A stretch of DNA of 60,958 nt, filler included. It is 4 parts of 4 records of this genome, joined end to end, with 100 filler letters (N's around TTAATTAATTAA, not from the genome) between each part and the next. Parts side by side here need not be neighbours in the genome. Positions count along the whole stretch, not along the records: positions 54,460 to 60,958 come from SRR31156797_2325; 3 more parts are not named here. One strand, 5' to 3'. Below the pieces are notes generated by a model. That model searched no databases. It was not told the DNA's origin and worked only from the letters and a program-made list of their open reading frames with translations. The translations under genes were made by a program, and so were the position numbers. Shown piece by piece: positions 1-60,958 of this stretch. Every line of letters begins with the position of its first letter. Within the stretch, counting starts at the first letter, position 1.

Positions 1-45
1 CTCGCTGAACAAGCATCTTGAAGTTACTTGAGTATATCTAAAAAC

Positions 46-354
46 TTACATCATTCGATGTGGCGGTAGATGAAACTTCATCGGGATAAAACCACGCATT
101 TCCAGTTTTCCCTGATAGTAGTCATCCCCCAGAGCTGAAAACTCAAAATCATAAACAGTATGCCATAACCAACGTCCGTCGCTGGTTTTCCATTTGTGTG
201 CGCCAAATGAAACACTCAGCAGTTGTAAATCAAGTTGGTCACATTTACGGGCGACATGAGCTTTGGCGAGCTCTGACTGACGCCTTTGCTGCCAAAATAA
301 AAAGCAAGCAAAGCACAAACCTAATATTGCAAACAGATCCCCAATCATTGGCAT
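46..354 (-). CDS. DUF3301-like small membrane-anchored protein
   Basis: 102 aa with an N-terminal TM helix and YDFEFS...YYQG motif; TAATG overlap with the upstream gene; usual Vibrio neighbour of DUF3549. Confidence 0.75.
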   Translation of the reverse strand: MPMIGDLFAILGLCFACFLFWQQRRQSELAKAHVARKCDQLDLQLLSVSFGAHKWKTSDGRWLWHTVYDFEFSALGDDYYQGKLEMRGFIPMKFHLPPHRMM

Positions 355-1391
355 TAAGCTTTGGTTTGCTGCTGAAGTTTAACCAAAGCTTGGGCTAATT
401 CTTCAGAGGGAGTGCCGTGGAGTAGAGGCAATAACACCATTCTTAACTCAGGGAGCATAACCAAATCGGCAAACAGTTGGTTAAATAGTGCCTGGTTGCC
501 TGTTTGTGCTAAACGGAGCAAGAACGTTTCAGCCCGAACATTATCATTGAGCACATGCCAAGAGCGACCGGCAATTGCAATCAACACTTCAGGGTGACTA
601 AGACGTGGGCTTAAAAGTACAGCATCGACAACTGAACTCAGTTGTTTGTATTCAGAGCCGGATAGTGCACGAACTAAGGCCGACAGCAGAAAAAGATCGG
701 GTTCTGTACTGGATATTTCGGCTTGAGCAAATTCTTCCAGTCGCTGAGCGAGCTTTTCTGGCAGCGGTGTATGCTCTAAGGCTCCCAACACGGCATACAG
801 AGGTTGGGTTGGTAAATGGCCGAGTGCTTTACGCAGGTTCACACCATTTTGCTCTTGGCTTAAACGAGCACAAATATCGGTGATACCTTGTAAACCGACC
901 GTTTGCCAATTATTCCAGCCTAATCCGCCAGAGAAATAGTGTTGGGCATGTTCGTAATACTGACTGCAAGGCATCGCTAAAGATGCTCTGATCTGACTGT
1001 GGAACACCGCCATTTTGTCTTCGGCTGGCTTGAAGATGTAAGGATTGTTACCCAATTTTTCTTGCTGTTCTTCAGTCAGTTCTTTGGTGAGTCGCGTTCC
1101 CATTGCTTCGACGACATACTTGATGAATTGGCCAATATCCGCTTGTTTCAATAAGCCTCTTTCATCCAGTTCAAATTTAAGAAACCAGATCCAAGGTTGT
1201 TTCGTCTCGTTCCAGTATGCGATAGCGAGTTGAGCGGTTCGCTTTACTGGATAAGGGTACGGCTGGCGGGCTAGCTCTATGTTCGAGAACTGGTCATTGT
1301 CGATGGGTTGAATACGACGGCCTAAATCAAAAATCTGATATTGGCAGCCACTATTCTTCAGTAGGTCAGTTAAAGTCTGTATGTTATCCAT
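354..1391 (-). CDS. DUF3549-like conserved protein
   Basis: 345 aa; QYQIFDLGRRI and PWIWFLKFELDERGLL motifs; divergent from yqcC. Confidence 0.75.
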   Translation of the reverse strand: MDNIQTLTDLLKNSGCQYQIFDLGRRIQPIDNDQFSNIELARQPYPYPVKRTAQLAIAYWNETKQPWIWFLKFELDERGLLKQADIGQFIKYVVEAMGTRLTKELTEEQQEKLGNNPYIFKPAEDKMAVFHSQIRASLAMPCSQYYEHAQHYFSGGLGWNNWQTVGLQGITDICARLSQEQNGVNLRKALGHLPTQPLYAVLGALEHTPLPEKLAQRLEEFAQAEISSTEPDLFLLSALVRALSGSEYKQLSSVVDAVLLSPRLSHPEVLIAIAGRSWHVLNDNVRAETFLLRLAQTGNQALFNQLFADLVMLPELRMVLLPLLHGTPSEELAQALVKLQQQTKA

Positions 1392-1501
1392 GGGAGCAAA
1401 TTGTTCCTAATTTTCTTTTGGGGCAAATTGCCCTTCTTTCCCCAATAAATGGTACTCTATCGCCCTTTTTCAAGGTGTGGTGCTCATAAACTTGGTGAAT
1501 C

Positions 1502-1816
1502 ATGACAATTAACACAAAACTGGCTGATGCATTGGAGCGATTAGAAGCGGAAATGCGTCAATGTGAGCTGTGGCAATCCGAGCCACCGAGTGCGGAAGCA
1601 TTGCAAAGTGTTGAACCTTTCTCTATCGATACGATGGAAGCGCATGAATGGCTGCAGTGGGTATTTTTACCGACCATGCTGTCAATACTCAATGAGAATA
1701 AATCGATTCCGAGAGGCTTTGAGTTGTCGCCATATTTCGAGGAAGTGTGGAAAGACAATGATGCTTATACAACCGTTCTTAAGGTTGTGAACCACATTGA
1801 TAGGGTATGTCAGTAA
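1502..1816 (+). CDS. yqcC: YqcC family protein (DUF446)
   Basis: EALQSVEPFSIDTMEAHEWLQWVFLP motif; directly upstream of truC. Confidence 0.9.
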   Translation: MTINTKLADALERLEAEMRQCELWQSEPPSAEALQSVEPFSIDTMEAHEWLQWVFLPTMLSILNENKSIPRGFELSPYFEEVWKDNDAYTTVLKVVNHIDRVCQ

Positions 1817-2542
1817 ATGTTAGAAATTATCTATCAGGACGAGTATCTCGTTGCCGTTAACAAGCCAGCAGGAATGTTGGTGCATCGTTCGTGGCTTGAT
1901 AAACACGAAACTCAGTTTGTCATGCAAACACTGCGCGATCAGATTGGTCAGCATGTGTTTCCTCTGCATCGATTAGACAGACCCACATCCGGTGTTTTGG
2001 TGTTTGCTCTGTCGAGCGAAATCGCTTCTGAGGTGATGCCAATGTTTGCCAATCATGAAATGGAAAAAACCTACCACGCGATTGTGCGTGGATGGATTGA
2101 AGAGGCGGATGTGCTGGATTATCCATTGAAAGAAGAATTGGATAAAATCGCAGACAAGTTTGCCAAACAGGATAAAGAGCCACAATCCGCGGTCACCGCT
2201 TATCAACCTTTAGCGAAAGTTGAAGTGCCATTTTCAACTGGCAAGTTTCCGACGACTCGCTATTGTTTAATGGAAATGAAACCAAAAACGGGGCGCAAAC
2301 ATCAGTTGCGTCGTCACATGGCCCATCTACGTCATCCTATTGTGGGTGATACCACCCATGGTGATGGTAAACATAACAGACTGTATCGAGAGCAGTATGA
2401 TTGTCATCGCTTAATGTTGCATGCCAGTGAGTTAAGGTTTACTCATCCGTACACGAAACAGGAGCTGATTCTCAACGCTTCTTTTGATGAAGTGTGGCAA
2501 AGATTATTTTCAGAATTTAATTGGACAGAGCCACACGCTTAA
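1817..2542 (+). CDS. truC: tRNA pseudouridine(65) synthase
   Basis: VNKPAGMLVH, catalytic HRLDRPTSG and TGRKHQLRRH motifs. Confidence 0.95.
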   Translation: MLEIIYQDEYLVAVNKPAGMLVHRSWLDKHETQFVMQTLRDQIGQHVFPLHRLDRPTSGVLVFALSSEIASEVMPMFANHEMEKTYHAIVRGWIEEADVLDYPLKEELDKIADKFAKQDKEPQSAVTAYQPLAKVEVPFSTGKFPTTRYCLMEMKPKTGRKHQLRRHMAHLRHPIVGDTTHGDGKHNRLYREQYDCHRLMLHASELRFTHPYTKQELILNASFDEVWQRLFSEFNWTEPHA

Positions 2543-2548
2543 TCCAAC

Positions 2549-2577
2549 AAAAAAGCCTTCTCACAGAGAAGGCTTTT
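2549..2577. terminator. Bidirectional intrinsic terminator between truC and dxs
   Basis: AAAAAAGCCTTCTC-ACA-GAGAAGGCTTTT between convergent genes. Confidence 0.85.
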
Positions 2578-2595
2578 AACTTAATGAACTTGAGA

Positions 2596-4461
2596 TTACT
2601 TGCTTAAATAAGCTTCAATAGCAGCTTGGATACCAGCACCATCTAAGCCTAGTTCAGCATGCATCTCTTCTTGAGTGCCTTGAGCAATAAACTTGTCCGG
2701 CAGACCTAGCGTTAATACTGGTTTGATGATTTTTTCTTGCATCATAAACTCAACCACACCAGCGCCAGCACCGCCTGCAATTACATTCTCTTCCAGAGTA
2801 ACAAGCACATCGTGTGAAGCGGCTAGCTCAGCAATGAGGTCTTCATCGAGTGGTTTTACAAAGCGCATATCCGCAACGGTTGCGTTTAGTGCTTCTGCCG
2901 CTTCTAGTGCGTAAGGCAGTAGAGAACCAAAGCTTAAAATTGCCACTTTCTCGCCTTGACGCATCATGCGGCCTTTACCGATTTCAAGTGCCGTGAACGC
3001 CTGTTCAAGTTCAACACCCATACCATTACCTCGAGGGTAACGTACTGCACTTGGACCTTGATGTTTATGGCCGGTGTAAAGCATCTGGCGACACTCATTT
3101 TCATCTGCCGGGGCCATAATCGTCATATTTGGAATACAACGCATAAAGCTCAAATCAAACGCACCTTGGTGAGTTTGTCCGTCAGCACCAACCAAGCCGG
3201 CTCGGTCAATGGCAAACATCACTGGCAGATTCATGATAGCGACATCGTGAATTAACTGGTCATAGCCACGTTGTAAGAACGTCGAGTAGATAGCGACAAT
3301 CGGGTTGTAATCGGCAATTGCCATACCCGTCGCGAGAGTAACTGCATGTTGCTCTGCGATCGCCACATCAAAGTACTGGGATGGATACTCTTTTGAGAAG
3401 CGAACCATACCTGAGCCTTCACGCATCGCCGGTGTAATCGCCATCAGCTTAGGATCTTGCGCTGCCATATCACACAGGAAGTCACCGAAGATTTTTGAGT
3501 AGGTTGGTTTAGTACTGGTACTCTTTGGCAGGCTGCTGTGAGACGGATCGAACTTAGGTACACCGTGGTAACCGATAGGATCTTTCTCGGCGGGTTCGTA
3601 ACCTTTGCCTTTCTTGGTCATGATATGAAGGAACTGCGGTCCTTTCAGTTCACGCATGTTCTTCAGTGTTTTAACTAGCTCAATGACATCGTGACCGTCG
3701 ACAGGGCCAATATAGTTAAAACCTAACTCTTCAAATAGAGTACCAGGAACGACCATTCCCTTAAGATGTTCTTCAGTACGACGCACCAGTTCTTTAATCG
3801 GCGGAACACCAGACAGTACTTTTTTACCACCTTCGCGAATAGAGGTGTACAAGTTGCCAGATAACACCTGAGCAAGGTGGTTGTTCAACGCGCCAACGTT
3901 CTCTGAGATAGACATTTCGTTATCATTTAAAATGATGAGCATGTCAGGATGAACATCACCGGCGTGGTTCATCGCTTCAAAAGCCATACCAGCGGTAATG
4001 GCCCCGTCACCAATCACACTGACAACCTTGCGATTAGCCCCTTCTTTTTGGGCACAGATTGCCATACCTAAAGCTGCACTGATTGAGGTCGATGAGTGGC
4101 CAACAGAAAGCGTGTCGTACTCACTTTCTTCACGCCATGGGAATGGGTGCAACCCCTCTTTTTGGCGAATGGTTGGCATCTGCTCACGACGACCGGTCAG
4201 GATTTTATGCGGGTAAGCTTGATGGCCTACGTCCCAAATAAGTTGATCAAAGGGCGTGTTGTAGACGTAGTGCATCGCTACTGTTAGCTCAACTGTACCT
4301 AAACCTGAAGCTAAGTGGCCACTGGATTGGCTCACAGAGTTAAGCAGGTAAGTTCTCAGCTCATCACAAAGTTTTGGCAGAATGTTTTTTGGCATACTGC
4401 GTAATTCTTCCGGCGTATTCGCCAGTGCCAGTGTTGGATATTTTGAAATATCAAGAGTCAT
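2596..4461 (-). CDS. dxs: 1-deoxy-D-xylulose-5-phosphate synthase
   Basis: [14 protein letters not shown]-binding [15 protein letters not shown] and DGQTHQG motifs; 621 aa. Confidence 0.98.
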
Positions 4462-4481
4462 AATAATGCGCGCTTATAGTG

Positions 4482-5366
4482 TTAGTTTTTGCGCTCGATG
4501 ACGTATCGGGCGAACTCTTCCAAACTTTCTGTATTGTACGGAATTGCTTCAAGAGCTTGAAGTGCTTCCTGTAACAGAGTGTGAGATTTGTTGATTGCGC
4601 CGTCCAAACCCAGTAAGGCTGGATACGTACTTTTATTGAGCTGCTGGTCTGAACCTTGAGGTTTACCCAAAGTTTCAGTGTCTCCAATAATATCTAAGAT
4701 GTCGTCTTGTACCTGAAAAGCCAGGCCGACGGCATCCGCAAATTTATCGAGTTGAGGCAGTATCTCTACGCCTTTTTGTCCTGCGGCTAACGCACCTAAG
4801 CGGATAGCACAACGCATTAAAGCGCCGGTCTTGTTGCGGTGAATATTCTCGAGTTCATCGAGAGACACCAATCTGTTTTCGGCCGCAAGATCCAAAGCTT
4901 GGCCTAAACACATGCCTTGTGCGCCGGAGGCTTCAGCAAGAACCTGAATCATTTTTACTCGATTCGCGTCGCCACCATCAGAAAGTGAGCCTTCTGCCAG
5001 AATTGTAAACGCTAATGTTTGTAGGGCATCGCCAGTTAAAATGGCGGTCGCTTCATCAAACTTAATGTGACAAGTTGGCTTGCCACGACGCAATTCGTCG
5101 TCGTCCATTGCCGGTAGGTCGTCATGGATAAGAGAATACGCATGGATACATTCCACCGCAGATGCGGGGGTATCTAAATCTTCGAGCGAACAACCCAGCA
5201 TTTTACCCGTAATGTAAACTAAGTAAGGTCTTGCTCGTTTACCACCGAGTAGCAGACCATAACGCATCGCTTCTATTAGCGGCAGGTTTTGGTTCGGCAG
5301 ACGATTCAACCAGTTATCCAGTTGTTCGTTGTTTCTTTTTTGATGAGAGGTTAGAGCCTCGATCAT
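4482..5366 (-). CDS. ispA: Farnesyl diphosphate synthase
   Basis: GGKR, HDDLPAMDDDELRRG and FQVQDD motifs; xseB-ispA-dxs order. Confidence 0.97.
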   Translation of the reverse strand: MIEALTSHQKRNNEQLDNWLNRLPNQNLPLIEAMRYGLLLGGKRARPYLVYITGKMLGCSLEDLDTPASAVECIHAYSLIHDDLPAMDDDELRRGKPTCHIKFDEATAILTGDALQTLAFTILAEGSLSDGGDANRVKMIQVLAEASGAQGMCLGQALDLAAENRLVSLDELENIHRNKTGALMRCAIRLGALAAGQKGVEILPQLDKFADAVGLAFQVQDDILDIIGDTETLGKPQGSDQQLNKSTYPALLGLDGAINKSHTLLQEALQALEAIPYNTESLEEFARYVIERKN

Positions 5367-5403
5367 AGGACACTCTTCAACGTTTGTTCGGCTAATCTAT
5401 GGT

Positions 5404-5646
5404 TTATTCAGGCAGTTGTTCAAACTCGCCGAGCGGCGCGTCATCTGTGTTGTTTAACAAAATACTGACGCGTTGTTCTGCTTCATCCAGTTTAGTTTGA
5501 CCAGAGCGAGCCAGCGCGATACCGCGCTCAAATTTCTTCAATGCATCATCTAAGGCTAAATCGCCATTTTCTAATTGGTCAACAACCTGCTCAAGCTCTT
5601 CGATTGTTGCCTCAAAAGACATGTTTTCTGGTTTTTTGCTCGCCAT
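5404..5646 (-). CDS. xseB: Exodeoxyribonuclease VII small subunit
   Basis: SFEATIEELEQVVDQLENGDLALDDALKKFERGI; 80 aa. Confidence 0.95.
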   Translation of the reverse strand: MASKKPENMSFEATIEELEQVVDQLENGDLALDDALKKFERGIALARSGQTKLDEAEQRVSILLNNTDDAPLGEFEQLPE

Positions 5647-5954
5647 AATATTCTTGCCTTGGAAAAAGTGTACGAAAGTTACCTTAGCCAGTGTTGATGG
5701 TCAAATTTAACCAAGCTATTTTGTCAGAAATACCTCGGTTTGTATCCGATATATCTAACGAATATGGAAACTCATACCCACTTAGCTGCGTTAATGGGGT
5801 GTTGGATATTGAAATCTAACTATGTCGATGGTGCATATTGACACATTTTAAGTATAAACTTGATGTTAGACCGAAATGGACTGTTGATGACGCTCTGAGT
5901 CATGTATTGTGAGTCCATTCGGAGATGTTGGGGTTAGAATTCGCCAATTAATAG

Positions 5955-5981
5955 TTAAAGATTTGATTCTGTTGCCGATAA
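5955..5981 (+). promoter_or_regulatory. Probable sigma-28 (FliA) promoter of pomAB
   Basis: TTAAAG-N13-GCCGATAA about 60 bp upstream of pomA; perfect -10 box, spacing slightly short. Confidence 0.7.
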
Positions 5982-6042
5982 CTAATGTATCTCTGAGTCA
6001 ATAGACTGTATTCAACGCGAACATACAATTGAGGAGTGCTTC

Positions 6043-6807
6043 GTGGATTTAGCAACGCTGATAGGCCTGATTGGTGGTTTAGCTTTCGTTATCATGGCGA
6101 TGATATTGGGCGGCAGCCTGATGATGTTTGTTGATGTCACTTCGATTCTTATTGTTGTCGGTGGTTCGACATTCGTTGTATTGATGAAGTTTACCATGGG
6201 CCAGTTCTTTGGCGCAGCGAAGATAGCCGGTAAAGCATTCATGTTTAAAGCGGATGAGCCGGAAGATCTGATTGCGAAAGTTGTAGAAATGGCGGATGCA
6301 GCGCGTAAAGGTGGTTTCCTTGCTCTAGAAGAGATGGAGATCAGCAACAGCTTTATGCAGAAAGGCATCGATTTGCTTGTCGATGGCCATGATGCCGATG
6401 TGGTTCGCGCAACACTCCAAAAAGATATTGCCTTGACTGATGAACGTCACGAGTTCGGTACCAGTGTGTTTAGAGCCTTCGGTGACGTCTCTCCGGCAAT
6501 GGGTATGATTGGTACGTTGGTGGGTCTGGTGGCTATGCTGTCTAATATGGATGACCCGAAAGCGATCGGCCCTGCGATGGCGGTAGCACTTTTAACCACG
6601 CTTTATGGTGCCGTGTTATCCAACATGGTGTTCTTCCCGATTGCCGATAAGCTGTCTTTGCGCCGAGAGCAAGAAACCTTGAACCGCCGTCTAATTATGG
6701 ATGGGGTACTCGCAATTCAAGATGGTCAGAACCCTCGCGTTATCGATAGCTACCTGAAGAATTACCTCAATGAGGGCAAACGCGCTCTTGATGTAGACAG
6801 TGAATAA
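6043..6807 (+). CDS. pomA: Na+-driven polar flagellar stator subunit A
   Basis: GTG start after GAGGAG; MDLATLIG, ARKGGFLALEE and PAMGMIGTLVGL motifs. Confidence 0.95.
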   Translation: MDLATLIGLIGGLAFVIMAMILGGSLMMFVDVTSILIVVGGSTFVVLMKFTMGQFFGAAKIAGKAFMFKADEPEDLIAKVVEMADAARKGGFLALEEMEISNSFMQKGIDLLVDGHDADVVRATLQKDIALTDERHEFGTSVFRAFGDVSPAMGMIGTLVGLVAMLSNMDDPKAIGPAMAVALLTTLYGAVLSNMVFFPIADKLSLRREQETLNRRLIMDGVLAIQDGQNPRVIDSYLKNYLNEGKRALDVDSE

Positions 6808-6819
6808 CTGGAGCGAATA

Positions 6820-7782
6820 ATGGATGATGAGCAAAAGCCAAAATGTCCACCTCCAGGGCTTCCTCTCTGGATGGGAACATTTGCTGACTTAATGTCATTG
6901 CTGATGTGCTTCTTCGTATTGCTACTTTCTTTTTCGGAAATGGACGTACTGAAGTTCAAGCAGATTGCAGGTTCGATGAAATTTGCATTCGGTGTCCAAA
7001 ACCGCCTAGAAGTGAAAGATATCCCGAAAGGGACCAGTATCATTGCCCAAGAATTTCGTCCGGGCCGTCCAGAGCCGACCCCCATTGACGTTATCATGCA
7101 GCAAACTATAGACATTACTCAGCAAACATTGGAGTTCCACGAAGGGGATGAAGATAGAGCTGGGGGAACTAAGCGTGATGCTGGTGAAATGACCGGTGGT
7201 CAATCGCCAGAAACGTCTACAGAAGATAACCAGAACACAGAAACTGAACAACAGCAGCAACAGCAGGCTCAGGCAACCTCAGAAGAGGTTCAAGAGTTAA
7301 TGGAAACCATTAAGAATGCGTTGCAGCGGGAGATTGAACAAGGGGCTATTGAGGTTGATAACCTTGGTCAGCAAATTGTTATTCGTATTCGCGAAAAAGG
7401 TGCTTTCCCTGAAGGTTCTGCTTTTTTACAACCTAAGTTCCGTCCTCTGGTTCGTCAAATTGCCGACTTGGTAAAAGATGTTCCGGGTATTGTGAGAATT
7501 TCAGGTCATACGGATAATCAAAGAATTGATTCTGAGCTCTACCGTTCAAACTGGGACCTATCGTCACAACGTGCGGTTTCTGTCGCTCAGGAGATGGAGA
7601 AGGTTCGCGGTTTCTCTCATCAGAGATTACGTGTTCGTGGTATGGCTGATACCGATCCTCTAGGGCCAAACGATACGGCTGCTCAACGCTCTCGTAATCG
7701 TCGGGTTGAGATCAGTATTATGCAAGGTGAGCCGATTTATAGTGAAGAAGTCCCATCCGTTCAGGCAGATACCATTCAATAA
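6820..7782 (+). CDS. pomB: Na+-driven polar flagellar stator subunit B
   Basis: WMGTFADLMSLLM with the ion-binding Asp; OmpA-like GHTDN...NWDLSSQRA...NRRVEI domain. Confidence 0.95.
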   Translation: MDDEQKPKCPPPGLPLWMGTFADLMSLLMCFFVLLLSFSEMDVLKFKQIAGSMKFAFGVQNRLEVKDIPKGTSIIAQEFRPGRPEPTPIDVIMQQTIDITQQTLEFHEGDEDRAGGTKRDAGEMTGGQSPETSTEDNQNTETEQQQQQQAQATSEEVQELMETIKNALQREIEQGAIEVDNLGQQIVIRIREKGAFPEGSAFLQPKFRPLVRQIADLVKDVPGIVRISGHTDNQRIDSELYRSNWDLSSQRAVSVAQEMEKVRGFSHQRLRVRGMADTDPLGPNDTAAQRSRNRRVEISIMQGEPIYSEEVPSVQADTIQ

Positions 7783-7802
7783 CGCATGAGTGAATCCGAT
7801 GC

Positions 7803-7829
7803 AAAGGCAAGCAATACGCTTGCCTTTTT
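7803..7829 (+). terminator. Intrinsic terminator of pomAB
   Basis: AAAGGCAAGC-AATAC-GCTTGCCTTTTT. Confidence 0.85.
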
Positions 7830-7952
7830 CATATGCTTTTATCGTGAGCGATTTATCGTGTATAATCCTGCCCCCTTAAGGTCAACTGACCCTACCTGTG
7901 CCTGATGTTTCCAAGCACACACTATGTTCACATTCAATTTGCGAAGACACTT

Positions 7953-9401
7953 ATGAAATTTATTGTTAAGCCCCATCCAGAAATCTTTGTTAAAAGTGAA
8001 TCGGTGCGTAAGCGCTTCACTAAAATTCTTGAGTCTAATATTCGCAATATCGTTAAAAGCCGTACTACCGGTGTCGCGGTGTTTAACCGTCGTGACCATA
8101 TTGAAGTGACGTCTGAAAGTGACGAGTTTTACACCCAAACGTTGGAAATTCTGACTCATACACCAGGGATTCAGCAGGTGCTAGAAGTCAAACAGACGAC
8201 GTTTACTGATTTGCATGATATCTACGAACAGGTTCTGGAACTGAACCGTAGTTTAATCGAAGGCAAAACGTTCGTGGTGCGCGCTAAGCGTCGTGGTAAA
8301 CACGATTTCACTTCTATCGAGCTTGAGCGTTACGTCGGTGGCGGCTTAAACCAAGCAGTAGAAAGCGCTAAAGTTAAACTGACCAAACCTGACGTGACGA
8401 TTAGCGTTGAAGTGAATGGTGAGTTGTTGAACCAGATCATTGCTCGCTACAAAGGTTTGGGGGGCTTCCCTCTTGGAACACAAGAAGATGTATTGAGCTT
8501 GATTTCAGGCGGATTTGATTCTGGTGTTTCAAGTTACCTGCACATAAAGCGTGGCTCTAAGGTGCATTACTGTTTCTTCAACCTTGGTGGTCCAGCGCAC
8601 GAGATTGGTGTTAAACAGGTCGCTCACTACTTGTGGAAAAAATACGGTTCATCAGCCAAAGTTCGTTTCATTTCTGTAGATTTTGAACCTGTGGTAGCTG
8701 AAATACTCGAGAAAGTGGATGACGGTCAAATGGGCGTTGTTCTTAAACGTATGTTTATGCGTGCTGCGGGTAAAGTGGCAGATAAGTTTAAGATTGAAGC
8801 ATTGGTTACGGGTGAAGCGCTAGGTCAGGTTTCTAGCCAAACCTTGACTAACCTTCGTCACATTGATGGTGTTACGGACAGTTTGATTCTTCGCCCGCTG
8901 ATTAACTGGGATAAAGACGATATCATTAACCTTGCGCGAGATATCGGAACTGAAGATTTCGCCAAAACCATGCCTGAATACTGTGGTGTTATTTCGAAGA
9001 GTCCAACAGTTAAAGCGGTGAAAGCGAAGTTGGAAACAGAAGAAGCGAAGTTTGATTTTGATATTCTTGATCAAGTCGTTCGTAATGCTCGCGTCATGGA
9101 TATCCGTGATATTGAGAAAGAAAGCCAAGAGCAGGCACCAGAAGTGGAACAGGTGGCGGCGGTTCAGGAACACGCAATTGTGCTGGATATCCGCAGTGCA
9201 GATGAAGAAGATGAGAATCCGCTGGAAATTGACGGTGTTGAAGTTAAGCACATACCTTTCTTCAAACTCGCGACTCAGTTTGGCGATCTTGATCAATCTA
9301 AGACTTACTTATTGTATTGCGAACGTGGCGTAATGAGCCGTCTTCAGGCGCTGTATTTACAAGAGCAAGGCTACACCAATGTAAAAGTATATCGTCCGTA
9401 A
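7953..9401 (+). CDS. thiI: tRNA 4-thiouridine synthase (THUMP, PP-loop and rhodanese domains)
   Basis: Start moved to [12 protein letters not shown] (ATG 7953); SGGFDS PP-loop, PEYCG, C-terminal LYCERGVMS rhodanese motif. Confidence 0.96.
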
Positions 9402-9426
9402 CTTCGGCGATTTAATAGCATTATAT

Positions 9427-9462
9427 AAAGCGCAATCTGTTGGCTCAGGTTGCGCTTTTTTA
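9427..9462 (+). terminator. Intrinsic terminator of thiI
   Basis: AAAGCGCAATCTG-TTGGCT-CAGGTTGCGCTTTTTT. Confidence 0.85.
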
Positions 9463-9496
9463 TGTCTGACTCAAGGGAAATATGAGTTTTGGGCAT

Positions 9497-9704
9497 AAAA
9501 AAACACCGCCACATAGGGCGGTGCTAAATATTTGACAGACAGGTCAAAATAAATACAGGAAGTATAAGTTTTGTTCCAGGGGATAACTGCAACAAAACGG
9601 GTGGTAGAATTCTACCTAACTCGAAAACCGAGTATGCAAACACAACATCGTAATAATAAAGCCAATTGATTCAGAAGAATCAAGCCGTTCAGGCTCATAT
9701 TACG
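9497..9704 (-). ncRNA. gcvB: GcvB small regulatory RNA
   Basis: Minus strand contains GATGTTGTGTTTGCA (R1-like), ACTTCCTGTA (R2), CTGTCTGTC (R3) and terminator AGCACCGCC-CTATGT-GGCGGTG-T7; divergent from gcvA; 5' end inferred from the promoter. Confidence 0.92.
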
Positions 9705-9710
9705 AAAGGA

Positions 9711-9786
9711 AATATAGATTTTCTCTGGCTGGTTAGCAATCGACAATTTATAATGATTCAGATGAAAAAAACTAATGCTTGATTGG
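9711..9786. promoter_or_regulatory. Divergent gcvB/gcvA promoters with candidate GcvA site
   Basis: Minus strand TTGCTA-N17-TATATT (9739-9711); plus strand TATAAT at 9749-9754; CTAAT-GCTTG-ATTGG at 9772-9786 resembles the GcvA CTAAT element. Confidence 0.65.
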
Positions 9787-9801
9787 AAATAGGATCTATC
9801 C

Positions 9802-10710
9802 ATGTCCCGAAGATTACCTCCATTGAATTCGTTAAAAGTGTTTGAAGCGGCTGCTCGTCATTTGAGCTTTACTCGAGCGGCTGAAGAGCTGTTTGTTACT
9901 CAGGCTGCGGTGAGTCATCAAATTAAAGCACTAGAAGAATATCTTGGTTTGAAACTGTTTCGCCGCCGTAATCGCTCATTGCTATTAACGGAAGAAGGGC
10001 AGGCATATTTCCTGGATATCAAAGATATCTTTAGCTCTTTAGCCGAAGCGACCGATAAGCTGTTGGAACGCAGTGAGAAAGGGGCTCTGACCATCAGTTT
10101 ACCGCCAAGCTTTGCGATACAATGGTTGGTTCCAAGACTGGCAGACTTCAATGAACAACAGCCAGATATTGATGTTCGAATCAAAGCGGTTGATATGGAA
10201 GAAGGCTCATTGACCGACGATGTGGATGTGGCGATTTATTATGGTCGAGGTCATTGGCCAGGACTTAGAGCTGATAAGCTTTATCAAGAATTCTTGATTC
10301 CACTTTGTTCACCATCGCTAATGCTAGGACCCAAGCCGTTAAAATCTTTGGATGATCTGCGCCTTCATACCTTGCTTCATGACACATCAAGAAAAGATTG
10401 GAAACAATTTGCAAAAGAAAACTCTATCGAAGGGGTAAACTTGAATCATGGTCCTATCTTTAGTCATTCGACGATGGTTCTTCAGGCTGCTATCCACGGC
10501 CAGGGAATTGCCCTGGGGAATAATGTGCTTGCTCAACCGGAAATGGATGCTGGACGATTAATTGCTCCATTTGATGAAGTATTGATGACGAAAAATGCTT
10601 TCTACGTTGTTTGTCATGAGAAACAAGCGGATATGGGGCGTATTGCAACCTTCCGTGATTGGATGCTGAAAAAAGCGCGTAGTGAGCAAGAGGAAATACT
10701 AGATGAATAA
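9802..10710 (+). CDS. gcvA: LysR-type glycine cleavage system activator
   Basis: MSRRLPPLNSLKVFEAAARHLSFTRAAEELFVTQAAVSHQIK; adjacent to gcvB. Confidence 0.95.
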   Translation: MSRRLPPLNSLKVFEAAARHLSFTRAAEELFVTQAAVSHQIKALEEYLGLKLFRRRNRSLLLTEEGQAYFLDIKDIFSSLAEATDKLLERSEKGALTISLPPSFAIQWLVPRLADFNEQQPDIDVRIKAVDMEEGSLTDDVDVAIYYGRGHWPGLRADKLYQEFLIPLCSPSLMLGPKPLKSLDDLRLHTLLHDTSRKDWKQFAKENSIEGVNLNHGPIFSHSTMVLQAAIHGQGIALGNNVLAQPEMDAGRLIAPFDEVLMTKNAFYVVCHEKQADMGRIATFRDWMLKKARSEQEEILDE

Positions 10711-11320
10711 TACTCGAATAGATGGTGAACAACAGTCTCCACTATTTATTTTTGCACATGGCGCTGGTGCAGATATGGACCATGAGTTTATGCTGCAAGT
10801 TGCTACTGGGTTAGCGAAAAACGGAATCCGTGTCGTACGTTTTAACTTTCCTTATATGGTCAAGCGAGCAGAAGACGGTAAGCGTCGCCCACCAGACAGA
10901 GCGCCTAAGTTGCTTGAAGCTTATGAAGAGATACTAAAAGAGTATGCGAGCAAACCTGTCGTTATTGGAGGTAAATCGATGGGGGGAAGGATGTCTTCAT
11001 TATTGAGTGGGCACCCTTCTGTTAGAGCGATTGCCTGCTTAGGTTTTCCTTTTCACCCGCCAGGGAAACCAGAAAAATACAAAGGTGAGCATTTAGCCTC
11101 TTTGGCAAAGCCGTGCCTTATTCTCCAAGGAGAGCGCGATACGTTTGGTAAAAAAGAAGAGTGCCAGAGTTTTGAGTTTAGCGAACACGTTCAGTTACAG
11201 TTCATTCCTGATGGCGACCATAGCTTCAAACCGCGGAAATCTTCCGGTCATACAGAAAGCGGTAATATAGAGCTTGCGGTGAAGTACTTGAGTGAGTTCA
11301 TCTTAGCAAATCAGGATTAG
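10703..11320 (+). CDS. Alpha/beta hydrolase (KANSL3/Tex30-like)
   Basis: AHGAGA, GGKSMGGR nucleophile elbow, QGERD and DGDH catalytic Asp/His. Confidence 0.85.
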   Translation: MNNTRIDGEQQSPLFIFAHGAGADMDHEFMLQVATGLAKNGIRVVRFNFPYMVKRAEDGKRRPPDRAPKLLEAYEEILKEYASKPVVIGGKSMGGRMSSLLSGHPSVRAIACLGFPFHPPGKPEKYKGEHLASLAKPCLILQGERDTFGKKEECQSFEFSEHVQLQFIPDGDHSFKPRKSSGHTESGNIELAVKYLSEFILANQD

Positions 11321-11328
11321 AGGAAATA

Positions 11329-11727
11329 ATGAAAAGTAAGTATTTACTATCTTTAGGTGGGCTGTTTTCCGGTATCGCGGTCGCCCTTGGTGCTTTTGCC
11401 GCTCACGGCTTGAAAGCTTATGTGACCCCTTATCACCTAGAGGTGTTTCAAACTGGCGTACAATACCAGTTTATTCATGCGGCAGCATTGATTGTCTGTG
11501 GCATTCTGGTGCATATAGCGCAAACAGAAAAAGTACAAAAATATTTTAGCCGCGCTGCGATTTGCTTTATCATCGGCATCTTTTGTTTTAGTGGCAGCCT
11601 GTATGCGTTAGCGCTGACAGGAATAAAGTGGTTCGGACCGATAACCCCAATGGGTGGTCTACTCTTTATCATTGGCTGGATTTTATTTGTCTTAGCTGCC
11701 GTGAATTTTGATGAGGTGAAACAGTGA
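11329..11727 (+). CDS. ygdD: DUF423 membrane protein
   Basis: [16 protein letters not shown] and GPITPMGG motifs; precedes rlmM. Confidence 0.88.
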
Positions 11728-12815
11728 AACAAGTGATGCTCTATTGTCGAGCGGGCTTTGAAAAAGAGTGCGCAGGAGAGATCCAGGATAAAGCAACCCA
11801 ACTTGAGGTCTATGGTTTCCCTCGTGTCGCGACCAATTCTGGGTATGTTCTGTTTGAGTGCTATCAGGATGGTGATGCAGATAAGCTGATTAAAAATATC
11901 GATTTTCAGGCGCTGATTTTTTCTCGTCAAATGTTTGCTGTGGCGGCTGAGTTTTCACAACTGCCTAAAGATGACCGTATCTCGCCAATACTTTCAGAGT
12001 TAAGTGATATGGAAGGTTTTCCTTTGTGTGGTGATATCCGTGTTGAAACACCGGACACCAATGAAGCCAAAGAATTGCTTAAGTTCTGCCGTAAGTTCAC
12101 CGTGCCATTGCGTCAGGCTCTGCGTGGTAAAGGGCTGTTAACGAATAAAGACAATGCTAAGAAACCGGTACTGCATGTTTGTTTTGTTGAGTCTGGTCAC
12201 TGTTATGTTGGTTACTCTTATACCCAAAACAACTCAAAGTTCTTCATGGGTATTCCGCGCTTGAAGTTCCCGGCTGATGCACCGAGCCGTTCAACTCTGA
12301 AACTAGAAGAAGCTTTCCATGTCTTTATTCCTCGTGAAGAGTGGGATGAACGGTTAGCTTCAGGTATGTGGGCGGTAGATTTAGGCGCTTGTCCTGGTGG
12401 TTGGACTTACCAATTGGTGAAACGCTCGATGTTCGTTCATGCGATTGATAACGGTATGATGGCAGACAGTTTGATGGAAACCGGTCAGGTCAAACACCAT
12501 ATGGTTGATGGTTTCAAGTTTGAACCACCTCGTAAGAACGTGACCTGGTTGGTTTGTGACATGATTGAAAAGCCTGCACGCGTTGCTCAGTTAATGGGTG
12601 AGTGGATCATCAGTGGTTGGGCGAAAGAAGCCATTTTCAACCTGAAGTTGCCAATGAAAGGCCGCTACGACGAAGTGCTGGAAGATATCGAGAACTTAAA
12701 GATTTTTCTCAAAGAAAATAACGTAAAGTTCAAGTTGCAAGCGAAACATTTGTATCATGACCGTGAAGAAATTACTGTGCATGTGCAGACACTTAAGACG
12801 ATCTCTCCGCACTAA
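11724..12815 (+). CDS. rlmM: 23S rRNA C2498 2'-O-methyltransferase
   Basis: GTG start overlapping the ygdD stop; [24 protein letters not shown] and [11 protein letters not shown] motifs. Confidence 0.96.
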
Positions 12816-12831
12816 TTCCCGTCTGAATTGT

Positions 12832-12860
12832 AAAAAAACGCGCTTTAAAGCGCGTTTTTT
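12832..12860. terminator. Bidirectional terminator between rlmM and xni
   Basis: AAAAAAACGCGCTTTAAAGCGCGTTTTTT perfect palindrome. Confidence 0.88.
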
Positions 12861-12867
12861 GTATCAG

Positions 12868-13638
12868 TTAATCTTTGTTATACCGAATATCCTGCAGATT
12901 AAAGCCAAGCTCTATATCGGTTTTGAGGGTTGAAATTTGTTTGCAGATTCTCGCCATCTCTATGTGTTCATCGAGCTTTTTACGATACTTAGGTGCAAGT
13001 TCTTCACTGGCATAAGCTTGTTCAATATCGGCAAACTGGGTCAGAATTTCTTTGGCGGCTTTAGGGCCAATACCTGCCACTCCGGGAACCTGGCTAGAGC
13101 TCACACCGGTTAATCCCCAATAGTCGGCTAGTTGAGAAGGTTTCACACCAAACTCATTTTCTATAAAAGGCGCATCCAGCCAGCGATGCTGGAAGTAATC
13201 TCTGATCTGTAAAGTCGGAGAGAGAAGCTGGCAGTAACCTTTATCGGTTGAGATGATGGTCACTTTCTCATTATGACTCGCTACTTTGCATGCCAGTGTT
13301 GCCACGAGATCGTCCGCTTCATCGCCTTCTGAAAGCAGGGAATCAATACCTAGCTCCCACCATGCCTGTTGAATCGCATCTAATCCTTGCTGCAGAGGTT
13401 CTGGCATCGGCTTTCTTCCTTCTTTATATGAAGGTAAAAGCTCTGCTCTCCAGCCTCTATCTTGTAGGTGATGATCAAATACGGCGATGATATGCGTGGG
13501 TTCAGATTCGTTGATGATTCGCTGGAGCGTGCGGGTCGTTGTGTTTATGGTTCGCTCAATATCGGTTGGATCGGGCTGTGCCGAATGAACGCGACGGATG
13601 AGGTTGAGAGCATCAATAATGACAAGATGGATAGACAT
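12868..13638 (-). CDS. xni: Flap endonuclease Xni (ExoIX/YgdG)
   Basis: LVIIDALNLIRR, EADDLVATLA, STDKGYCQL and GVAGIGPKAA H3TH motif; ATG 13638 preferred as start. Confidence 0.93.
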   Translation of the reverse strand: MSIHLVIIDALNLIRRVHSAQPDPTDIERTINTTTRTLQRIINESEPTHIIAVFDHHLQDRGWRAELLPSYKEGRKPMPEPLQQGLDAIQQAWWELGIDSLLSEGDEADDLVATLACKVASHNEKVTIISTDKGYCQLLSPTLQIRDYFQHRWLDAPFIENEFGVKPSQLADYWGLTGVSSSQVPGVAGIGPKAAKEILTQFADIEQAYASEELAPKYRKKLDEHIEMARICKQISTLKTDIELGFNLQDIRYNKD

Positions 13639-13704
13639 AAAACACAAAAAATAAGAGGCTATTGCCCCTTATTCTAATGAAATTAAAAGAGATTACTACC
13701 GTGA

Positions 13705-15063
13705 CTAGCTTTCAATACGATAACAAGGAACGTAAGCATTGCCACCTGGCAGTTTCATTCGATCCTGTTCGACGAAATCTCTCAGTAGTTTGTCCATTTT
13801 CTTCATCAACTTAGGATCACCGTGCAGGTTGAACGGGCCATAGCGTTCAATTTCATGAATACCTTCCGACTTGACGTTACCCGCAACGATACCAGAGAAA
13901 GCACGACGTAGATTCGCCGCTAACACTTCCGGGCGTTGGCTTAAATGAAGGTCGAGATTCGCCATGTTTTCATGATTTGGTTCAAACGGTAGCTGGAACT
14001 CTGGTTCGATTTTCAAAGACCAGTTATAGCTATAGGCATCTTCATTATCTTTACGCTGTTGACGAACTTTTGGCATTGCGTTTTTCATGATACGCGCCGC
14101 TTCAGCTGGATCATCAATGATGATGGTGTAATGCTTTTGCGCTTCAGGGCCAAGCGTTTCGCCAATGAACTCGTCGATTGAGCGGAAGTACTCTTCACTT
14201 TCTTTCGGTCCTGTTAATACGATAGGCATTGGTTGAGAGGCATTTTCAGGATGCATCATAATTCCGAGAAGGTATAAAAGCTCTTCTGCTGTACCCGGGC
14301 CGCCAGGGAAAATGATAATACCGTGAGCCATACGAACAAATGCTTCAAGACGTTTTTCAATGTCAGGCATGATGATCAGTTCATTTACGATCGGGTTTGG
14401 TGGCTCTGCGGCAATAATGGAAGGTTCAGTTAAGCCAATATAACGCTTTTCATTGTAACGTTGTTTAGCGTGGCCAATAGCAGCACCTTTCATCGGCCCT
14501 TCCATTGCGCCAGGACCACAGCCAGTACAAATGTTGATTTCGCGTAAGCCTAATTCATTACCTACTTCTCGTGTGTATTGGTACTCAATAGGGTTTATTG
14601 AGTGACCACCCCAGCAGACCACGAGATTTGGAGTGATACCCGGAATCAACGCCCCAGCATTACGCAAGATACCAAAAACTAAGTTGGTAATATGAGTTGA
14701 GCTGGTTAGGTTGAGTTTTTGTCCTTCTGCAATATGCATATTGACGTAAACAATATCGCGCAACACAGAAAACAAGTGTTCTTGAATCCCTTTGATAATG
14801 TGGCCGTCAACAAAGGCATGCTCTGGTGGGTTGGTCAGTTCCAGTTTTACGCCACGTTCACGACGCATTACCGTAATATCAAAATTGAGGTATTTATCCA
14901 GCAACTCTTTAGAGTTATCTGTGTGGCTTCCTGAGTTGAGTACCGCGAGGCTACAGTTGCGGTAAAGTTGGTAAAGATCACTGGATGCAGTTTTTTTTAG
15001 TCGTTCTACTTCCAGTTGCGATAGTAAATCCATACTACCGGCAGGGCTGACTTGAGTGATCAT
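13705..15063 (-). CDS. ppnN: Nucleotide 5'-monophosphate nucleosidase (YgdH)
   Basis: [26 protein letters not shown] and LOG-like [10 protein letters not shown] motifs. Confidence 0.95.
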
Positions 15064-15135
15064 TATCGCCTCCTTAGATGAGAGGTACAGAGAGTTAAGT
15101 TATATAACTCGTTGATGCAGCTCTGAATCCTGCAT

Positions 15136-15235
15136 NNNNNNNNNNNNNNNNNNNNNNNNNNNNNNNNNNNNNNNNNNNNTTAATTAATTAANNNNNNNNN
15201 NNNNNNNNNNNNNNNNNNNNNNNNNNNNNNNNNNN
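15136..15235. other. Artificial contig linker
   Basis: N44-TTAATTAATTAA-N44 (stops in all six frames); gene content and apparent taxonomy change across it. Confidence 0.97.
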
Positions 15236-18200
15236 TTTGTGTAAAGAATAAAGTGCATGGGCATGAATGGATTGTTTTGGTAAACCGGCTCGAAGTATTC
15301 TGTGGTAGCTGTACTTCCCTTGAAGTTTGAAACAGACTTTGTGCCTGGTGTTTCCTCAAACATCAGTGAAGTTGAATCATACACTTTGATGTAATAACCC
15401 TGGCCGTTATCAAAATCACCGATGGTATTGATCCATGTGCCGTTGGGCTCCGGGAAAGGGAGATACTGAATCACTCCACCGGCTTCGTCAATTACCTTGT
15501 AAAGGTTATTTTCAGCAATCAATGGGTCTACTGTTTCAAGCGCATCCTGTGATGTTTCAGCCGGGTATCCCATAATGTTCCAGCCCGATTCAAGCGGAAG
15601 CTCCATGGGGAGTTCAACAGGTAATCCATACATGCTGGTTTCTAGATCTTCACTCACTTTCACGTAATATCCTTCGGCCATTTCCATATCACCTATGGAA
15701 TTATTCCAACGTCCTTCAGGTTCCGGGTAGGGGAGGTAAATCACTGAGCCACCATCTTCATCAATGATCTTTTCCAAAACGCCCATATCGATCAATGGCT
15801 GGAAAATGGTCATCATGTTGGTGTTGAGTGGCTTTGCTCTGGAAGAAACCAGGTTCCATCCCTGGCTCAGGCTCATGGGTTGTGAAATGAGCGCGCTGCC
15901 TTCAAGGTCAACAATAGCTGTTCCAAGTGGGGTAAATACTTCATCAAATCCCGGGTTGGGGAAGTTAACCGAAATATCATCTACCTCTCCGGTGAGCGAA
16001 TTCCATATTCTGAAAATCATTTCGTTTCCTGCAGTAAAGCCGTTGGCCTCATCCGGGTTAGAACCGTCGTTTGCCGAAACGATGATCTCCAGAATATTCT
16101 CCGGCGAAATCGGGTTGATGACTAATCCGGCACCTACGCAGATTTCCTCACCTGAATTCGAATCCACATCAAACACACCAATCTCATCACCCAGGTCAAG
16201 GTCAAGGCTGTCGAGCGTGGCACCCACAACAAAAATGGTCATGGGATTGAATGGGGTTTCCCACACAGGAAAAAAGTTGGAGATGCCCTGCTCAATTACC
16301 ACCAGGTTCACAGGAATATTGGCAACCGAATTGCTGGTGTCGTTCGATGCTATCTCAATGGAACCATTGTACTCAATCGGATCAAGTCCATCGGCATCCA
16401 GCGTAACTGTAATAACAGTGCTGTCGCCGGGAGCGATAGTTCCTGATTCGGGCTCAACGCTGATCCATTGGCCAACACCACCAATATTCACCGTATAATC
16501 TTCAGCTTCACCGAAACTGATGTAACCGCATGGGTCGAATGCAGGATTTATCCATGTACCGAAGGCACGCAGGCGGGTTTCACCAAGTAGTGAACCCTCC
16601 GGGATAGTAATTTGCGTAGTATAAAGTTCTCCGGCCATCTCAAGGTAGAGTCCCTCAACCAGTTTTTCATTTTCTTCAAAAATATCATTCTGATTTAAAT
16701 CCACCCAAACAGTCAGGTAATTATTATGATATCCGGAAGAAACAGTAATGTCATAGGGAATTCCGGCATCCAGTGAAGTGCTCAGGTCGGTGAAGTCGCC
16801 ATAACCATCGAGGCTACAGCCCGAGTTGAGGTTGTTGATCTCACCCAGTTTAAAGTTCGTTAAGCCATCTTCGAAACTGCAATTACCTGAGGGAACACAG
16901 TAATCATCGATACCGTGTGGTGAGTAAACAACCTCTCCCATATTTAATAAATCCTGCCAGTTGTTTCCAAATCTTTCCACGGCCTTTTCATTGTATTCTT
17001 GTTCAGAAAGTTGCTGAGGAATTGGATTGGAACTGGTTTGCGGATTGAAATAACCTGTCAGGTTGAAATTGAGGTCGAGGTTTCCTTCATTGTAAATGGT
17101 TACTTCTCTGGTTGTAGCTTCTCCCATTTCAAGCACGGCTTCGAGGGATTCAGGATTGAATACCAATTCCGGGTTGCCAATAGCCACTTCAACAGGTCCG
17201 GCCGGGTCTGATTCTCCATCATCGTAAACAGCAGATACCGTGTAAAAATAGAATCCTATTTCAAGCCCTTCATCAACATATTCGGTCGCTGTGGTGCTTG
17301 CTATAAAATCATCATCACGGTAAATGTTATATTCATTTACATTGCCGCCAAAGGGCACTTCCCAGGATAGTACGGCATCATTTCCATTGGAAGTTGCTGA
17401 GAGATTTTCGGGTGCAAACATGAAAGTGCCATCAGAAACAGTTGCCAGGGAATATAGGTGTATATTATTTTGGAATTGGCCTACTGGGCTTGCATTACCC
17501 GTTTCGGTGCTGATTATGTATAGCTGTGAAAGGCCGCCAGTAATATTCTGGGTTCCAGCTAAATAAAGTACGTTGGTTGATTTGTCGAAGGAAATATCGC
17601 ATAAGCCAATAAAGTCCTCACCGAAAGGCCCGATTACAGTGGTTTCAGCAGTTTCTTTGTCAATAGCGTGCAACACATCATTATTTGTGTCGATGCCCCA
17701 CAAGTTTCCGTTTCCATCAAAAGAAATGGATAGGATAGCATATCCCAGGTTGGAGAATTCACCGATCAGCGTGGCCTCTCCTGTGCTCATATCATAAATA
17801 TATAGTTTGTCGAAGGTGTTTACATAAAAATCTGAACCGTCAAAAGCAATACCGAAATACTGGAGGTCATTGTCCCAAAGCAAAACCTGCTCACCGGTAG
17901 CCGGATCAAATTCGTAGATGTCGCCGTAATAATCAACACTATAAATCTTATCGCCCGCATAAGTAGCACCAACGAGTGGCGTACCCATGATTGGGATATT
18001 GCTTCCAACGTCAAGCAATGAGCCGGGATCGGAAATATCAAAAGCCACCCAACTGTTATCGAACTGCCCGGCGGGGTCGTAACTTACATATCCATATGTT
18101 GAAACGGGGTTGATCACAACCAGTTCTTTATCTTCACAGTCGTTTTGAGGAAATTCATCATCATCCAATTGCGTGCATACCAACACTTCATACTGTCCCG

Positions 18201-20052
18201 GTTCGGCAGTCCAGCTGTTAAATGTAACTTCGGTTTCTGCTCCCGGTTCAAGGTTATCAACCTGGACTACAGATGAAAAATCGCCAAAGATGAGTTCAAC
18301 CGGAAAGCTTTGCGCTTCGAATCCATAGTTTCTGACCACCGCCTGGGCTGTGAATTCGCCGGCTTCAATCACTTCGGGAAGATCAAACGATTTTACCCCG
18401 ACATTCTTTGCCAGCGGCGTATTGGAAATGAATACGGTGTAATCCTCGGTTTCGCCAAAGCTTGAAGCCTCACATGGATCTAAAGGTTCATGAAGCCATT
18501 CTGCTCTGATGCGAAGGGTTGTTTCTCCATCCAAAGCATCCTCGGGTATTGTGATTTGTGTTTCGTAAAGCACACCGCTATTCAGCAGGTCGAAACCCGT
18601 GATCAGCCGCTCATTTTCATCAAACTCAATGTCCTGGTCAAGGTCAATCCACAGGCTTGCATAATTAGAACTATAGCCAGATGACCATGTGATTGTATAA
18701 GTTTCACCGGCCTGTAAAACTGTTGACAGGTTCGTAAAATCTCCATATCCATTAGGACTACATCCAGAATTCAGGTTTTCTATTTCACCTAATGAAAAAC
18801 TTATAAATCCATCTCCAAAGTTGCAGTTGCTTTGCGGGATACAATAAAACGGGAGTTCGTGGGTAACCTGCCTGGTTTTGCAATCATTATCAGCAAATTC
18901 ATCACCATCAAGATTTGTGCAGGCTGCAATGGAATATGTCTGATCGGGAGTGGATAAGTCCACAGGCTGGTCAAAAGTATATTCAATGGTTTCTCCCGGC
19001 GCAAGCGTTCCTGCAACTGTTCCGGTAATGGCTTCACCTCCGTCAAGGGTAAAGGAAACGGAAATCTCTGATTGGGGGTTGTTTCCGTAATTTCGTACTT
19101 TGATGGTAACAGGTTCGCTTGAAGTTAAGTTTAGCCCCGACAAAGGAGATACGATGCTTTGAACAGCTACATCATTATCAGCGACCACAGTTTGTCCGGC
19201 TTCATAGGCAATAATCGCTTCACCTTGCAACAGGCCCAACAATGAAACCGTGCCCGGGAAAAGATCAGTTGTTATAGCTAAACCGCCGGCTACTGCATCC
19301 GGTAAAATTAAATCATCATTAACACTGAATGTGATGCCTGTTTCAACAATATCCGGTGCACTGTATTGCACAAATGTGGATGCAATCTGACTGAACCCCC
19401 AAAGGAATGGGCTGTCGGGGGAAGTATTGTCATAGGCAAGGCCGTAAAGTGCTGAGTTTAGACCAAGATCATATTGCGCCAAGGTGTTACCACTCCGGTC
19501 AAATTCCACAATAGGTTGACTGAAGTTGCAACCATAAAATACATCATTGTCCTCGTTATATGCAATTCCCCTGAGCAGGTTTGAGGTAATGATCGTTCCG
19601 TTCAGGGTTTGCGTATTGAGATCGATTTCATAAACCAAACTGGAACCATCAGTGGCATAGAGAAATTCTCCGTCCCATGCAAAATCACGATAGTGGCCAA
19701 CATTTGGAATAGTAAAAGAACTGATGAAGTTTCCGCCCAAATCATATTTATCGATACCCACATTATTCCACCTACCAACATAAATAAACTCACCATCCGT
19801 TTCGATGGCAGCTTCACCGCTATTTCCTGATAGTTCAACAAAGAGTTGAAGCTCAAGATCGTTGACTACCTCCGGATTAAATGCAGGCCGATTCGCCATA
19901 CTTTCCTCAACATCGTGAGTTTTATTCAATATTGATCGCTTGAAATCCTCAATTTCAGCATGCGAAACCGGTTGACCGGAATACTGTGCGATGATTGTGA
20001 AGGGCATGAGAAAGATTGCAAATAGAAAAGAATGTAATCGTAAATTATTCAT
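15236..20052 (-). CDS. Very large secreted multidomain protein (2 GEVED domains, CARDB/Ig-like, FN3-like, propeller-like regions); 3'-truncated, probable T9SS cargo
   Basis: Signal peptide MNNLRLHSFLFAIFLMPFTIIA; GETEDY and GEAEDY motifs; APENLSA...YNIYRD...YTVSAVY FN3 signature; the frame runs into the contig end. Confidence 0.85.
16483..18846 (-). repeat. Two diverged copies of an approx. 140-aa GEVED module (approx. 18427-18846 and 16483-16902)
   Basis: YCIPQSNC...GYGDFT...WIDLDQD...GETEDYTV versus YCVPSGNC...GYGDFT...WVDLNQN...GEAEDYTV. Confidence 0.88.
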
Positions 20053-20428
20053 AACATGAAATTATTATGTTTAATAAAATTTAAATTTATATAAACAAGA
20101 CAATGTCAATCCATAAAGGTTCGCCGGATAGGTGAAAATTGGGGCGGGTTTAACTTTTTTTAATGTAAATTTTTGATTTTGTAGATACATAGTGCTTATT
20201 AGAATTTCCGCAAAATCCCGAAGCATGAGATTGTATTGATGTTATGAATCTTATTTTTATGTTTAATAAATTCATCTATTATTTAATCAAAATAGTCACC
20301 CCGGGAATCTGTCAGGAGGCAAAAACCATAGTAATAATAAAGTTGAGTTACGCTAAAAAAGGATTCGCAGCGGGACTTCTCACAATAAAACTGTGTGATT
20401 TCCGTAAAATCTACATCAATTTTCAGGC

Positions 20429-20436
20429 TATCTTTG
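20429..20436 (+). promoter_or_regulatory. Bacteroidota -7 promoter element TAnnTTTG
   Basis: TATCTTTG 22 nt before the ATG; equivalent boxes precede other genes of this contig at 26921(-), 32339(-), 32746(-), 33900(-), 34246(+), 34784(+) and 40309(-). Confidence 0.75.
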
Positions 20437-20458
20437 CCTACTTTAAAATGCATACTAA

Positions 20459-21922
20459 ATGATTAAGCAATCGCTCTCTGCTATTATATTTTTGCTGGTT
20501 TTTACAGCGATTATCATTACTTCATGCCGAAAAGACGATGTTATCGATAACAGCCCGACCATTACACTCGGTTTTTCTTCCGATACACTGATATTCGATA
20601 CGGTATTTTCTACCCTTGGCTCAATTACGGAAGCCATCCGGGTTTATAATCCATCCGATACTAAAATTGAGATTTCATCCATCAGGTTGGCCAAAGGAAA
20701 CAACTCCCGGTATTCCATCAATGTAGATGGAGAGGATGGGAGCGTGTTTAATGATGTGGAAATACGGGGTAACGACAGCATCTATATTTTTGCGAAAGTA
20801 ACCATCGATCCCAACGACGACACCAATCCATTCATCGTAACGGATTCTATCCTGTTCGAAATCAACGGGAATGCGCAGGATGTGGACCTGGTTTCGTGGG
20901 GGCAAAATGCCAGATATATTCTTTGGGATACAGATGTGGAGGGCTTGCCCAGGTATAAAATCGTTGCCGGCGAAGGAGTGGATACTACCTGGACCAGCGA
21001 CCTTCCAATTGTGGTTTACGGATATGCGGTGGTTGATTCTACCGGAAGCCTTACTATCGATGCGGGGACAAATGTGCATTTTCACAACGGTTCAGGGTTG
21101 TGGATATACAAAGGCGGTTCGCTAAAGGTGATGGGCACACAGGAAGAACCGGTGTATTTCCAGGGCGACAGGCTGGAAGGTTTTTACAGCGACCTGCCAG
21201 GGCAGTGGGACCGTATCTGGATAAACGAAGGAGCTGTAGATAATGAGATCAACTGGGCAGTGATTCGAAACGGGTTTATTGGTTTGCAACTGGAGACCCT
21301 GCAGGAATTTATGGGTAATCAGCTTTACCTGAATAACACCATTATCGAGAATATGTCCGGTGCCGGGATTCTTACCCGCTACTATTTTGTGGCCGGACAA
21401 AACTGTGTGATTGCCAACTGCGGTCAATATGCCATGGCACTTACCCTTGGCGGCGGATATGATTTCAGGCACACCACCATTGGTAATTACTGGCAGCATG
21501 GCATCCGGAATACCGAATCGGTTTATTTGAATAACTACTATATCGATCAGGACGACGCTGTCGTGTCCTTCCCTTTTAGCGCCAATATTGCCAATACAGT
21601 TATTTACGGAAATCAAAAAGAAGAACTTGTGCTGGATGACAGTTTAGGCGAATTCTTTTATACTTTTGATCACTGTCTCTTGAAAACCGAAATCGATGTG
21701 GCACAGGATACCAATTTCAAATCAGTGATTCTTAATGAAGATCCGCTTTTTGTAGATGTTGCACTGAACAACCTGCAACCTGATAGCCTGTCTCCGTTAA
21801 TTGGTGCAGGAAACCTTAATATAGCCAATACCGTACCTTTCGATCTGAATGGTAATTCCCGAACTGAACGCCCGGATATTGGAGCTTACCAGTGGATGCC
21901 CGGAGAAGAGGAGAGGAAATAG
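20459..21922 (+). CDS. Bacteroidota lipoprotein with Ig-like and parallel beta-helix domains
   Basis: Lipobox IITSCRKD; FSSDTLIFDTVF, PGQWDRIW and C-terminal DLNGNSR...PDIGAYQ motifs. Confidence 0.8.
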   Translation: MIKQSLSAIIFLLVFTAIIITSCRKDDVIDNSPTITLGFSSDTLIFDTVFSTLGSITEAIRVYNPSDTKIEISSIRLAKGNNSRYSINVDGEDGSVFNDVEIRGNDSIYIFAKVTIDPNDDTNPFIVTDSILFEINGNAQDVDLVSWGQNARYILWDTDVEGLPRYKIVAGEGVDTTWTSDLPIVVYGYAVVDSTGSLTIDAGTNVHFHNGSGLWIYKGGSLKVMGTQEEPVYFQGDRLEGFYSDLPGQWDRIWINEGAVDNEINWAVIRNGFIGLQLETLQEFMGNQLYLNNTIIENMSGAGILTRYYFVAGQNCVIANCGQYAMALTLGGGYDFRHTTIGNYWQHGIRNTESVYLNNYYIDQDDAVVSFPFSANIANTVIYGNQKEELVLDDSLGEFFYTFDHCLLKTEIDVAQDTNFKSVILNEDPLFVDVALNNLQPDSLSPLIGAGNLNIANTVPFDLNGNSRTERPDIGAYQWMPGEEERK

Positions 21923-22153
21923 TTAATGGTTATTGAGTTAATCGTTGTTTGTTGGTGAAAATTGTCAGACAGTTTTTTCAAATTTTGCTTTGTTTCAAAA
22001 AGCTCCATTGTTTATCCAAATAAAGTTTTTAGTGTATAACTGTCTGTCAGTTACCTATCCAAAATAAAATCACTAATTCGCAAAGCTGATTTCAAATAAG
22101 TTTTTTATCCATTGCGCCTCTCCGCCTTTGCGGTTTTTGGATTTTTTGGAATT

Positions 22154-23875
22154 CTATCGGATCTCAAAAACCTGCCCATCCCATTTATCCAGATGCACCT
22201 GAAAGCCGTTTTCGATCAGCTCAGTTTTGGGAATATTAATTTCATCAGTGTTAAGAAGAATACCTTTGATTTGAAATTCTGTTTTATCAATTAAACCCAT
22301 CACTTCAAACGCATGCTCCGGAATCCGGATACGGACTGATCCGGAAAATTCAGGATCGAATTGGGTAACGAAAAGTAGTTTTTGATTATCAGTATGCCGC
22401 AGCCAGCTATAGGTTTTATCCCGGTTCGGAAGGGTTTCGTAGGGATTGGCATACATCAGGTCAAAGAATTGCCCTTTGTAAACAGCCTCATTTTGTATGG
22501 AAAAATTCAATATTTGCTGGTAGAAATCCCGGAGTTTTATCTGCGCTTCTGAAAGATTTCCACCATCAAATTTCTCATCATTCATCCACTTTTGGTGTTC
22601 GGGCATGTTGAAATAATCGTAGATGGTGGTACGTCCGTCATCGCCACTAAAACCTGCTTCCCCCTCGGCCGGTTCGCCAACTTCCTGTCCGTTGTAAATC
22701 ATAACGGGCCCCATGTTCATGCATGCTGAAACCATCATTGCAGGAATTGCTGCATCAGTACTTCCGGCAAATTCCCGGGATGCAAACCTGACCTCGTCAT
22801 GGTTTTCGAGGAAACGCAACATATGTGAATCCAACCCATCAAGCACTTGCCAGCAATTGGTTATCGAAGTTGTGGAAGCATGGTGGCGAATGATGTTTTT
22901 GATCGAATCGTATAAACCAACCTTGTCATAGAGATAATCGAATCCGCCACCCTTCACAAAATTTTGATACTCGAATGGATTATAAACCTCCGCAATAAAA
23001 AGCATCTCCGGATATTTTTCTTTGACCTTCCCAATGGCCCATTCCCAAAACTCCACCGGAACCATCTCGGCCATATCACAGCGGAAAGCATCTACGCCTT
23101 TTTGAGCCCAAAAATTCATGATGTCGAGCATTTTATTCCAGGTATCCGGGATGGGAGAGAAGTGGTGTGTCCTGTTGTTGAGGATATCCACACCATAATT
23201 GAGTTTGATGGTTTCGTACCAGTCGTGTTTATCCGGCCTGGCTTCAAAACGATCATTTCCTGTTGCTTTGGCAGGAATTTCCTGATAGGGTTCTGAAGGA
23301 ATATCCTGTTTAATTTTTTCGATCCATTCCAGTCCTTCCGGCGGCTCAAAAGTGCTTCCGGGTAGATAATAGAAATTATTCTGCGGATCAAAAGCTTTTA
23401 ATGCGTCATCACCCTCACCAAAAGATTTTACTCCTTTGGGTTTGCTATCAGAATTATACTGCCTGAAAAGATGGTTAGGCACAAAATCCATGATCACTTG
23501 CATTTCTGCTTCGTGAGTCCGGTTAATCAAAGCCTGAAATTCATCCATCCGCTTTTCGACATCTTCAGCCAGGTCTGGATCAACATCATAATAATCTTTG
23601 ATGGCATATGGTGAGCCTGCACGCCCCTTGAGCAGCGTTGGATGATCCTTCGGTATTCCAAATTCCGAATAATCCGTCATGGTGCCATGCTCAATTACAC
23701 CGGTGTACCAAATGTGTGTAATTCCCAGGCTACGGATCTCCTCCAGTGCTTTTGTGGTAAAATCGTTGAACTTTCCACAACCATTTTGGTGCATGGTTCC
23801 ATTGGGGACACAGTTCGCATTCTTATTGCCAAATAGCCTCGGCAATACATGGTATATCGATATTTTGCGGGACAT
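22154..23875 (-). CDS. GH13 alpha-amylase family glycosidase
   Basis: MDFVPNH, DAFRCDMAEMVP (nucleophile), FIAEVY (acid/base) and FLENHDE motifs. Confidence 0.93.
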   Translation of the reverse strand: MSRKISIYHVLPRLFGNKNANCVPNGTMHQNGCGKFNDFTTKALEEIRSLGITHIWYTGVIEHGTMTDYSEFGIPKDHPTLLKGRAGSPYAIKDYYDVDPDLAEDVEKRMDEFQALINRTHEAEMQVIMDFVPNHLFRQYNSDSKPKGVKSFGEGDDALKAFDPQNNFYYLPGSTFEPPEGLEWIEKIKQDIPSEPYQEIPAKATGNDRFEARPDKHDWYETIKLNYGVDILNNRTHHFSPIPDTWNKMLDIMNFWAQKGVDAFRCDMAEMVPVEFWEWAIGKVKEKYPEMLFIAEVYNPFEYQNFVKGGGFDYLYDKVGLYDSIKNIIRHHASTTSITNCWQVLDGLDSHMLRFLENHDEVRFASREFAGSTDAAIPAMMVSACMNMGPVMIYNGQEVGEPAEGEAGFSGDDGRTTIYDYFNMPEHQKWMNDEKFDGGNLSEAQIKLRDFYQQILNFSIQNEAVYKGQFFDLMYANPYETLPNRDKTYSWLRHTDNQKLLFVTQFDPEFSGSVRIRIPEHAFEVMGLIDKTEFQIKGILLNTDEINIPKTELIENGFQVHLDKWDGQVFEIR

Positions 23876-23877
23876 AT

Positions 23878-25359
23878 TTACCTGTTGTAAATCTTAGTGA
23901 GATGGTTCAACCAGTGCGCTTTTTCTTCTGACAACTGGCCTTCCTGAAGGCGCCACTGCCAGTTGTTGGCAGGTGTTCCTGGTGTGTTCATCCGGGCTTC
24001 GCTGCCCAGGCCCATCAAATCCTGCAATGGAATCACAGCCATGCGGGCTGTTGAACTCCATGCCAGCCTGATCATTTTATCAATCACGTTATCATCATTG
24101 GCATCGGCATAGTACAAAACGCGTTTTTTTACATCATGATCCAGCGTGCTAGACCATCCTCGTAACGTATCGTTGTCGTGTGTGCCGGTGTAAACAATGA
24201 AATTGCGGGTGTAATTATGTGGAAGATATCCGCTGCCTTCATCCGAGTGGAAGGCAAACTGCAGGATTTTCATGCCCGGAAATTCAAAGTTATCCCTGAG
24301 TTCTTCCACTTCCGGGGTTATAATTCCCAGGTCTTCGGCGATGATTGGAAGTGAGCCGAGTTCATTTTTAACGGTTTCGAATAGTGCCTTTCCGGGTGCA
24401 GTGATCCATTCGCCGTTCATGGCAGTTTCTTCACCAAACGGAACCGCCCAGTATGATTCAAATCCCCTGAAATGGTCAATCCTTACAATATCGTAAAGAT
24501 CGGTGGTAGCCTTGATCCTTTCAATCCACCATTTAAACCCGTTCTTTTGCATAACATCCCAATCGTAAAGTGGGTTTCCCCAAAGCTGTCCGGTAGCACT
24601 GAAATAGTCAGGAGGAACACCCGCAACCTTGAGCGGATTACGGTCTTCATCAAACTGGAATACGCTGGAATTGCTCCACACATCTGCACTATCGTGAGCT
24701 ACATAAAGCGGGATGTCGCCGATGATGGAAATTCCTTTTTCATTCGCATAATGCTTTACATTTTTCCATTGTTTGTTAAAGATATATTGCACAAACTGAT
24801 GAAATCCAATCTCATGCTGATGGTCGGCAATGAAGTTATTCATGGCTTCATCATCCCGCATCTTTATATCTTCTTTCCAATCCCACCATGGATTTCCACC
24901 GTATGATTCTTTAATGGAAATGAAAAGCGCATAATCTGTCAGCCAGTGTACATTTTCTGATTTATAAATCTCAAACTCTTCAGGTTTTTCTGTTTTTTGC
25001 ATGAAGCGTTTATAAGCATTATTAAGTGCCTGGCGTTTGAAATTTATCACTGCACCGTAATCCACCTTATCTGTTGGAAAAAGGAAAGGGGTTTTCAGGT
25101 CATTGGCTTCGAGCAAACCTTCCTCGTGCAATAAATCCAAATCTATCAGAATGGGATTTCCTGCAAAAATCGAAAAACACTGATAGGGGGAGTCACCATA
25201 GCCGGTATGCCCCATTGGGAGTACCTGCCAAAGCTTTTGCCCGGCTTTTTCGAGGTAATCGATAAAACCGATGGCATGTTTGCCCAGAGAACCTATGCCG
25301 TAATTTCCGGGGAGTGAGGTAGGGTGGAGGAGTATTCCACTGCTTCTTTGATATTCCAT
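23878..25359 (-). CDS. malQ: 4-alpha-glucanotransferase (GH77)
   Basis: RSSGILLHPTSLP, GVPPDYFSATGQLWGNP, RIDHFRG, IAEDLG and YTGTHDNDT motifs. Confidence 0.96.
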   Translation of the reverse strand: MEYQRSSGILLHPTSLPGNYGIGSLGKHAIGFIDYLEKAGQKLWQVLPMGHTGYGDSPYQCFSIFAGNPILIDLDLLHEEGLLEANDLKTPFLFPTDKVDYGAVINFKRQALNNAYKRFMQKTEKPEEFEIYKSENVHWLTDYALFISIKESYGGNPWWDWKEDIKMRDDEAMNNFIADHQHEIGFHQFVQYIFNKQWKNVKHYANEKGISIIGDIPLYVAHDSADVWSNSSVFQFDEDRNPLKVAGVPPDYFSATGQLWGNPLYDWDVMQKNGFKWWIERIKATTDLYDIVRIDHFRGFESYWAVPFGEETAMNGEWITAPGKALFETVKNELGSLPIIAEDLGIITPEVEELRDNFEFPGMKILQFAFHSDEGSGYLPHNYTRNFIVYTGTHDNDTLRGWSSTLDHDVKKRVLYYADANDDNVIDKMIRLAWSSTARMAVIPLQDLMGLGSEARMNTPGTPANNWQWRLQEGQLSEEKAHWLNHLTKIYNR

Positions 25360-25402
25360 TTCTTTTGTTGGTTTAATTCATTATTAAATGGTAAACAGTT
25401 CT

Positions 25403-25543
25403 GGATTTCTCTCTGGGGTCGAAATGACAAGGCTTTTGGGATATTTATTTTGGCTGGTTTTTGGCGGCAAGGCCGCCAAAAACCACCACTTAAAAAACCA
25501 TATTGATTGTCATTCCGATCCCGAAACTTGGGGAGAGGAATCT
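25403..25543. repeat. Nested palindromic REP/MITE-like element
   Basis: GGATTTCTC...TCGAAATGACAA (25403-25430) is an inverted copy of TTGTCATTCCGA...GAGGAATCT (25507-25543); together they enclose a perfect 14-bp hairpin at 25455-25485. Confidence 0.7.
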
Positions 25544-25652
25544 ACTTCAAAAGTTTTCCTAAAGCATAGTTTTGCCTATCTTTAGTAGTTAATAATTAAA
25601 AGCAAAGAAATAAAAAACAGTGAAAATTGCACCCGGGATAACAGCCGAAATG

Positions 25653-26210
25653 CTAATAATATAAAATTAAAAATACCACCGGTACTAATATCCCTGCAAT
25701 GGTAAGCCATGCACCACGTTTTGTGATGCCATTTTTACCCTTCAGTATAAATAATCCTGAAACAGCCAGCAGCACTAATGCCACGGCATAAGCATCCGAA
25801 AACCATGTCCACCATTTTTTGGGATTGTAATGCAGGTAATTTACCGCATGGAAAACAGGCCTTCGGCTGATCTTTTCGATCTCGCCCTGCCCGGTACTCA
25901 CATTCACGAGCATACTCCCTCCACTAAGAAAAACTTTAAGGAGGTTGTTGTTCGGAAAGAAATGTTTTTTGTAGTTATCACCTTCATCGTATTTATCAAG
26001 AAAATTGATCACCTCTTCTTTGGTAATATTTCTGTCGATTTGGCCGTCGAATTCAACGAGCTGATGTGTAACCTCATAATTTGGGTTCCAGTCGCCGATG
26101 TGATTGACAGCAATACCGGAAAGCCCGTAAATCACCGTCATGGCAAAAAAGAAATAACCCAAGTCACGGTGAATAGCCCTGTTATATTTTCTCCACTTAA
26201 ATCTCTTCAT
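25653..26210 (-). CDS. PepSY-associated TM helix domain protein
   Basis: Start moved to MKRFKWRK (ATG 26210); HRDLGYFF...YGLSGIAVNH, LHYNP and WTWFSD motifs. Confidence 0.82.
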   Translation of the reverse strand: MKRFKWRKYNRAIHRDLGYFFFAMTVIYGLSGIAVNHIGDWNPNYEVTHQLVEFDGQIDRNITKEEVINFLDKYDEGDNYKKHFFPNNNLLKVFLSGGSMLVNVSTGQGEIEKISRRPVFHAVNYLHYNPKKWWTWFSDAYAVALVLLAVSGLFILKGKNGITKRGAWLTIAGILVPVVFLILYY

Positions 26211-26227
26211 TCTATTGGTAGGATATG

Positions 26228-26262
26228 AAAAAAGGCCGCGAAATATAACTTCCGGGGCCTTT
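26228..26262 (-). terminator. Intrinsic terminator or attenuator between the lipoprotein and PepSY-TM genes
   Basis: Minus strand AAAGGCCCCGGAA-loop-TTCGCGGCCTTTTTT. Confidence 0.65.
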
Positions 26263-26282
26263 GTCCTGATCAAAAAATCAGT

Positions 26283-26861
26283 TTACTTTTTTTCTTTGTA
26301 CTCTTCTGCAACGATAGAGTAAAATGAAAGATGATCAACATCTTTTTCTTTCATTTGATCGCGGTAAGCAGCAATTTGCTCAAATTCAGCATTGGGATCA
26401 CCTTCGCCATGCTCATGTCCTTCTTCACCACGGTGGATCTTAAGCTCTGATTCAGGGTTTTCGGCTTTAAGCTCGTTTTCCCATTCGGTAAGATAAGCTT
26501 CGTCAATTCTGAGTTCATCAAAAAAACCTTTAACCGTAACATCGCTGCCTTCAAGTTCAACGTCGAATGCATCAATAGCATCACCTGCTTTAATCTGGAT
26601 ACGATCTTCTTCGCTTTCGTCACCAATAATGAACATACGTTTGCCACCATGTTTGCACACGTGCACCGCAGTTCCTTCAATTACAACACTTTTCCCAACA
26701 TAGTCCTCAGGATGAGTATAAAAATCTGTGCTGGTCATCATTACAATCTCATCCGGCTGATTATCGGTGGTTGCAGCCTGGTCGTCTGATTCTGTGGTTG
26801 CATTGTTGCAAGCCGCAAAAAGAACAGCGATCATTGTGAAAAGAAATAATTTTTTAAACAT
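26283..26861 (-). CDS. Lipoprotein with OB-fold-like domain and His/Cys motifs
   Basis: Lipobox LFAAC; YVGKSVVIEGTAVHVCKHGGK; His-rich HRGEEGHEHGEG segment. Confidence 0.75.
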   Translation of the reverse strand: MFKKLFLFTMIAVLFAACNNATTESDDQAATTDNQPDEIVMMTSTDFYTHPEDYVGKSVVIEGTAVHVCKHGGKRMFIIGDESEEDRIQIKAGDAIDAFDVELEGSDVTVKGFFDELRIDEAYLTEWENELKAENPESELKIHRGEEGHEHGEGDPNAEFEQIAAYRDQMKEKDVDHLSFYSIVAEEYKEKK

Positions 26862-27005
26862 TTTACCTCCCAGTAATTTAAATTTGTGACTTAATTTTGT
26901 TTGTTTCTAAAAATGAATTGCAAAAATATATTTTTTACTCGATCTTTAAGTCGTTGTAAGTGAATTTAAATAGTTAAAATCTTACGGATAAAATTTCAAT
27001 TAATA

Positions 27006-27536
27006 ATGGAAGAACAAGTATTAGGAATCGGTTCAAGGGTACAACACCCCGAGTTTGGTGCCGGAGTAATCATCCAGGCATATTCAGATGTTTTTGAAAT
27101 CGTATTTATGGAACATGGTTGGCGAAAGCTTTCGCGTGATTACCAAGGCCTGGAAGTGATTGATGCCATGGAACCGGATCGTGATATGGTGAGTTACGAG
27201 CAGGTGGAGTCGATGATTGTTAAAGTGCTGAGGCGCTATTCTGATTTACAGGAACTGGTTGAAATGGGGGAAAAATGGACTGGTGGTAAATTGATCCTGG
27301 AACCCGGCAAGGAAGGATTGGCATCCAAGGAAATCCCAATAGAGACCTTTTTTCATAAAATCGTCATGGTGCGTGATCGCATCAGGGTGATGGAGCAGCG
27401 GATCAATAGCAGTAACCTGAGTGACGAAGAAAAGGTGAATTTACAGCAATACATAACCCGCATTTACGGAAGCCTGACAACCTTTAATGTACTTTTTAGC
27501 TACAAATCAGATTATTTTTCAGGAGAGAGAGGCTGA
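27006..27536 (+). CDS. Conserved hypothetical protein with SH3-like N-terminus
   Basis: GIGSRVQHPEFGAGVI; helical C-terminus FFHKIVMVRDRIRVMEQ...QQYITRIYGSLTTFNVLF. Confidence 0.75.
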   Translation: MEEQVLGIGSRVQHPEFGAGVIIQAYSDVFEIVFMEHGWRKLSRDYQGLEVIDAMEPDRDMVSYEQVESMIVKVLRRYSDLQELVEMGEKWTGGKLILEPGKEGLASKEIPIETFFHKIVMVRDRIRVMEQRINSSNLSDEEKVNLQQYITRIYGSLTTFNVLFSYKSDYFSGERG

Positions 27537-27988
27537 TCTTTAAGCTCAGGATACAGCCTGCCTTTGATCATCGAAAATTTACCGAGGTTTAAGGCAAGGT
27601 GATGGAGCAGGTAATGGTAAGTGAATAAGAAACCGCCGATGTAACCAATCGAATTGAGGTATAAATCGATGGGATTAAATTTACGGCCGGGAACCAATAG
27701 TTGGTGCCATTCATCCAGGAAACCAAAAACAACGCCTGAGATTATTGCAATGAGATATGCTTTTTTCAGGAGCCTTGCATGATGGTCTGTTTGCCAGATT
27801 ACCACAAAAGCTCCCAAAACAAAATAAACCAGGAAATGAAACAGGTAGTCATAACGCAGGCTAACACCGCTTGAATCGCTTGTGTTTGGCTGTGGCAGAT
27901 TTGGAATGGTTGATACAATTAAAATTAGCAGCGACCAGGCAAGGGCAATGTATTTGTAATTGTGTTTGTTCAATAGATGATTTATCAT
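27512..27988 (-). CDS. VanZ family membrane protein
   Basis: DYLFHFLVY, DEWHQLLVPGR and DLYLNSIG motifs. Confidence 0.88.
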   Translation of the reverse strand: MINHLLNKHNYKYIALAWSLLILIVSTIPNLPQPNTSDSSGVSLRYDYLFHFLVYFVLGAFVVIWQTDHHARLLKKAYLIAIISGVVFGFLDEWHQLLVPGRKFNPIDLYLNSIGYIGGFLFTYHYLLHHLALNLGKFSMIKGRLYPELKDQPLSPEK

Positions 27989-27992
27989 ATAC

Positions 27993-28418
27993 CTATTTCT
28001 GGTTTTGTGATCCCATACGCATTCGAATCACTTTATTTCGCCAGGAAAGCAGGAATAAAATCCCGGGCAGGATGAATGGTACTGAAAGCAAAATGATGTA
28101 TCCGGTCCCGGTAAAAACCTGTGAAAAACTGATGTAAAAGGCTATTACCAGCCCGGTAAGCATTAGCAAAGCCCCACCAACGATTTCAATTATCCATCCA
28201 ACGATATATGCAATAATCGAAAATGTAAATAGCGTAAGTAAAAACAACAGGTCGTAAGATGCTTTCGCTTCGCGGATCATTGCAAAACCTTCACCAACCA
28301 TAAAAGAAACGATAAGCACGATGCCCACAAACCCCAACAGGCGAGCTGCCCAACGGTAATTTCGAAAGCTGATCATGGCACTAAATGCTGCCCTGGTATT
28401 TTGAAAATTATTTCCCAT
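27993..28418 (-). CDS. Four-TM hypothetical membrane protein
   Basis: Four hydrophobic segments; start overlaps the lon stop. Confidence 0.65.
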   Translation of the reverse strand: MGNNFQNTRAAFSAMISFRNYRWAARLLGFVGIVLIVSFMVGEGFAMIREAKASYDLLFLLTLFTFSIIAYIVGWIIEIVGGALLMLTGLVIAFYISFSQVFTGTGYIILLSVPFILPGILFLLSWRNKVIRMRMGSQNQK

Positions 28419-30882
28419 TATGATTATTCAGGTAGAATTTTTGCGGAGTCTTCACCTTTTCGTCAAGGATGGCAATTTCCAGCACTTCCAGCATGGTATC
28501 CACATAAATAAAGTTGACACCTTTGATATACTTCTCGCTGATCTCCTCGATGTCTTTTTTGTTTTCTGATGAAAGGATAATGGTTTTTATGCTTGCCCGT
28601 TTGGCCGCAAGAATTTTTTCTTTGATACCTCCCACGGGTAAAACTTTGCCGCGAAGAGTAATTTCGCCGGTCATTGCGATACTGGCCTTTACTTTTCGCT
28701 GGGTATAAACCGACGTTAAACTGGTGAGCATTGTAATCCCTGCTGAAGGCCCGTCTTTTGGTGTTGCGCCTTCAGGTATGTGCATGTGTACGTTGTATTG
28801 CTGAAACATCTTTGGGTTGATGTTGAAGTGATGTGCATGCGATTTCAGGTATTCATAAGCGATTGTGGCTGATTCTTTCATTACATCACCAAGGTTCCCG
28901 GTGATGTTCATGCTGCCTTTTCCGGGGCTGAGGCTTGTCTCCACAAATAGTATTTCGCCTCCAACAGGAGTCCAGGCCAGCCCTGTTACCACACCGGCAA
29001 ATTCGTTGCTGATGGCTTTATCTTTCTGGAAATTGGGTGCACCCAGAATTTTATGCAACTCGTCCTGATTGATCTTTTTCTCGTAATCTTCCCCTTCGGC
29101 AATAAACCTGGCTTTGTTGCGGATGATCTTTGAAATCTGTTTTTCAAGTGTCCTTACGCCTGATTCCCGGGTATAATTTTCAATGATCGTTTCAAGAATT
29201 TTTTTGGGGAACGTCAGTTGTTGTTTTTTTACGCCATGCTCCTTCAATTGTCTCGGAATCAGGTGGCGCCTGGCGATTTCCTGCTTTTCTTCGAGTAAGT
29301 ATCCGTTGATGTCGATGATCTCCATCCGGTCGCGGAGAGCAGGATGTATCGTACTCATGGAGTTGGCTGTTGCCACAAAAAGTACTTTCGAGAGGTCGTA
29401 TTCCATCTCCAGGAAGTTATCGTAGAAAGTGGTGTTTTGCTCGGGATCGAGTACTTCCAAAAGTGCTGCTGACGGGTCACCATTTACTGTTGCTCCGGTA
29501 ACCTTGTCAATTTCATCAAGCACAAAAACAGGATTTGAAGATTTGGCTTTTTTGATGCTCTGGATGATTCGTCCGGGAAGTGCCCCGATATATGTTTTCC
29601 GGTGGCCACGGATTTCGGCCTCATCACGAAGCCCACCCAGCGACATGCGGATGTATTTGCGTTCGAGTGCCCGGGCAATGGATTTTCCCAGTGATGTTTT
29701 ACCAACTCCCGGTGGGCCAAGCAGGCAAATAATTGGAGACTTCATATCACCTTTTAACTTCAGCACCGCCAGGTATTCAATAATACGCTCTTTCACTTTT
29801 TCAAGTCCGTAATGATCCTGGTCCAGTATTTTCTGGGCGTGTTTCAAATCGAAATTATCTGCGGTGTATTCATTCCAGGGCAGGTCAACCAGTGTTTCCA
29901 GATAGTTGAGATGAATCGAATAATCCATTGCGTTTGGGTTGATCCGTTGCAGTTTAACCAGTTCCTTTTCGAACGTCTCACCCACTTCCTTCGACCATTT
30001 TTTATCCCTGGCTTTTTCACGGAGTTCCTCTATCTCCTGTTGTTGTGAAGTTCCTCCCAATTCCTCCTGGATGGTTTTGAGCTGCTGGTTCAGGATATAG
30101 TCGCGTTGCTGTTTATCCAAATCTGTTTTTACTTTATCCTGAATTTCATTTTTAAGTTCCAGCATTTGAAGCTCTTTGCTGAGTGCTTCAAGCACTTTCT
30201 TGGCTCTTTCTGTTACCTGGCTTACCTCCAGTAATTTTTGTTTTTCCTGTAGTTTGATGTTCAGGTTGCTCGAAACAAAATTGACCAAAAAAACGGTACT
30301 TTCTATGTTTTTTATCGCGAAAGCTGCATCGCTCGGAATGTTTGGCGAAAGCCGGATGATCTGAATTGAAAGATCTTTCAGGGAAGAGATCAACGCCTTG
30401 AAGTTGTCGTCCTCAATGTGTTTTTTATCAGATTCAAAGTTGCTAACCCTGCCCTGGAAATAGGGCTCATCAGAAGTGACCTCATCAATCCGTATCCGTT
30501 TTTTGCCCTGAATAATAGCAGTTGTGTTACCATCGGGCATTTGTAATATCTTCATGATATTCGCCATGGTCCCGATTTTAAAAAGGTCCTCCGGCCCGGG
30601 ATCATCAATATCAGCGTCTTTTTGTGCAACCACACCAATGGGTTTTTTCGAAGAATAGGCTTCACGGATCAGTTGAATGGATTTATCCCTGCCAACTGTA
30701 ATCGGGATAACCACTCCCGGAAACAGGACCGTATTACGTAATGGGAGCAAAGGCAATGATTCGGGAACCTTTTCGGCATTCATCTGGTCTTCATCTTCCT
30801 GCGAAAGCAAGGGGATGAATTCAGTTTCACCTTCTATTATATCGCTAAAAAGTCTATCGTTTGATTCTGTTTGTCCAAACAT
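28408..30882 (-). CDS. lon: ATP-dependent protease La
   Basis: [11 protein letters not shown], Walker [16 protein letters not shown], catalytic PKDGPSAG and GGIKEK; start is ATG 30882 or TTG 30888. Confidence 0.97.
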
Positions 30883-31100
30883 ATTCAAATGGTCTCCTAC
30901 GTCATGTTGTCAGTCAGGATCACCGATCAAAACTCCGGATGTGTTTTGCCGGTTGGTACTACCCTGCTTAACCACTTTATTTATAACTGTTTATAATTTT
31001 GAGATGGTTTGATTCTTTCCGGATTGTTGTGGTGTTCCAATATGCATTCCAAGATCGTTTTCCCTGCAATAATGGCAATTACCCGCATTGATCTATAATC

Positions 31101-32288
31101 TTAGAATCCCTTATTGGATTCAGAAGCTTCCCGGATATGCTGAAATATTTTTTTGTCGGCATCAGTAAATTCCTGGTTGCGCCTGTTCATTACCTTGCTG
31201 GCAACGTTCATGGCTTTATCGAGGTTGTAGTGTTTAAAACCTGTTGTTCCACCCCACATGAATGACGGGATGAAATTTCGCTGAAACCCGGCGCCAAAAA
31301 TGTTGCTGCTTACACCGACTACTGTTCCTGTATTAAACATGGTATTGATGCCACACTTGGAATGATCGCCCATGATAAGGCCGCAAAACTGCAATCCGGT
31401 TGACACAAATGTGTGATTGGGATAGTTCCACACGCGTACTTCGTCATAAGTATTTTTAAGATTCGACGAATTGGTGTCGGCTCCAAGGTTGCACCACTCG
31501 CCAATTACCGAATTTCCCAGAAAACCATCATGGGCTTTGTTGGCGTGGCCCAGGAAAACCACATTGTTGAGTTCGCCGCCCACCTTGCAGTGAGGTCCTA
31601 TTGTTGTGGGCCCGTATATTTTAGCTGACATTTTCACGGTTGCATTGTCGCACAAAGCAAAAGGCCCGCGAATACGGCTGCCTTCCATCACTTCGGCGTT
31701 ATGGCCAATGTAAATGGGGCCGTTGGTTGTGTTGAGCGTTGCGCCAAAAACTTTTGCGCCTTTTTCGATAAATATCTTTCCCTTTCCCAACACGGTATTC
31801 GATGAATCAAGCTTTTGGGATTTCCGGCGCCTGGTGAATAAGTTGAAGTCGCTTTCCAAGATTTCACCATTTTTCGAAAAGATCTCCCATGGGTATTCGA
31901 TTTTGGTTACCGGTTTCTCTCCTTCAAATTTAATTCGGCTTACTTTACCCAGTTCTGAAGAATTTTCCAATTCTGATACATCCATATGCTGGGCAATAAT
32001 TTTTTCTTCACAAACAAGGGTTTCATTTACTTTGAGCGCTTTGATCTGTTTCACCATTTCAGCATCAGGGATGATAGACCCATTGATCAAAATGGTATTT
32101 TTTTCTTTCTTCATGGGATACTTCACTGCGAGATAACTCTCTGTGAGTGTCGAGGTTTTAACCCTCAAAAGCTTTTCCCATTTTTCCCTGATGGTTGTAA
32201 TACCCACCCTAATGTCAGCTACAGGTCTGGTAAAGGTAAGTGGGAGTAAATGATTTCTCGAATGGTCGTCGAAAAGTATGTAATTCAT
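31101..32288 (-). CDS. Bacteroidota GlmU-like putative sugar nucleotidyltransferase/acyltransferase
   Basis: LLPLTFTRPVADIRVG N-terminus; hexapeptide repeats with NKAHDGFLGNSVIGEWCNLGA. Confidence 0.85.
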   Translation of the reverse strand: MNYILFDDHSRNHLLPLTFTRPVADIRVGITTIREKWEKLLRVKTSTLTESYLAVKYPMKKEKNTILINGSIIPDAEMVKQIKALKVNETLVCEEKIIAQHMDVSELENSSELGKVSRIKFEGEKPVTKIEYPWEIFSKNGEILESDFNLFTRRRKSQKLDSSNTVLGKGKIFIEKGAKVFGATLNTTNGPIYIGHNAEVMEGSRIRGPFALCDNATVKMSAKIYGPTTIGPHCKVGGELNNVVFLGHANKAHDGFLGNSVIGEWCNLGADTNSSNLKNTYDEVRVWNYPNHTFVSTGLQFCGLIMGDHSKCGINTMFNTGTVVGVSSNIFGAGFQRNFIPSFMWGGTTGFKHYNLDKAMNVASKVMNRRNQEFTDADKKIFQHIREASESNKGF

Positions 32289-32403
32289 GTTTTTTGGATT
32301 CGATGATTAAAATAATTGTTGGAAAGCATGACAATCCACAAATTTAAAGAAATATTTTCGGAAAGGGTTGATTGGGGTAATTATGCCTGAAAATGCCGGG
32401 CAC

Positions 32404-32432
32404 AAAAAAAGCCCATGCAAGTGCCGGGCTTT
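32404..32432 (-). terminator. Intrinsic terminator of rpmE2
   Basis: Minus strand AAAGCCC-loop-GGGCTTTTTTT. Confidence 0.7.
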
Positions 32433-32452
32433 CAATATTTTTAAAGGCGAGT

Positions 32453-32716
32453 TTATTTCTTTCCGTCCAGGTGTTTTTTGTACCTGTTCTTAAATTTATC
32501 AACACGGCCCGCTGTATCCACGAGTTTCATTTTACCGGTGAAGAACGGATGTGAAGTATGAGAAATCTCAAGCTTAATTAACGGATACTCCTTGCCATCT
32601 TCCCACTCGGTGGTTTCTTTTGAATTGGCGGTCGATTTGGTGATAAATTTGTAACCATTCGACATATCCTGGAAAACTACGAACCTGTATTCTTTTGGAT
32701 GAATTCCTTTTTTCAT
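32453..32716 (-). CDS. rpmE2: 50S ribosomal protein L31 type B
   Basis: MKKGIHP...SHPFFTGK...DTAGRVDKF; no CxxC motifs. Confidence 0.95.
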
Positions 32717-32826
32717 GATCTAAATACCTTTTAATTTTGGGCGGGCAAAAGTAGTAATTAATATTTCAAAAACAATAGGTTATTGCAAAATAATTTATTC
32801 TTGTTGAAAACTTTAACAAAAAATCA

Positions 32827-33882
32827 TCAGGAAAGTTCCTTCAAAAATTCAATTGTATCCACATTATCTGCATAGTTCCAAAGCTCAGGATGTTGACTTT
32901 TTCCGGGCTTGAGGGCTCCCGAAATTTGTTCTTCAACTGACACAATGCATTGAATATGATCATTGTGTGAAATGAGCAAGCTGTTTAAGTCTTCGATGTT
33001 TTCGTAATGCTCATAATGCACAACTGCAACCGGAGAAGCGTAAGCAGCATCTTCTTTCAGGATCAGAAAGCCATTGTCGAAATGAGGCGTGTTGTTAACA
33101 AGGTAAATCGATTTGTTGTAATCGTAATTATTTGTGTATTTGTGATTTTTACTCACCCAGCTATAGGGTTCAATGGATTTGAAAAATTCGTCAAAAGGGT
33201 AATCGCTGGGAAAAAATATTTTGGAAACATTTCTGCAACCCAGTCCAAAGTACCTGAAAATATCTTCGCCGAGGGCAGATAGTTGCTCTGGGGTTTCATT
33301 GCCGGTGATAACAGCAACACCATTGCGATTTTTACGGATGATGTTGGGGTATTTTCCGAAATAGTACTCAAAATACCTTGAAGTATTATTACTGCCGGTG
33401 GCGATAATAGCTTCAAAATCAGCAAGTTTTTCTTCTGTAAAAATGGCCTTGTCTTTAAATCCGGATTCAAGTTTCCCGAAAATCTGATGGATCAATGGCA
33501 GTAATATATTGTCCTCCGACGAAAGCTTTGCCAATAACCTGTTTCCGGTAACCATTACACACAAATAATCATGGAAACCAACAAGCGGTATATTTCCGGC
33601 CATCACCACTCCAATGGTTTTGTTTGGTTCACGATTAAAAATGCTTTCCGGATATTTATTAAGCCACTTTTCTATTTTGTGAGGTTCAAGGCTTTTACCG
33701 AGAGCACTGAGTGCAAACTTTACATTTTTTGGCGTAAACCAACCATTGGCTAAATGACTACTTTCAGCCAGCGTGTTTAGCTGATTCAGCTCCTTTTTTA
33801 TGCTGCGGTATTTGTCAGGATCCGGATTTCTAAGGATATCCCCAAGCTTAGCACATGCATTTATGCGGTCAGTTTGATTCAC
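32827..33882 (-). CDS. LuxC-like acyl-CoA reductase (Bacteroidota type)
   Basis: VMAGNIPLVGFHD, IATGSNNT and catalytic YFGLGCRNVSK motifs. Confidence 0.88.
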   Translation of the reverse strand: MNQTDRINACAKLGDILRNPDPDKYRSIKKELNQLNTLAESSHLANGWFTPKNVKFALSALGKSLEPHKIEKWLNKYPESIFNREPNKTIGVVMAGNIPLVGFHDYLCVMVTGNRLLAKLSSEDNILLPLIHQIFGKLESGFKDKAIFTEEKLADFEAIIATGSNNTSRYFEYYFGKYPNIIRKNRNGVAVITGNETPEQLSALGEDIFRYFGLGCRNVSKIFFPSDYPFDEFFKSIEPYSWVSKNHKYTNNYDYNKSIYLVNNTPHFDNGFLILKEDAAYASPVAVVHYEHYENIEDLNSLLISHNDHIQCIVSVEEQISGALKPGKSQHPELWNYADNVDTIEFLKELS

Positions 33883-34323
33883 GTCGCAATCATTTTTTGC
33901 AAATGTAAACTAAAATAGGGCTTGCTGAAAAACAACGATATTATATTGGAGGTTAATATTTCATTGCGCCCCCCTTACCAGACGAGGCAGGCGCAACGAC
34001 AAAGTTTGCAGAAAACTGATTTAATCACATTAATTTTTGCACTTTTAAAGCATTTTGAGACGAATCATCGAACATTTGGGTTTACAAGTTTTGTCAACAA
34101 TGGCTGATGCTGAATTGGTTTGCATTCAGTTGATTGGAACTTCCGTACGATTCATTGATATTGATCAATCAGGAATACAAAATGAATTTTAGGTTAAACT
34201 GATATTTTTTTTCATAAAGTCTTGTTTATTTCAAAAACTGCAATCTATATTTGCCTGCTGATCTTAACATCAGGATTTAAGCCAAAATCAGTAAAACAAT
34301 AGCTATAAAACAATTAAAACCAA

Positions 34324-34629
34324 ATGGTTAAGAAAAGGGTCATTAAAAACATCGATAAAATTTCAGATGAGGTCAGGGAAGCCATCCGGGAAAAATATCC
34401 CGACGGGTGGCACAACCAGGTGATTCGGATCAACAAAGGTGACAACACATTTTTTCATGCCATTACTGTGGAAACCGAAGATACCTCCTACATGATCAAG
34501 GTCAACGTAAAGGTTGATTCTATCGAAGAACTTGAAAAACTGGAGAGTCAGGATGATGACTATGGCGACGATGATGACACCATCGCCGGCGGAGAAGAGG
34601 ATATCAAGGACCTCTCTGAAGAAGATTAA
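34324..34629 (+). CDS. Small conserved protein with acidic C-terminal tail
   Basis: KRVIKNIDKI...EKYPDG...TEDTSYMIKV followed by a D/E-rich tail; own TATATTTG promoter box. Confidence 0.75.
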   Translation: MVKKRVIKNIDKISDEVREAIREKYPDGWHNQVIRINKGDNTFFHAITVETEDTSYMIKVNVKVDSIEELEKLESQDDDYGDDDDTIAGGEEDIKDLSEED

Positions 34630-34810
34630 TAAATAGTAACTACCCATCACGACTTTCCGGTTAACATCTCCAACAGGAATTTGTGATTTTGCTTTTAAGC
34701 AATCCCACAACCTGCTGTAACAACCTTCATTGTTAAAGTTTTCTAAATCTTTATTCATCACATCTGCTGTAGGATAATCCCTGTAATTTTGCGCATTCAA
34801 AATCAGAAAA

Positions 34811-35791
34811 ATGCTTTGTATTCAAAGAGATCATACCAACCCATATTTTAATATTGCCGCGGAGGAATATGTTTTAAAGGAGTTTACAGAAGATGTATTT
34901 ATGCTTTGGCGAAACAACCCCTGCATTATTGTGGGCAAGCATCAAAATACACTTGCCGAGATAAATCTCGATTACATCACCAAAAATAACATCCCGGTGG
35001 TGAGAAGGATTACAGGTGGGGGAACTGTTTTTCACGATCTTGGAAACCTGAACTTTACATTTGTGCAAAATGGTAAACCTGAGGAGCTGGTTAATTTCAG
35101 GAAGTTCACACAACCCATTATTGATGTGCTTCAAAAGCTTGGAATAGAAGCCAGGTTTGAGGGTAGAAACGATCTTACCATAAAAGGAAAGAAATTTTCA
35201 GGTAATGCCGAGCATGTACATAAAAATCGTGTGTTACATCATGGGACTTTACTTTTCTCAGCGCAGCTGGGTCATCTCAACGACGCATTAAAAGTGAGCC
35301 CTGAGAAGTTTAAAGATAAGGCCGTGAAGTCGGTAAGGAGCCGTGTGACCAATATTACAGAGCACCTTGAATCAGAAATGTCAGTGCTTGAATTCAGGGA
35401 TAAGATATTAGAACATATCCAGGCGTCATATCCTGAAATGAAGGTCGTTAGCTTTAGCAATGCTGATGAGGCGAAAATCAATGCTCTTGCCCAGGAAAAA
35501 TACAAAACCTGGGAGTGGAATTTTGGCTATTCACCAAAGTATAATTTTGAAACCAGGGTGAAGGCCAATGGAGGTAATATTCAGTATCACCTGGAAGTAA
35601 AAAACGGAATCATCAGGAGTGCTAAAATTTATGGGGACTATTTTAGCATGCTTCCCACCGCAGAAGTAGAGGCGTTGCTGATCGATCAACCTCATGATAA
35701 GAACGCTATCCATAATCGGCTGAAAGATGTTGAGGTTGGTAAATATTTTAAAAATGTGACCCTGGAAGAGTTTGTAAATGGCATGTTTTAG
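34811..35791 (+). CDS. lplA: Lipoate-protein ligase A
   Basis: PYFNIAAEE, VRRITGGGTVFHDLGNLN, KFSGNA, HHGTLL and KSVRSRV motifs. Confidence 0.94.
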   Translation: MLCIQRDHTNPYFNIAAEEYVLKEFTEDVFMLWRNNPCIIVGKHQNTLAEINLDYITKNNIPVVRRITGGGTVFHDLGNLNFTFVQNGKPEELVNFRKFTQPIIDVLQKLGIEARFEGRNDLTIKGKKFSGNAEHVHKNRVLHHGTLLFSAQLGHLNDALKVSPEKFKDKAVKSVRSRVTNITEHLESEMSVLEFRDKILEHIQASYPEMKVVSFSNADEAKINALAQEKYKTWEWNFGYSPKYNFETRVKANGGNIQYHLEVKNGIIRSAKIYGDYFSMLPTAEVEALLIDQPHDKNAIHNRLKDVEVGKYFKNVTLEEFVNGMF

Positions 35792-35837
35792 CCCGTATTT
35801 GAAATATTGAAAAATAACCATAAAACACAGATACATT

Positions 35838-36650
35838 ATGAATAAGGAAGAACTATTTAAAAAACTCTGGGAAATATACACCACTCAAAATCCTTCAGTA
35901 CAAAGGGTTTATAATCTTTTTGTGAAGGAAGGTGAAACGGTTGAAAACGATCACATTGCCTTCAGGACTTATGACGATCCGAGAGTAAATGTGGATGTAC
36001 TGGCAAAACCATTTTTGGCTGCTGGATACGAAGAAAAAGGTGATTATCAATTTGAAGCTAAAAAATTATATGCCAAGCATTTCGAACACAAGACCGATGA
36101 AAAGGCGCCACGTGTTTTTATTAGCCAGCTAAAAACTGCTGAGTTCAGTGACTTTTTACAGGAAACCGTGAAGCGTATAATTGATAAAGTGCCTGAAGAT
36201 ATGCTAAAATCAGATGAATTGATTTTTAGCGGAAATTCATGGGAAACACCCTCTTACGAGGTTTACCGGCAACTTCGTGATGAATCGGAATATGCCGGAT
36301 GGCTATATGTTTACGGATTCTGTGCAAACCATTTTACGGTGAGTATCAATTATTTGGAAAAACTGGATTCGATACAGAAGGTGAACCGGTTTTTGAAAGA
36401 CAATGGTTTCCTGATCAACGATTCCGGTGGAGAAATTAAAGGTACGCCTGAAGAACTGCTCGAACAATCCAGTATAAAATCGGAGATAGTTGGTGTTGAT
36501 TTCCAGGAAGGTTCCTTCGAGGTCCCGGGGTGTTATTATGAGTTTGCGCGCCGATACCCGGATAAGGAAGGCAACCTCTATTCAGGGTTTATCGCCAAAT
36601 CCGCCGACAAAATTTTCGAGAGCACGGATTATTATAAAAAGGATTTATAA
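35838..36650 (+). CDS. DUF1338 protein (2-oxoadipate dioxygenase/decarboxylase HglS-like superfamily)
   Basis: NDHIAFRT, ESEYAGW, ANHFT, LLEQSS and YYEFARR motifs. Confidence 0.85.
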   Translation: MNKEELFKKLWEIYTTQNPSVQRVYNLFVKEGETVENDHIAFRTYDDPRVNVDVLAKPFLAAGYEEKGDYQFEAKKLYAKHFEHKTDEKAPRVFISQLKTAEFSDFLQETVKRIIDKVPEDMLKSDELIFSGNSWETPSYEVYRQLRDESEYAGWLYVYGFCANHFTVSINYLEKLDSIQKVNRFLKDNGFLINDSGGEIKGTPEELLEQSSIKSEIVGVDFQEGSFEVPGCYYEFARRYPDKEGNLYSGFIAKSADKIFESTDYYKKDL

Positions 36651-36684
36651 AATACCGCTGCTGAAAAAGCATAGTTGGTTGGAA

Positions 36685-36745
36685 AGCCAAATACCACAGG
36701 CTCAATCGTTGGGTGAGCCAAATACCACAGGCTTCAACCTGTGGT
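36685..36745. repeat. Tandem REP-like repeat with hairpin
   Basis: AGCCAAATACCACAGGCT at 36685 and 36716; the second copy completes the hairpin ACCACAGG-CTTCAA-CCTGTGGT. Confidence 0.7.
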
Positions 36746-36778
36746 TTCCGGGGAAAAGAAAAAATAACACTCCGGGTT

Positions 36779-37933
36779 TTAGCCCTTTTTTGACTGGGGT
36801 TTTTTAATCCCCTTCTCCTTTTCTAATTGCTCCGAAAGCCCAAAATCAAACGGACGTTTTTTGTCGCCGGCAACATAAACGGTTTGTGTCGGGAAAGCGA
36901 AGTCTATGCCTGCAGCATTGAACTGGCGGACAATCTCAAAGTTTACTTTTTCAGAATATGCCATATACTGCCAGAAATCCGGTGGATGATACCAGTACAA
37001 TACCAGGATATTCAGCGAGTCGCTGTTCAGGTTATTAAAGTGGACACGCGGTGGTAAATCAGGGTTCATGCCTTCGTGGTTATCCAGAATTTTGCGGATA
37101 ATGTCGATACCTTCCTGAATTTTGTGTGGGGGCGTGTCGTAGGTTACTGTAATATTTGCCAGCCGGCGGATGTATGGCCTTTTACCAATGTTTTGAATTG
37201 TACGGTTTGCCAGTTCACCATTAGGGATCGTAACCAGATGGCCCTCAAGTGTCCTTATAGCTGTACTTCTCAACCCGATAGCCTCAACGGGTCCGTCATG
37301 TCCGTCAACAACTACACGGTCGCCAATTTCAAAGGGCTTGTCACCCGCAATCACAAATGATCCGATAAAATGTTTCAGGGTATCCTGGGCGGCCAGGGCC
37401 AGGGCAAGCGATCCGATTCCAAGGCCCGCGATGATGGTCGCTACGGGTTTGTCGGCAATTATTTGTACAATTTGCAGGATAGCCAGAATAATCACTATCA
37501 GGCGAATACTCTTTTTTATCACAGGTACAAACATTTTATTTACGCTCGTTTTATGCTTTTCAACCTGTTTCTCAAACCAAATGCTGGGCACGTCTGCAAG
37601 CTGGTAAATGAAATAACCGATACCCATTACGATAATGATGCCCCGGGTTGTAATTACAAACGTATGCCAGCCTTCCGGAAAATGTAGTATGGTAAAGCCA
37701 ATCACAAAACCGGCAGTAACGAGCAACACAGGCACTGAGGAAGCTACTGATCGAAGGAACGCTGCGTAAATATCATTGTCAGCAACCAAATGTTTTTGCG
37801 ATATTTTATTTATCAACCGTCTCATCAAAGTGCCAATCAGGAACAAAACAATGATAATTATGGCCATGAATATGAAACGGGACAGTGTACTTGCTTGCGA
37901 TAAATCTATTATCTGGTCGATATATTCCTGCAT
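36779..37933 (-). CDS. mscS: Small-conductance mechanosensitive channel
   Basis: AGLGIGSLALALAAQDTL, DKPFEIGD, GLRST, IPNG and GIDFAFPT motifs. Confidence 0.9.
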   Translation of the reverse strand: MQEYIDQIIDLSQASTLSRFIFMAIIIIVLFLIGTLMRRLINKISQKHLVADNDIYAAFLRSVASSVPVLLVTAGFVIGFTILHFPEGWHTFVITTRGIIIVMGIGYFIYQLADVPSIWFEKQVEKHKTSVNKMFVPVIKKSIRLIVIILAILQIVQIIADKPVATIIAGLGIGSLALALAAQDTLKHFIGSFVIAGDKPFEIGDRVVVDGHDGPVEAIGLRSTAIRTLEGHLVTIPNGELANRTIQNIGKRPYIRRLANITVTYDTPPHKIQEGIDIIRKILDNHEGMNPDLPPRVHFNNLNSDSLNILVLYWYHPPDFWQYMAYSEKVNFEIVRQFNAAGIDFAFPTQTVYVAGDKKRPFDFGLSEQLEKEKGIKKPQSKKG

Positions 37934-38090
37934 GGTTACATTTTTAAGAATCTACAGAACTAAACACATTACAATTCGCAATTGTTGAATATTACGATTA
38001 AGTCATTAAAAATCACCCGGGAAAACGGGAGTCAGGATGCTTTATCAAGTCTTTTGGCAGGGTGTTTATTTTTCGTTAAAAAGATGTAAT

Positions 38091-40286
38091 TTACATTTCT
38101 CTCATTTTAAGGTTTATTTCCGTTTTGATGCCCTCCAGTTCAAGGATCAGTGGTTTGAAAATCCAGATCAATGTGGAATTTTGCCACAGCTGTGAAATGC
38201 TTTCACTTACTTCACCATGCCCGTATTTTATCGCTCTGAAAGTAGTCCTTAGTTTCTCAAAATCAGACCGAAGGTCAGGAAAGTCATTCACATTGCTGGG
38301 GGTTTGTAATGCTGAAATTAAATCATTAAAAGCTCTTTGAATGCTTGTAGAAAACGCTTTTAGCTCAATATAGAAATTTTCATTTTTTTTACTTAATACA
38401 CAATCTCGTGTAATCGAATCCATGGTTTGTAACGTGTTGAGCATTCGCATGATATATGAGCGGATATTAAGACCATGGACAATGACATTCTCCTGGAGTA
38501 TCTCATTTTTAGTGGCTTCAATGGTATCGTTTAATTGCTGGATTTGATTCCTGATTTCCTGTTTTTCCAAAACCGAAACCTTTGGCGACCCGCTTTCATA
38601 GAACGAACCCATTGTTTTTGTGAAGAATTGTTTTTCCAGCTCCAGGGCGCCGGCCAGTGTCAGTGCAAACCGGTTTCGGGCTTTTTCGGGCCAAATCAGG
38701 AAGGACGCCACTATTACAAAAAGTACAATCGCAGCGGTGTATAGTATTCTTAACCAAACAAGGTTCCCGTCGTCAGGGTAAAGTAAATAAAAAATGCCAA
38801 TGATAAGCATGGTCATGAAGGTGACCATTGGGATCATCCGGTTAATGTTGATAAACCAAAGCATGAGAAATGCATTCAACAGTAAAAATGCAAAATAAAA
38901 TATACTTCCGGAAGGAACAACAGAAACAAATCCCAGGGCCAGTAAGCTCCCTGCAACTGTGCCTATCACGCGCTCTTTTCCTACCTTGATCGATATCCCC
39001 AGGTTTGGCCTGATGAGCAGCACAGCGAACAGCACGAGCCAGTATCCATAATTAGGCTCGAGAAATAACGACCAGGCCATGGTTCCCCCAATAATCAGGG
39101 TTGATCGAACTCCCAGTTTGAATGCAGCATTGGCAGGTTTAAAATTGTGCAATGATAATTGTGTACTCCTGATGAAGGATCTCAATTTCGATTTGACCGA
39201 AAATGCCTGGACAACATTTGAATGTTGGTCTGCTGGATGCTCAATATCTGCCAGCAGGGTTTCAAGCGCTTTAAGTGCATTGATAACTGCCACCCATTCA
39301 GCATGTGTGGCCGGTGTATATTGTTTTTTTATGGTTTCAAGGTTTTTATCAAACATTTCCCTGATAATTACCTTCTGTTTATTCAGCTTTAAATCACTGG
39401 GTTTGATAATAGATGGGTTGTGCCTGTGGATTAAATATTGGAGGGCGCTTTCGAACTGGTCATTTTGTAATATTTTATTTTTAAAAATCCCGGATTCCCA
39501 AACAGTCACCCTGAACTGCCAGAGCAGGATAAGGTATTCGTATATTTTTTCCAGACCGGCGTAAATGTCCAGGTAGCGATTTTCGGTGGTACTTTTCGTT
39601 TTGGTGTCAAATCCGAATAATTCCCAAAGACGCCGGAAATCGCCAATAGATTGTCTTACTTTATCGCTTAGATCCTGGGTGGCCTGCATTCCTGACTCCG
39701 GATCAGGATAACCAGTAATGATTGCACTCCTGTATTCAACCATGTTTTTGGTAATGATCTCAATCTGGGTTTTCATTCGTTTTCGCGGCCTGGTGGGCCA
39801 CAGGATAAAATGCAAGGTATATACCAGGGTTAAATTCAAAACAAATAAACCGGTAAAACTTAAGCCGGATTCAAAATCATACGCAAATGCCATTTCCACC
39901 ACACTTAAGGCAAGTATGGAAACAGCCGGAAAATCGGGTACGATGCGATTCCCGATGAGGAAGAATACAACAAATGATGCTAACACTACAAAGGCTAATG
40001 CAGTCCATTGGTTTTGTGAAATCAGGGCAACAGGTACCGAAAGTATGGTCATTACAGCACCGGTTGTAAGCATGGTAAAGCGCCTTTCCTGGATTGTGAA
40101 ACCAGCCTGTGAACGACTGAAAAGCATGGACGTTATAGCAGAAAACATGGCCATACCGGGTGTTTCCCGGAAGATAGTCATTGATATTAAAATGGCTAAA
40201 AAAGTTTTGAAACTCCTTTTCAGGGCCAGATGACCAGGGTCAAGTTTATCTATCCAGGCAAAAATTGACCTTAAGCTTGTTTTCAT
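38091..40286 (-). CDS. FUSC/ArAE family membrane protein
   Basis: Two TM blocks; GYWLVLFAVLLIRP and ERVIGTVAGS motifs. Confidence 0.82.
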   Translation of the reverse strand: MKTSLRSIFAWIDKLDPGHLALKRSFKTFLAILISMTIFRETPGMAMFSAITSMLFSRSQAGFTIQERRFTMLTTGAVMTILSVPVALISQNQWTALAFVVLASFVVFFLIGNRIVPDFPAVSILALSVVEMAFAYDFESGLSFTGLFVLNLTLVYTLHFILWPTRPRKRMKTQIEIITKNMVEYRSAIITGYPDPESGMQATQDLSDKVRQSIGDFRRLWELFGFDTKTKSTTENRYLDIYAGLEKIYEYLILLWQFRVTVWESGIFKNKILQNDQFESALQYLIHRHNPSIIKPSDLKLNKQKVIIREMFDKNLETIKKQYTPATHAEWVAVINALKALETLLADIEHPADQHSNVVQAFSVKSKLRSFIRSTQLSLHNFKPANAAFKLGVRSTLIIGGTMAWSLFLEPNYGYWLVLFAVLLIRPNLGISIKVGKERVIGTVAGSLLALGFVSVVPSGSIFYFAFLLLNAFLMLWFININRMIPMVTFMTMLIIGIFYLLYPDDGNLVWLRILYTAAIVLFVIVASFLIWPEKARNRFALTLAGALELEKQFFTKTMGSFYESGSPKVSVLEKQEIRNQIQQLNDTIEATKNEILQENVIVHGLNIRSYIMRMLNTLQTMDSITRDCVLSKKNENFYIELKAFSTSIQRAFNDLISALQTPSNVNDFPDLRSDFEKLRTTFRAIKYGHGEVSESISQLWQNSTLIWIFKPLILELEGIKTEINLKMREM

Positions 40287-40384
40287 TAGATTCAGTAATG
40301 GTTTCCGTCAAAATTAGGCAAATACGATATACTGACGGCAGATGCATTAAAAACCCTTTATTCCCCGTATTGTTACCCCCGTAC

Positions 40385-40424
40385 AAAACAAAAGCCCTGA
40401 AAACTTTCGTTATCAAGGCTTTGT
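40385..40424 (-). terminator. Hairpin/terminator downstream of tRNA-Leu
   Basis: Minus strand AAAGCCTTGATAAC-GAAA-GTTTTCAGGGCTTTTGTTTT. Confidence 0.65.
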
Positions 40425-40436
40425 GAATTATACTTG

Positions 40437-40507
40437 TGCCCAGAACAGGAATCGAACCTGCACTCTCTTGCGAGAACTAGTCCCTGAAACTAGCGCGTCT
40501 ACCAATT
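40437..40507 (-). tRNA. tRNA-Leu(CAG), 5' end cut by the contig edge
   Basis: Minus strand AATTGGTAGACGCG-CTAGT-TTCAGGG-ACTAG, long variable arm, GCAGGTTCGATTCCTGT T-arm, TCTGGGCA acceptor; CCA not encoded. Confidence 0.93.
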
Positions 40508-40607
40508 NNNNNNNNNNNNNNNNNNNNNNNNNNNNNNNNNNNNNNNNNNNNTTAATTAATTAANNNNNNNNNNNNNNNNNNNNNNNNNNNNNNNNNNNNN
40601 NNNNNNN
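40508..40607. other. Artificial contig linker
   Basis: N44-TTAATTAATTAA-N44. Confidence 0.97.
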
Positions 40608-40703
40608 GTCTATCCGGATGATGGCGATCTCCACGATTCTGTCGCTGTCTCTGAAGCCTGTGGTCTCCACATCGACGACGGCGACTCCTATCTCTTTGCC
40701 CAT
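40608..40703 (-). CDS. DEDDh 3'-5' exonuclease (DnaQ-like), N-terminal fragment; not in the ORF track
   Basis: Hand translation MGKEIGVAVVDVETTGFRDSDRIVEIAIIRID with ExoI motif DxETTG; GAGG RBS upstream. Confidence 0.85.
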
Positions 40704-40888
40704 GACTGCTTTCCTCATTGAGGGCATTATCGACGGAATCGGAGGGTTTGAGAAGATGTTCCTCAGAAAGGGGCTGCCTCAGGGGGAACCGTTTTGGGGA
40801 TTATGTCCGGAAGGGTTGTACAAATCTTCCAACTGTACGGCTCGGTCAGGGGAGAGGATAATAATTGCAAAGTACAAAGGAGGACGTA

Positions 40889-42226
40889 ATGAGAAGATCA
40901 CTGCGTTGCATACTGGCACTGTTTATTATGGTTTTCAGTGCGGGAGTTGTTTTTTCAGAAGGAAAAAAGGAGGAGGCCCTTGACGGCAAGAAGGCACTGA
41001 ACATCTCCTGGTTTGAAGGGGGCTATGGACGGGACTACCTCGACTATGCCGTAGAGCTGTTTAAAAAGGACCATCCCGATACGGAGGTCGTGATGGACGT
41101 CAGCCCCAAGAATCACGAGCAGCTTCGCGTGAGGATGATCTCAGGCAATGCGCCGGATATCTTTCTGGCCAATGAATCGTTCATGGACTACTTCGCGCTG
41201 ATCAACGACGATCAGCTGATGCCGCTGAACGCTCTGCTGGACACGGCGGCTCCCGGAGGAGAGGGGACGTTCGGCGATATGTTCCTGCCCGGGATCCTGG
41301 ATGCCGGAAAGAAAAACGGCAACTATTATCTGGCGCCCATATTCAATATGTTTCACGGCCTGTGGTACAGCAAATCCGAATTCGACAGGCAGCGTTGGCA
41401 GGCCCCTCGGGACTATAATGAGCTCCTGGCGGTCTCCCGGTCCATAGAGAAGAGCGGAGACATGGCGGCCTTTACCTATCAGGGCATCTATCCCCAGTAT
41501 CCCCTGCGCACCTTCTTCCTGCCTTCCGTAGGGGTTTACGGCGGAATGGAGGCTCTCAAGGATCTGAACAATCTCGAGCCCGGTGCATGGAAGAGCGAGG
41601 CTGTTCTGAAGGCAGCCCGCGACTTCAGGGATTACTTCCGCGATTACGGCATGGACGGCACTCTCGCATTGAACCACACGCAGGCCCAGATGGAGTTCAT
41701 CAACGGCAGAGCGGCTATGATTCCCTGCGGGACCTGGCTGGATAATGAGATGAAGGGCAACTGGCCGGACGGCTTCGACCTGCGCTATCTGCTTCCCCCC
41801 ATGAAGCGGAGCAGCGATGATGAGAACTATGTGGTTATGCAGGTCATGTTTATGGCCATCCCCTCCCAGGCTACCAATCCCGAGGCCGCTGGAGATTTTA
41901 TGAAGCTGATGTACTCGAAAGAACTGAGGGCTTACCTGGCAGAGCATTCCGGCGCGGTCATGCCCATTCGGAACAGCACTGAGGGAATCGAGGATAAGCT
42001 CTCTCCCGTTCTCGTGGATGCCAGCAGGCAGTTGAACGCTGAGGATCTGAATACCTACTTCGCTTCCTGGAGACTCTGGTATAAGCCCCTGTTCAAGAAG
42101 GTCCGGGACTCAATGACCGAGATGGTTGTTGAGAAAATAACTCCCGAAGAGTTCTGCGAAGAGGTGGAAAAGGAAGCCGAGCGCATCCGGAACGCCCCGG
42201 ATATCGTAAAATACAGGATGAACTGA
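40889..42226 (+). CDS. Carbohydrate ABC transporter substrate-binding protein (NgcE-like)
   Basis: ATG 40889 after AAGGAGG; signal peptide ending VFSEGKKE, as in spirochaete SBPs; FEGGYG, NHTQAQMEF and IPCGTWLDNEM motifs. Confidence 0.88.
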   Translation: MRRSLRCILALFIMVFSAGVVFSEGKKEEALDGKKALNISWFEGGYGRDYLDYAVELFKKDHPDTEVVMDVSPKNHEQLRVRMISGNAPDIFLANESFMDYFALINDDQLMPLNALLDTAAPGGEGTFGDMFLPGILDAGKKNGNYYLAPIFNMFHGLWYSKSEFDRQRWQAPRDYNELLAVSRSIEKSGDMAAFTYQGIYPQYPLRTFFLPSVGVYGGMEALKDLNNLEPGAWKSEAVLKAARDFRDYFRDYGMDGTLALNHTQAQMEFINGRAAMIPCGTWLDNEMKGNWPDGFDLRYLLPPMKRSSDDENYVVMQVMFMAIPSQATNPEAAGDFMKLMYSKELRAYLAEHSGAVMPIRNSTEGIEDKLSPVLVDASRQLNAEDLNTYFASWRLWYKPLFKKVRDSMTEMVVEKITPEEFCEEVEKEAERIRNAPDIVKYRMN

Positions 42227-42237
42227 TGCCTGTTTCC

Positions 42238-42261
42238 GGCGGGAGCCGTCCGGTTCCCGCC
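42238..42261 (+). other. Intercistronic hairpin after the SBP gene
   Basis: GGCGGGAGCC-GTCC-GGTTCCCGCC. Confidence 0.6.
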
Positions 42262-42321
42262 GTCTTCTTATTCCGATTATTTCAAATCGATTACTGGATT
42301 GAATCCGTATGAGGGTTATTT

Positions 42322-43209
42322 ATGAATCTCAAAAAAGAGAGATTGTTTATTTATGGTTTTGTGTTGCCGACATTTTTATTCTATAGCGTGTTTTTCCTGA
42401 TCCCCATAGCGCAGGCATTCTATATCAGCTTCTTCAGATGGAGCGGGCTTTCCAACAGAAAAACTTTTGTCGGACTGGCAAATTTCAAGCGGCTTTTTCA
42501 GGATGAAGTCATCCTTTCGGCCCTTGGGCATAACCTGTTCATGCTGGCGGCGGCCTCCCTGTTCACCTTTGCATTGGCCATGTTTTTCGCGACCGTCCTT
42601 TCCAGGAAAGACTTCAGAGAATCTGGCTTTTACAGGGTGGTTTACCTGTTTCCCAACATCCTCTCCATTGTCGTTATCTCCATTATCTGGATGTTCATCT
42701 ATAATCCATCCTTCGGTATCGTCAACGCTCTTTTGAAGCAGCTGGGCATGGAGCAATTGATCAGGACCTGGCTGGGAGAGCAGGAGACGGTTCTGCCGGC
42801 CCTGGTCGTGCCCATAATCTGGATGCAGACCGGATTCTACACGATCCTCTATCTTTCGGGGATGCAGAACGTGCCGGCCAGCCTCTATGAGGTCGCGGAT
42901 ATAGAAGGGGCCGGAGGCGTGACTCAGTTCTTCCGGATCACCATCCCATTGATCTGGGAGATCATCCGCAGCTCTCTTATCTTCTTTGTGACCCACAGCT
43001 TCAACCTGACCTTTGCCCTTGTGCTTGTCACTACCAAGGGGGGGCCCTTCCGTTCCTCAGAGCTCTTGACAAGCTATCTGTACGAGCAGGCCTTTGAGTT
43101 CAGCGATTTCGGCTACGGTACGGCCATTGGAATACTGGTCTTCATTACGATGCTGATACTGGCAGGTTCGGGCCAGATCCTATCCAGAAGAGAGGTGGTG
43201 AGATACTGA
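42322..43209 (+). CDS. Carbohydrate ABC permease (MalF-like)
   Basis: FVGLANF, EAA loop LYEVADIEGA and FRITIPL motifs. Confidence 0.92.
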   Translation: MNLKKERLFIYGFVLPTFLFYSVFFLIPIAQAFYISFFRWSGLSNRKTFVGLANFKRLFQDEVILSALGHNLFMLAAASLFTFALAMFFATVLSRKDFRESGFYRVVYLFPNILSIVVISIIWMFIYNPSFGIVNALLKQLGMEQLIRTWLGEQETVLPALVVPIIWMQTGFYTILYLSGMQNVPASLYEVADIEGAGGVTQFFRITIPLIWEIIRSSLIFFVTHSFNLTFALVLVTTKGGPFRSSELLTSYLYEQAFEFSDFGYGTAIGILVFITMLILAGSGQILSRREVVRY

Positions 43210-44075
43210 TGAGCAAGATGATTTTTTCCAATATGAACATAAGGAAGAGAGCGAAGGCGGGGGATATTCTCATAAGGGGGGTGATGATCCTTTACTCTGT
43301 GATCGTTATCTATCCCATGCTCTGGACCGCTTTGACCTCGCTGAAGACGAACAAAGAGTTCTATGAAAGCCCCTGGAAGCTTCCCGCTTCTCCGGAGTTC
43401 TCCAACTATGCCCGCGCCTGGGTTCAGGCCAGCTTCGGGGATTACTTCCTGAACAGCATGACCGTGACCCTGATCCCGCTGCTGCTGACCGTTGTCCTGG
43501 CCTCGACATCGGCCTATGTGATCGCCCGCTTCTCCTTTCCCGGGAAGAGGATCCTCACCTTTCTGTATCTCTCCGGCCTGATGGTTCCGGCGGTACTGAC
43601 TATTATACCGACCTTTTTTCTGTTAAACGGCTTCCATCTCCTGGATAAGCTCAGCGGACTGATCTGCGTCTACAGCAGCCGCACTCTCCCTTTTTCTCTG
43701 TTTATCCTCATCGGCTTCTATAAAACCCTGCCCCGGGAATTGGAAGAAGCCGCGACCATAGACGGCTGCGGTTATGCCCAGACCTTCTGGAAGATTATGT
43801 TTCCCATGGCAGTGCCGGGGCTAGTGACGGTGAATATCTTCAATTTCATCTACTATTGGAACGAGTTCATTCTGGCCCTGACCTATATCTCATCCTCTGC
43901 CAAAAAAACACTGCCCGTCGGGATGGCCGGCATGATGGAGGTCGCCCGTTACAAGACCGATTGGGGCGGGCTTTTCGCCGGGATCATGATGATCATGCTG
44001 CCCACTCTGCTGTTCTATGTCCTCTTTCAAAAGCAGATCGCCAAGGGACTGACCGCGGGCGCGGTGAAGGGATAG
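43209..44075 (+). CDS. Carbohydrate ABC permease (MalG-like)
   Basis: ELEEAATIDGC, WNEF and C-terminal GLTAGAVKG motifs. Confidence 0.93.
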   Translation: MSKMIFSNMNIRKRAKAGDILIRGVMILYSVIVIYPMLWTALTSLKTNKEFYESPWKLPASPEFSNYARAWVQASFGDYFLNSMTVTLIPLLLTVVLASTSAYVIARFSFPGKRILTFLYLSGLMVPAVLTIIPTFFLLNGFHLLDKLSGLICVYSSRTLPFSLFILIGFYKTLPRELEEAATIDGCGYAQTFWKIMFPMAVPGLVTVNIFNFIYYWNEFILALTYISSSAKKTLPVGMAGMMEVARYKTDWGGLFAGIMMIMLPTLLFYVLFQKQIAKGLTAGAVKG

Positions 44076-44079
44076 ACCG

Positions 44080-45546
44080 ATGAGGAAAGCGAATATCATA
44101 TTGATCATGTGCGATCAGCTGCGGGGAGACTCCCTGGGCTTCGCCGGCCATCCCTGTGTGGAAACGCCTCATCTGGATCAGCTGGCCGCCGAGGGCGTGC
44201 GCTTCACCAACGCCTACTCCGCCGTTCCCAGCTGCATTGCCGCCCGGGCCTCGCTGCTGACGGGTAAGGCCCCCCGGAATCACGGGCGGACCGGATACGA
44301 AGACGGCGTTCCCTTCGGCTACGGGGAAACCCTGCCCCGTTCCCTGGCCGATGCGGGATACCATACCCAGGCCGTGGGAAAGAATCATTTCTATCCCCCC
44401 CGGGCACTCTGCGGTTATCATAACAGCGTGCTCCTCGACGGCTTTCTTCAGGCCGAAAGGCCTCATGTCAGTAACTACGGACTGGTGGACGACTACGTCC
44501 GCGAACTGAAGGAGAAAGAGGGCGCTGACGCGGACATGGTTTTTCACGGCGTTGGCTGTAACTCCTACCTCTCCCGGAGCTGGCCCTATGACGAGTCCCT
44601 TCACCCCACGTCCTGGGTGACAAGCAAGGGGATCGATTTTCTCAGACGGAGGGACCCGACGCGCCCCTTCTTTCTGAAGCTTTCCTACCTGGCGCCCCAT
44701 CCTCCCTATGTTCCTGTCAAAGAGTTTCTGGATCTTTACGCGGATGCTCCCGTACCCGATCCGATTGTGGGAGACTGGGTAGGGGAGGTCCCTATGATGC
44801 CCCGGACCGACGGCTGCCGGGGGAAGATCTCCGCGGATCGGATGAGGAGACTCCGGCAGGCCTATTACGCTCTTATCACTCAGGTGGACTATCAGGTCGG
44901 CCGTTTTCTGATTCATCTGGAGGAGATGAAGGAGCGGGAGAACAGCGTTATCATATTCTGTTCGGATCATGGTGAGATGCTGGGGGACCACCATCTGTAT
45001 CGCAAGGCCGTCCCTTTCGAGGGGGCGGTCAAAATACCTTTCTTCATTCACTTCGGTTCGGCCCTCAGAGGAGGCCGCGCCGGGAAGGTGGTGGATGAGA
45101 TCACGGAGCTGCGGGACGTAATGCCCACCCTCCTGGATCTGTTGGATCTGCCTATTCCCGAGGGGGTGGACGGGCTCTCCCTCCTCCCCCTGATGGACGA
45201 TGTTGACGGCAGGGCCGGGTTTGAAAGGTCTCTTCTCCATGGGGAACACTGCCTGGAGGGCATCCCCGGATACGAGGACTTCGGCTCCTGTCAGTACCTT
45301 GTCAGCAAGGATGAGAAGTATATCTGGTTCCCCCAAACGAACCGGGAGCTGCTCTTTCGACTGGACAGGGACCCTGATGAGCTCCATGACCTGTCCGCTG
45401 ACTGTCCGGAGCGAATCGCCTTCTTCAGACAGCGGATGGCCGAAGAGCTTGAGGGCCGGGAAGAGGGCTATGTGCGAGGCGGGCGGCTGCAGTCCGGAGT
45501 CCGGGGCAAAAATACTTTGCAATTTATGAGGAATGCTCTAGAGTAG
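44080..45546 (+). CDS. Cytoplasmic formylglycine-dependent sulfatase (CxAxR variant)
   Basis: NIILIMCDQLRGD, TPHLDQLA, SCIAARASLLTG, GKNH, PHPP and SDHGEMLGDH motifs; no signal peptide. Confidence 0.92.
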   Translation: MRKANIILIMCDQLRGDSLGFAGHPCVETPHLDQLAAEGVRFTNAYSAVPSCIAARASLLTGKAPRNHGRTGYEDGVPFGYGETLPRSLADAGYHTQAVGKNHFYPPRALCGYHNSVLLDGFLQAERPHVSNYGLVDDYVRELKEKEGADADMVFHGVGCNSYLSRSWPYDESLHPTSWVTSKGIDFLRRRDPTRPFFLKLSYLAPHPPYVPVKEFLDLYADAPVPDPIVGDWVGEVPMMPRTDGCRGKISADRMRRLRQAYYALITQVDYQVGRFLIHLEEMKERENSVIIFCSDHGEMLGDHHLYRKAVPFEGAVKIPFFIHFGSALRGGRAGKVVDEITELRDVMPTLLDLLDLPIPEGVDGLSLLPLMDDVDGRAGFERSLLHGEHCLEGIPGYEDFGSCQYLVSKDEKYIWFPQTNRELLFRLDRDPDELHDLSADCPERIAFFRQRMAEELEGREEGYVRGGRLQSGVRGKNTLQFMRNALE

Positions 45547-45591
45547 GATAATGACTATGCCCCTGACCCACCCCTATCCGATGGACGTTCA

Positions 45592-46302
45592 ATGAATCCG
45601 GATCAGAAGATCTCCCTGCTGATTGCCGAGGATTCTCTCATCCTGCAGGACAAGCTGAAGGCCCTGATCTCTTTTGAGAGCGACTTCGAGCTCTTTGCCG
45701 TGGTCGGTTCGGGAAGGGACGCTGTGCAGTCCGTCCGGGACGGAGGGGCGGAGCATCCCGATGTGGCCCTGCTGGACATAGAGATGGAGACACCCTTCGC
45801 CGGTATAGACGCCGCCGGAAAACTAAAGGAGCTTCATCCGGATATTAAGATTATTATGCTCACCGTGCTGGAAAGCGAGGAGGCTATCACCGCCGCCTTC
45901 GAGGCCGGGGCGGATGACTATGTCCTGAAAAGCTCCGGTTCCATGGAGATCCTCTTTTCCATCAGGGCCGCCTATAAGGGCGATTCCAGCATCAAACCCC
46001 GGATAGCCAGAACCCTGAAGAAGGAGATCATCCGGATCAGGAAGACGAAGGACCATCTTCGTTTCATCCTCACCATCGTCTCTCAAATCACACCCACCGA
46101 GATCATGATCCTGGAAGAGCTTCTGGAGGGGCGGAAGCAGGCTGACATCGCCCGCAATCTCTGTATCGAGCTCTCTACGGTAAAAACCCATATCAACCGC
46201 ATCCTGAAGAAGTTTAAGATGAGGCGATCCTCAGAGATGGTTCAGTTCATAGGCGAAACCTGTCTGTTGGATTTTCTCAAGGATCAGTCCTCTTCAGTAT
46301 GA
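45592..46302 (+). CDS. NarL/LuxR family response regulator
   Basis: IAED, LLDIEM, GADDYVLK; HTH STVKTHINRILKK. Confidence 0.92.
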   Translation: MNPDQKISLLIAEDSLILQDKLKALISFESDFELFAVVGSGRDAVQSVRDGGAEHPDVALLDIEMETPFAGIDAAGKLKELHPDIKIIMLTVLESEEAITAAFEAGADDYVLKSSGSMEILFSIRAAYKGDSSIKPRIARTLKKEIIRIRKTKDHLRFILTIVSQITPTEIMILEELLEGRKQADIARNLCIELSTVKTHINRILKKFKMRRSSEMVQFIGETCLLDFLKDQSSSV

Positions 46303-47808
46303 GATCCCGGGCGTTACGGGGAGCAGGATAATAAAGCGGGCTCCTCCGCTGTTGCTATTCTCAAACATGATCTTACCCTTGTGGGCCCGTACGATCTTCT
46401 GGCAGTAGGACAGTCCTATCCCCCAGTTTTTCCCTGTGTCCTTGGTGGAGTAGAAGGGAAGGAAGATCTTTTTCTGGTCCTTGGAGGCTATGCCGGGGCC
46501 GTTGTCTTCAATCGTGATGATGTGCCAGCGCCTCTCCCAGTTGTAGGATATGCTGATCTTCCCCTCCCTGTCGCCAAGGGCCTCCCGGGCGTTGGCGATG
46601 ATATTGACCAATACGTCGCATATATAGTTCCTGTCGCAGAAACAGCTCCTGTCTTCAATAGGCCCGTCGATCCGATAGCTGAGCCGGGGGGTGGAGGAGG
46701 GCTCTATCCTGTTCATGGCCGCGTCCAGCAGGGCCCTTACGGGCACATCGCCGAACTCCAGACGTATGGTGCTGTTCTTTTTGTTCAGTATATCCAGGCG
46801 ACGCATCAGCTCTTCGCAGATGCGGTCAACCATAAGCCTCTTCTCGTCATCGTCGTAGCGCGGGCTTCCCACAAGGTACTGAATCTCCAGAAGGCGGTTT
46901 TTCACCATATGGGACACGGACGAGCTCAACTGGTTCAGATGAACCTCCGTTGAGGGGTGGCGGTTGGTCTTCAGGAACATGAACTCAAGGATGTTGTATT
47001 TGTAGAGGGCGAAGATCAGACTGACCAGTGATATCACCGCAATGGAGGGATAGATGAAGTAGACCGCCATGGAGGGGTAGAGCTCCAGGGACTTATAGGA
47101 TTCGAAGGAGTAGTTATAGACATGGGAGGGGAGGTTCCCCCTCAGTAGGATCAGGTGCTCCGGCGTCCAGTAAAAGACCAGAAAGTGAAGAATGAACAGG
47201 GTGATGATGGAGATGTGGATTCCCAGAGTTTTGTTTCGGATAAAGGGATTCTTAAGCCTCTTCTGCACCTGGACCATGCTCATAATGGAAAAGGCCGTGT
47301 AGCAGAAGAACCAGAGCCTGTTCATGGTCTTCATAATGGTGAGGAAGGTAAAGAAGTTCAGCTCCGTTCCGTACCGCCTGTTTATACGGCCGAAGAAGGA
47401 GTAGAGCTCATTGCCGATATAGGGATCATAGACAAGGATCAGCAGGCCCGGAGGGATGAGGCAGAGGAGATAGTGTTTCAGCCGGTAGTGCTTCTTCTCC
47501 GCATAGGAGAGGCCGAATCCCAAAACGCAGTAGTAGAACAGCGCTTCTCCGAAGATCAGTATTCTGTTGACCGTGAAGGCCGAGAGTCCCAGGTTGTTGA
47601 CCATGACCCAGGTTTTTTTATTGATATCGAAGAGGATGCTTCTCAGGTAGTAGTAGTCCCAGAAATACACAGAATAGAGGATCAGCCCTGCTATGGAGAT
47701 GCAGAATCCGATATAGACTCCGAAGAGCCATTTCCCGTAGCTTGTTTTATAGCTTTTGGCGATGACATAGAGGGAGAGGAATGAGACGATGAACAGGGCG
47801 TAGATCAT
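46294..47808 (-). CDS. Multi-TM sensor histidine kinase
   Basis: About 7 TM segments; SHMVKNRL H-box, NIIANAREA, DNGPGI and GIGLSYC motifs. Confidence 0.9.
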   Translation of the reverse strand: MIYALFIVSFLSLYVIAKSYKTSYGKWLFGVYIGFCISIAGLILYSVYFWDYYYLRSILFDINKKTWVMVNNLGLSAFTVNRILIFGEALFYYCVLGFGLSYAEKKHYRLKHYLLCLIPPGLLILVYDPYIGNELYSFFGRINRRYGTELNFFTFLTIMKTMNRLWFFCYTAFSIMSMVQVQKRLKNPFIRNKTLGIHISIITLFILHFLVFYWTPEHLILLRGNLPSHVYNYSFESYKSLELYPSMAVYFIYPSIAVISLVSLIFALYKYNILEFMFLKTNRHPSTEVHLNQLSSSVSHMVKNRLLEIQYLVGSPRYDDDEKRLMVDRICEELMRRLDILNKKNSTIRLEFGDVPVRALLDAAMNRIEPSSTPRLSYRIDGPIEDRSCFCDRNYICDVLVNIIANAREALGDREGKISISYNWERRWHIITIEDNGPGIASKDQKKIFLPFYSTKDTGKNWGIGLSYCQKIVRAHKGKIMFENSNSGGARFIILLPVTPGISY

Positions 47809-47851
47809 AGCCTGTTTATGATAGCCCTCCGCTTATCTCCAGTCAAACAGT

Positions 47852-48496
47852 TTAGATACTCAGACAGTCATGAATGGAGTTGATGTCCCTGATCAGCAAC
47901 TCTTCGGCCCTATCCAGATCGCCTTTGGTCAGAGCGGACAGAATTTTCTCATGAGAGTCGGGCTCATAACTCATATAGCTATCGGGATCCTTGTTCCAGA
48001 ACAGTTGCATATTCACACGCTTCAGGAAGTAGAGCGTGTCCACAAGGGACTTTGTGAGCAGGCTGTTTCCGGCGCAGGCGTTCAGGGCTATATGGAACTC
48101 AACATTGATCTCCCACCATTGTCCCAGGCCTATGGAGTCTCCCTTCTCTGGCAGGGATGCGTCGATCATAGTCTTCTCCAGATCTTCCATCTGCCTCTTC
48201 GTCAGCTTTCCCCCTGTAAGTCTAAGGCCCTGGGATTCCAGGATGACCCTGAACTGCATGGCCTCCCGGAAGTCCCGCTCGGTCAGCTGCAGGATCTGAT
48301 ATCCAGAGCGGGGGATATTGCGGATAACGTTCTCGTTGCACAGCTCTATCAGGGCCTCCCTGACGGGGGCCTTGCTTGCGCCGAACTGTTTGGCCAGGTT
48401 TCCCTCTTTGAGGAACTCGTCCAGGGGGAATTTATTTTCCAGAATCATCTCCAGAATCTCGTCATGGATCTTCTTTTTCAGGGATACTTTGCTCAT
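47852..48496 (-). CDS. GntR family (FCD) transcriptional regulator
   Basis: LAKQFGASKAPVREAL wHTH; EFHIAL...AGNSLL...HEKIL FCD domain. Confidence 0.9.
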   Translation of the reverse strand: MSKVSLKKKIHDEILEMILENKFPLDEFLKEGNLAKQFGASKAPVREALIELCNENVIRNIPRSGYQILQLTERDFREAMQFRVILESQGLRLTGGKLTKRQMEDLEKTMIDASLPEKGDSIGLGQWWEINVEFHIALNACAGNSLLTKSLVDTLYFLKRVNMQLFWNKDPDSYMSYEPDSHEKILSALTKGDLDRAEELLIRDINSIHDCLSI

Positions 48497-48553
48497 GGTC
48501 CTTCCTGTTTGAGTACCATCCTACGCGCTTTGCTGAGAAAAATCAACTTAACA

Positions 48554-48593
48554 TTGACAGATATATGAATTGATAACATAATACTGGTATGAT
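48554..48593 (+). promoter_or_regulatory. Sigma-70 promoter with overlapping palindromic operator
   Basis: TTGACA(48554)-N17-CATAAT(48577); ATAATAC-TG-GTATGAT near-palindrome overlapping -10/+1. Confidence 0.7.
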
Positions 48594-48650
48594 TACAAAT
48601 CATGTTTGAAATTCCGCCGCTTTCGGAATCCGGTTATTTGGAGACTGCAT

Positions 48651-49655
48651 ATGGATAAAGAAGGGAAAAGAAGGATCATTATTGATACGGATCCCGGGGT
48701 GGATGATGCGTTTGCCATCATCACAGCCTTCAGCTATGAGGGCTTTCAGGTAGAGGGTATCACCACGGTGGCGGGCAATAAGTCGCTGGCTTACGTTACG
48801 GACAATGCTCTTAAACTTGTTCATCTGATGGGAGCTGACTGCAAGGTCTATGCCGGTTCGAACTCCATCTTCAAGGACTATGGAAAACCCCTTGGAGAAG
48901 AGATGCACCCCGGAGACACACATGGTATTGACGGTCTGGGTGGGATAGATCTGGATCTGGACCGTTCCAGACTGTCCGAGACCCATGCGGTGGATTTTAT
49001 TCTGGATACGGTTCGCGCCCATCCGGATGAGATTGAGATCTTCGCGATCGGCCCCCTGACCAATCTGGCCCTTGCCATTAAGAGGGAGCCGGAGACGATG
49101 AAGCGTGTAAAGACCATTTGGTCAATGGGCGGAGGCGTCCGCCGGGGGAACATGACCCCTGTGGCGGAGTTTAACTACTGGTTTGATCCGGAAGCGGCGG
49201 ATCTTACATTCAGCATCGGCTGTGATGTGGATATCTATATGTTCGGCCTGGACGTAACGTATAAGACCTTTTTCACGGCCAATGATTTCTTTTTCTTGAA
49301 AGAGGAAGGAGGTACCTTAGGAAAGCATTTGCATGATATGGCACAGGACTATATGTGTTCCTACTGGCAGAACCGGAAGATCACCGGAGCGGTCATACAC
49401 GACCTCGTACCGGTGATGTATGCCATCGATCCCTCCATATCGAAGGAGAAGGATGTGTACCGCTGTACCTTGAATGTCAGCTGTCACGCCGGACTGACTC
49501 AGGGACAGACCATTGCGGATCTGGAAAATCGTTTCGACGAACCCAGAAACGCCTACGTGGTGATGAATGCCGACGGCAGAAGGTTCAAGGAGAACTTCCT
49601 GTCCATCGTGTTCCCTGAAGCTCTGGACACATATAAAAGGTATGTAGTGAGTTGA
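48651..49655 (+). CDS. Nucleoside hydrolase (IU-NH family)
   Basis: ATG 48651 after GGAG; DTDPGVDDA, HGIDGLG, IGPLTNLA, AEFNYWFDPEAA and IHDL motifs. Confidence 0.93.
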   Translation: MDKEGKRRIIIDTDPGVDDAFAIITAFSYEGFQVEGITTVAGNKSLAYVTDNALKLVHLMGADCKVYAGSNSIFKDYGKPLGEEMHPGDTHGIDGLGGIDLDLDRSRLSETHAVDFILDTVRAHPDEIEIFAIGPLTNLALAIKREPETMKRVKTIWSMGGGVRRGNMTPVAEFNYWFDPEAADLTFSIGCDVDIYMFGLDVTYKTFFTANDFFFLKEEGGTLGKHLHDMAQDYMCSYWQNRKITGAVIHDLVPVMYAIDPSISKEKDVYRCTLNVSCHAGLTQGQTIADLENRFDEPRNAYVVMNADGRRFKENFLSIVFPEALDTYKRYVVS

Positions 49656-49768
49656 GCCTTATCAGGTCGGCTGTCGCAATCAGAATGCTGTGAACAAGGC
49701 CATTGGGCCCTTAAGCAGGTAAATCACCGGGGCTTCTGTGGAACCCTGGCTGTATAAAGGAGTTTGAA

Positions 49769-50371
49769 ATGGGGGAAAGTTTAGTTAAGAGAATGGGAAT
49801 GACCACGATTCTGCTGATTCCGATCTGCATCGCCATCAACTTTGTGGGCGGACAGATTGTAACGCTGCTGAAACTGCCGGTTTACCTTGATGTGATCGGA
49901 ACGATCCTGGCGGGTGCCCTGGCCGGACCCATATGCGGTATGATCGTCGGTCTGATTACCAACCTGGTTTTGGGAATCACCAATCCCGTACTGATTCCTT
50001 TCGCTGTCGTCAATGTGGGCGTCGGCCTCATCGCCGGTATCTGCGCCATGAAAGGCGGCTTTAAGACCATCAAGGGGACTATTCTAACCAGCCTGGCTAT
50101 CTGGGCCATTGTACAGATCACAGCTGTTCCTCTGACGGTTATCCTTTTCGGCGGTGTCGCAGGCGGCGGTTCTTCTGTTATTACCGCCTTCTTCCTGGCC
50201 ACCGGACAAGGCCTGTGGGAAGCCGTGTTCAGCCAGAGTCTGATCGTGGAGACCGTGGACAAGGTTATCTCCACCTTTGCCGTCTTCTTTATCATCAAGA
50301 GGATCAACGACAGTACTCTGGTCAAGTTTAACCTGGGCGATCGCTACGTAGTCGAAGAGGCCGCAGAATGA
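49769..50371 (+). CDS. ECF transporter substrate-binding S component
   Basis: IAINFVGG...LKLPVYLDVIGTILAGALAGP; hydrophobic; precedes ecfT and ecfAA'. Confidence 0.88.
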   Translation: MGESLVKRMGMTTILLIPICIAINFVGGQIVTLLKLPVYLDVIGTILAGALAGPICGMIVGLITNLVLGITNPVLIPFAVVNVGVGLIAGICAMKGGFKTIKGTILTSLAIWAIVQITAVPLTVILFGGVAGGGSSVITAFFLATGQGLWEAVFSQSLIVETVDKVISTFAVFFIIKRINDSTLVKFNLGDRYVVEEAAE

Positions 50372-50380
50372 TCTATACGA

Positions 50381-50412
50381 CCTTGCCGGCGAAAGAATCT
50401 TCGCCGGCAAGG
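50381..50412 (+). other. Perfect 13-bp intercistronic hairpin
   Basis: CCTTGCCGGCGAA-AGAATC-TTCGCCGGCAAGG. Confidence 0.75.
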
Positions 50413-50429
50413 AGATCAGGAGTACGCCC

Positions 50430-51182
50430 ATGAAGCAATCGAAAAGACTTATCTCTGATCTGTATCCTCTGACGAAGCTTTTTGTCGTTCTTCTGATCAG
50501 TGCGGCCTCGATCTTCAGCAACGACTTCAGGATCAGCTACTTTCTTATCCTGCCTATGCTGTTACTCTTCGCTCTCCTGGAAGGCTGTTTTGTCAGCTAC
50601 GGGAAGAAGATGGCCGCCGCCATGATTATTATGTTTTTCTTTATCTTTGTCATCAAAGGCTTCTTCGATCCCTCTGAAGAGATCGTCTATGAGTTTATGG
50701 GAATCGGTGTAAAGAAAGCGGGACTGGAGAGCGCCCTGAGGCTAACCTCCATCATCCTGTCCCTGGGAGGCTCGCTTCTCCTGTTCTTCGAGACTACCAA
50801 CCTTGAGGAGTTTATGATCTCCCTTCAGAAGGTAGGCGTCTCCCATGTGCATGCCTTTATCTTCCTGTCCACCCTGCAGATGATCCCAGAGTTCTCCAAG
50901 AAGAGCAAGGTTATATTGCAGGCCCAGAGAACCAGGGGTATCGAGACCGAGGGGAATCTATTTATCCGCGTTAAGGCCTTCTTTCCCACCCTGACGCCTC
51001 TTATCATCTCCTCTATTTCGGATATCGAGGATAAGGTGATCACCATGGAGGCCCGGGCCTTTTCGGTCGAAACGAAGAAGACCCATATCCTGGAGCTGGA
51101 GCCGAGGGGAACGGACCGGCTGATTATGATTCTTGCATTCCTGTTGTTTATCGGATTTCTCGCCTGGAGGTACCTGTTTTGA
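50430..51182 (+). CDS. ecfT: ECF transporter T component
   Basis: AQRTRG and MEARAF XRX motifs. Confidence 0.9.
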   Translation: MKQSKRLISDLYPLTKLFVVLLISAASIFSNDFRISYFLILPMLLLFALLEGCFVSYGKKMAAAMIIMFFFIFVIKGFFDPSEEIVYEFMGIGVKKAGLESALRLTSIILSLGGSLLLFFETTNLEEFMISLQKVGVSHVHAFIFLSTLQMIPEFSKKSKVILQAQRTRGIETEGNLFIRVKAFFPTLTPLIISSISDIEDKVITMEARAFSVETKKTHILELEPRGTDRLIMILAFLLFIGFLAWRYLF

Positions 51183-52033
51183 ATGCCGTGGAACTTAGGA
51201 ATGTCAGCTATCGCTACCCTATCGGCAAATCCAAAGTACTGGATGATGTCACATTCTCCATAGGAAAGGGGGAGTTCGTTGCCCTGGTGGGACGGAACGG
51301 AAGCGGAAAGACCACAGTCTGCAATATCATCCGGGGATTTATCCCCGGCTTCCATAAGGGGAAATTCTCCGGAGAGGTACTGATCAACGACAGGGACCTG
51401 AAGGATATGTCCATGGGGGAGATAGCCGTACAGGTCGGCTTTGTTTTTCAGAATCCTTTCATACAAATCAGCGGTATCAAGAGTTCCGTATTCAACGAGG
51501 TCGCCTATGGTCTGGAGAACCTGGGTGTCAGCCGGGATCAGATGATCGATCGCGTGGAGGCAATCCTGAAGGAGCTGAATGTCTGGGAACTGAAGGATAA
51601 GCATCCGGCCGAGCTTTCTGGCGGGCAGCGTCAGCGAGTGGCACTGGCTTCGGTTCTGGTCATGGACCCGGATATCCTGATCATTGATGAACCTACCTCG
51701 CAGCTCGATCCTCAGAGTACGGAACAGGTCTTCGAGATCATCCGCATTCTCAAGGAAAAGAAGAAGACCATAGTCCTGGTGGAGCACAAGATCGACCTTA
51801 TCAGCGAGTATGCCGACAGGGTGATTCTTCTGGATGATAAGAAAATCCTCTTCGACGGTCCCGCCCGGGAGGTATTGATTCGGAATGAACTGCTTTCCCG
51901 TGGGGTGAATCTACCGCAGGTAACCCGGCTGGCTCTCAGTTTTGAGGAAGAGAGGGGCAGAAAGCTGGACCGCATTCCCTCCCTTTATCAGGATGCGGTA
52001 GATCTGTTTAAGGCCTGCAAGAGGAAAGGATGA
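51179..52033 (+). CDS. ecfA1: ECF transporter ATPase A1
   Basis: TTG start overlapping the ecfT stop; GRNGSGKTT, FQNP, LSGGQRQR and IDEPTSQLDP motifs. Confidence 0.9.
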   Translation: MNAVELRNVSYRYPIGKSKVLDDVTFSIGKGEFVALVGRNGSGKTTVCNIIRGFIPGFHKGKFSGEVLINDRDLKDMSMGEIAVQVGFVFQNPFIQISGIKSSVFNEVAYGLENLGVSRDQMIDRVEAILKELNVWELKDKHPAELSGGQRQRVALASVLVMDPDILIIDEPTSQLDPQSTEQVFEIIRILKEKKKTIVLVEHKIDLISEYADRVILLDDKKILFDGPAREVLIRNELLSRGVNLPQVTRLALSFEEERGRKLDRIPSLYQDAVDLFKACKRKG

Positions 52034-52833
52034 GCTGTATGGACGGAATCAAAGTCGAAGGAGTGAGTTTCTCCTATGCTAATGGTTTCAAGGCTGTAGA
52101 CAATGTCAGTCTGGAAGTGAAAGGCGGTGAGAAGCTGGCCATTATAGGACAAAACGGGGCGGGGAAGACGACCCTGGTAAAGATGTTTAACGGTCTGCTG
52201 CGCCCGGAATCCGGCCGTATCACCGTAGATGGCGAGGATATCTCGGAGAAGACGGTGGCTCAGATCTCCAGGAATGTGGGTTATGTGTTTCAGAATCCCG
52301 GGGATCAGATTTTCAATCCCACGGTCTTTGATGAGATCGCCTATTCTCCTCGTTATTCCAAGGTCCCGGAGGCGGAGGTCCGGCAGAAGGTGGAGGACGC
52401 TGCCCGCCTCTGTGCTATCGAGGAGTATCTGAAACTCAATCCCTACGACCTTCCTTTTTCTTTAAGAAAGTTTGTCACCATAGCCTCTGTGATCGTGATG
52501 GAGCCCCGCTATATCGTTCTTGATGAACCTACCGCCGGGCAGGATTTATTCGGCCTGAAACAGCAGACCATGATCATCGATGAGCTTATCCACCGGGGAA
52601 AGACGGTAATCACCATTACCCATGATATGGAGTTTGTTGCCGATAATTTCAGCCGTGTGATCGTTATGGCGAATAAAAAGATTGTGGCCGACAACAGCTG
52701 CCGCCGTATCTTCTGGGATCATGATACTTTGCAAAAGGGCTCTATCAAACAGATCAATATCTCCGCCCTGGCCGGGGAGATCGGGATGGAAAATAATGTG
52801 ATCAGTATCGATGAGTTTATCCGTGAGTTCTAA
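52030..52833 (+). CDS. ecfA2: ECF transporter ATPase A2 with degenerate signature
   Basis: GQNGAGKTT, FQNP, LPFSLRK in place of LSGGQ, and DEPTAGQD. Confidence 0.88.
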   Translation: MSCMDGIKVEGVSFSYANGFKAVDNVSLEVKGGEKLAIIGQNGAGKTTLVKMFNGLLRPESGRITVDGEDISEKTVAQISRNVGYVFQNPGDQIFNPTVFDEIAYSPRYSKVPEAEVRQKVEDAARLCAIEEYLKLNPYDLPFSLRKFVTIASVIVMEPRYIVLDEPTAGQDLFGLKQQTMIIDELIHRGKTVITITHDMEFVADNFSRVIVMANKKIVADNSCRRIFWDHDTLQKGSIKQINISALAGEIGMENNVISIDEFIREF

Positions 52834-54028
52834 GGGTATCGGAGCCGGGGGGAGCCGAAAGACTGGCTGGATCATGGTTTTGCTGATGGGGATGGTGTTC
52901 CTGATCAACTTCGAGTTCAGTCTGGTTATGGCTCTGGGGCCCCGTCTGGCAATTACATACGGAATTGAGGGATCTCGCATTACTTATCTGTTCATCGGTT
53001 TCTCTCTGACAGGGATCTTCGCCCCCTTTCTAGGCTTTTTCGCTGATAAATTCGGCATTAAGAGGCTGGTCGTGGTAGCTCTGGGGATCTTTGCCGCTGG
53101 TTCTTTCATCGTCAGTTCAGTTCCTTCCGTCTTCGGTTATATTATCGGACGTTCCCTGATGGGGGCGGGGTACTTTTCTCTTCAGAGTCTGACCATCTCT
53201 TATATGAGTCTGGTGGTCGATTACAGCCGTCTGGGCTCTGTCTCAGGGCTCCATCGCTTTGCTGTAGCCGGAGCTTTTTTTGCTTCTCCTCTTCTGGGAA
53301 GCTGGCTGGCGTTACACTACAGTATCGCCGTAATCTATTTCATATTGGGGATCTGTGCTCTGACCCTGATGCTCATATCTTTCAGACTTCCGGATGTGGA
53401 GAACAGCCGCGAGATGAGCCTTGATAACGTGAAAAACATCTTCCGCAACAGGAACGCCGTCTTTATGATCTTGGGAACCGCCGCCCTGTCGATCCCCTCT
53501 GTCTATCTTTATAACTACCTAAGCATTTCTCTGAGTTCTGCCTCTTACAGCCAGTATTTTATTGGCGCACTGTATACGATAATTGCCGCCGGTGCCCTGA
53601 TGGCCGGTGCCGTGATCATGCTCTTCAGCGACCGGCTCGGCAAGACCAACACTGTTTTGACGGGTATCCTCTTCTCCATTGCTGCCGTGGTTCTGATGCT
53701 CTTTCAGGGACGATCGATACTGATCGTCAGTGCCCTGGTCCTGGGGTTAGGCTATGATACGGCCTGGGGGCTTTTCTTTCCTATCTGTTCACGCTTGTTC
53801 CGCGTAGGACGGTCTACCTATCTGACTATCCTTAGTCTGACCATCGGACTGACCAATGTGTTTTCTAATGTGACAGCACCGACTGTCTATCGTTCCGGCG
53901 GATTTTTCTCGAATATGATAATTTGTATTCTGGCCCTGGCCTTGACTCTGGTTTTGGTTATCAGGGTGGAACGGAATCTGGGTTGTGAAAAAGATATTGC
54001 TGCAGAGGCTACCAGATCCTGGTTGTAA
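52811..54028 (+). CDS. MFS transporter
   Basis: About 12 TM; motif A GFFADKFGIKR and SDRLGKT; exact start uncertain (52811-52874). Confidence 0.85.
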   Translation: MSLSVSSKGIGAGGSRKTGWIMVLLMGMVFLINFEFSLVMALGPRLAITYGIEGSRITYLFIGFSLTGIFAPFLGFFADKFGIKRLVVVALGIFAAGSFIVSSVPSVFGYIIGRSLMGAGYFSLQSLTISYMSLVVDYSRLGSVSGLHRFAVAGAFFASPLLGSWLALHYSIAVIYFILGICALTLMLISFRLPDVENSREMSLDNVKNIFRNRNAVFMILGTAALSIPSVYLYNYLSISLSSASYSQYFIGALYTIIAAGALMAGAVIMLFSDRLGKTNTVLTGILFSIAAVVLMLFQGRSILIVSALVLGLGYDTAWGLFFPICSRLFRVGRSTYLTILSLTIGLTNVFSNVTAPTVYRSGGFFSNMIICILALALTLVLVIRVERNLGCEKDIAAEATRSWL

Positions 54029-54031
54029 ACA

Positions 54032-54240
54032 GTGGTTGCATCTCCCGAGATCATCCTTAGCTATGCTGTGAAGCAACCCTGTTATCGCCCATGCGTCCGC
54101 AGGATGGTCACACGCCTTGGGTGTGCGGCTCTCTCCTGCGTCAGCGATAGGAGGGGCGCCAAGCGGTCTTGCCGTACCCGGCAAGACGGAACCCCCGCAA
54201 AGCGCGTCCCCTGTCAGGGCTCTGACAGGGGAGACGCCCG
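54032..54240. other. Highly structured intergenic element (candidate ncRNA or repeat)
   Basis: Several nested or perfect stems; see findings. Confidence 0.5.
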
Positions 54241-54317
54241 AATCCTTCATCCCAACAAAAGGCCTTAAAGCTGGACCCTTACCCGGGCTTTCCGCTATAA
54301 TTGCAGCGGTAACAATT

Positions 54318-54359
54318 ATGAGTAAATACCCCTTTTCAGCTATAGTCGGCCAGGAGGCC
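54318..54359 (+). CDS. Start of a ChlI/BchI-type chelatase AAA+ subunit (fragment)
   Basis: MSKYPFSAIVGQEA; TATAAT at 54296-54301; cut by the contig edge. Confidence 0.75.
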
Positions 54360-54459
54360 NNNNNNNNNNNNNNNNNNNNNNNNNNNNNNNNNNNNNNNNN
54401 NNNTTAATTAATTAANNNNNNNNNNNNNNNNNNNNNNNNNNNNNNNNNNNNNNNNNNNN
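54360..54459. other. Artificial contig linker
   Basis: N44-TTAATTAATTAA-N44. Confidence 0.97.
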
Positions 54460-54504
54460 CTAATGCAGCGGAAGTTGTATGAGATGATCAAGGGTGAACT
54501 GTGA
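54460..54504 (+). CDS. C-terminal fragment of an unidentified upstream gene
   Basis: Open frame from the contig edge: LMQRKLYEMIKGEL-stop. Confidence 0.4.
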   Translation, partial: LMQRKLYEMIKGEL

Positions 54505-54673
54505 TCGCCCTGGTGGGGCGCGCATCCCACATACGGTGTCACTGCTGCCAGGGCAGGCTCACCTCCAGGCTCGCGACTTTCCTGACGTTGGAACGGCCAT
54601 CATCATGGCAGCACTCGCCCATCTTTCATACAACCCTGGGCGGTAAAACAGAACGCATTCGTTTTTCCATTTC

Positions 54674-54771
54674 CCGGCGGAGAACCCCGGCTTCCCAACG
54701 AAGTCGGTGGCCCGCCGGTTGTTTCCGCGCGGCCACCGGCGGCATTGCCACAACCGGCACCGGATGCGCGG
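54674..54771 (+). promoter_or_regulatory. Structured 5' leader of the capsid gene
   Basis: Two hairpins sharing an ANAA-CC/GG-C internal loop, about 30 nt upstream of the AAGGAG RBS. Confidence 0.55.
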
Positions 54772-54813
54772 CCGAACGTAACAATTTCAATCCTAGACAA
54801 AGGAGAATGATGC

Positions 54814-55635
54814 ATGTCGACGGATGTCCATGAATCATTCGTCAAGCACTTCCAGGCCGAGGTTCATCTGCAATACCAGCAGATGGGATCGAAGCTGCGC
54901 AACACCGTGCGCACCAAGGACGGCATTGTCGGATCCTCGACGACCTTCCAGAAGGTCGGCAAGGGCACGGCGAGCACCAAGGCGCGCCACGGCAAGGTGC
55001 CGGTGATGAATGTCGACCACGAGCCGGTGGAATGCCAGCTCTACGACTATTACGCCGGAGACTGGGTGGACAAGCTTGACGAGTTGAAGACCAACATCAA
55101 CGAACAGCAGGTGGTTGCCAAGGCCGGGGCCTATGCGCTCGGCCGCAAGACCGACGAACTGATCGTTACCGAGTTGGAGACGAGCACCAACGACGCGGGC
55201 ACCGGAGCCGACGGCCTGACCAAGGCCAAGGTTCTGACCGCGTTCGAGATGCTCGGCGAGGCCGATGTTCCGGACGACGGCGACCGTTTCGCCATTGTCG
55301 GCTGGAAACAGTGGAGCGACCTTCTGGATATTCAGGAGTTCGCCAATGCCGATTACATTGGCGACGATCAGTTGCCGTGGAAGGGCACCCAGGCCAAGCG
55401 TTGGCTGGGCGCTCTGTGGATGCCGCATTCCGGCCTAATCAAGGACGGCAGCAACATCCGAAACTGCTACTGGTATCACAAGACGGCGGTCGGCCACGCG
55501 GTGGCGTCGGACGTGAAGACCGACATTTCCTGGCATGGCGATCGCGCCGCTCACTTTGTCAACAACATGATGAGCCAGGGCGCAAAAGCGGTCGATCCGA
55601 CCGGCATCGTGTGCATGCCCTGTCTTGAGACCTAG
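54814..55635 (+). CDS. Phage major capsid protein (small BPP-1/HTVC010P-like type)
   Basis: FVKHFQAEVHLQYQQMGSKLRNTV, AYALGRKTDELI, DVPDDGDR and MSQGAKAVD; AAGGAG RBS at 54800. Confidence 0.88.
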   Translation: MSTDVHESFVKHFQAEVHLQYQQMGSKLRNTVRTKDGIVGSSTTFQKVGKGTASTKARHGKVPVMNVDHEPVECQLYDYYAGDWVDKLDELKTNINEQQVVAKAGAYALGRKTDELIVTELETSTNDAGTGADGLTKAKVLTAFEMLGEADVPDDGDRFAIVGWKQWSDLLDIQEFANADYIGDDQLPWKGTQAKRWLGALWMPHSGLIKDGSNIRNCYWYHKTAVGHAVASDVKTDISWHGDRAAHFVNNMMSQGAKAVDPTGIVCMPCLET

Positions 55636-55646
55636 GAGGGCGGACA

Positions 55647-55916
55647 ATGCCATATCAATCGAAAGATCTGAGTGTGTTGGCCTATGCCAACGGTTTCACC
55701 CTTTGGCATTACACGACCGTGGATACGGCGGCTACGGTTGATACCGCCGGATATTTCAATAGTGCCAGTGACATGGTGCGGGTCGGTGACATGATCTTCG
55801 CCAACGTCGACACCGGCGGTACGCCTGGCGCCGGTATCTTTCTGGTGAACGCGAATGCGGCCGGTGTCGTCGACGTGGCCGATATCACCAGCATCGGTGC
55901 CGCCGATACCGACTGA
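55647..55916 (+). CDS. Probable capsid decoration/cement protein
   Basis: 89 aa directly after the capsid gene; LSVLAYANGFTLWHY...VDTAGYFN...VGDMI; GGAGGG RBS. Confidence 0.7.
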   Translation: MPYQSKDLSVLAYANGFTLWHYTTVDTAATVDTAGYFNSASDMVRVGDMIFANVDTGGTPGAGIFLVNANAAGVVDVADITSIGAADTD

Positions 55917-55959
55917 CGGCCGTTGAGTTCCAACGGCACCGTATTCTCCGTATTGCAAA

Positions 55960-55989
55960 GCCCCGCAGGTGAAAAAAAGCCTGCGGGGC
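55960..55989 (+). terminator. GC hairpin closing the head-gene transcript
   Basis: GCCCCGCAGG-N10-CCTGCGGGGC; no clean U-tract. Confidence 0.55.
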
Positions 55990-56084
55990 ACGCTATAAAT
56001 TAATTATTTCAATAGAATAATCAAATTTAACTATTTTTTGATTAATTTAATTCATTCCAAGATAAATTTCTCGGGAATGGCGAT

Positions 56085-56113
56085 AAAAATTAATCGGTAT
56101 TAAATTAATTTTT
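56085..56113. promoter_or_regulatory. Operator-like inverted repeat in the AT-rich head/tail spacer
   Basis: AAAAATTAAT-N9-ATTAATTTTT. Confidence 0.55.
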
Positions 56114-56174
56114 CCCCTCAAAGCTTGGGGCATGTGATCAGCCTTCACGGCATCGTCCAATATCAAGGAGAGAA

Positions 56175-56747
56175 ATGATGGCGCTAAGCAGCATTGCGCT
56201 TTGTTCGCGCGCGCTACTCAAAATTGGCGGAGAGACCATTACATCCTTCGACGAAGGTACCGCTGAAGCCGAGATCGCAGCCAATCTGTATCCAACCATC
56301 CGGGATGCGGTTTTATCGTTGCATCCTTGGAATTTCGCAACCGGGCAGGCAGTCCTGGCGAGGCTGACCGCGGAGCCGGTGGCGGACTATCTGTACGCAT
56401 ACCAGCTTCCCAGTGACACTCTTCGGGCAATCTCCGCCGGGAGTGATGGGCAGGGGCATGGAATCAGGTACAGAATTGCCGAAGGCCGATTGCACGCGGA
56501 TTCGACCGAAGTTGTTCTGACTTACATTTATAGACCGGCGGAAGAAGATTTTCCGCATTTCTTCGATCTGGCGCTGATTTCACGTTTGGCCAGCGAGTTC
56601 TGCATCCCGTTGACGGGAAGCACCAGCCGGGCCGAGACCTTGGGACGGATAGCCGATTCCGAGTTGCGCCGTGCCAAGTTGATTGATGCGCAACAGGAAA
56701 CACCCAATCGGATTGAAGACTTTACCTTAGTCGACGCGAGGAAGTGA
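56175..56747 (+). CDS. Tail tubular protein A / head-tail adaptor (T7 gp11-like)
   Basis: LCSRALLKIG, HPWNFA, YAYQLPSD and ALISRLASE; AAGGAG RBS. Confidence 0.82.
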   Translation: MMALSSIALCSRALLKIGGETITSFDEGTAEAEIAANLYPTIRDAVLSLHPWNFATGQAVLARLTAEPVADYLYAYQLPSDTLRAISAGSDGQGHGIRYRIAEGRLHADSTEVVLTYIYRPAEEDFPHFFDLALISRLASEFCIPLTGSTSRAETLGRIADSELRRAKLIDAQQETPNRIEDFTLVDARK

Positions 56748-58654
56748 TGCCTCACATACGTACCCAAAAGTCGAGCTTTTCGGGCGGCGAGGTTTCGCCC
56801 CTATTGCTGGGTCGAGGCGATCTGTCGGCCTACAGCAACGGGGCAATGAGATTGCGAAATGTCTTCGTACATCCGACAGGTGCCGTTTCGCGACGTGCTG
56901 GTCTGCGGTTTTTCGCGACGGCACAGGGGGCGGGACGGCTGGTCGCTTTCGAATTCAATACGGAGCAGGCCTATCTTCTGGCATTCAGCAACGAACAGGT
57001 CGATTTCTATCCGGATCCTGATTCCGAAACCCATCACGCATTGGCGACACCTTGGACCGCCGAGCAGATCGGACAGATTAACTGGACGCAGAGCGCCGAC
57101 ACGCTATTGGTCGTTCACCCCGATGTTCCCCCGAAAAAAGTCACCCGGAAGGACGACGGTACCTGGGAGATCGTCGATTGGTCCTTTTACGAGAAGGACG
57201 GAAAGATCTTTCAGCCCTATCATAAATTTGCCGACGACGAAGTAACGCTGACACCGAGCGGGACATCCGGCAACGTCACCATCACCGCGTCCGTCGACAT
57301 GTTCGATAGCCAACATGTCAACACGCGGTTCCGCATCCAAAAAAAAGAGGTCGAAATCACGGGGTTCACGTCGGCGACGCAGGTTTCCGCCACCACCAAG
57401 GAAAACCTCTCGTCCACAAGCGCCACCAAGGATTGGGAGGAGCAAGCCTTTTCCGATGTTCGCGGATGGCCGGTTTCCGTGACGTTCCATCAGGATCGCC
57501 TGGTGATCGGCGGATCTCGCGATTTACCAAATCGGCTCTGGCTGTCCAAATCGGCCGATCTTTTCAATTTCGATTTGGGTGAAGGGCTGGACGACGAGGC
57601 TATCGATTTCGCCATCCTGTCGGATCAGGTCAATGCGGTACGCGCCGTTTTTTCCGGTCGGCATTTGCAGGTTTTTACGTCGGGTGCCGAATGGATGGTC
57701 ACGGGGAACCCCCTTACCCCCGGCAATGTACAACTGAACCGTCAGACCCGAGTTGGGTCGCCGGTGGGCAGGACCGTGCCGCCGCGGGACGTCGACGGTG
57801 CAACCCTGTTTATTTCCAGAAACGGATCCGAGCTTCGCGAGTTTTTGTTTGCAGACATCGAGCAGGCCTATCAGGCTGCCGATCTGACCATGCTGGCGCG
57901 CCATATAGTCAACTCGCCGAGGGACATGGATTTCGACCCCCGCAAACGACTTATGCACTTGGTGATGGCCGACGGGACGATCGGTACCGTTACCGTCTAT
58001 CGAGCCGAGGAAGTGACCGCTTGGACCATACAGGAAACGCAGGGATATTTTCGGTCCGTCGCGGTGGTTGGCGATGAAACCTATGTGCTTGTCGAGCGCG
58101 ACAGCAGCTTCTTCATCGAAGTCTTCGACGATGTACTAAACGTCGACTCCGGACTTGATGGGTCGAGCGGCACCCCGCAAGACGAGTGGTCGGGACTGGA
58201 CCATATCGAAGGTCAATCGGTAAAGGTTCTGGCCGATGGCGCGGTGCGGGCGGACGCGCAGGTTGTTGGAGGAAAGCTAACACTGGATCCACCCGCTTCG
58301 TCGGTACAGATCGGGTTGGGGTTTACACACATTATCGAACCCCTGCCGTCCGCCCCGCTGGACGTCGGTGGAGCTAGCCAAGGCGGCAAAACCCGGCATA
58401 TTCAATCGACTTTCCGCCTTCACCATACCTCGGCGCTTAGCCTCGACACGGGACGCGGATTGGCGGAAATCCCCTTCAAGCGTTTCGGTGACGACACCCT
58501 TGATTCTCCACCGCCGGTGTTCACCGGCGACAAGACAGTCAGGGCATTCGGTTGGAAGACCTCCGGAACGGATCCCCTTTGGCGGATCGAACAGGATACG
58601 CCTTTGCCGTTTACGCTTCTTTCCGTCAGTACGGAAATCAGCGCCAACGACTGA
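56747..58654 (+). CDS. Tail tubular protein B / nozzle (T7 gp12, P22 gp10-like)
   Basis: SFSGGEVSP, GAVSRRAG, WTQSAD, GWPVSVTFHQDRL and C-terminal QDTPLPFTLLSV; TGATG overlap (ATG 56747, or GTG 56744). Confidence 0.87.
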   Translation: MPHIRTQKSSFSGGEVSPLLLGRGDLSAYSNGAMRLRNVFVHPTGAVSRRAGLRFFATAQGAGRLVAFEFNTEQAYLLAFSNEQVDFYPDPDSETHHALATPWTAEQIGQINWTQSADTLLVVHPDVPPKKVTRKDDGTWEIVDWSFYEKDGKIFQPYHKFADDEVTLTPSGTSGNVTITASVDMFDSQHVNTRFRIQKKEVEITGFTSATQVSATTKENLSSTSATKDWEEQAFSDVRGWPVSVTFHQDRLVIGGSRDLPNRLWLSKSADLFNFDLGEGLDDEAIDFAILSDQVNAVRAVFSGRHLQVFTSGAEWMVTGNPLTPGNVQLNRQTRVGSPVGRTVPPRDVDGATLFISRNGSELREFLFADIEQAYQAADLTMLARHIVNSPRDMDFDPRKRLMHLVMADGTIGTVTVYRAEEVTAWTIQETQGYFRSVAVVGDETYVLVERDSSFFIEVFDDVLNVDSGLDGSSGTPQDEWSGLDHIEGQSVKVLADGAVRADAQVVGGKLTLDPPASSVQIGLGFTHIIEPLPSAPLDVGGASQGGKTRHIQSTFRLHHTSALSLDTGRGLAEIPFKRFGDDTLDSPPPVFTGDKTVRAFGWKTSGTDPLWRIEQDTPLPFTLLSVSTEISAND

Positions 58655-58813
58655 GATCCGATCATGCCGTTCAGTCACGTCCTTTGGGACCGGCAACAGC
58701 GGATTCGACCGTAATAAAGTTCCCTATGAATCGATCACCTCTTTGGCCTGTTCCAATCAGGAACTGTTGGCGGCGGCCTCTGCCTGAAGACAATTTTTTA
58801 AGGAGATCAAAAG

Positions 58814-59257
58814 ATGGCTGGGATCGATCCCATTTCACTTGTTTCTTCGGTGCTGATGTTTCAGCAGCAGCGTCAACGGGAGAAGGCACAGGCAGCCGTG
58901 GCGGAAGCGGAGGCCGCTTCACAAACTCGGCGGATCAAGGTCGAGCAAGATAACCAGGAACGTCGGCAACGGGATCGCCTGAAAAAGGCATTGGCGACTC
59001 AACGCGCCCGTTATGGAGCATCGGGTATTGGCGGCGTTGGCGGTTCGAGCAGGGCTCTGCTCCAAGGGTTTGTCGACGAGACCGAAGAAGGTATCGAAGA
59101 CATGCGCAAATCCAACCAAATTCGCATCGACGATATCTATCGCAACCTCGGTTCCCGCCGCCGCAAAAGCCTTCTCGAAAAAAGAAGCGCTGCTACGGGT
59201 TTGGCGACGGACCTTTGGCGCCAGGGGGCGAGAACGATCTCGCTTCTCGATCGTTAA
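58814..59257 (+). CDS. Small internal virion/ejection protein (gp14-like)
   Basis: Ala/Gln-rich helical sequence with ATQRARYGASGI motif; follows the nozzle gene; AAGGAG RBS. Confidence 0.62.
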   Translation: MAGIDPISLVSSVLMFQQQRQREKAQAAVAEAEAASQTRRIKVEQDNQERRQRDRLKKALATQRARYGASGIGGVGGSSRALLQGFVDETEEGIEDMRKSNQIRIDDIYRNLGSRRRKSLLEKRSAATGLATDLWRQGARTISLLDR

Positions 59258-59279
59258 CGGGAAGAAAGGAACTCATCAA

Positions 59280-60209
59280 ATGTCCGAACATATAAAGATC
59301 AGCGCCGAAAGACCCTGGGTGCAGGTATTCGGAGATGGAACGAAAACGGATTTTCTCTTCGATTTCCCGATCTTCAAAAATTCCGATCTAGAAGTGTACC
59401 TCGATGGTGTTATTCAAACCCTCGACAGCGACTATGAACTGGGGGAACAGGACGCTGGTAATTCCGATGGCGGTACCGTGAAATTCCTGAAAGGTGCCCC
59501 AGTCGCCGACATGGCCATTACCATGCGCCGGCGGCTGAAAATCCAGCGCACGACGGACTTTCAGGAATCGGGCGAATTCCGCGCCAAGGTAATCAATGAT
59601 GAGTTGGATTATCAAACTGCGGCGATCCAACAAATCGCTGACGATGTAACGCGGACGTTGACACTGGCTCCGACCGACCCGGACGCGTCGCTGTCGCTTC
59701 CGGAAAAATCCGAGCGGGCGGAAAAATTCCTTTGGTTCGACGCGGAAGGCAACTTGGTCATCGCGTCGGGCTTGGCGAGCGTCGCGGTCAGTGGCGTCAT
59801 GGCGCCGGTGGTTGCAGCGGCGACCCTTGAAGCGGCCCTCGAGGCACTTGATCCGGACATCCTGAAGGCAGATGAGCCGGGCACCCTGTCCGTCGGCATG
59901 GGCCAGGAGTGGCACGATCTTGAAAGCACTGGCGCTGGATCGATTACGCCGCTGATTGCCAATTCGAATCGGCAAAAAGGAACCGTCACCGGCAGCTTCA
60001 CCCTGAACGATCCGGAGGATTGCGACGGGTCCGTGACAATCAAATTCACCAACGATGGCGCCGGCCCGCACAGCCCGACCTTCTCCGGGTTTTCGCCGAC
60101 CTTGCTGCCGGGCTCAAAAGCCTGGGACGCCACCGACGACGCCATCAATTGGGTGGTCATTCAGCGCGAAGGCGGCACCAGCTATTACGGGATCTACAAC
60201 GATGCATGA
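59280..60209 (+). CDS. Short tail fibre/adaptor with T7 gp17-like N-terminal domain
   Basis: ATG 59280 after AAAGGA; GDGTKTDFLFDFPIF...DLEVYLDG...RTTDFQESGEFRAKVINDELD. Confidence 0.82.
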   Translation: MSEHIKISAERPWVQVFGDGTKTDFLFDFPIFKNSDLEVYLDGVIQTLDSDYELGEQDAGNSDGGTVKFLKGAPVADMAITMRRRLKIQRTTDFQESGEFRAKVINDELDYQTAAIQQIADDVTRTLTLAPTDPDASLSLPEKSERAEKFLWFDAEGNLVIASGLASVAVSGVMAPVVAAATLEAALEALDPDILKADEPGTLSVGMGQEWHDLESTGAGSITPLIANSNRQKGTVTGSFTLNDPEDCDGSVTIKFTNDGAGPHSPTFSGFSPTLLPGSKAWDATDDAINWVVIQREGGTSYYGIYNDA

Positions 60210-60958
60210 TTACCTGAAATATAACGACCTGCACGGCCCGCGCCTGTGTACGCTCTTGCCGGAAGATCTGTTTCCGTTTTTGGCGGGCGCTAGCTCTTCG
60301 GCCTACCTGATCGGCGCGTCCGGCAAGTTCTCCGTCGCTGCTGATCCACGGCTTGTTTTCGAACAGACCCTGGCAGGCGACACCAAAAAGGTAATTATCG
60401 ATTTCTGGTGTCAACGGAGCGAGCTAAACGTCGCTTCGCGACTGTTGGATATCCACGTCGGCTCCGGCAACTTTGCGTGGATTGGGTTTTATGCGGGTGG
60501 CGAACTTCAAATTGCACAGTATTCGTCAACATACGACTATAGCTACGTCACGACGCAAACATTCACCGATCCGAATGCTTTCATGCATTTTCGCTTCGAG
60601 ATCGACACCGATGCAGCGTCTGGCGAGCGAGTAAAAATCTACCATAATGAAGAAAGAATTACCGATTTCGGGACGGAAACAGAACCAACTTCCGGCCTAA
60701 CAATTGACTGGAATGCCATCGGTCGGTTTGTCGTCGGGGCGCGGTGGACAGGGAGCTATTACGAGACGCCGTTTGGGGGCTATATAAGCCAATTTATAAA
60801 GCTCGATGGCCAAATGATCGGGGAAACGACTGAAGCGGACGTCAACGGATATTTAATGCCGGTTAATCCGTCCGGTCTGACGTTCGGTACCAACGGTTTC
60901 TGGCTTGATTTTGAAGACCATGCCAGCGTTACAAACCTGTGCCTTTATTCGGAAGCTG
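60202..60958 (+). CDS. LamG/concanavalin A-like receptor-binding protein, 3'-truncated; not in the ORF track
   Basis: Hand translation is stop-free from ATG 60202 to the window end: MHDYLKYND...IDFWCQRS...FTDPNAFMHF...FGGYISQF...PSGLTFGTNGFWLDF. Confidence 0.8.
   Translation, partial: MHDYLKYNDLHGPRLCTLLPEDLFPFLAGASSSAYLIGASGKFSVAADPRLVFEQTLAGDTKKVIIDFWCQRSELNVASRLLDIHVGSGNFAWIGFYAGGELQIAQYSSTYDYSYVTTQTFTDPNAFMHFRFEIDTDAASGERVKIYHNEERITDFGTETEPTSGLTIDWNAIGRFVVGARWTGSYYETPFGGYISQFIKLDGQMIGETTEADVNGYLMPVNPSGLTFGTNGFWLDFEDHASVTNLCLYSEA

Follow-up and report, generated by a model that had tools for sequence, protein, structure and literature searches.

The question raised by this locus is whether a cluster of podoviral virion genes belongs to an infectious phage or to a particle that its bacterial host has kept. 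The window, that is, the whole 60,958-nucleotide stretch that was analysed, consists of four contigs joined by N44-TTAATTAATTAA-N44 spacers, and the module under study is the entire fourth contig (contig 4; 54460–60958, 6.5 kb, SRR31156797_2325). An artificial joint at 54360–54459 parts it from the other, unrelated contigs to its left, so that the window carries no host context for it. The GC content of contig 4 is 55.9% versus 42–52.5% in the remaining three, with which its tetranucleotide composition correlates at 0.11, 0.17 and 0.35, and GcvB, a gammaproteobacterial small RNA, is found on contig 1. The alphaproteobacterial host named in the original prediction, which had proposed a domesticated podovirus-derived particle resembling a gene transfer agent (GTA), can thus not be read from the window. 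Contig 4 itself shows neither a host flank nor genes for portal, terminase or repressor, and we infer its own chromosomal residence from that of its relatives.

The virion proteins expected on the contig, namely capsid, decoration protein, adaptor, nozzle, small internal protein, fibre and lectin, were found at the predicted places, all on the plus strand, as open reading frames with profile or structure matches. The contig opens with the last 14 codons and the stop of an upstream ORF (54460–54504, ending ...LMQRKLYEMIKGEL). Its identity as a scaffold gene was considered and rejected, as the scaffold C-termini of relatives differ, reading ...MRDPRYWRDRDPA.V.KVR.GF..LY; either a foreign gene or a split therefore parts scaffold from capsid in contig 4, a separation seen also in the loci L272 and G322 and in many others. 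The capsid leader (54505–54813) is 309 nt long rather than the 310 nt first given, and carries two family-conserved motifs, GGAGAACC at 54679–54686 and CCACAACC at 54748–54755. Among 153 leaders, GGAYAACY lies approximately 136 nt upstream of the capsid start in 94 (background 0.031 per 400 nt) and CCAYAACC approximately 62 nt upstream in 77 (background 0.023); the first motif of contig 4 has a G where the GGAYAACY pattern shows T or C. The regulatory-looking structure ascribed to this leader did not hold up, its folding being no better than that of shuffled sequences (z = −1.24, 14/100).

The major capsid protein (54814–55635, 273 aa) matches PF19821 (E = 5.8e-84), phrog_3437 (4e-70) and the capsid of Legionella phage LME-1 (9eg4_A, 2.5e-27), and is 65–87% identical to chromosomal and IMG/VR copies. 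Immediately 3' of its gene, in the position of the LME-1 decoration gene, lies a gene for an 89-aa protein (55647–55916; LSVLAYANGFTLWHY) that matches phrog_18004 (1.7e-22) and whose family has 25 invariant columns in a 37-sequence alignment. The best solved match to its structure model (pLDDT 79.3) is LME-1 chain 9eg4_H (TM 0.62, Foldseek E = 8.6e-3), given in the LME-1 report as the head decoration protein, encoded directly after the capsid gene (PMC12407071). On the strength of this model and of the gene position, the 89-aa protein is assigned as the head decoration protein.

The tail block begins with the adaptor (tail tubular protein A, gp11-like; 56175–56747, 190 aa), which matches phrog_394 (3.7e-49), the LME-1 adaptor 9efk_T (3.2e-6) and 8ck1_E, 'Connector Protein' (2.5e-5). 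The start of the nozzle gene (tail tubular protein B, gp12-like; 56744–58654, 636 aa) overlaps the adaptor stop, and its product matches phrog_376 (1.3e-149), 8ck1_A, 'Tail Nozzle' (2.2e-60), and LME-1 orf18, 9efk_M (1.2e-32). Beyond a 159-nt spacer (58655–58813) with no feature above chance, the sole gene between nozzle and fibre encodes a candidate internal virion protein of 147 aa (58814–59257; weak match to phrog_418, 9.6e-6). The short tail fibre (59280–60209, 309 aa, with its start codon placed at 59280) has a T7-type N-terminal tail-attachment domain and matches phrog_1640 (1.5e-21) and, below the cut-off, PF03906 (7.6e-4). The last ORF (60202–60958) supplies the N-terminal 252 aa of a second tail/receptor-binding protein with a ConA-like lectin domain (PF13385 3.5e-5, below the cut-off; phrog_19943 1.5e-11) and runs off the contig end. 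The gene at this position in G322 encodes 782 aa with Laminin_G_3 and DUF7483 (9.8e-80) domains and matches phrog_24898, a tail fibre; by this comparison, the ORF is probably the first third of a Laminin_G_3 and DUF7483 tail protein of ~780 aa. Of the labels originally proposed, those of capsid, adaptor, nozzle, decoration protein and fibre stand, while 'internal protein' and 'lectin' are weaker; most ORFs are intact as described, the open-ended last one being the exception. AGGAG-like ribosome sites precede six of the seven starts, as had been claimed.

The second and third spacers have the predicted lengths of 258 and 159 nt. The 258-nt spacer (55917–56174) does bear structure, folding better than any of 200 shuffles (z = −6.3). 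It contains a hairpin at 55919–55937, an 11-bp GC-rich hairpin at 55960–55989 and AT-rich DNA at ~55994–56113 with repeated RTTAATY, and reads as a partial terminator followed by a putative internal promoter or regulator-binding region. In close relatives, the same spacer has a hairpin that resembles a terminator, frequently with a run of Ts, and then AT-rich DNA; RTTAATY occurs in 23 of 138 tubA upstream regions, at 0.37 per sequence against a background of 0.035. A scan for consensus promoters and terminators gave nothing above chance, and Rfam nothing significant. T7-type phages normally have a gap behind the capsid gene, and in T7 itself the main terminator directly follows gene 10; as a mark of difference from phage late operons, the spacers are therefore a weak argument. 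They matter instead as places where relatives bear insertions or where the locus splits between chromosomal sites: at the position of the 258-nt spacer, the gap exceeds 700 nt in 37 of 132 loci, with inserted genes of up to 7.8 kb.

What lies beyond the contig can be judged from its relatives. The L001/L272 proteins are 87% (capsid), 79% (adaptor) and 76% (nozzle) identical to those of contig 4, in a locus that has the full gene set and an end adjoining gcrA. Nearly all of 160 loci agree in gene order, and one common order is found in the 47 loci with 10-kb flanks: a divergent CI-like S24 repressor, two small proteins, portal, a Bbp19-like protein and scaffold; then capsid, decoration protein, adaptor, nozzle, small internal protein and variable fibres; and finally a likely small terminase (so named solely because it precedes the large subunit), the large terminase, a pair of small proteins, possibly for lysis, and an endolysin. 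One relative (L015) has a holin of the Pfam family GTA_holin_3TM. The locus spans 13–19 kb, 13 kb in compact copies. Integrase and replication genes were absent from the loci L103, L127, L155 and L114 (Pfam and PHROGs) and from the 69 non-core ORFs of 11 long IMG/VR contigs; PF00589 had no match inside the element in any of five genomes, and three of three loci had no flanking direct repeats. The small size and the want of replication genes and of large ejection proteins would suit a capsid-forming, PICI-like phage satellite dependent on a helper phage to replicate or to supply missing parts. Satellite status is nevertheless extremely improbable, given that integrase, primase-replicase and att repeats are likewise missing, that the element has tail, terminase and lysis genes of its own, and that it has a fixed chromosomal address and diverges together with its host.

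The prediction of close homologues in many Rhodospirillales chromosomes proved correct, with at least 562 relatives present in one-genome-per-species contigs and the collinear module found in hundreds of Rhodospirillales and Azospirillum-order genomes. In the Caenispirillum order, a capsid match was obtained in 221 of 395 genomes, at E ≤ 1e-99 in 202 of them and just once per genome in 200; the other 174 (44%) have none, so the element is not universal. In the Azospirillum order, 105 of 130 genomes match at ≤1e-60. Prevalence across both orders is 51–81% of species, mostly in single copy, and five of five genomes have one copy each of capsid, portal and terminase; two genomes have two full capsid copies each, on different contigs. 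The absences from the first order could reflect a decaying prophage remnant that has no present function and is retained by chance or hitch-hiking, as could the insertions that interrupt the locus in many genomes and copies in which the nozzle is missing (L105 and L115, which look damaged) or the capsid gene broken. We consider decay very unlikely. Internal stops occur in none of the 150 Caenispirillum-order capsid matches listed of ~250, and among 107 from the Azospirillum order, one has a TGA and three are truncated. Portal, capsid and terminase genes remain intact even where the locus is split. One such split but intact locus is that of Azospirillum endophyticum, whose portal gene sits on a different contig and whose capsid gene is preceded by the host genes fur/sodC. 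The non-coding leader motifs are also conserved, and in the closest pairs, capsid ω is 0.018–0.066, similar to that of RpoB.

The element in relatives appears to have been vertically inherited, a conclusion well supported by sequence comparison and in line with the original prediction. Distances correlate with those of RpoB for capsid (Mantel r = 0.717, 40 genomes), nozzle (0.763, 31) and adaptor (0.738, 36), each with p = 1e-4, and no pair has an RpoB distance above 0.14 and a capsid distance below 0.14. The RpoB and element trees have 20 of 28 bipartitions in common, as against a mean of 0.23 and a maximum of 3 in label shuffles. Capsid dS is within ~1.5-fold of rpoB dS in 12 of 17 pairs; in the other five, it is higher (G076/G089 and three Terasakiella-block pairs) or lower (G322/G324). 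Over the same 17 pairs, capsid ω is 0.018–0.33, indicating that the element genes of relatives are under purifying selection. GC3 of the element follows that of the host (r = 0.76–0.81), and the flanks recur: a class-IV aminotransferase gene adjoins the repressor in 18 loci, and the sole gcrA of the genome adjoins the element in three of five genomes.

These results bear on whether contig 4 derives from an ordinary temperate or lytic podophage or a recent prophage, its chromosomal look-alikes being lysogens of a very successful host-specific lineage. The visible 6.5 kb are all virion genes, their composition is unlike that of the neighbours in the window, IMG/VR holds 329 relatives and files many copies as viral, and the module is common to true phages, namely LME-1, the pelagiphage EXVC031P Hodr and Vibrio podophages. 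Many of the long IMG/VR contigs start at the repressor, however, which suggests cut-out provirus predictions, and capsids from the phage collection searched are at most 58.8% identical (45% for Hodr, the best cultured phage). All examinable closer relatives lie in host DNA free of integrase and replication genes, and the prevalence, mostly single copy, host-like dS and recurrent flanks also speak against a phage, which we regard as improbable. That contig 4 belongs to a host-kept element family is, in our judgement, very likely.

GTTC-N7-GTTC, the alphaproteobacterial LexA box, is present in 32 of 64 repressor/operon intergenic regions (background 0.009) and, in the other orientation, in seven more; because these boxes lie at the operon promoter, regulation of relatives appears to be of host type, as predicted. 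SOS control through LexA and a repressor is the pattern of PBSX and pyocins. The locus might accordingly be host-kept and SOS-induced but make weapons, either PBSX-like killer or headed tailocin-like particles, with packaged DNA as a by-product. Domains at the receptor-binding end vary greatly (collagen, F5/8-C, RCC1, SPRY and DUF7483), as would suit a killer, and the nozzle is not followed by large ejection proteins, whereas Vibrio phage K411 (~32 kb; capsid 31% identical) has proteins of 172, 713, 1049 and 880 aa there. PBSX itself is SOS-inducible and repressor-controlled, myovirus-like, found in Firmicutes, and kills rather than transfers. It has no sequence relationship to the element but is likewise host-conserved and forms non-propagating, lysis-released particles; the host fragments that these package measure 13.4 kb (PMC12946183). 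On the other side, a complete terminase pair, portal and scaffold are retained under purifying selection, which would be costly if the DNA were irrelevant; the locus showed no recognisable immunity or toxin gene, and killing and transfer can coexist. This main rival fits as well as a GTA; we rate it as rather unlikely.

For particles acting as a gene transfer agent, we see about an even chance. RcGTA-type GTAs (Rhodobacter capsulatus, Caulobacter; Rhodogtaviriformidae) are likewise alphaproteobacterial chromosomal head, tail, terminase and lysis clusters with no integrase or replication genes, vertically inherited under purifying selection and, in some lineages, at multiple chromosomal sites. 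Control of RcGTA runs through CtrA, GafA and quorum sensing rather than SOS. Packaging and transfer are proven for RcGTA and predicted for the element. As had been claimed, its lineage is a different one: the virion is T7-like, with a PF19821 capsid and apparent control by LexA and a CI-like repressor, whereas RcGTA resembles a siphovirus and packs ~4 kb into a small, oblate T=3 head (PMC12946183). The nearest solved structure is that of LME-1 (9eg4/9efk), whose proteins have low sequence identity to those of contig 4; its report gives the same order of capsid, decoration, adaptor, nozzle ... fibre, a T=7 head of ~60 nm, and, unlike the element, an infectious temperate phage with internal virion proteins between nozzle and fibre (PMC12407071). 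The entire 13–19 kb locus could fit into such a head, unlike that of RcGTA, and this counts against the host-kept, GTA-like reading, as does the use of S24 CI-like repressors and LexA by ordinary prophages and PBSX, and the occurrence of variable fibres and inserted cargo genes in prophages. Hodr and K411, the closest cultured phages, have the same late-gene order, and Hodr an 81-aa gene after the capsid gene. HTVC010P-type phages, to which Hodr belongs, and Vibrio podophages differ in that their genomes, of 32–35 kb, include early and replication modules and, in subgroup II, an integrase; the HTVC010P-type TerL has its best homologue in a Rhodospirillaceae genome (PMC8477408).

Contig 4, with its capsid and tail blocks, would then be the central third of a chromosomal locus of 13–19 kb. 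The source of this locus would be a T7-like podovirus of LME-1/HTVC010P type that had no RNA polymerase, and the locus would have been fixed in an ancestor of Rhodospirillales-type alphaproteobacteria and vertically inherited since. Upon DNA damage, LexA of the host would leave its box at the operon promoter and the S24 repressor would cleave itself. The genes may be transcribed as semi-independent units: regulatory genes with portal and scaffold, capsid and decoration protein behind the conserved leader, and the tail block from behind the hairpin and AT-rich promoter region. Assembly would yield a T=7-like head bearing a short tail, terminase would fill the head, and lysis of the cell would be the last step. 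The packaged DNA would most likely be that of the host, as the locus cannot replicate or integrate, and would be offered to kin. Such a host-kept, vertically inherited, podovirus-derived locus with a GTA-like role is, taken as a whole, a reading whose chances we hold to be evenly balanced. For a podoviral GTA, FpGTA of Faecalibacterium, likened here by description, now provides a precedent; it is comparable in being a compact operon with conservation across a genus but is from Firmicutes, with operons of 10.5 and 5.5 kb and packaged fragments of 8.4–8.9 kb (PMC12946183). A literature search found no description of the present family, which is probably an undescribed, host-kept, GTA-like device.

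The window is resolved into four contigs by three joints of the form N44-TTAATTAATTAA-N44 at positions 15136–15235, 40508–40607 and 54360–54459. The contigs are 15,135, 25,272, 13,752 and 6,499 bases in length, with GC contents of 44.8, 42.0, 52.5 and 55.9%, respectively, and the tetranucleotide profile of the fourth correlates with those of the other three at only 0.11, 0.17 and 0.35. Contig 1 encodes a GcvB RNA on the minus strand at 9495–9703 (101.6 bits; gathering score 42). As we take GcvB to be a gammaproteobacterial small RNA family, contig 1 at least is not alphaproteobacterial. Four dissimilar contigs have been joined, so that adjacent genes across the window provide no context for one another. 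The original prediction placed the particle locus of the fourth contig in an alphaproteobacterium; this being a separate contig with dissimilar neighbours, its host is not readable from the window.

The fourth contig itself carries a clear set of virion genes. The 273-residue capsid protein (54814–55635) matches PF19821, Phage_capsid_2, over residues 6–272 (5.8e-84; 282.2 bits against a gathering cut-off of 25) and the major capsid protein of LME-1, a Legionella phage whose virion structure has been solved (9eg4_A; 2.5e-27). The adaptor gene (56175–56747; phrog_394; LME-1 adaptor 9efk_T) is followed by that for the nozzle (56744–58654; phrog_376), which resembles a solved 'Tail Nozzle' (8ck1_A; 2.2e-60) and LME-1 orf18. 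Next come a 147-residue open reading frame (ORF) at 58814–59257 with a weak match to internal virion proteins (phrog_418; 9.6e-6), a fibre gene whose corrected start places it at 59280–60209 and whose product has a T7 fibre attachment domain, and a last ORF, open at the contig end (60202–60958), with a ConA-like lectin domain scoring below the Pfam cut-off. In G322, one of the closest whole-genome relatives (capsid identity, 84.6%), the gene at this last position encodes 782 residues with Laminin_G_3 and DUF7483 domains, and the ORF in the window is probably only the first third of the full protein. Spacers of 309, 258 and 159 nt interrupt the series, and AGGAG-like ribosome sites precede six of the seven starts.

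The remaining gene, at 55647–55916, encodes an 89-residue protein with a profile match to phrog_18004 only. A model built on an alignment of 37 homologues (mean pLDDT 79.3) has as its best solved match chain H of the LME-1 capsid (TM score 0.62), although the E-value of 8.6e-3 exceeds the 0.001 threshold of the tool. In the LME-1 paper, chain H is identified as a trimeric head decoration protein whose gene directly follows that of the capsid (PMC12407071). The fold match, taken with this identification of chain H, makes 'decoration protein' a reasonable label for the 89-residue protein. The gene list drawn up from the DNA alone is borne out by the ORFs and by these profile and structure matches, and we consider the earlier observation largely correct.

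Capsid relatives are numerous in bacterial genomes. At least 562 were found in a one-genome-per-species collection, and the best 80 of them are 69–84% identical and almost all labelled as Rhodospirillales-type, in agreement with the close homologues in many Rhodospirillales chromosomes cited in the original prediction. In IMG/VR there are 329. In the phage collection, capsid identity reaches no more than 58.8%, the best cultured phage being Pelagibacter phage Hodr, an HTVC010P-type pelagiphage, at 45%, and a DNA-level search of the same collection returned a single record covering 12% of the query at 65.6% identity. The top phage-collection match, MT838907.1, is an unannotated 5-kb 'Bacteriophage sp.' from human faecal samples; at 58.8% capsid identity it is nearer than any cultured phage, which suggests that the family has gut relatives. 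The order capsid, 89-residue protein, adaptor, nozzle, (small protein), fibre is common to nearly all of 160 loci. The capsid of the contig is 87% identical to that of the relative locus L272, and it is by homology only, through this identity, that the contig would be assigned a chromosomal, vertically inherited status. It is a further, incomplete example of the family and brings no context with it; the value lies in the family.

Full copies, found in complete chromosomes, extend this core on both sides. To the left lie a divergently oriented helix–turn–helix and S24 CI-like repressor, two small proteins, a T7-type portal, a Bbp19-like protein and a T7-type scaffold; to the right lie variable fibres, a likely small terminase, a T7-type large terminase, two small proteins and an endolysin. 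The small terminase, a phrog_31793 protein (a family of unknown function), is so named only because its gene directly precedes that of the large terminase. Among 47 loci taken with 10-kb flanks, the capsid is found in 47, the portal, scaffold and adaptor in 42 each, the nozzle in 40, the large terminase in 37 and the repressor in 32, some of the misses lying beyond the flank or behind insertions. Of the T7-like virion genes, adaptor, nozzle and fibre are in the window, and portal (PF12236), scaffold (PF05396) and T7-type large terminase in the relatives. Compact copies span some 12–13 kb; that of G322 is 18.6 kb and carries an insertion that separates scaffold from capsid. Cultured carriers include Terasakiella pusilla DSM 6293, Defluviicoccus vanus Ben 114, Caenispirillum salinarum AK4, Roseospirillum parvum 930I, Marivibrio halodurans and Azospirillum species.

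Individual copies depart from this plan. Two closely related loci, L105 and L115, have no nozzle match. Among Azospirillum-order capsids, those of G426, G402, G469 and G471 comprise one with an internal TGA and three that are truncated, and such damaged copies imply that some lineages are losing the element. Two full-length capsid copies, 68–70% identical to the query, are present on different contigs in each of two genomes, G173 (C10 and C136) and G186 (C45 and C54); these could reflect duplication, a second acquisition or mixed bins. At 15442–15828 of locus L015 is a holin of the Pfam family GTA_holin_3TM (E 1.3e-10), which is named after the release of RcGTA, the siphovirus-like gene transfer agent (GTA).

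The gene content bears on whether these loci are ordinary prophages. The original prediction had called for a search of the flanks for integrase, replication genes and att sites; the contig itself has no flanks, and the search was made in the relatives. Pfam and PHROGs revealed no integrase or replication genes in loci L103, L127, L155 and L114, and Pfam revealed none among 69 non-core ORFs on 11 long IMG/VR contigs, which encode host-like cargo, peptidoglycan-binding proteins and fibre variants. (The starting set was 75 ORFs from 12 contigs, less the six of L075, which is a near twin of L073.) An integrase of the type in L058 was not detected by tblastn in any of 47 loci, a weak test later supported by a search of five genomes with PF00589, which found no match inside the element, the nearest lying 7 kb off beyond the host gcrA gene. 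Beyond the general Pfam and PHROGs scans, these searches were aimed at integrases of the L058 and PF00589 types. Direct repeats of the att type do not bracket the element in L103, L106 or L122, the three loci inspected.

HTVC010P-type phages are described as sharing seven core genes (nuclease, tail tube B and A, major capsid protein, capsid assembly protein, head–tail connector and TerL) and as having an early replication region in a genome of about 32 kb or more; pelagiphage TerL is said there to resemble a Rhodospirillaceae protein (PMC8477408). The six structural and packaging genes of this set have counterparts in the element; the early/replication region is absent from the chromosomal copies. 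cf-PICI-like satellites have an integrase, a replication initiator and capsid and packaging genes but no tail; the element, in contrast, has tail genes, and no integrase or replication genes were found in it.

Large core or ejection proteins resembling gp15 and gp16 are also absent after the nozzle: the window has only the 147-residue ORF before the fibre, the nozzle-to-fibre distances in the relatives leave no room for such proteins, and none is found in the compact 12- to 13-kb loci. Some loci do encode a peptidoglycan-binding protein of 494–737 residues outside this interval. Several relatives have, between scaffold and capsid, a protein of 295–737 residues with a peptidoglycan-binding domain (L242:2109–4175, minus strand; L012:4624–6108; L006:3891–6104; L005:4250–5962; L019:5173–6060). 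It may be carried in the virion for wall degradation or ejection, making up in part for the missing core proteins.

In the Caenispirillum-side order, 221 of 395 genomes have a capsid match, 202 of them at E ≤ 1e-99 and 200 as a single match, and no internal stops occur in the 150 match rows listed of about 250. In the Azospirillum-side order, 105 of 130 genomes match at ≤ 1e-60. Presence and E-values fall in blocks along the order of the genome handles, which carry no group labels. Host tracking was assessed in 40 genomes with listed capsid and rpoB places, spread over the blocks and not picked by outcome. Mantel correlations with RpoB protein distance are 0.717 for the capsid (n = 40), 0.763 for the nozzle (n = 31) and 0.738 for the adaptor (n = 36), each with p = 1e-4. 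At RpoB distances below 0.02 the capsid distance is 0.012, and it grows to 0.27 at those above 0.20, and no pair of distant hosts with close capsids occurs in the 40-genome comparison. A tree of the concatenated element proteins from 31 genomes has 20 of 28 bipartitions in common with the RpoB tree; in 2000 label shuffles the mean was 0.23 and the maximum 3. Both the distance and the tree tests use RpoB as a single marker, and related genomes are not independent points in them.

In 12 of 17 neighbouring pairs, dS values of capsid and rpoB differ by no more than about 1.5-fold (for example, 0.34 versus 0.32, 0.48 versus 0.41 and 0.99 versus 0.95, respectively); capsid dS lies above rpoB dS in G076/G089 (0.76 versus 0.27) and in three Terasakiella-block pairs, and below it in G322/G324 (0.23 versus 0.42). 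The dN/dS ratio, proposed at the outset as a check, bears out constraint on the capsid, with omega values of 0.018–0.066 for the most closely related pairs, reaching 0.33 among pairs of high GC. GC3 follows that of the host, with r of 0.76 for the capsid and 0.81 for the nozzle. As an aside, the antisense strand of rpoB is open along the entire gene (~1375 codons) in 16 of the 40 genomes, these being high in GC.

Host genes recur at the borders. A class-IV aminotransferase gene is the immediate neighbour of the repressor in 18 loci from Caenispirillum, Terasakiella, Roseospirillum, Algihabitans and others, pyrD forms the right flank in six loci (a seventh match is upstream of the capsid), and a NUDIX gene is among the recurring flanks in 12. 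gcrA is found just past the lysis genes in nine of 47 loci and in L272, and 4.5 kb away in G322; in the five genomes tested it is single in all and adjoins the element in three. Vertical inheritance of the family, as originally proposed, is upheld by the distance correlations (r 0.72–0.76), the common splits, the dS values and these flanks. We conclude that the evolutionary half of the interpretation is well supported, through the relatives.

The control region, read in the relatives from the interval between the repressor and the first operon gene and lying outside the window contig, contains GTTC-N7-GTTC in 32 of 64 loci and in reversed orientation in another seven, against a background of 0.009 per region. 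We take this sequence to be the alphaproteobacterial LexA box. In six regions inspected, the box, where present, follows a TTGAC-like word and comes a short way ahead of the operon's first gene. The element also retains its own CI-like repressor, as prophages do. The LexA-type box together with the S24 repressor points to SOS induction as the predicted mode of control.

Further sequence signals precede the capsid gene, whose leader stays at 200–380 nt whether scaffold, inserted genes or host genes lie upstream. Two words stand more than 20-fold over background in 153 leaders: GGAYAACY about 136 nt upstream (94 leaders) and CCAYAACC about 62 nt upstream (77 leaders). In the window leader the words read GGAGAACC (at 54679) and CCACAACC (at 54748) and keep the canonical distances, and in several relatives a hairpin and T run lie between the two words. 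A structured RNA was considered for this leader and rejected: its folding is no better than that of shuffles (z −1.24), the conservation residing in the sequence motifs. The 258-nt spacer folds far better than shuffles (z −6.3), forming two hairpins followed by some 120 nt of AT-rich sequence in which RTTAATY words recur, a pattern common to the closest relatives (23 of 138). In the contig, scans for sigma-70 promoters (one site in total; 3.0 expected) and intrinsic terminators (10 sites in total; 7.5 expected) placed none in the spacers in the sense orientation; Rfam gave only a sub-threshold YenS match (E 0.053), and there are no CtrA-type TTAA-N7-TTAA boxes.

The spacers had been presented as unlike the packing of phage late operons. 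This argument is weak, since the main terminator of T7 itself lies after the capsid gene. In the relatives, the capsid-leader and decoration–adaptor positions are insertion sites and also the points at which the locus splits. The decoration–adaptor gap exceeds 700 nt in 37 of 132 loci, reaching 7.8 kb; the capsid of Azospirillum endophyticum has host fur/sodC ahead of it, and an intact portal is on another contig. The window gene ending at 54504 is likewise not a scaffold. The inter-block spacers act as insertion hot spots, and the blocks would be semi-independent transcription units. Cargo insertions between blocks (L012:6947–8869, L015:4543–6483, L019:4496–5140, L073:6918–7952 and L012:17283–18596) include an ODP metallo-beta-lactamase-fold protein, a glutathione S-transferase, a radical SAM protein and a RelA/SpoT-domain protein. 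In L122, the Telmatospirillum copy, a sequence of about 110 nt occurs twice, at 7488–7599 before the scaffold region and at 11210–11320 in the decoration–adaptor spacer (73 + 41 nt, 77–80% identical), and may be a promoter/regulatory cassette or a REP-like element.

Purifying selection acts on the genes for portal, scaffold, terminase, tail, fibres and lysis although the element has no replication or integration functions, and a DNA-filled particle released by lysis would be the economical reading. Such a particle might be a gene carrier or, like the Bacillus defective prophage PBSX, a killer. On the side of a GTA, chromosomal residence and vertical descent are found for the family, and genes for self-replication, integration or excision were not found in the copies searched. 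The element differs from RcGTA in its prophage-like control and perhaps in a head large enough for the locus: the capsid is kin to the T=7, ~60-nm head of LME-1 and phage relatives hold 32–35 kb, so that the head may carry the whole locus of 13–19 kb. It is perhaps like RcGTA in delivery. The large post-nozzle proteins of the Vibrio podophage K411 (713 and 1049 residues) are absent from the element, from which we speculate that delivery stops short of the cytoplasm, as in RcGTA.

We therefore put forward, tentatively and at somewhat less than even probability, an ancient T7-like GTA, independently domesticated, that became fixed beside the cell-cycle gene gcrA in an early Rhodospirillales-type ancestor and was retained by the majority of species in two or more orders. 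It would be fired by the SOS response and, its ejection proteins having been lost, would deliver random host DNA only to the recipient periplasm, uptake being recipient dependent; this would be a mechanistic parallel to RcGTA from another virus family.

To our knowledge, only a handful of GTAs are known. Those of alphaproteobacteria are siphovirus-like, as is RcGTA, or of other long-tailed ancestry. We found no description of the present element in the literature. The first podovirus-like GTA-like element is claimed for Faecalibacterium (PMC12946183), and a podoviral GTA is thus not unprecedented. Mitomycin-induced particles from Azospirillum, containing ~10 kb DNA, have been read as GTAs and attributed to RcGTA-like genes (PMC3899980); these particles are a lead, and we could draw no line from them to the element.

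As cultured carriers exist, the idea is directly testable. If it is true, a second, podovirus-derived particle locus has been kept over order-level time spans in 51–81% of species, and the domestication of phage particles would be recurrent. It would provide an example in which DNA damage, and not a cell-cycle or quorum signal, exerts control, and many 'prophages' in Rhodospirillales and Azospirillum genomes and in IMG/VR would need re-labelling.
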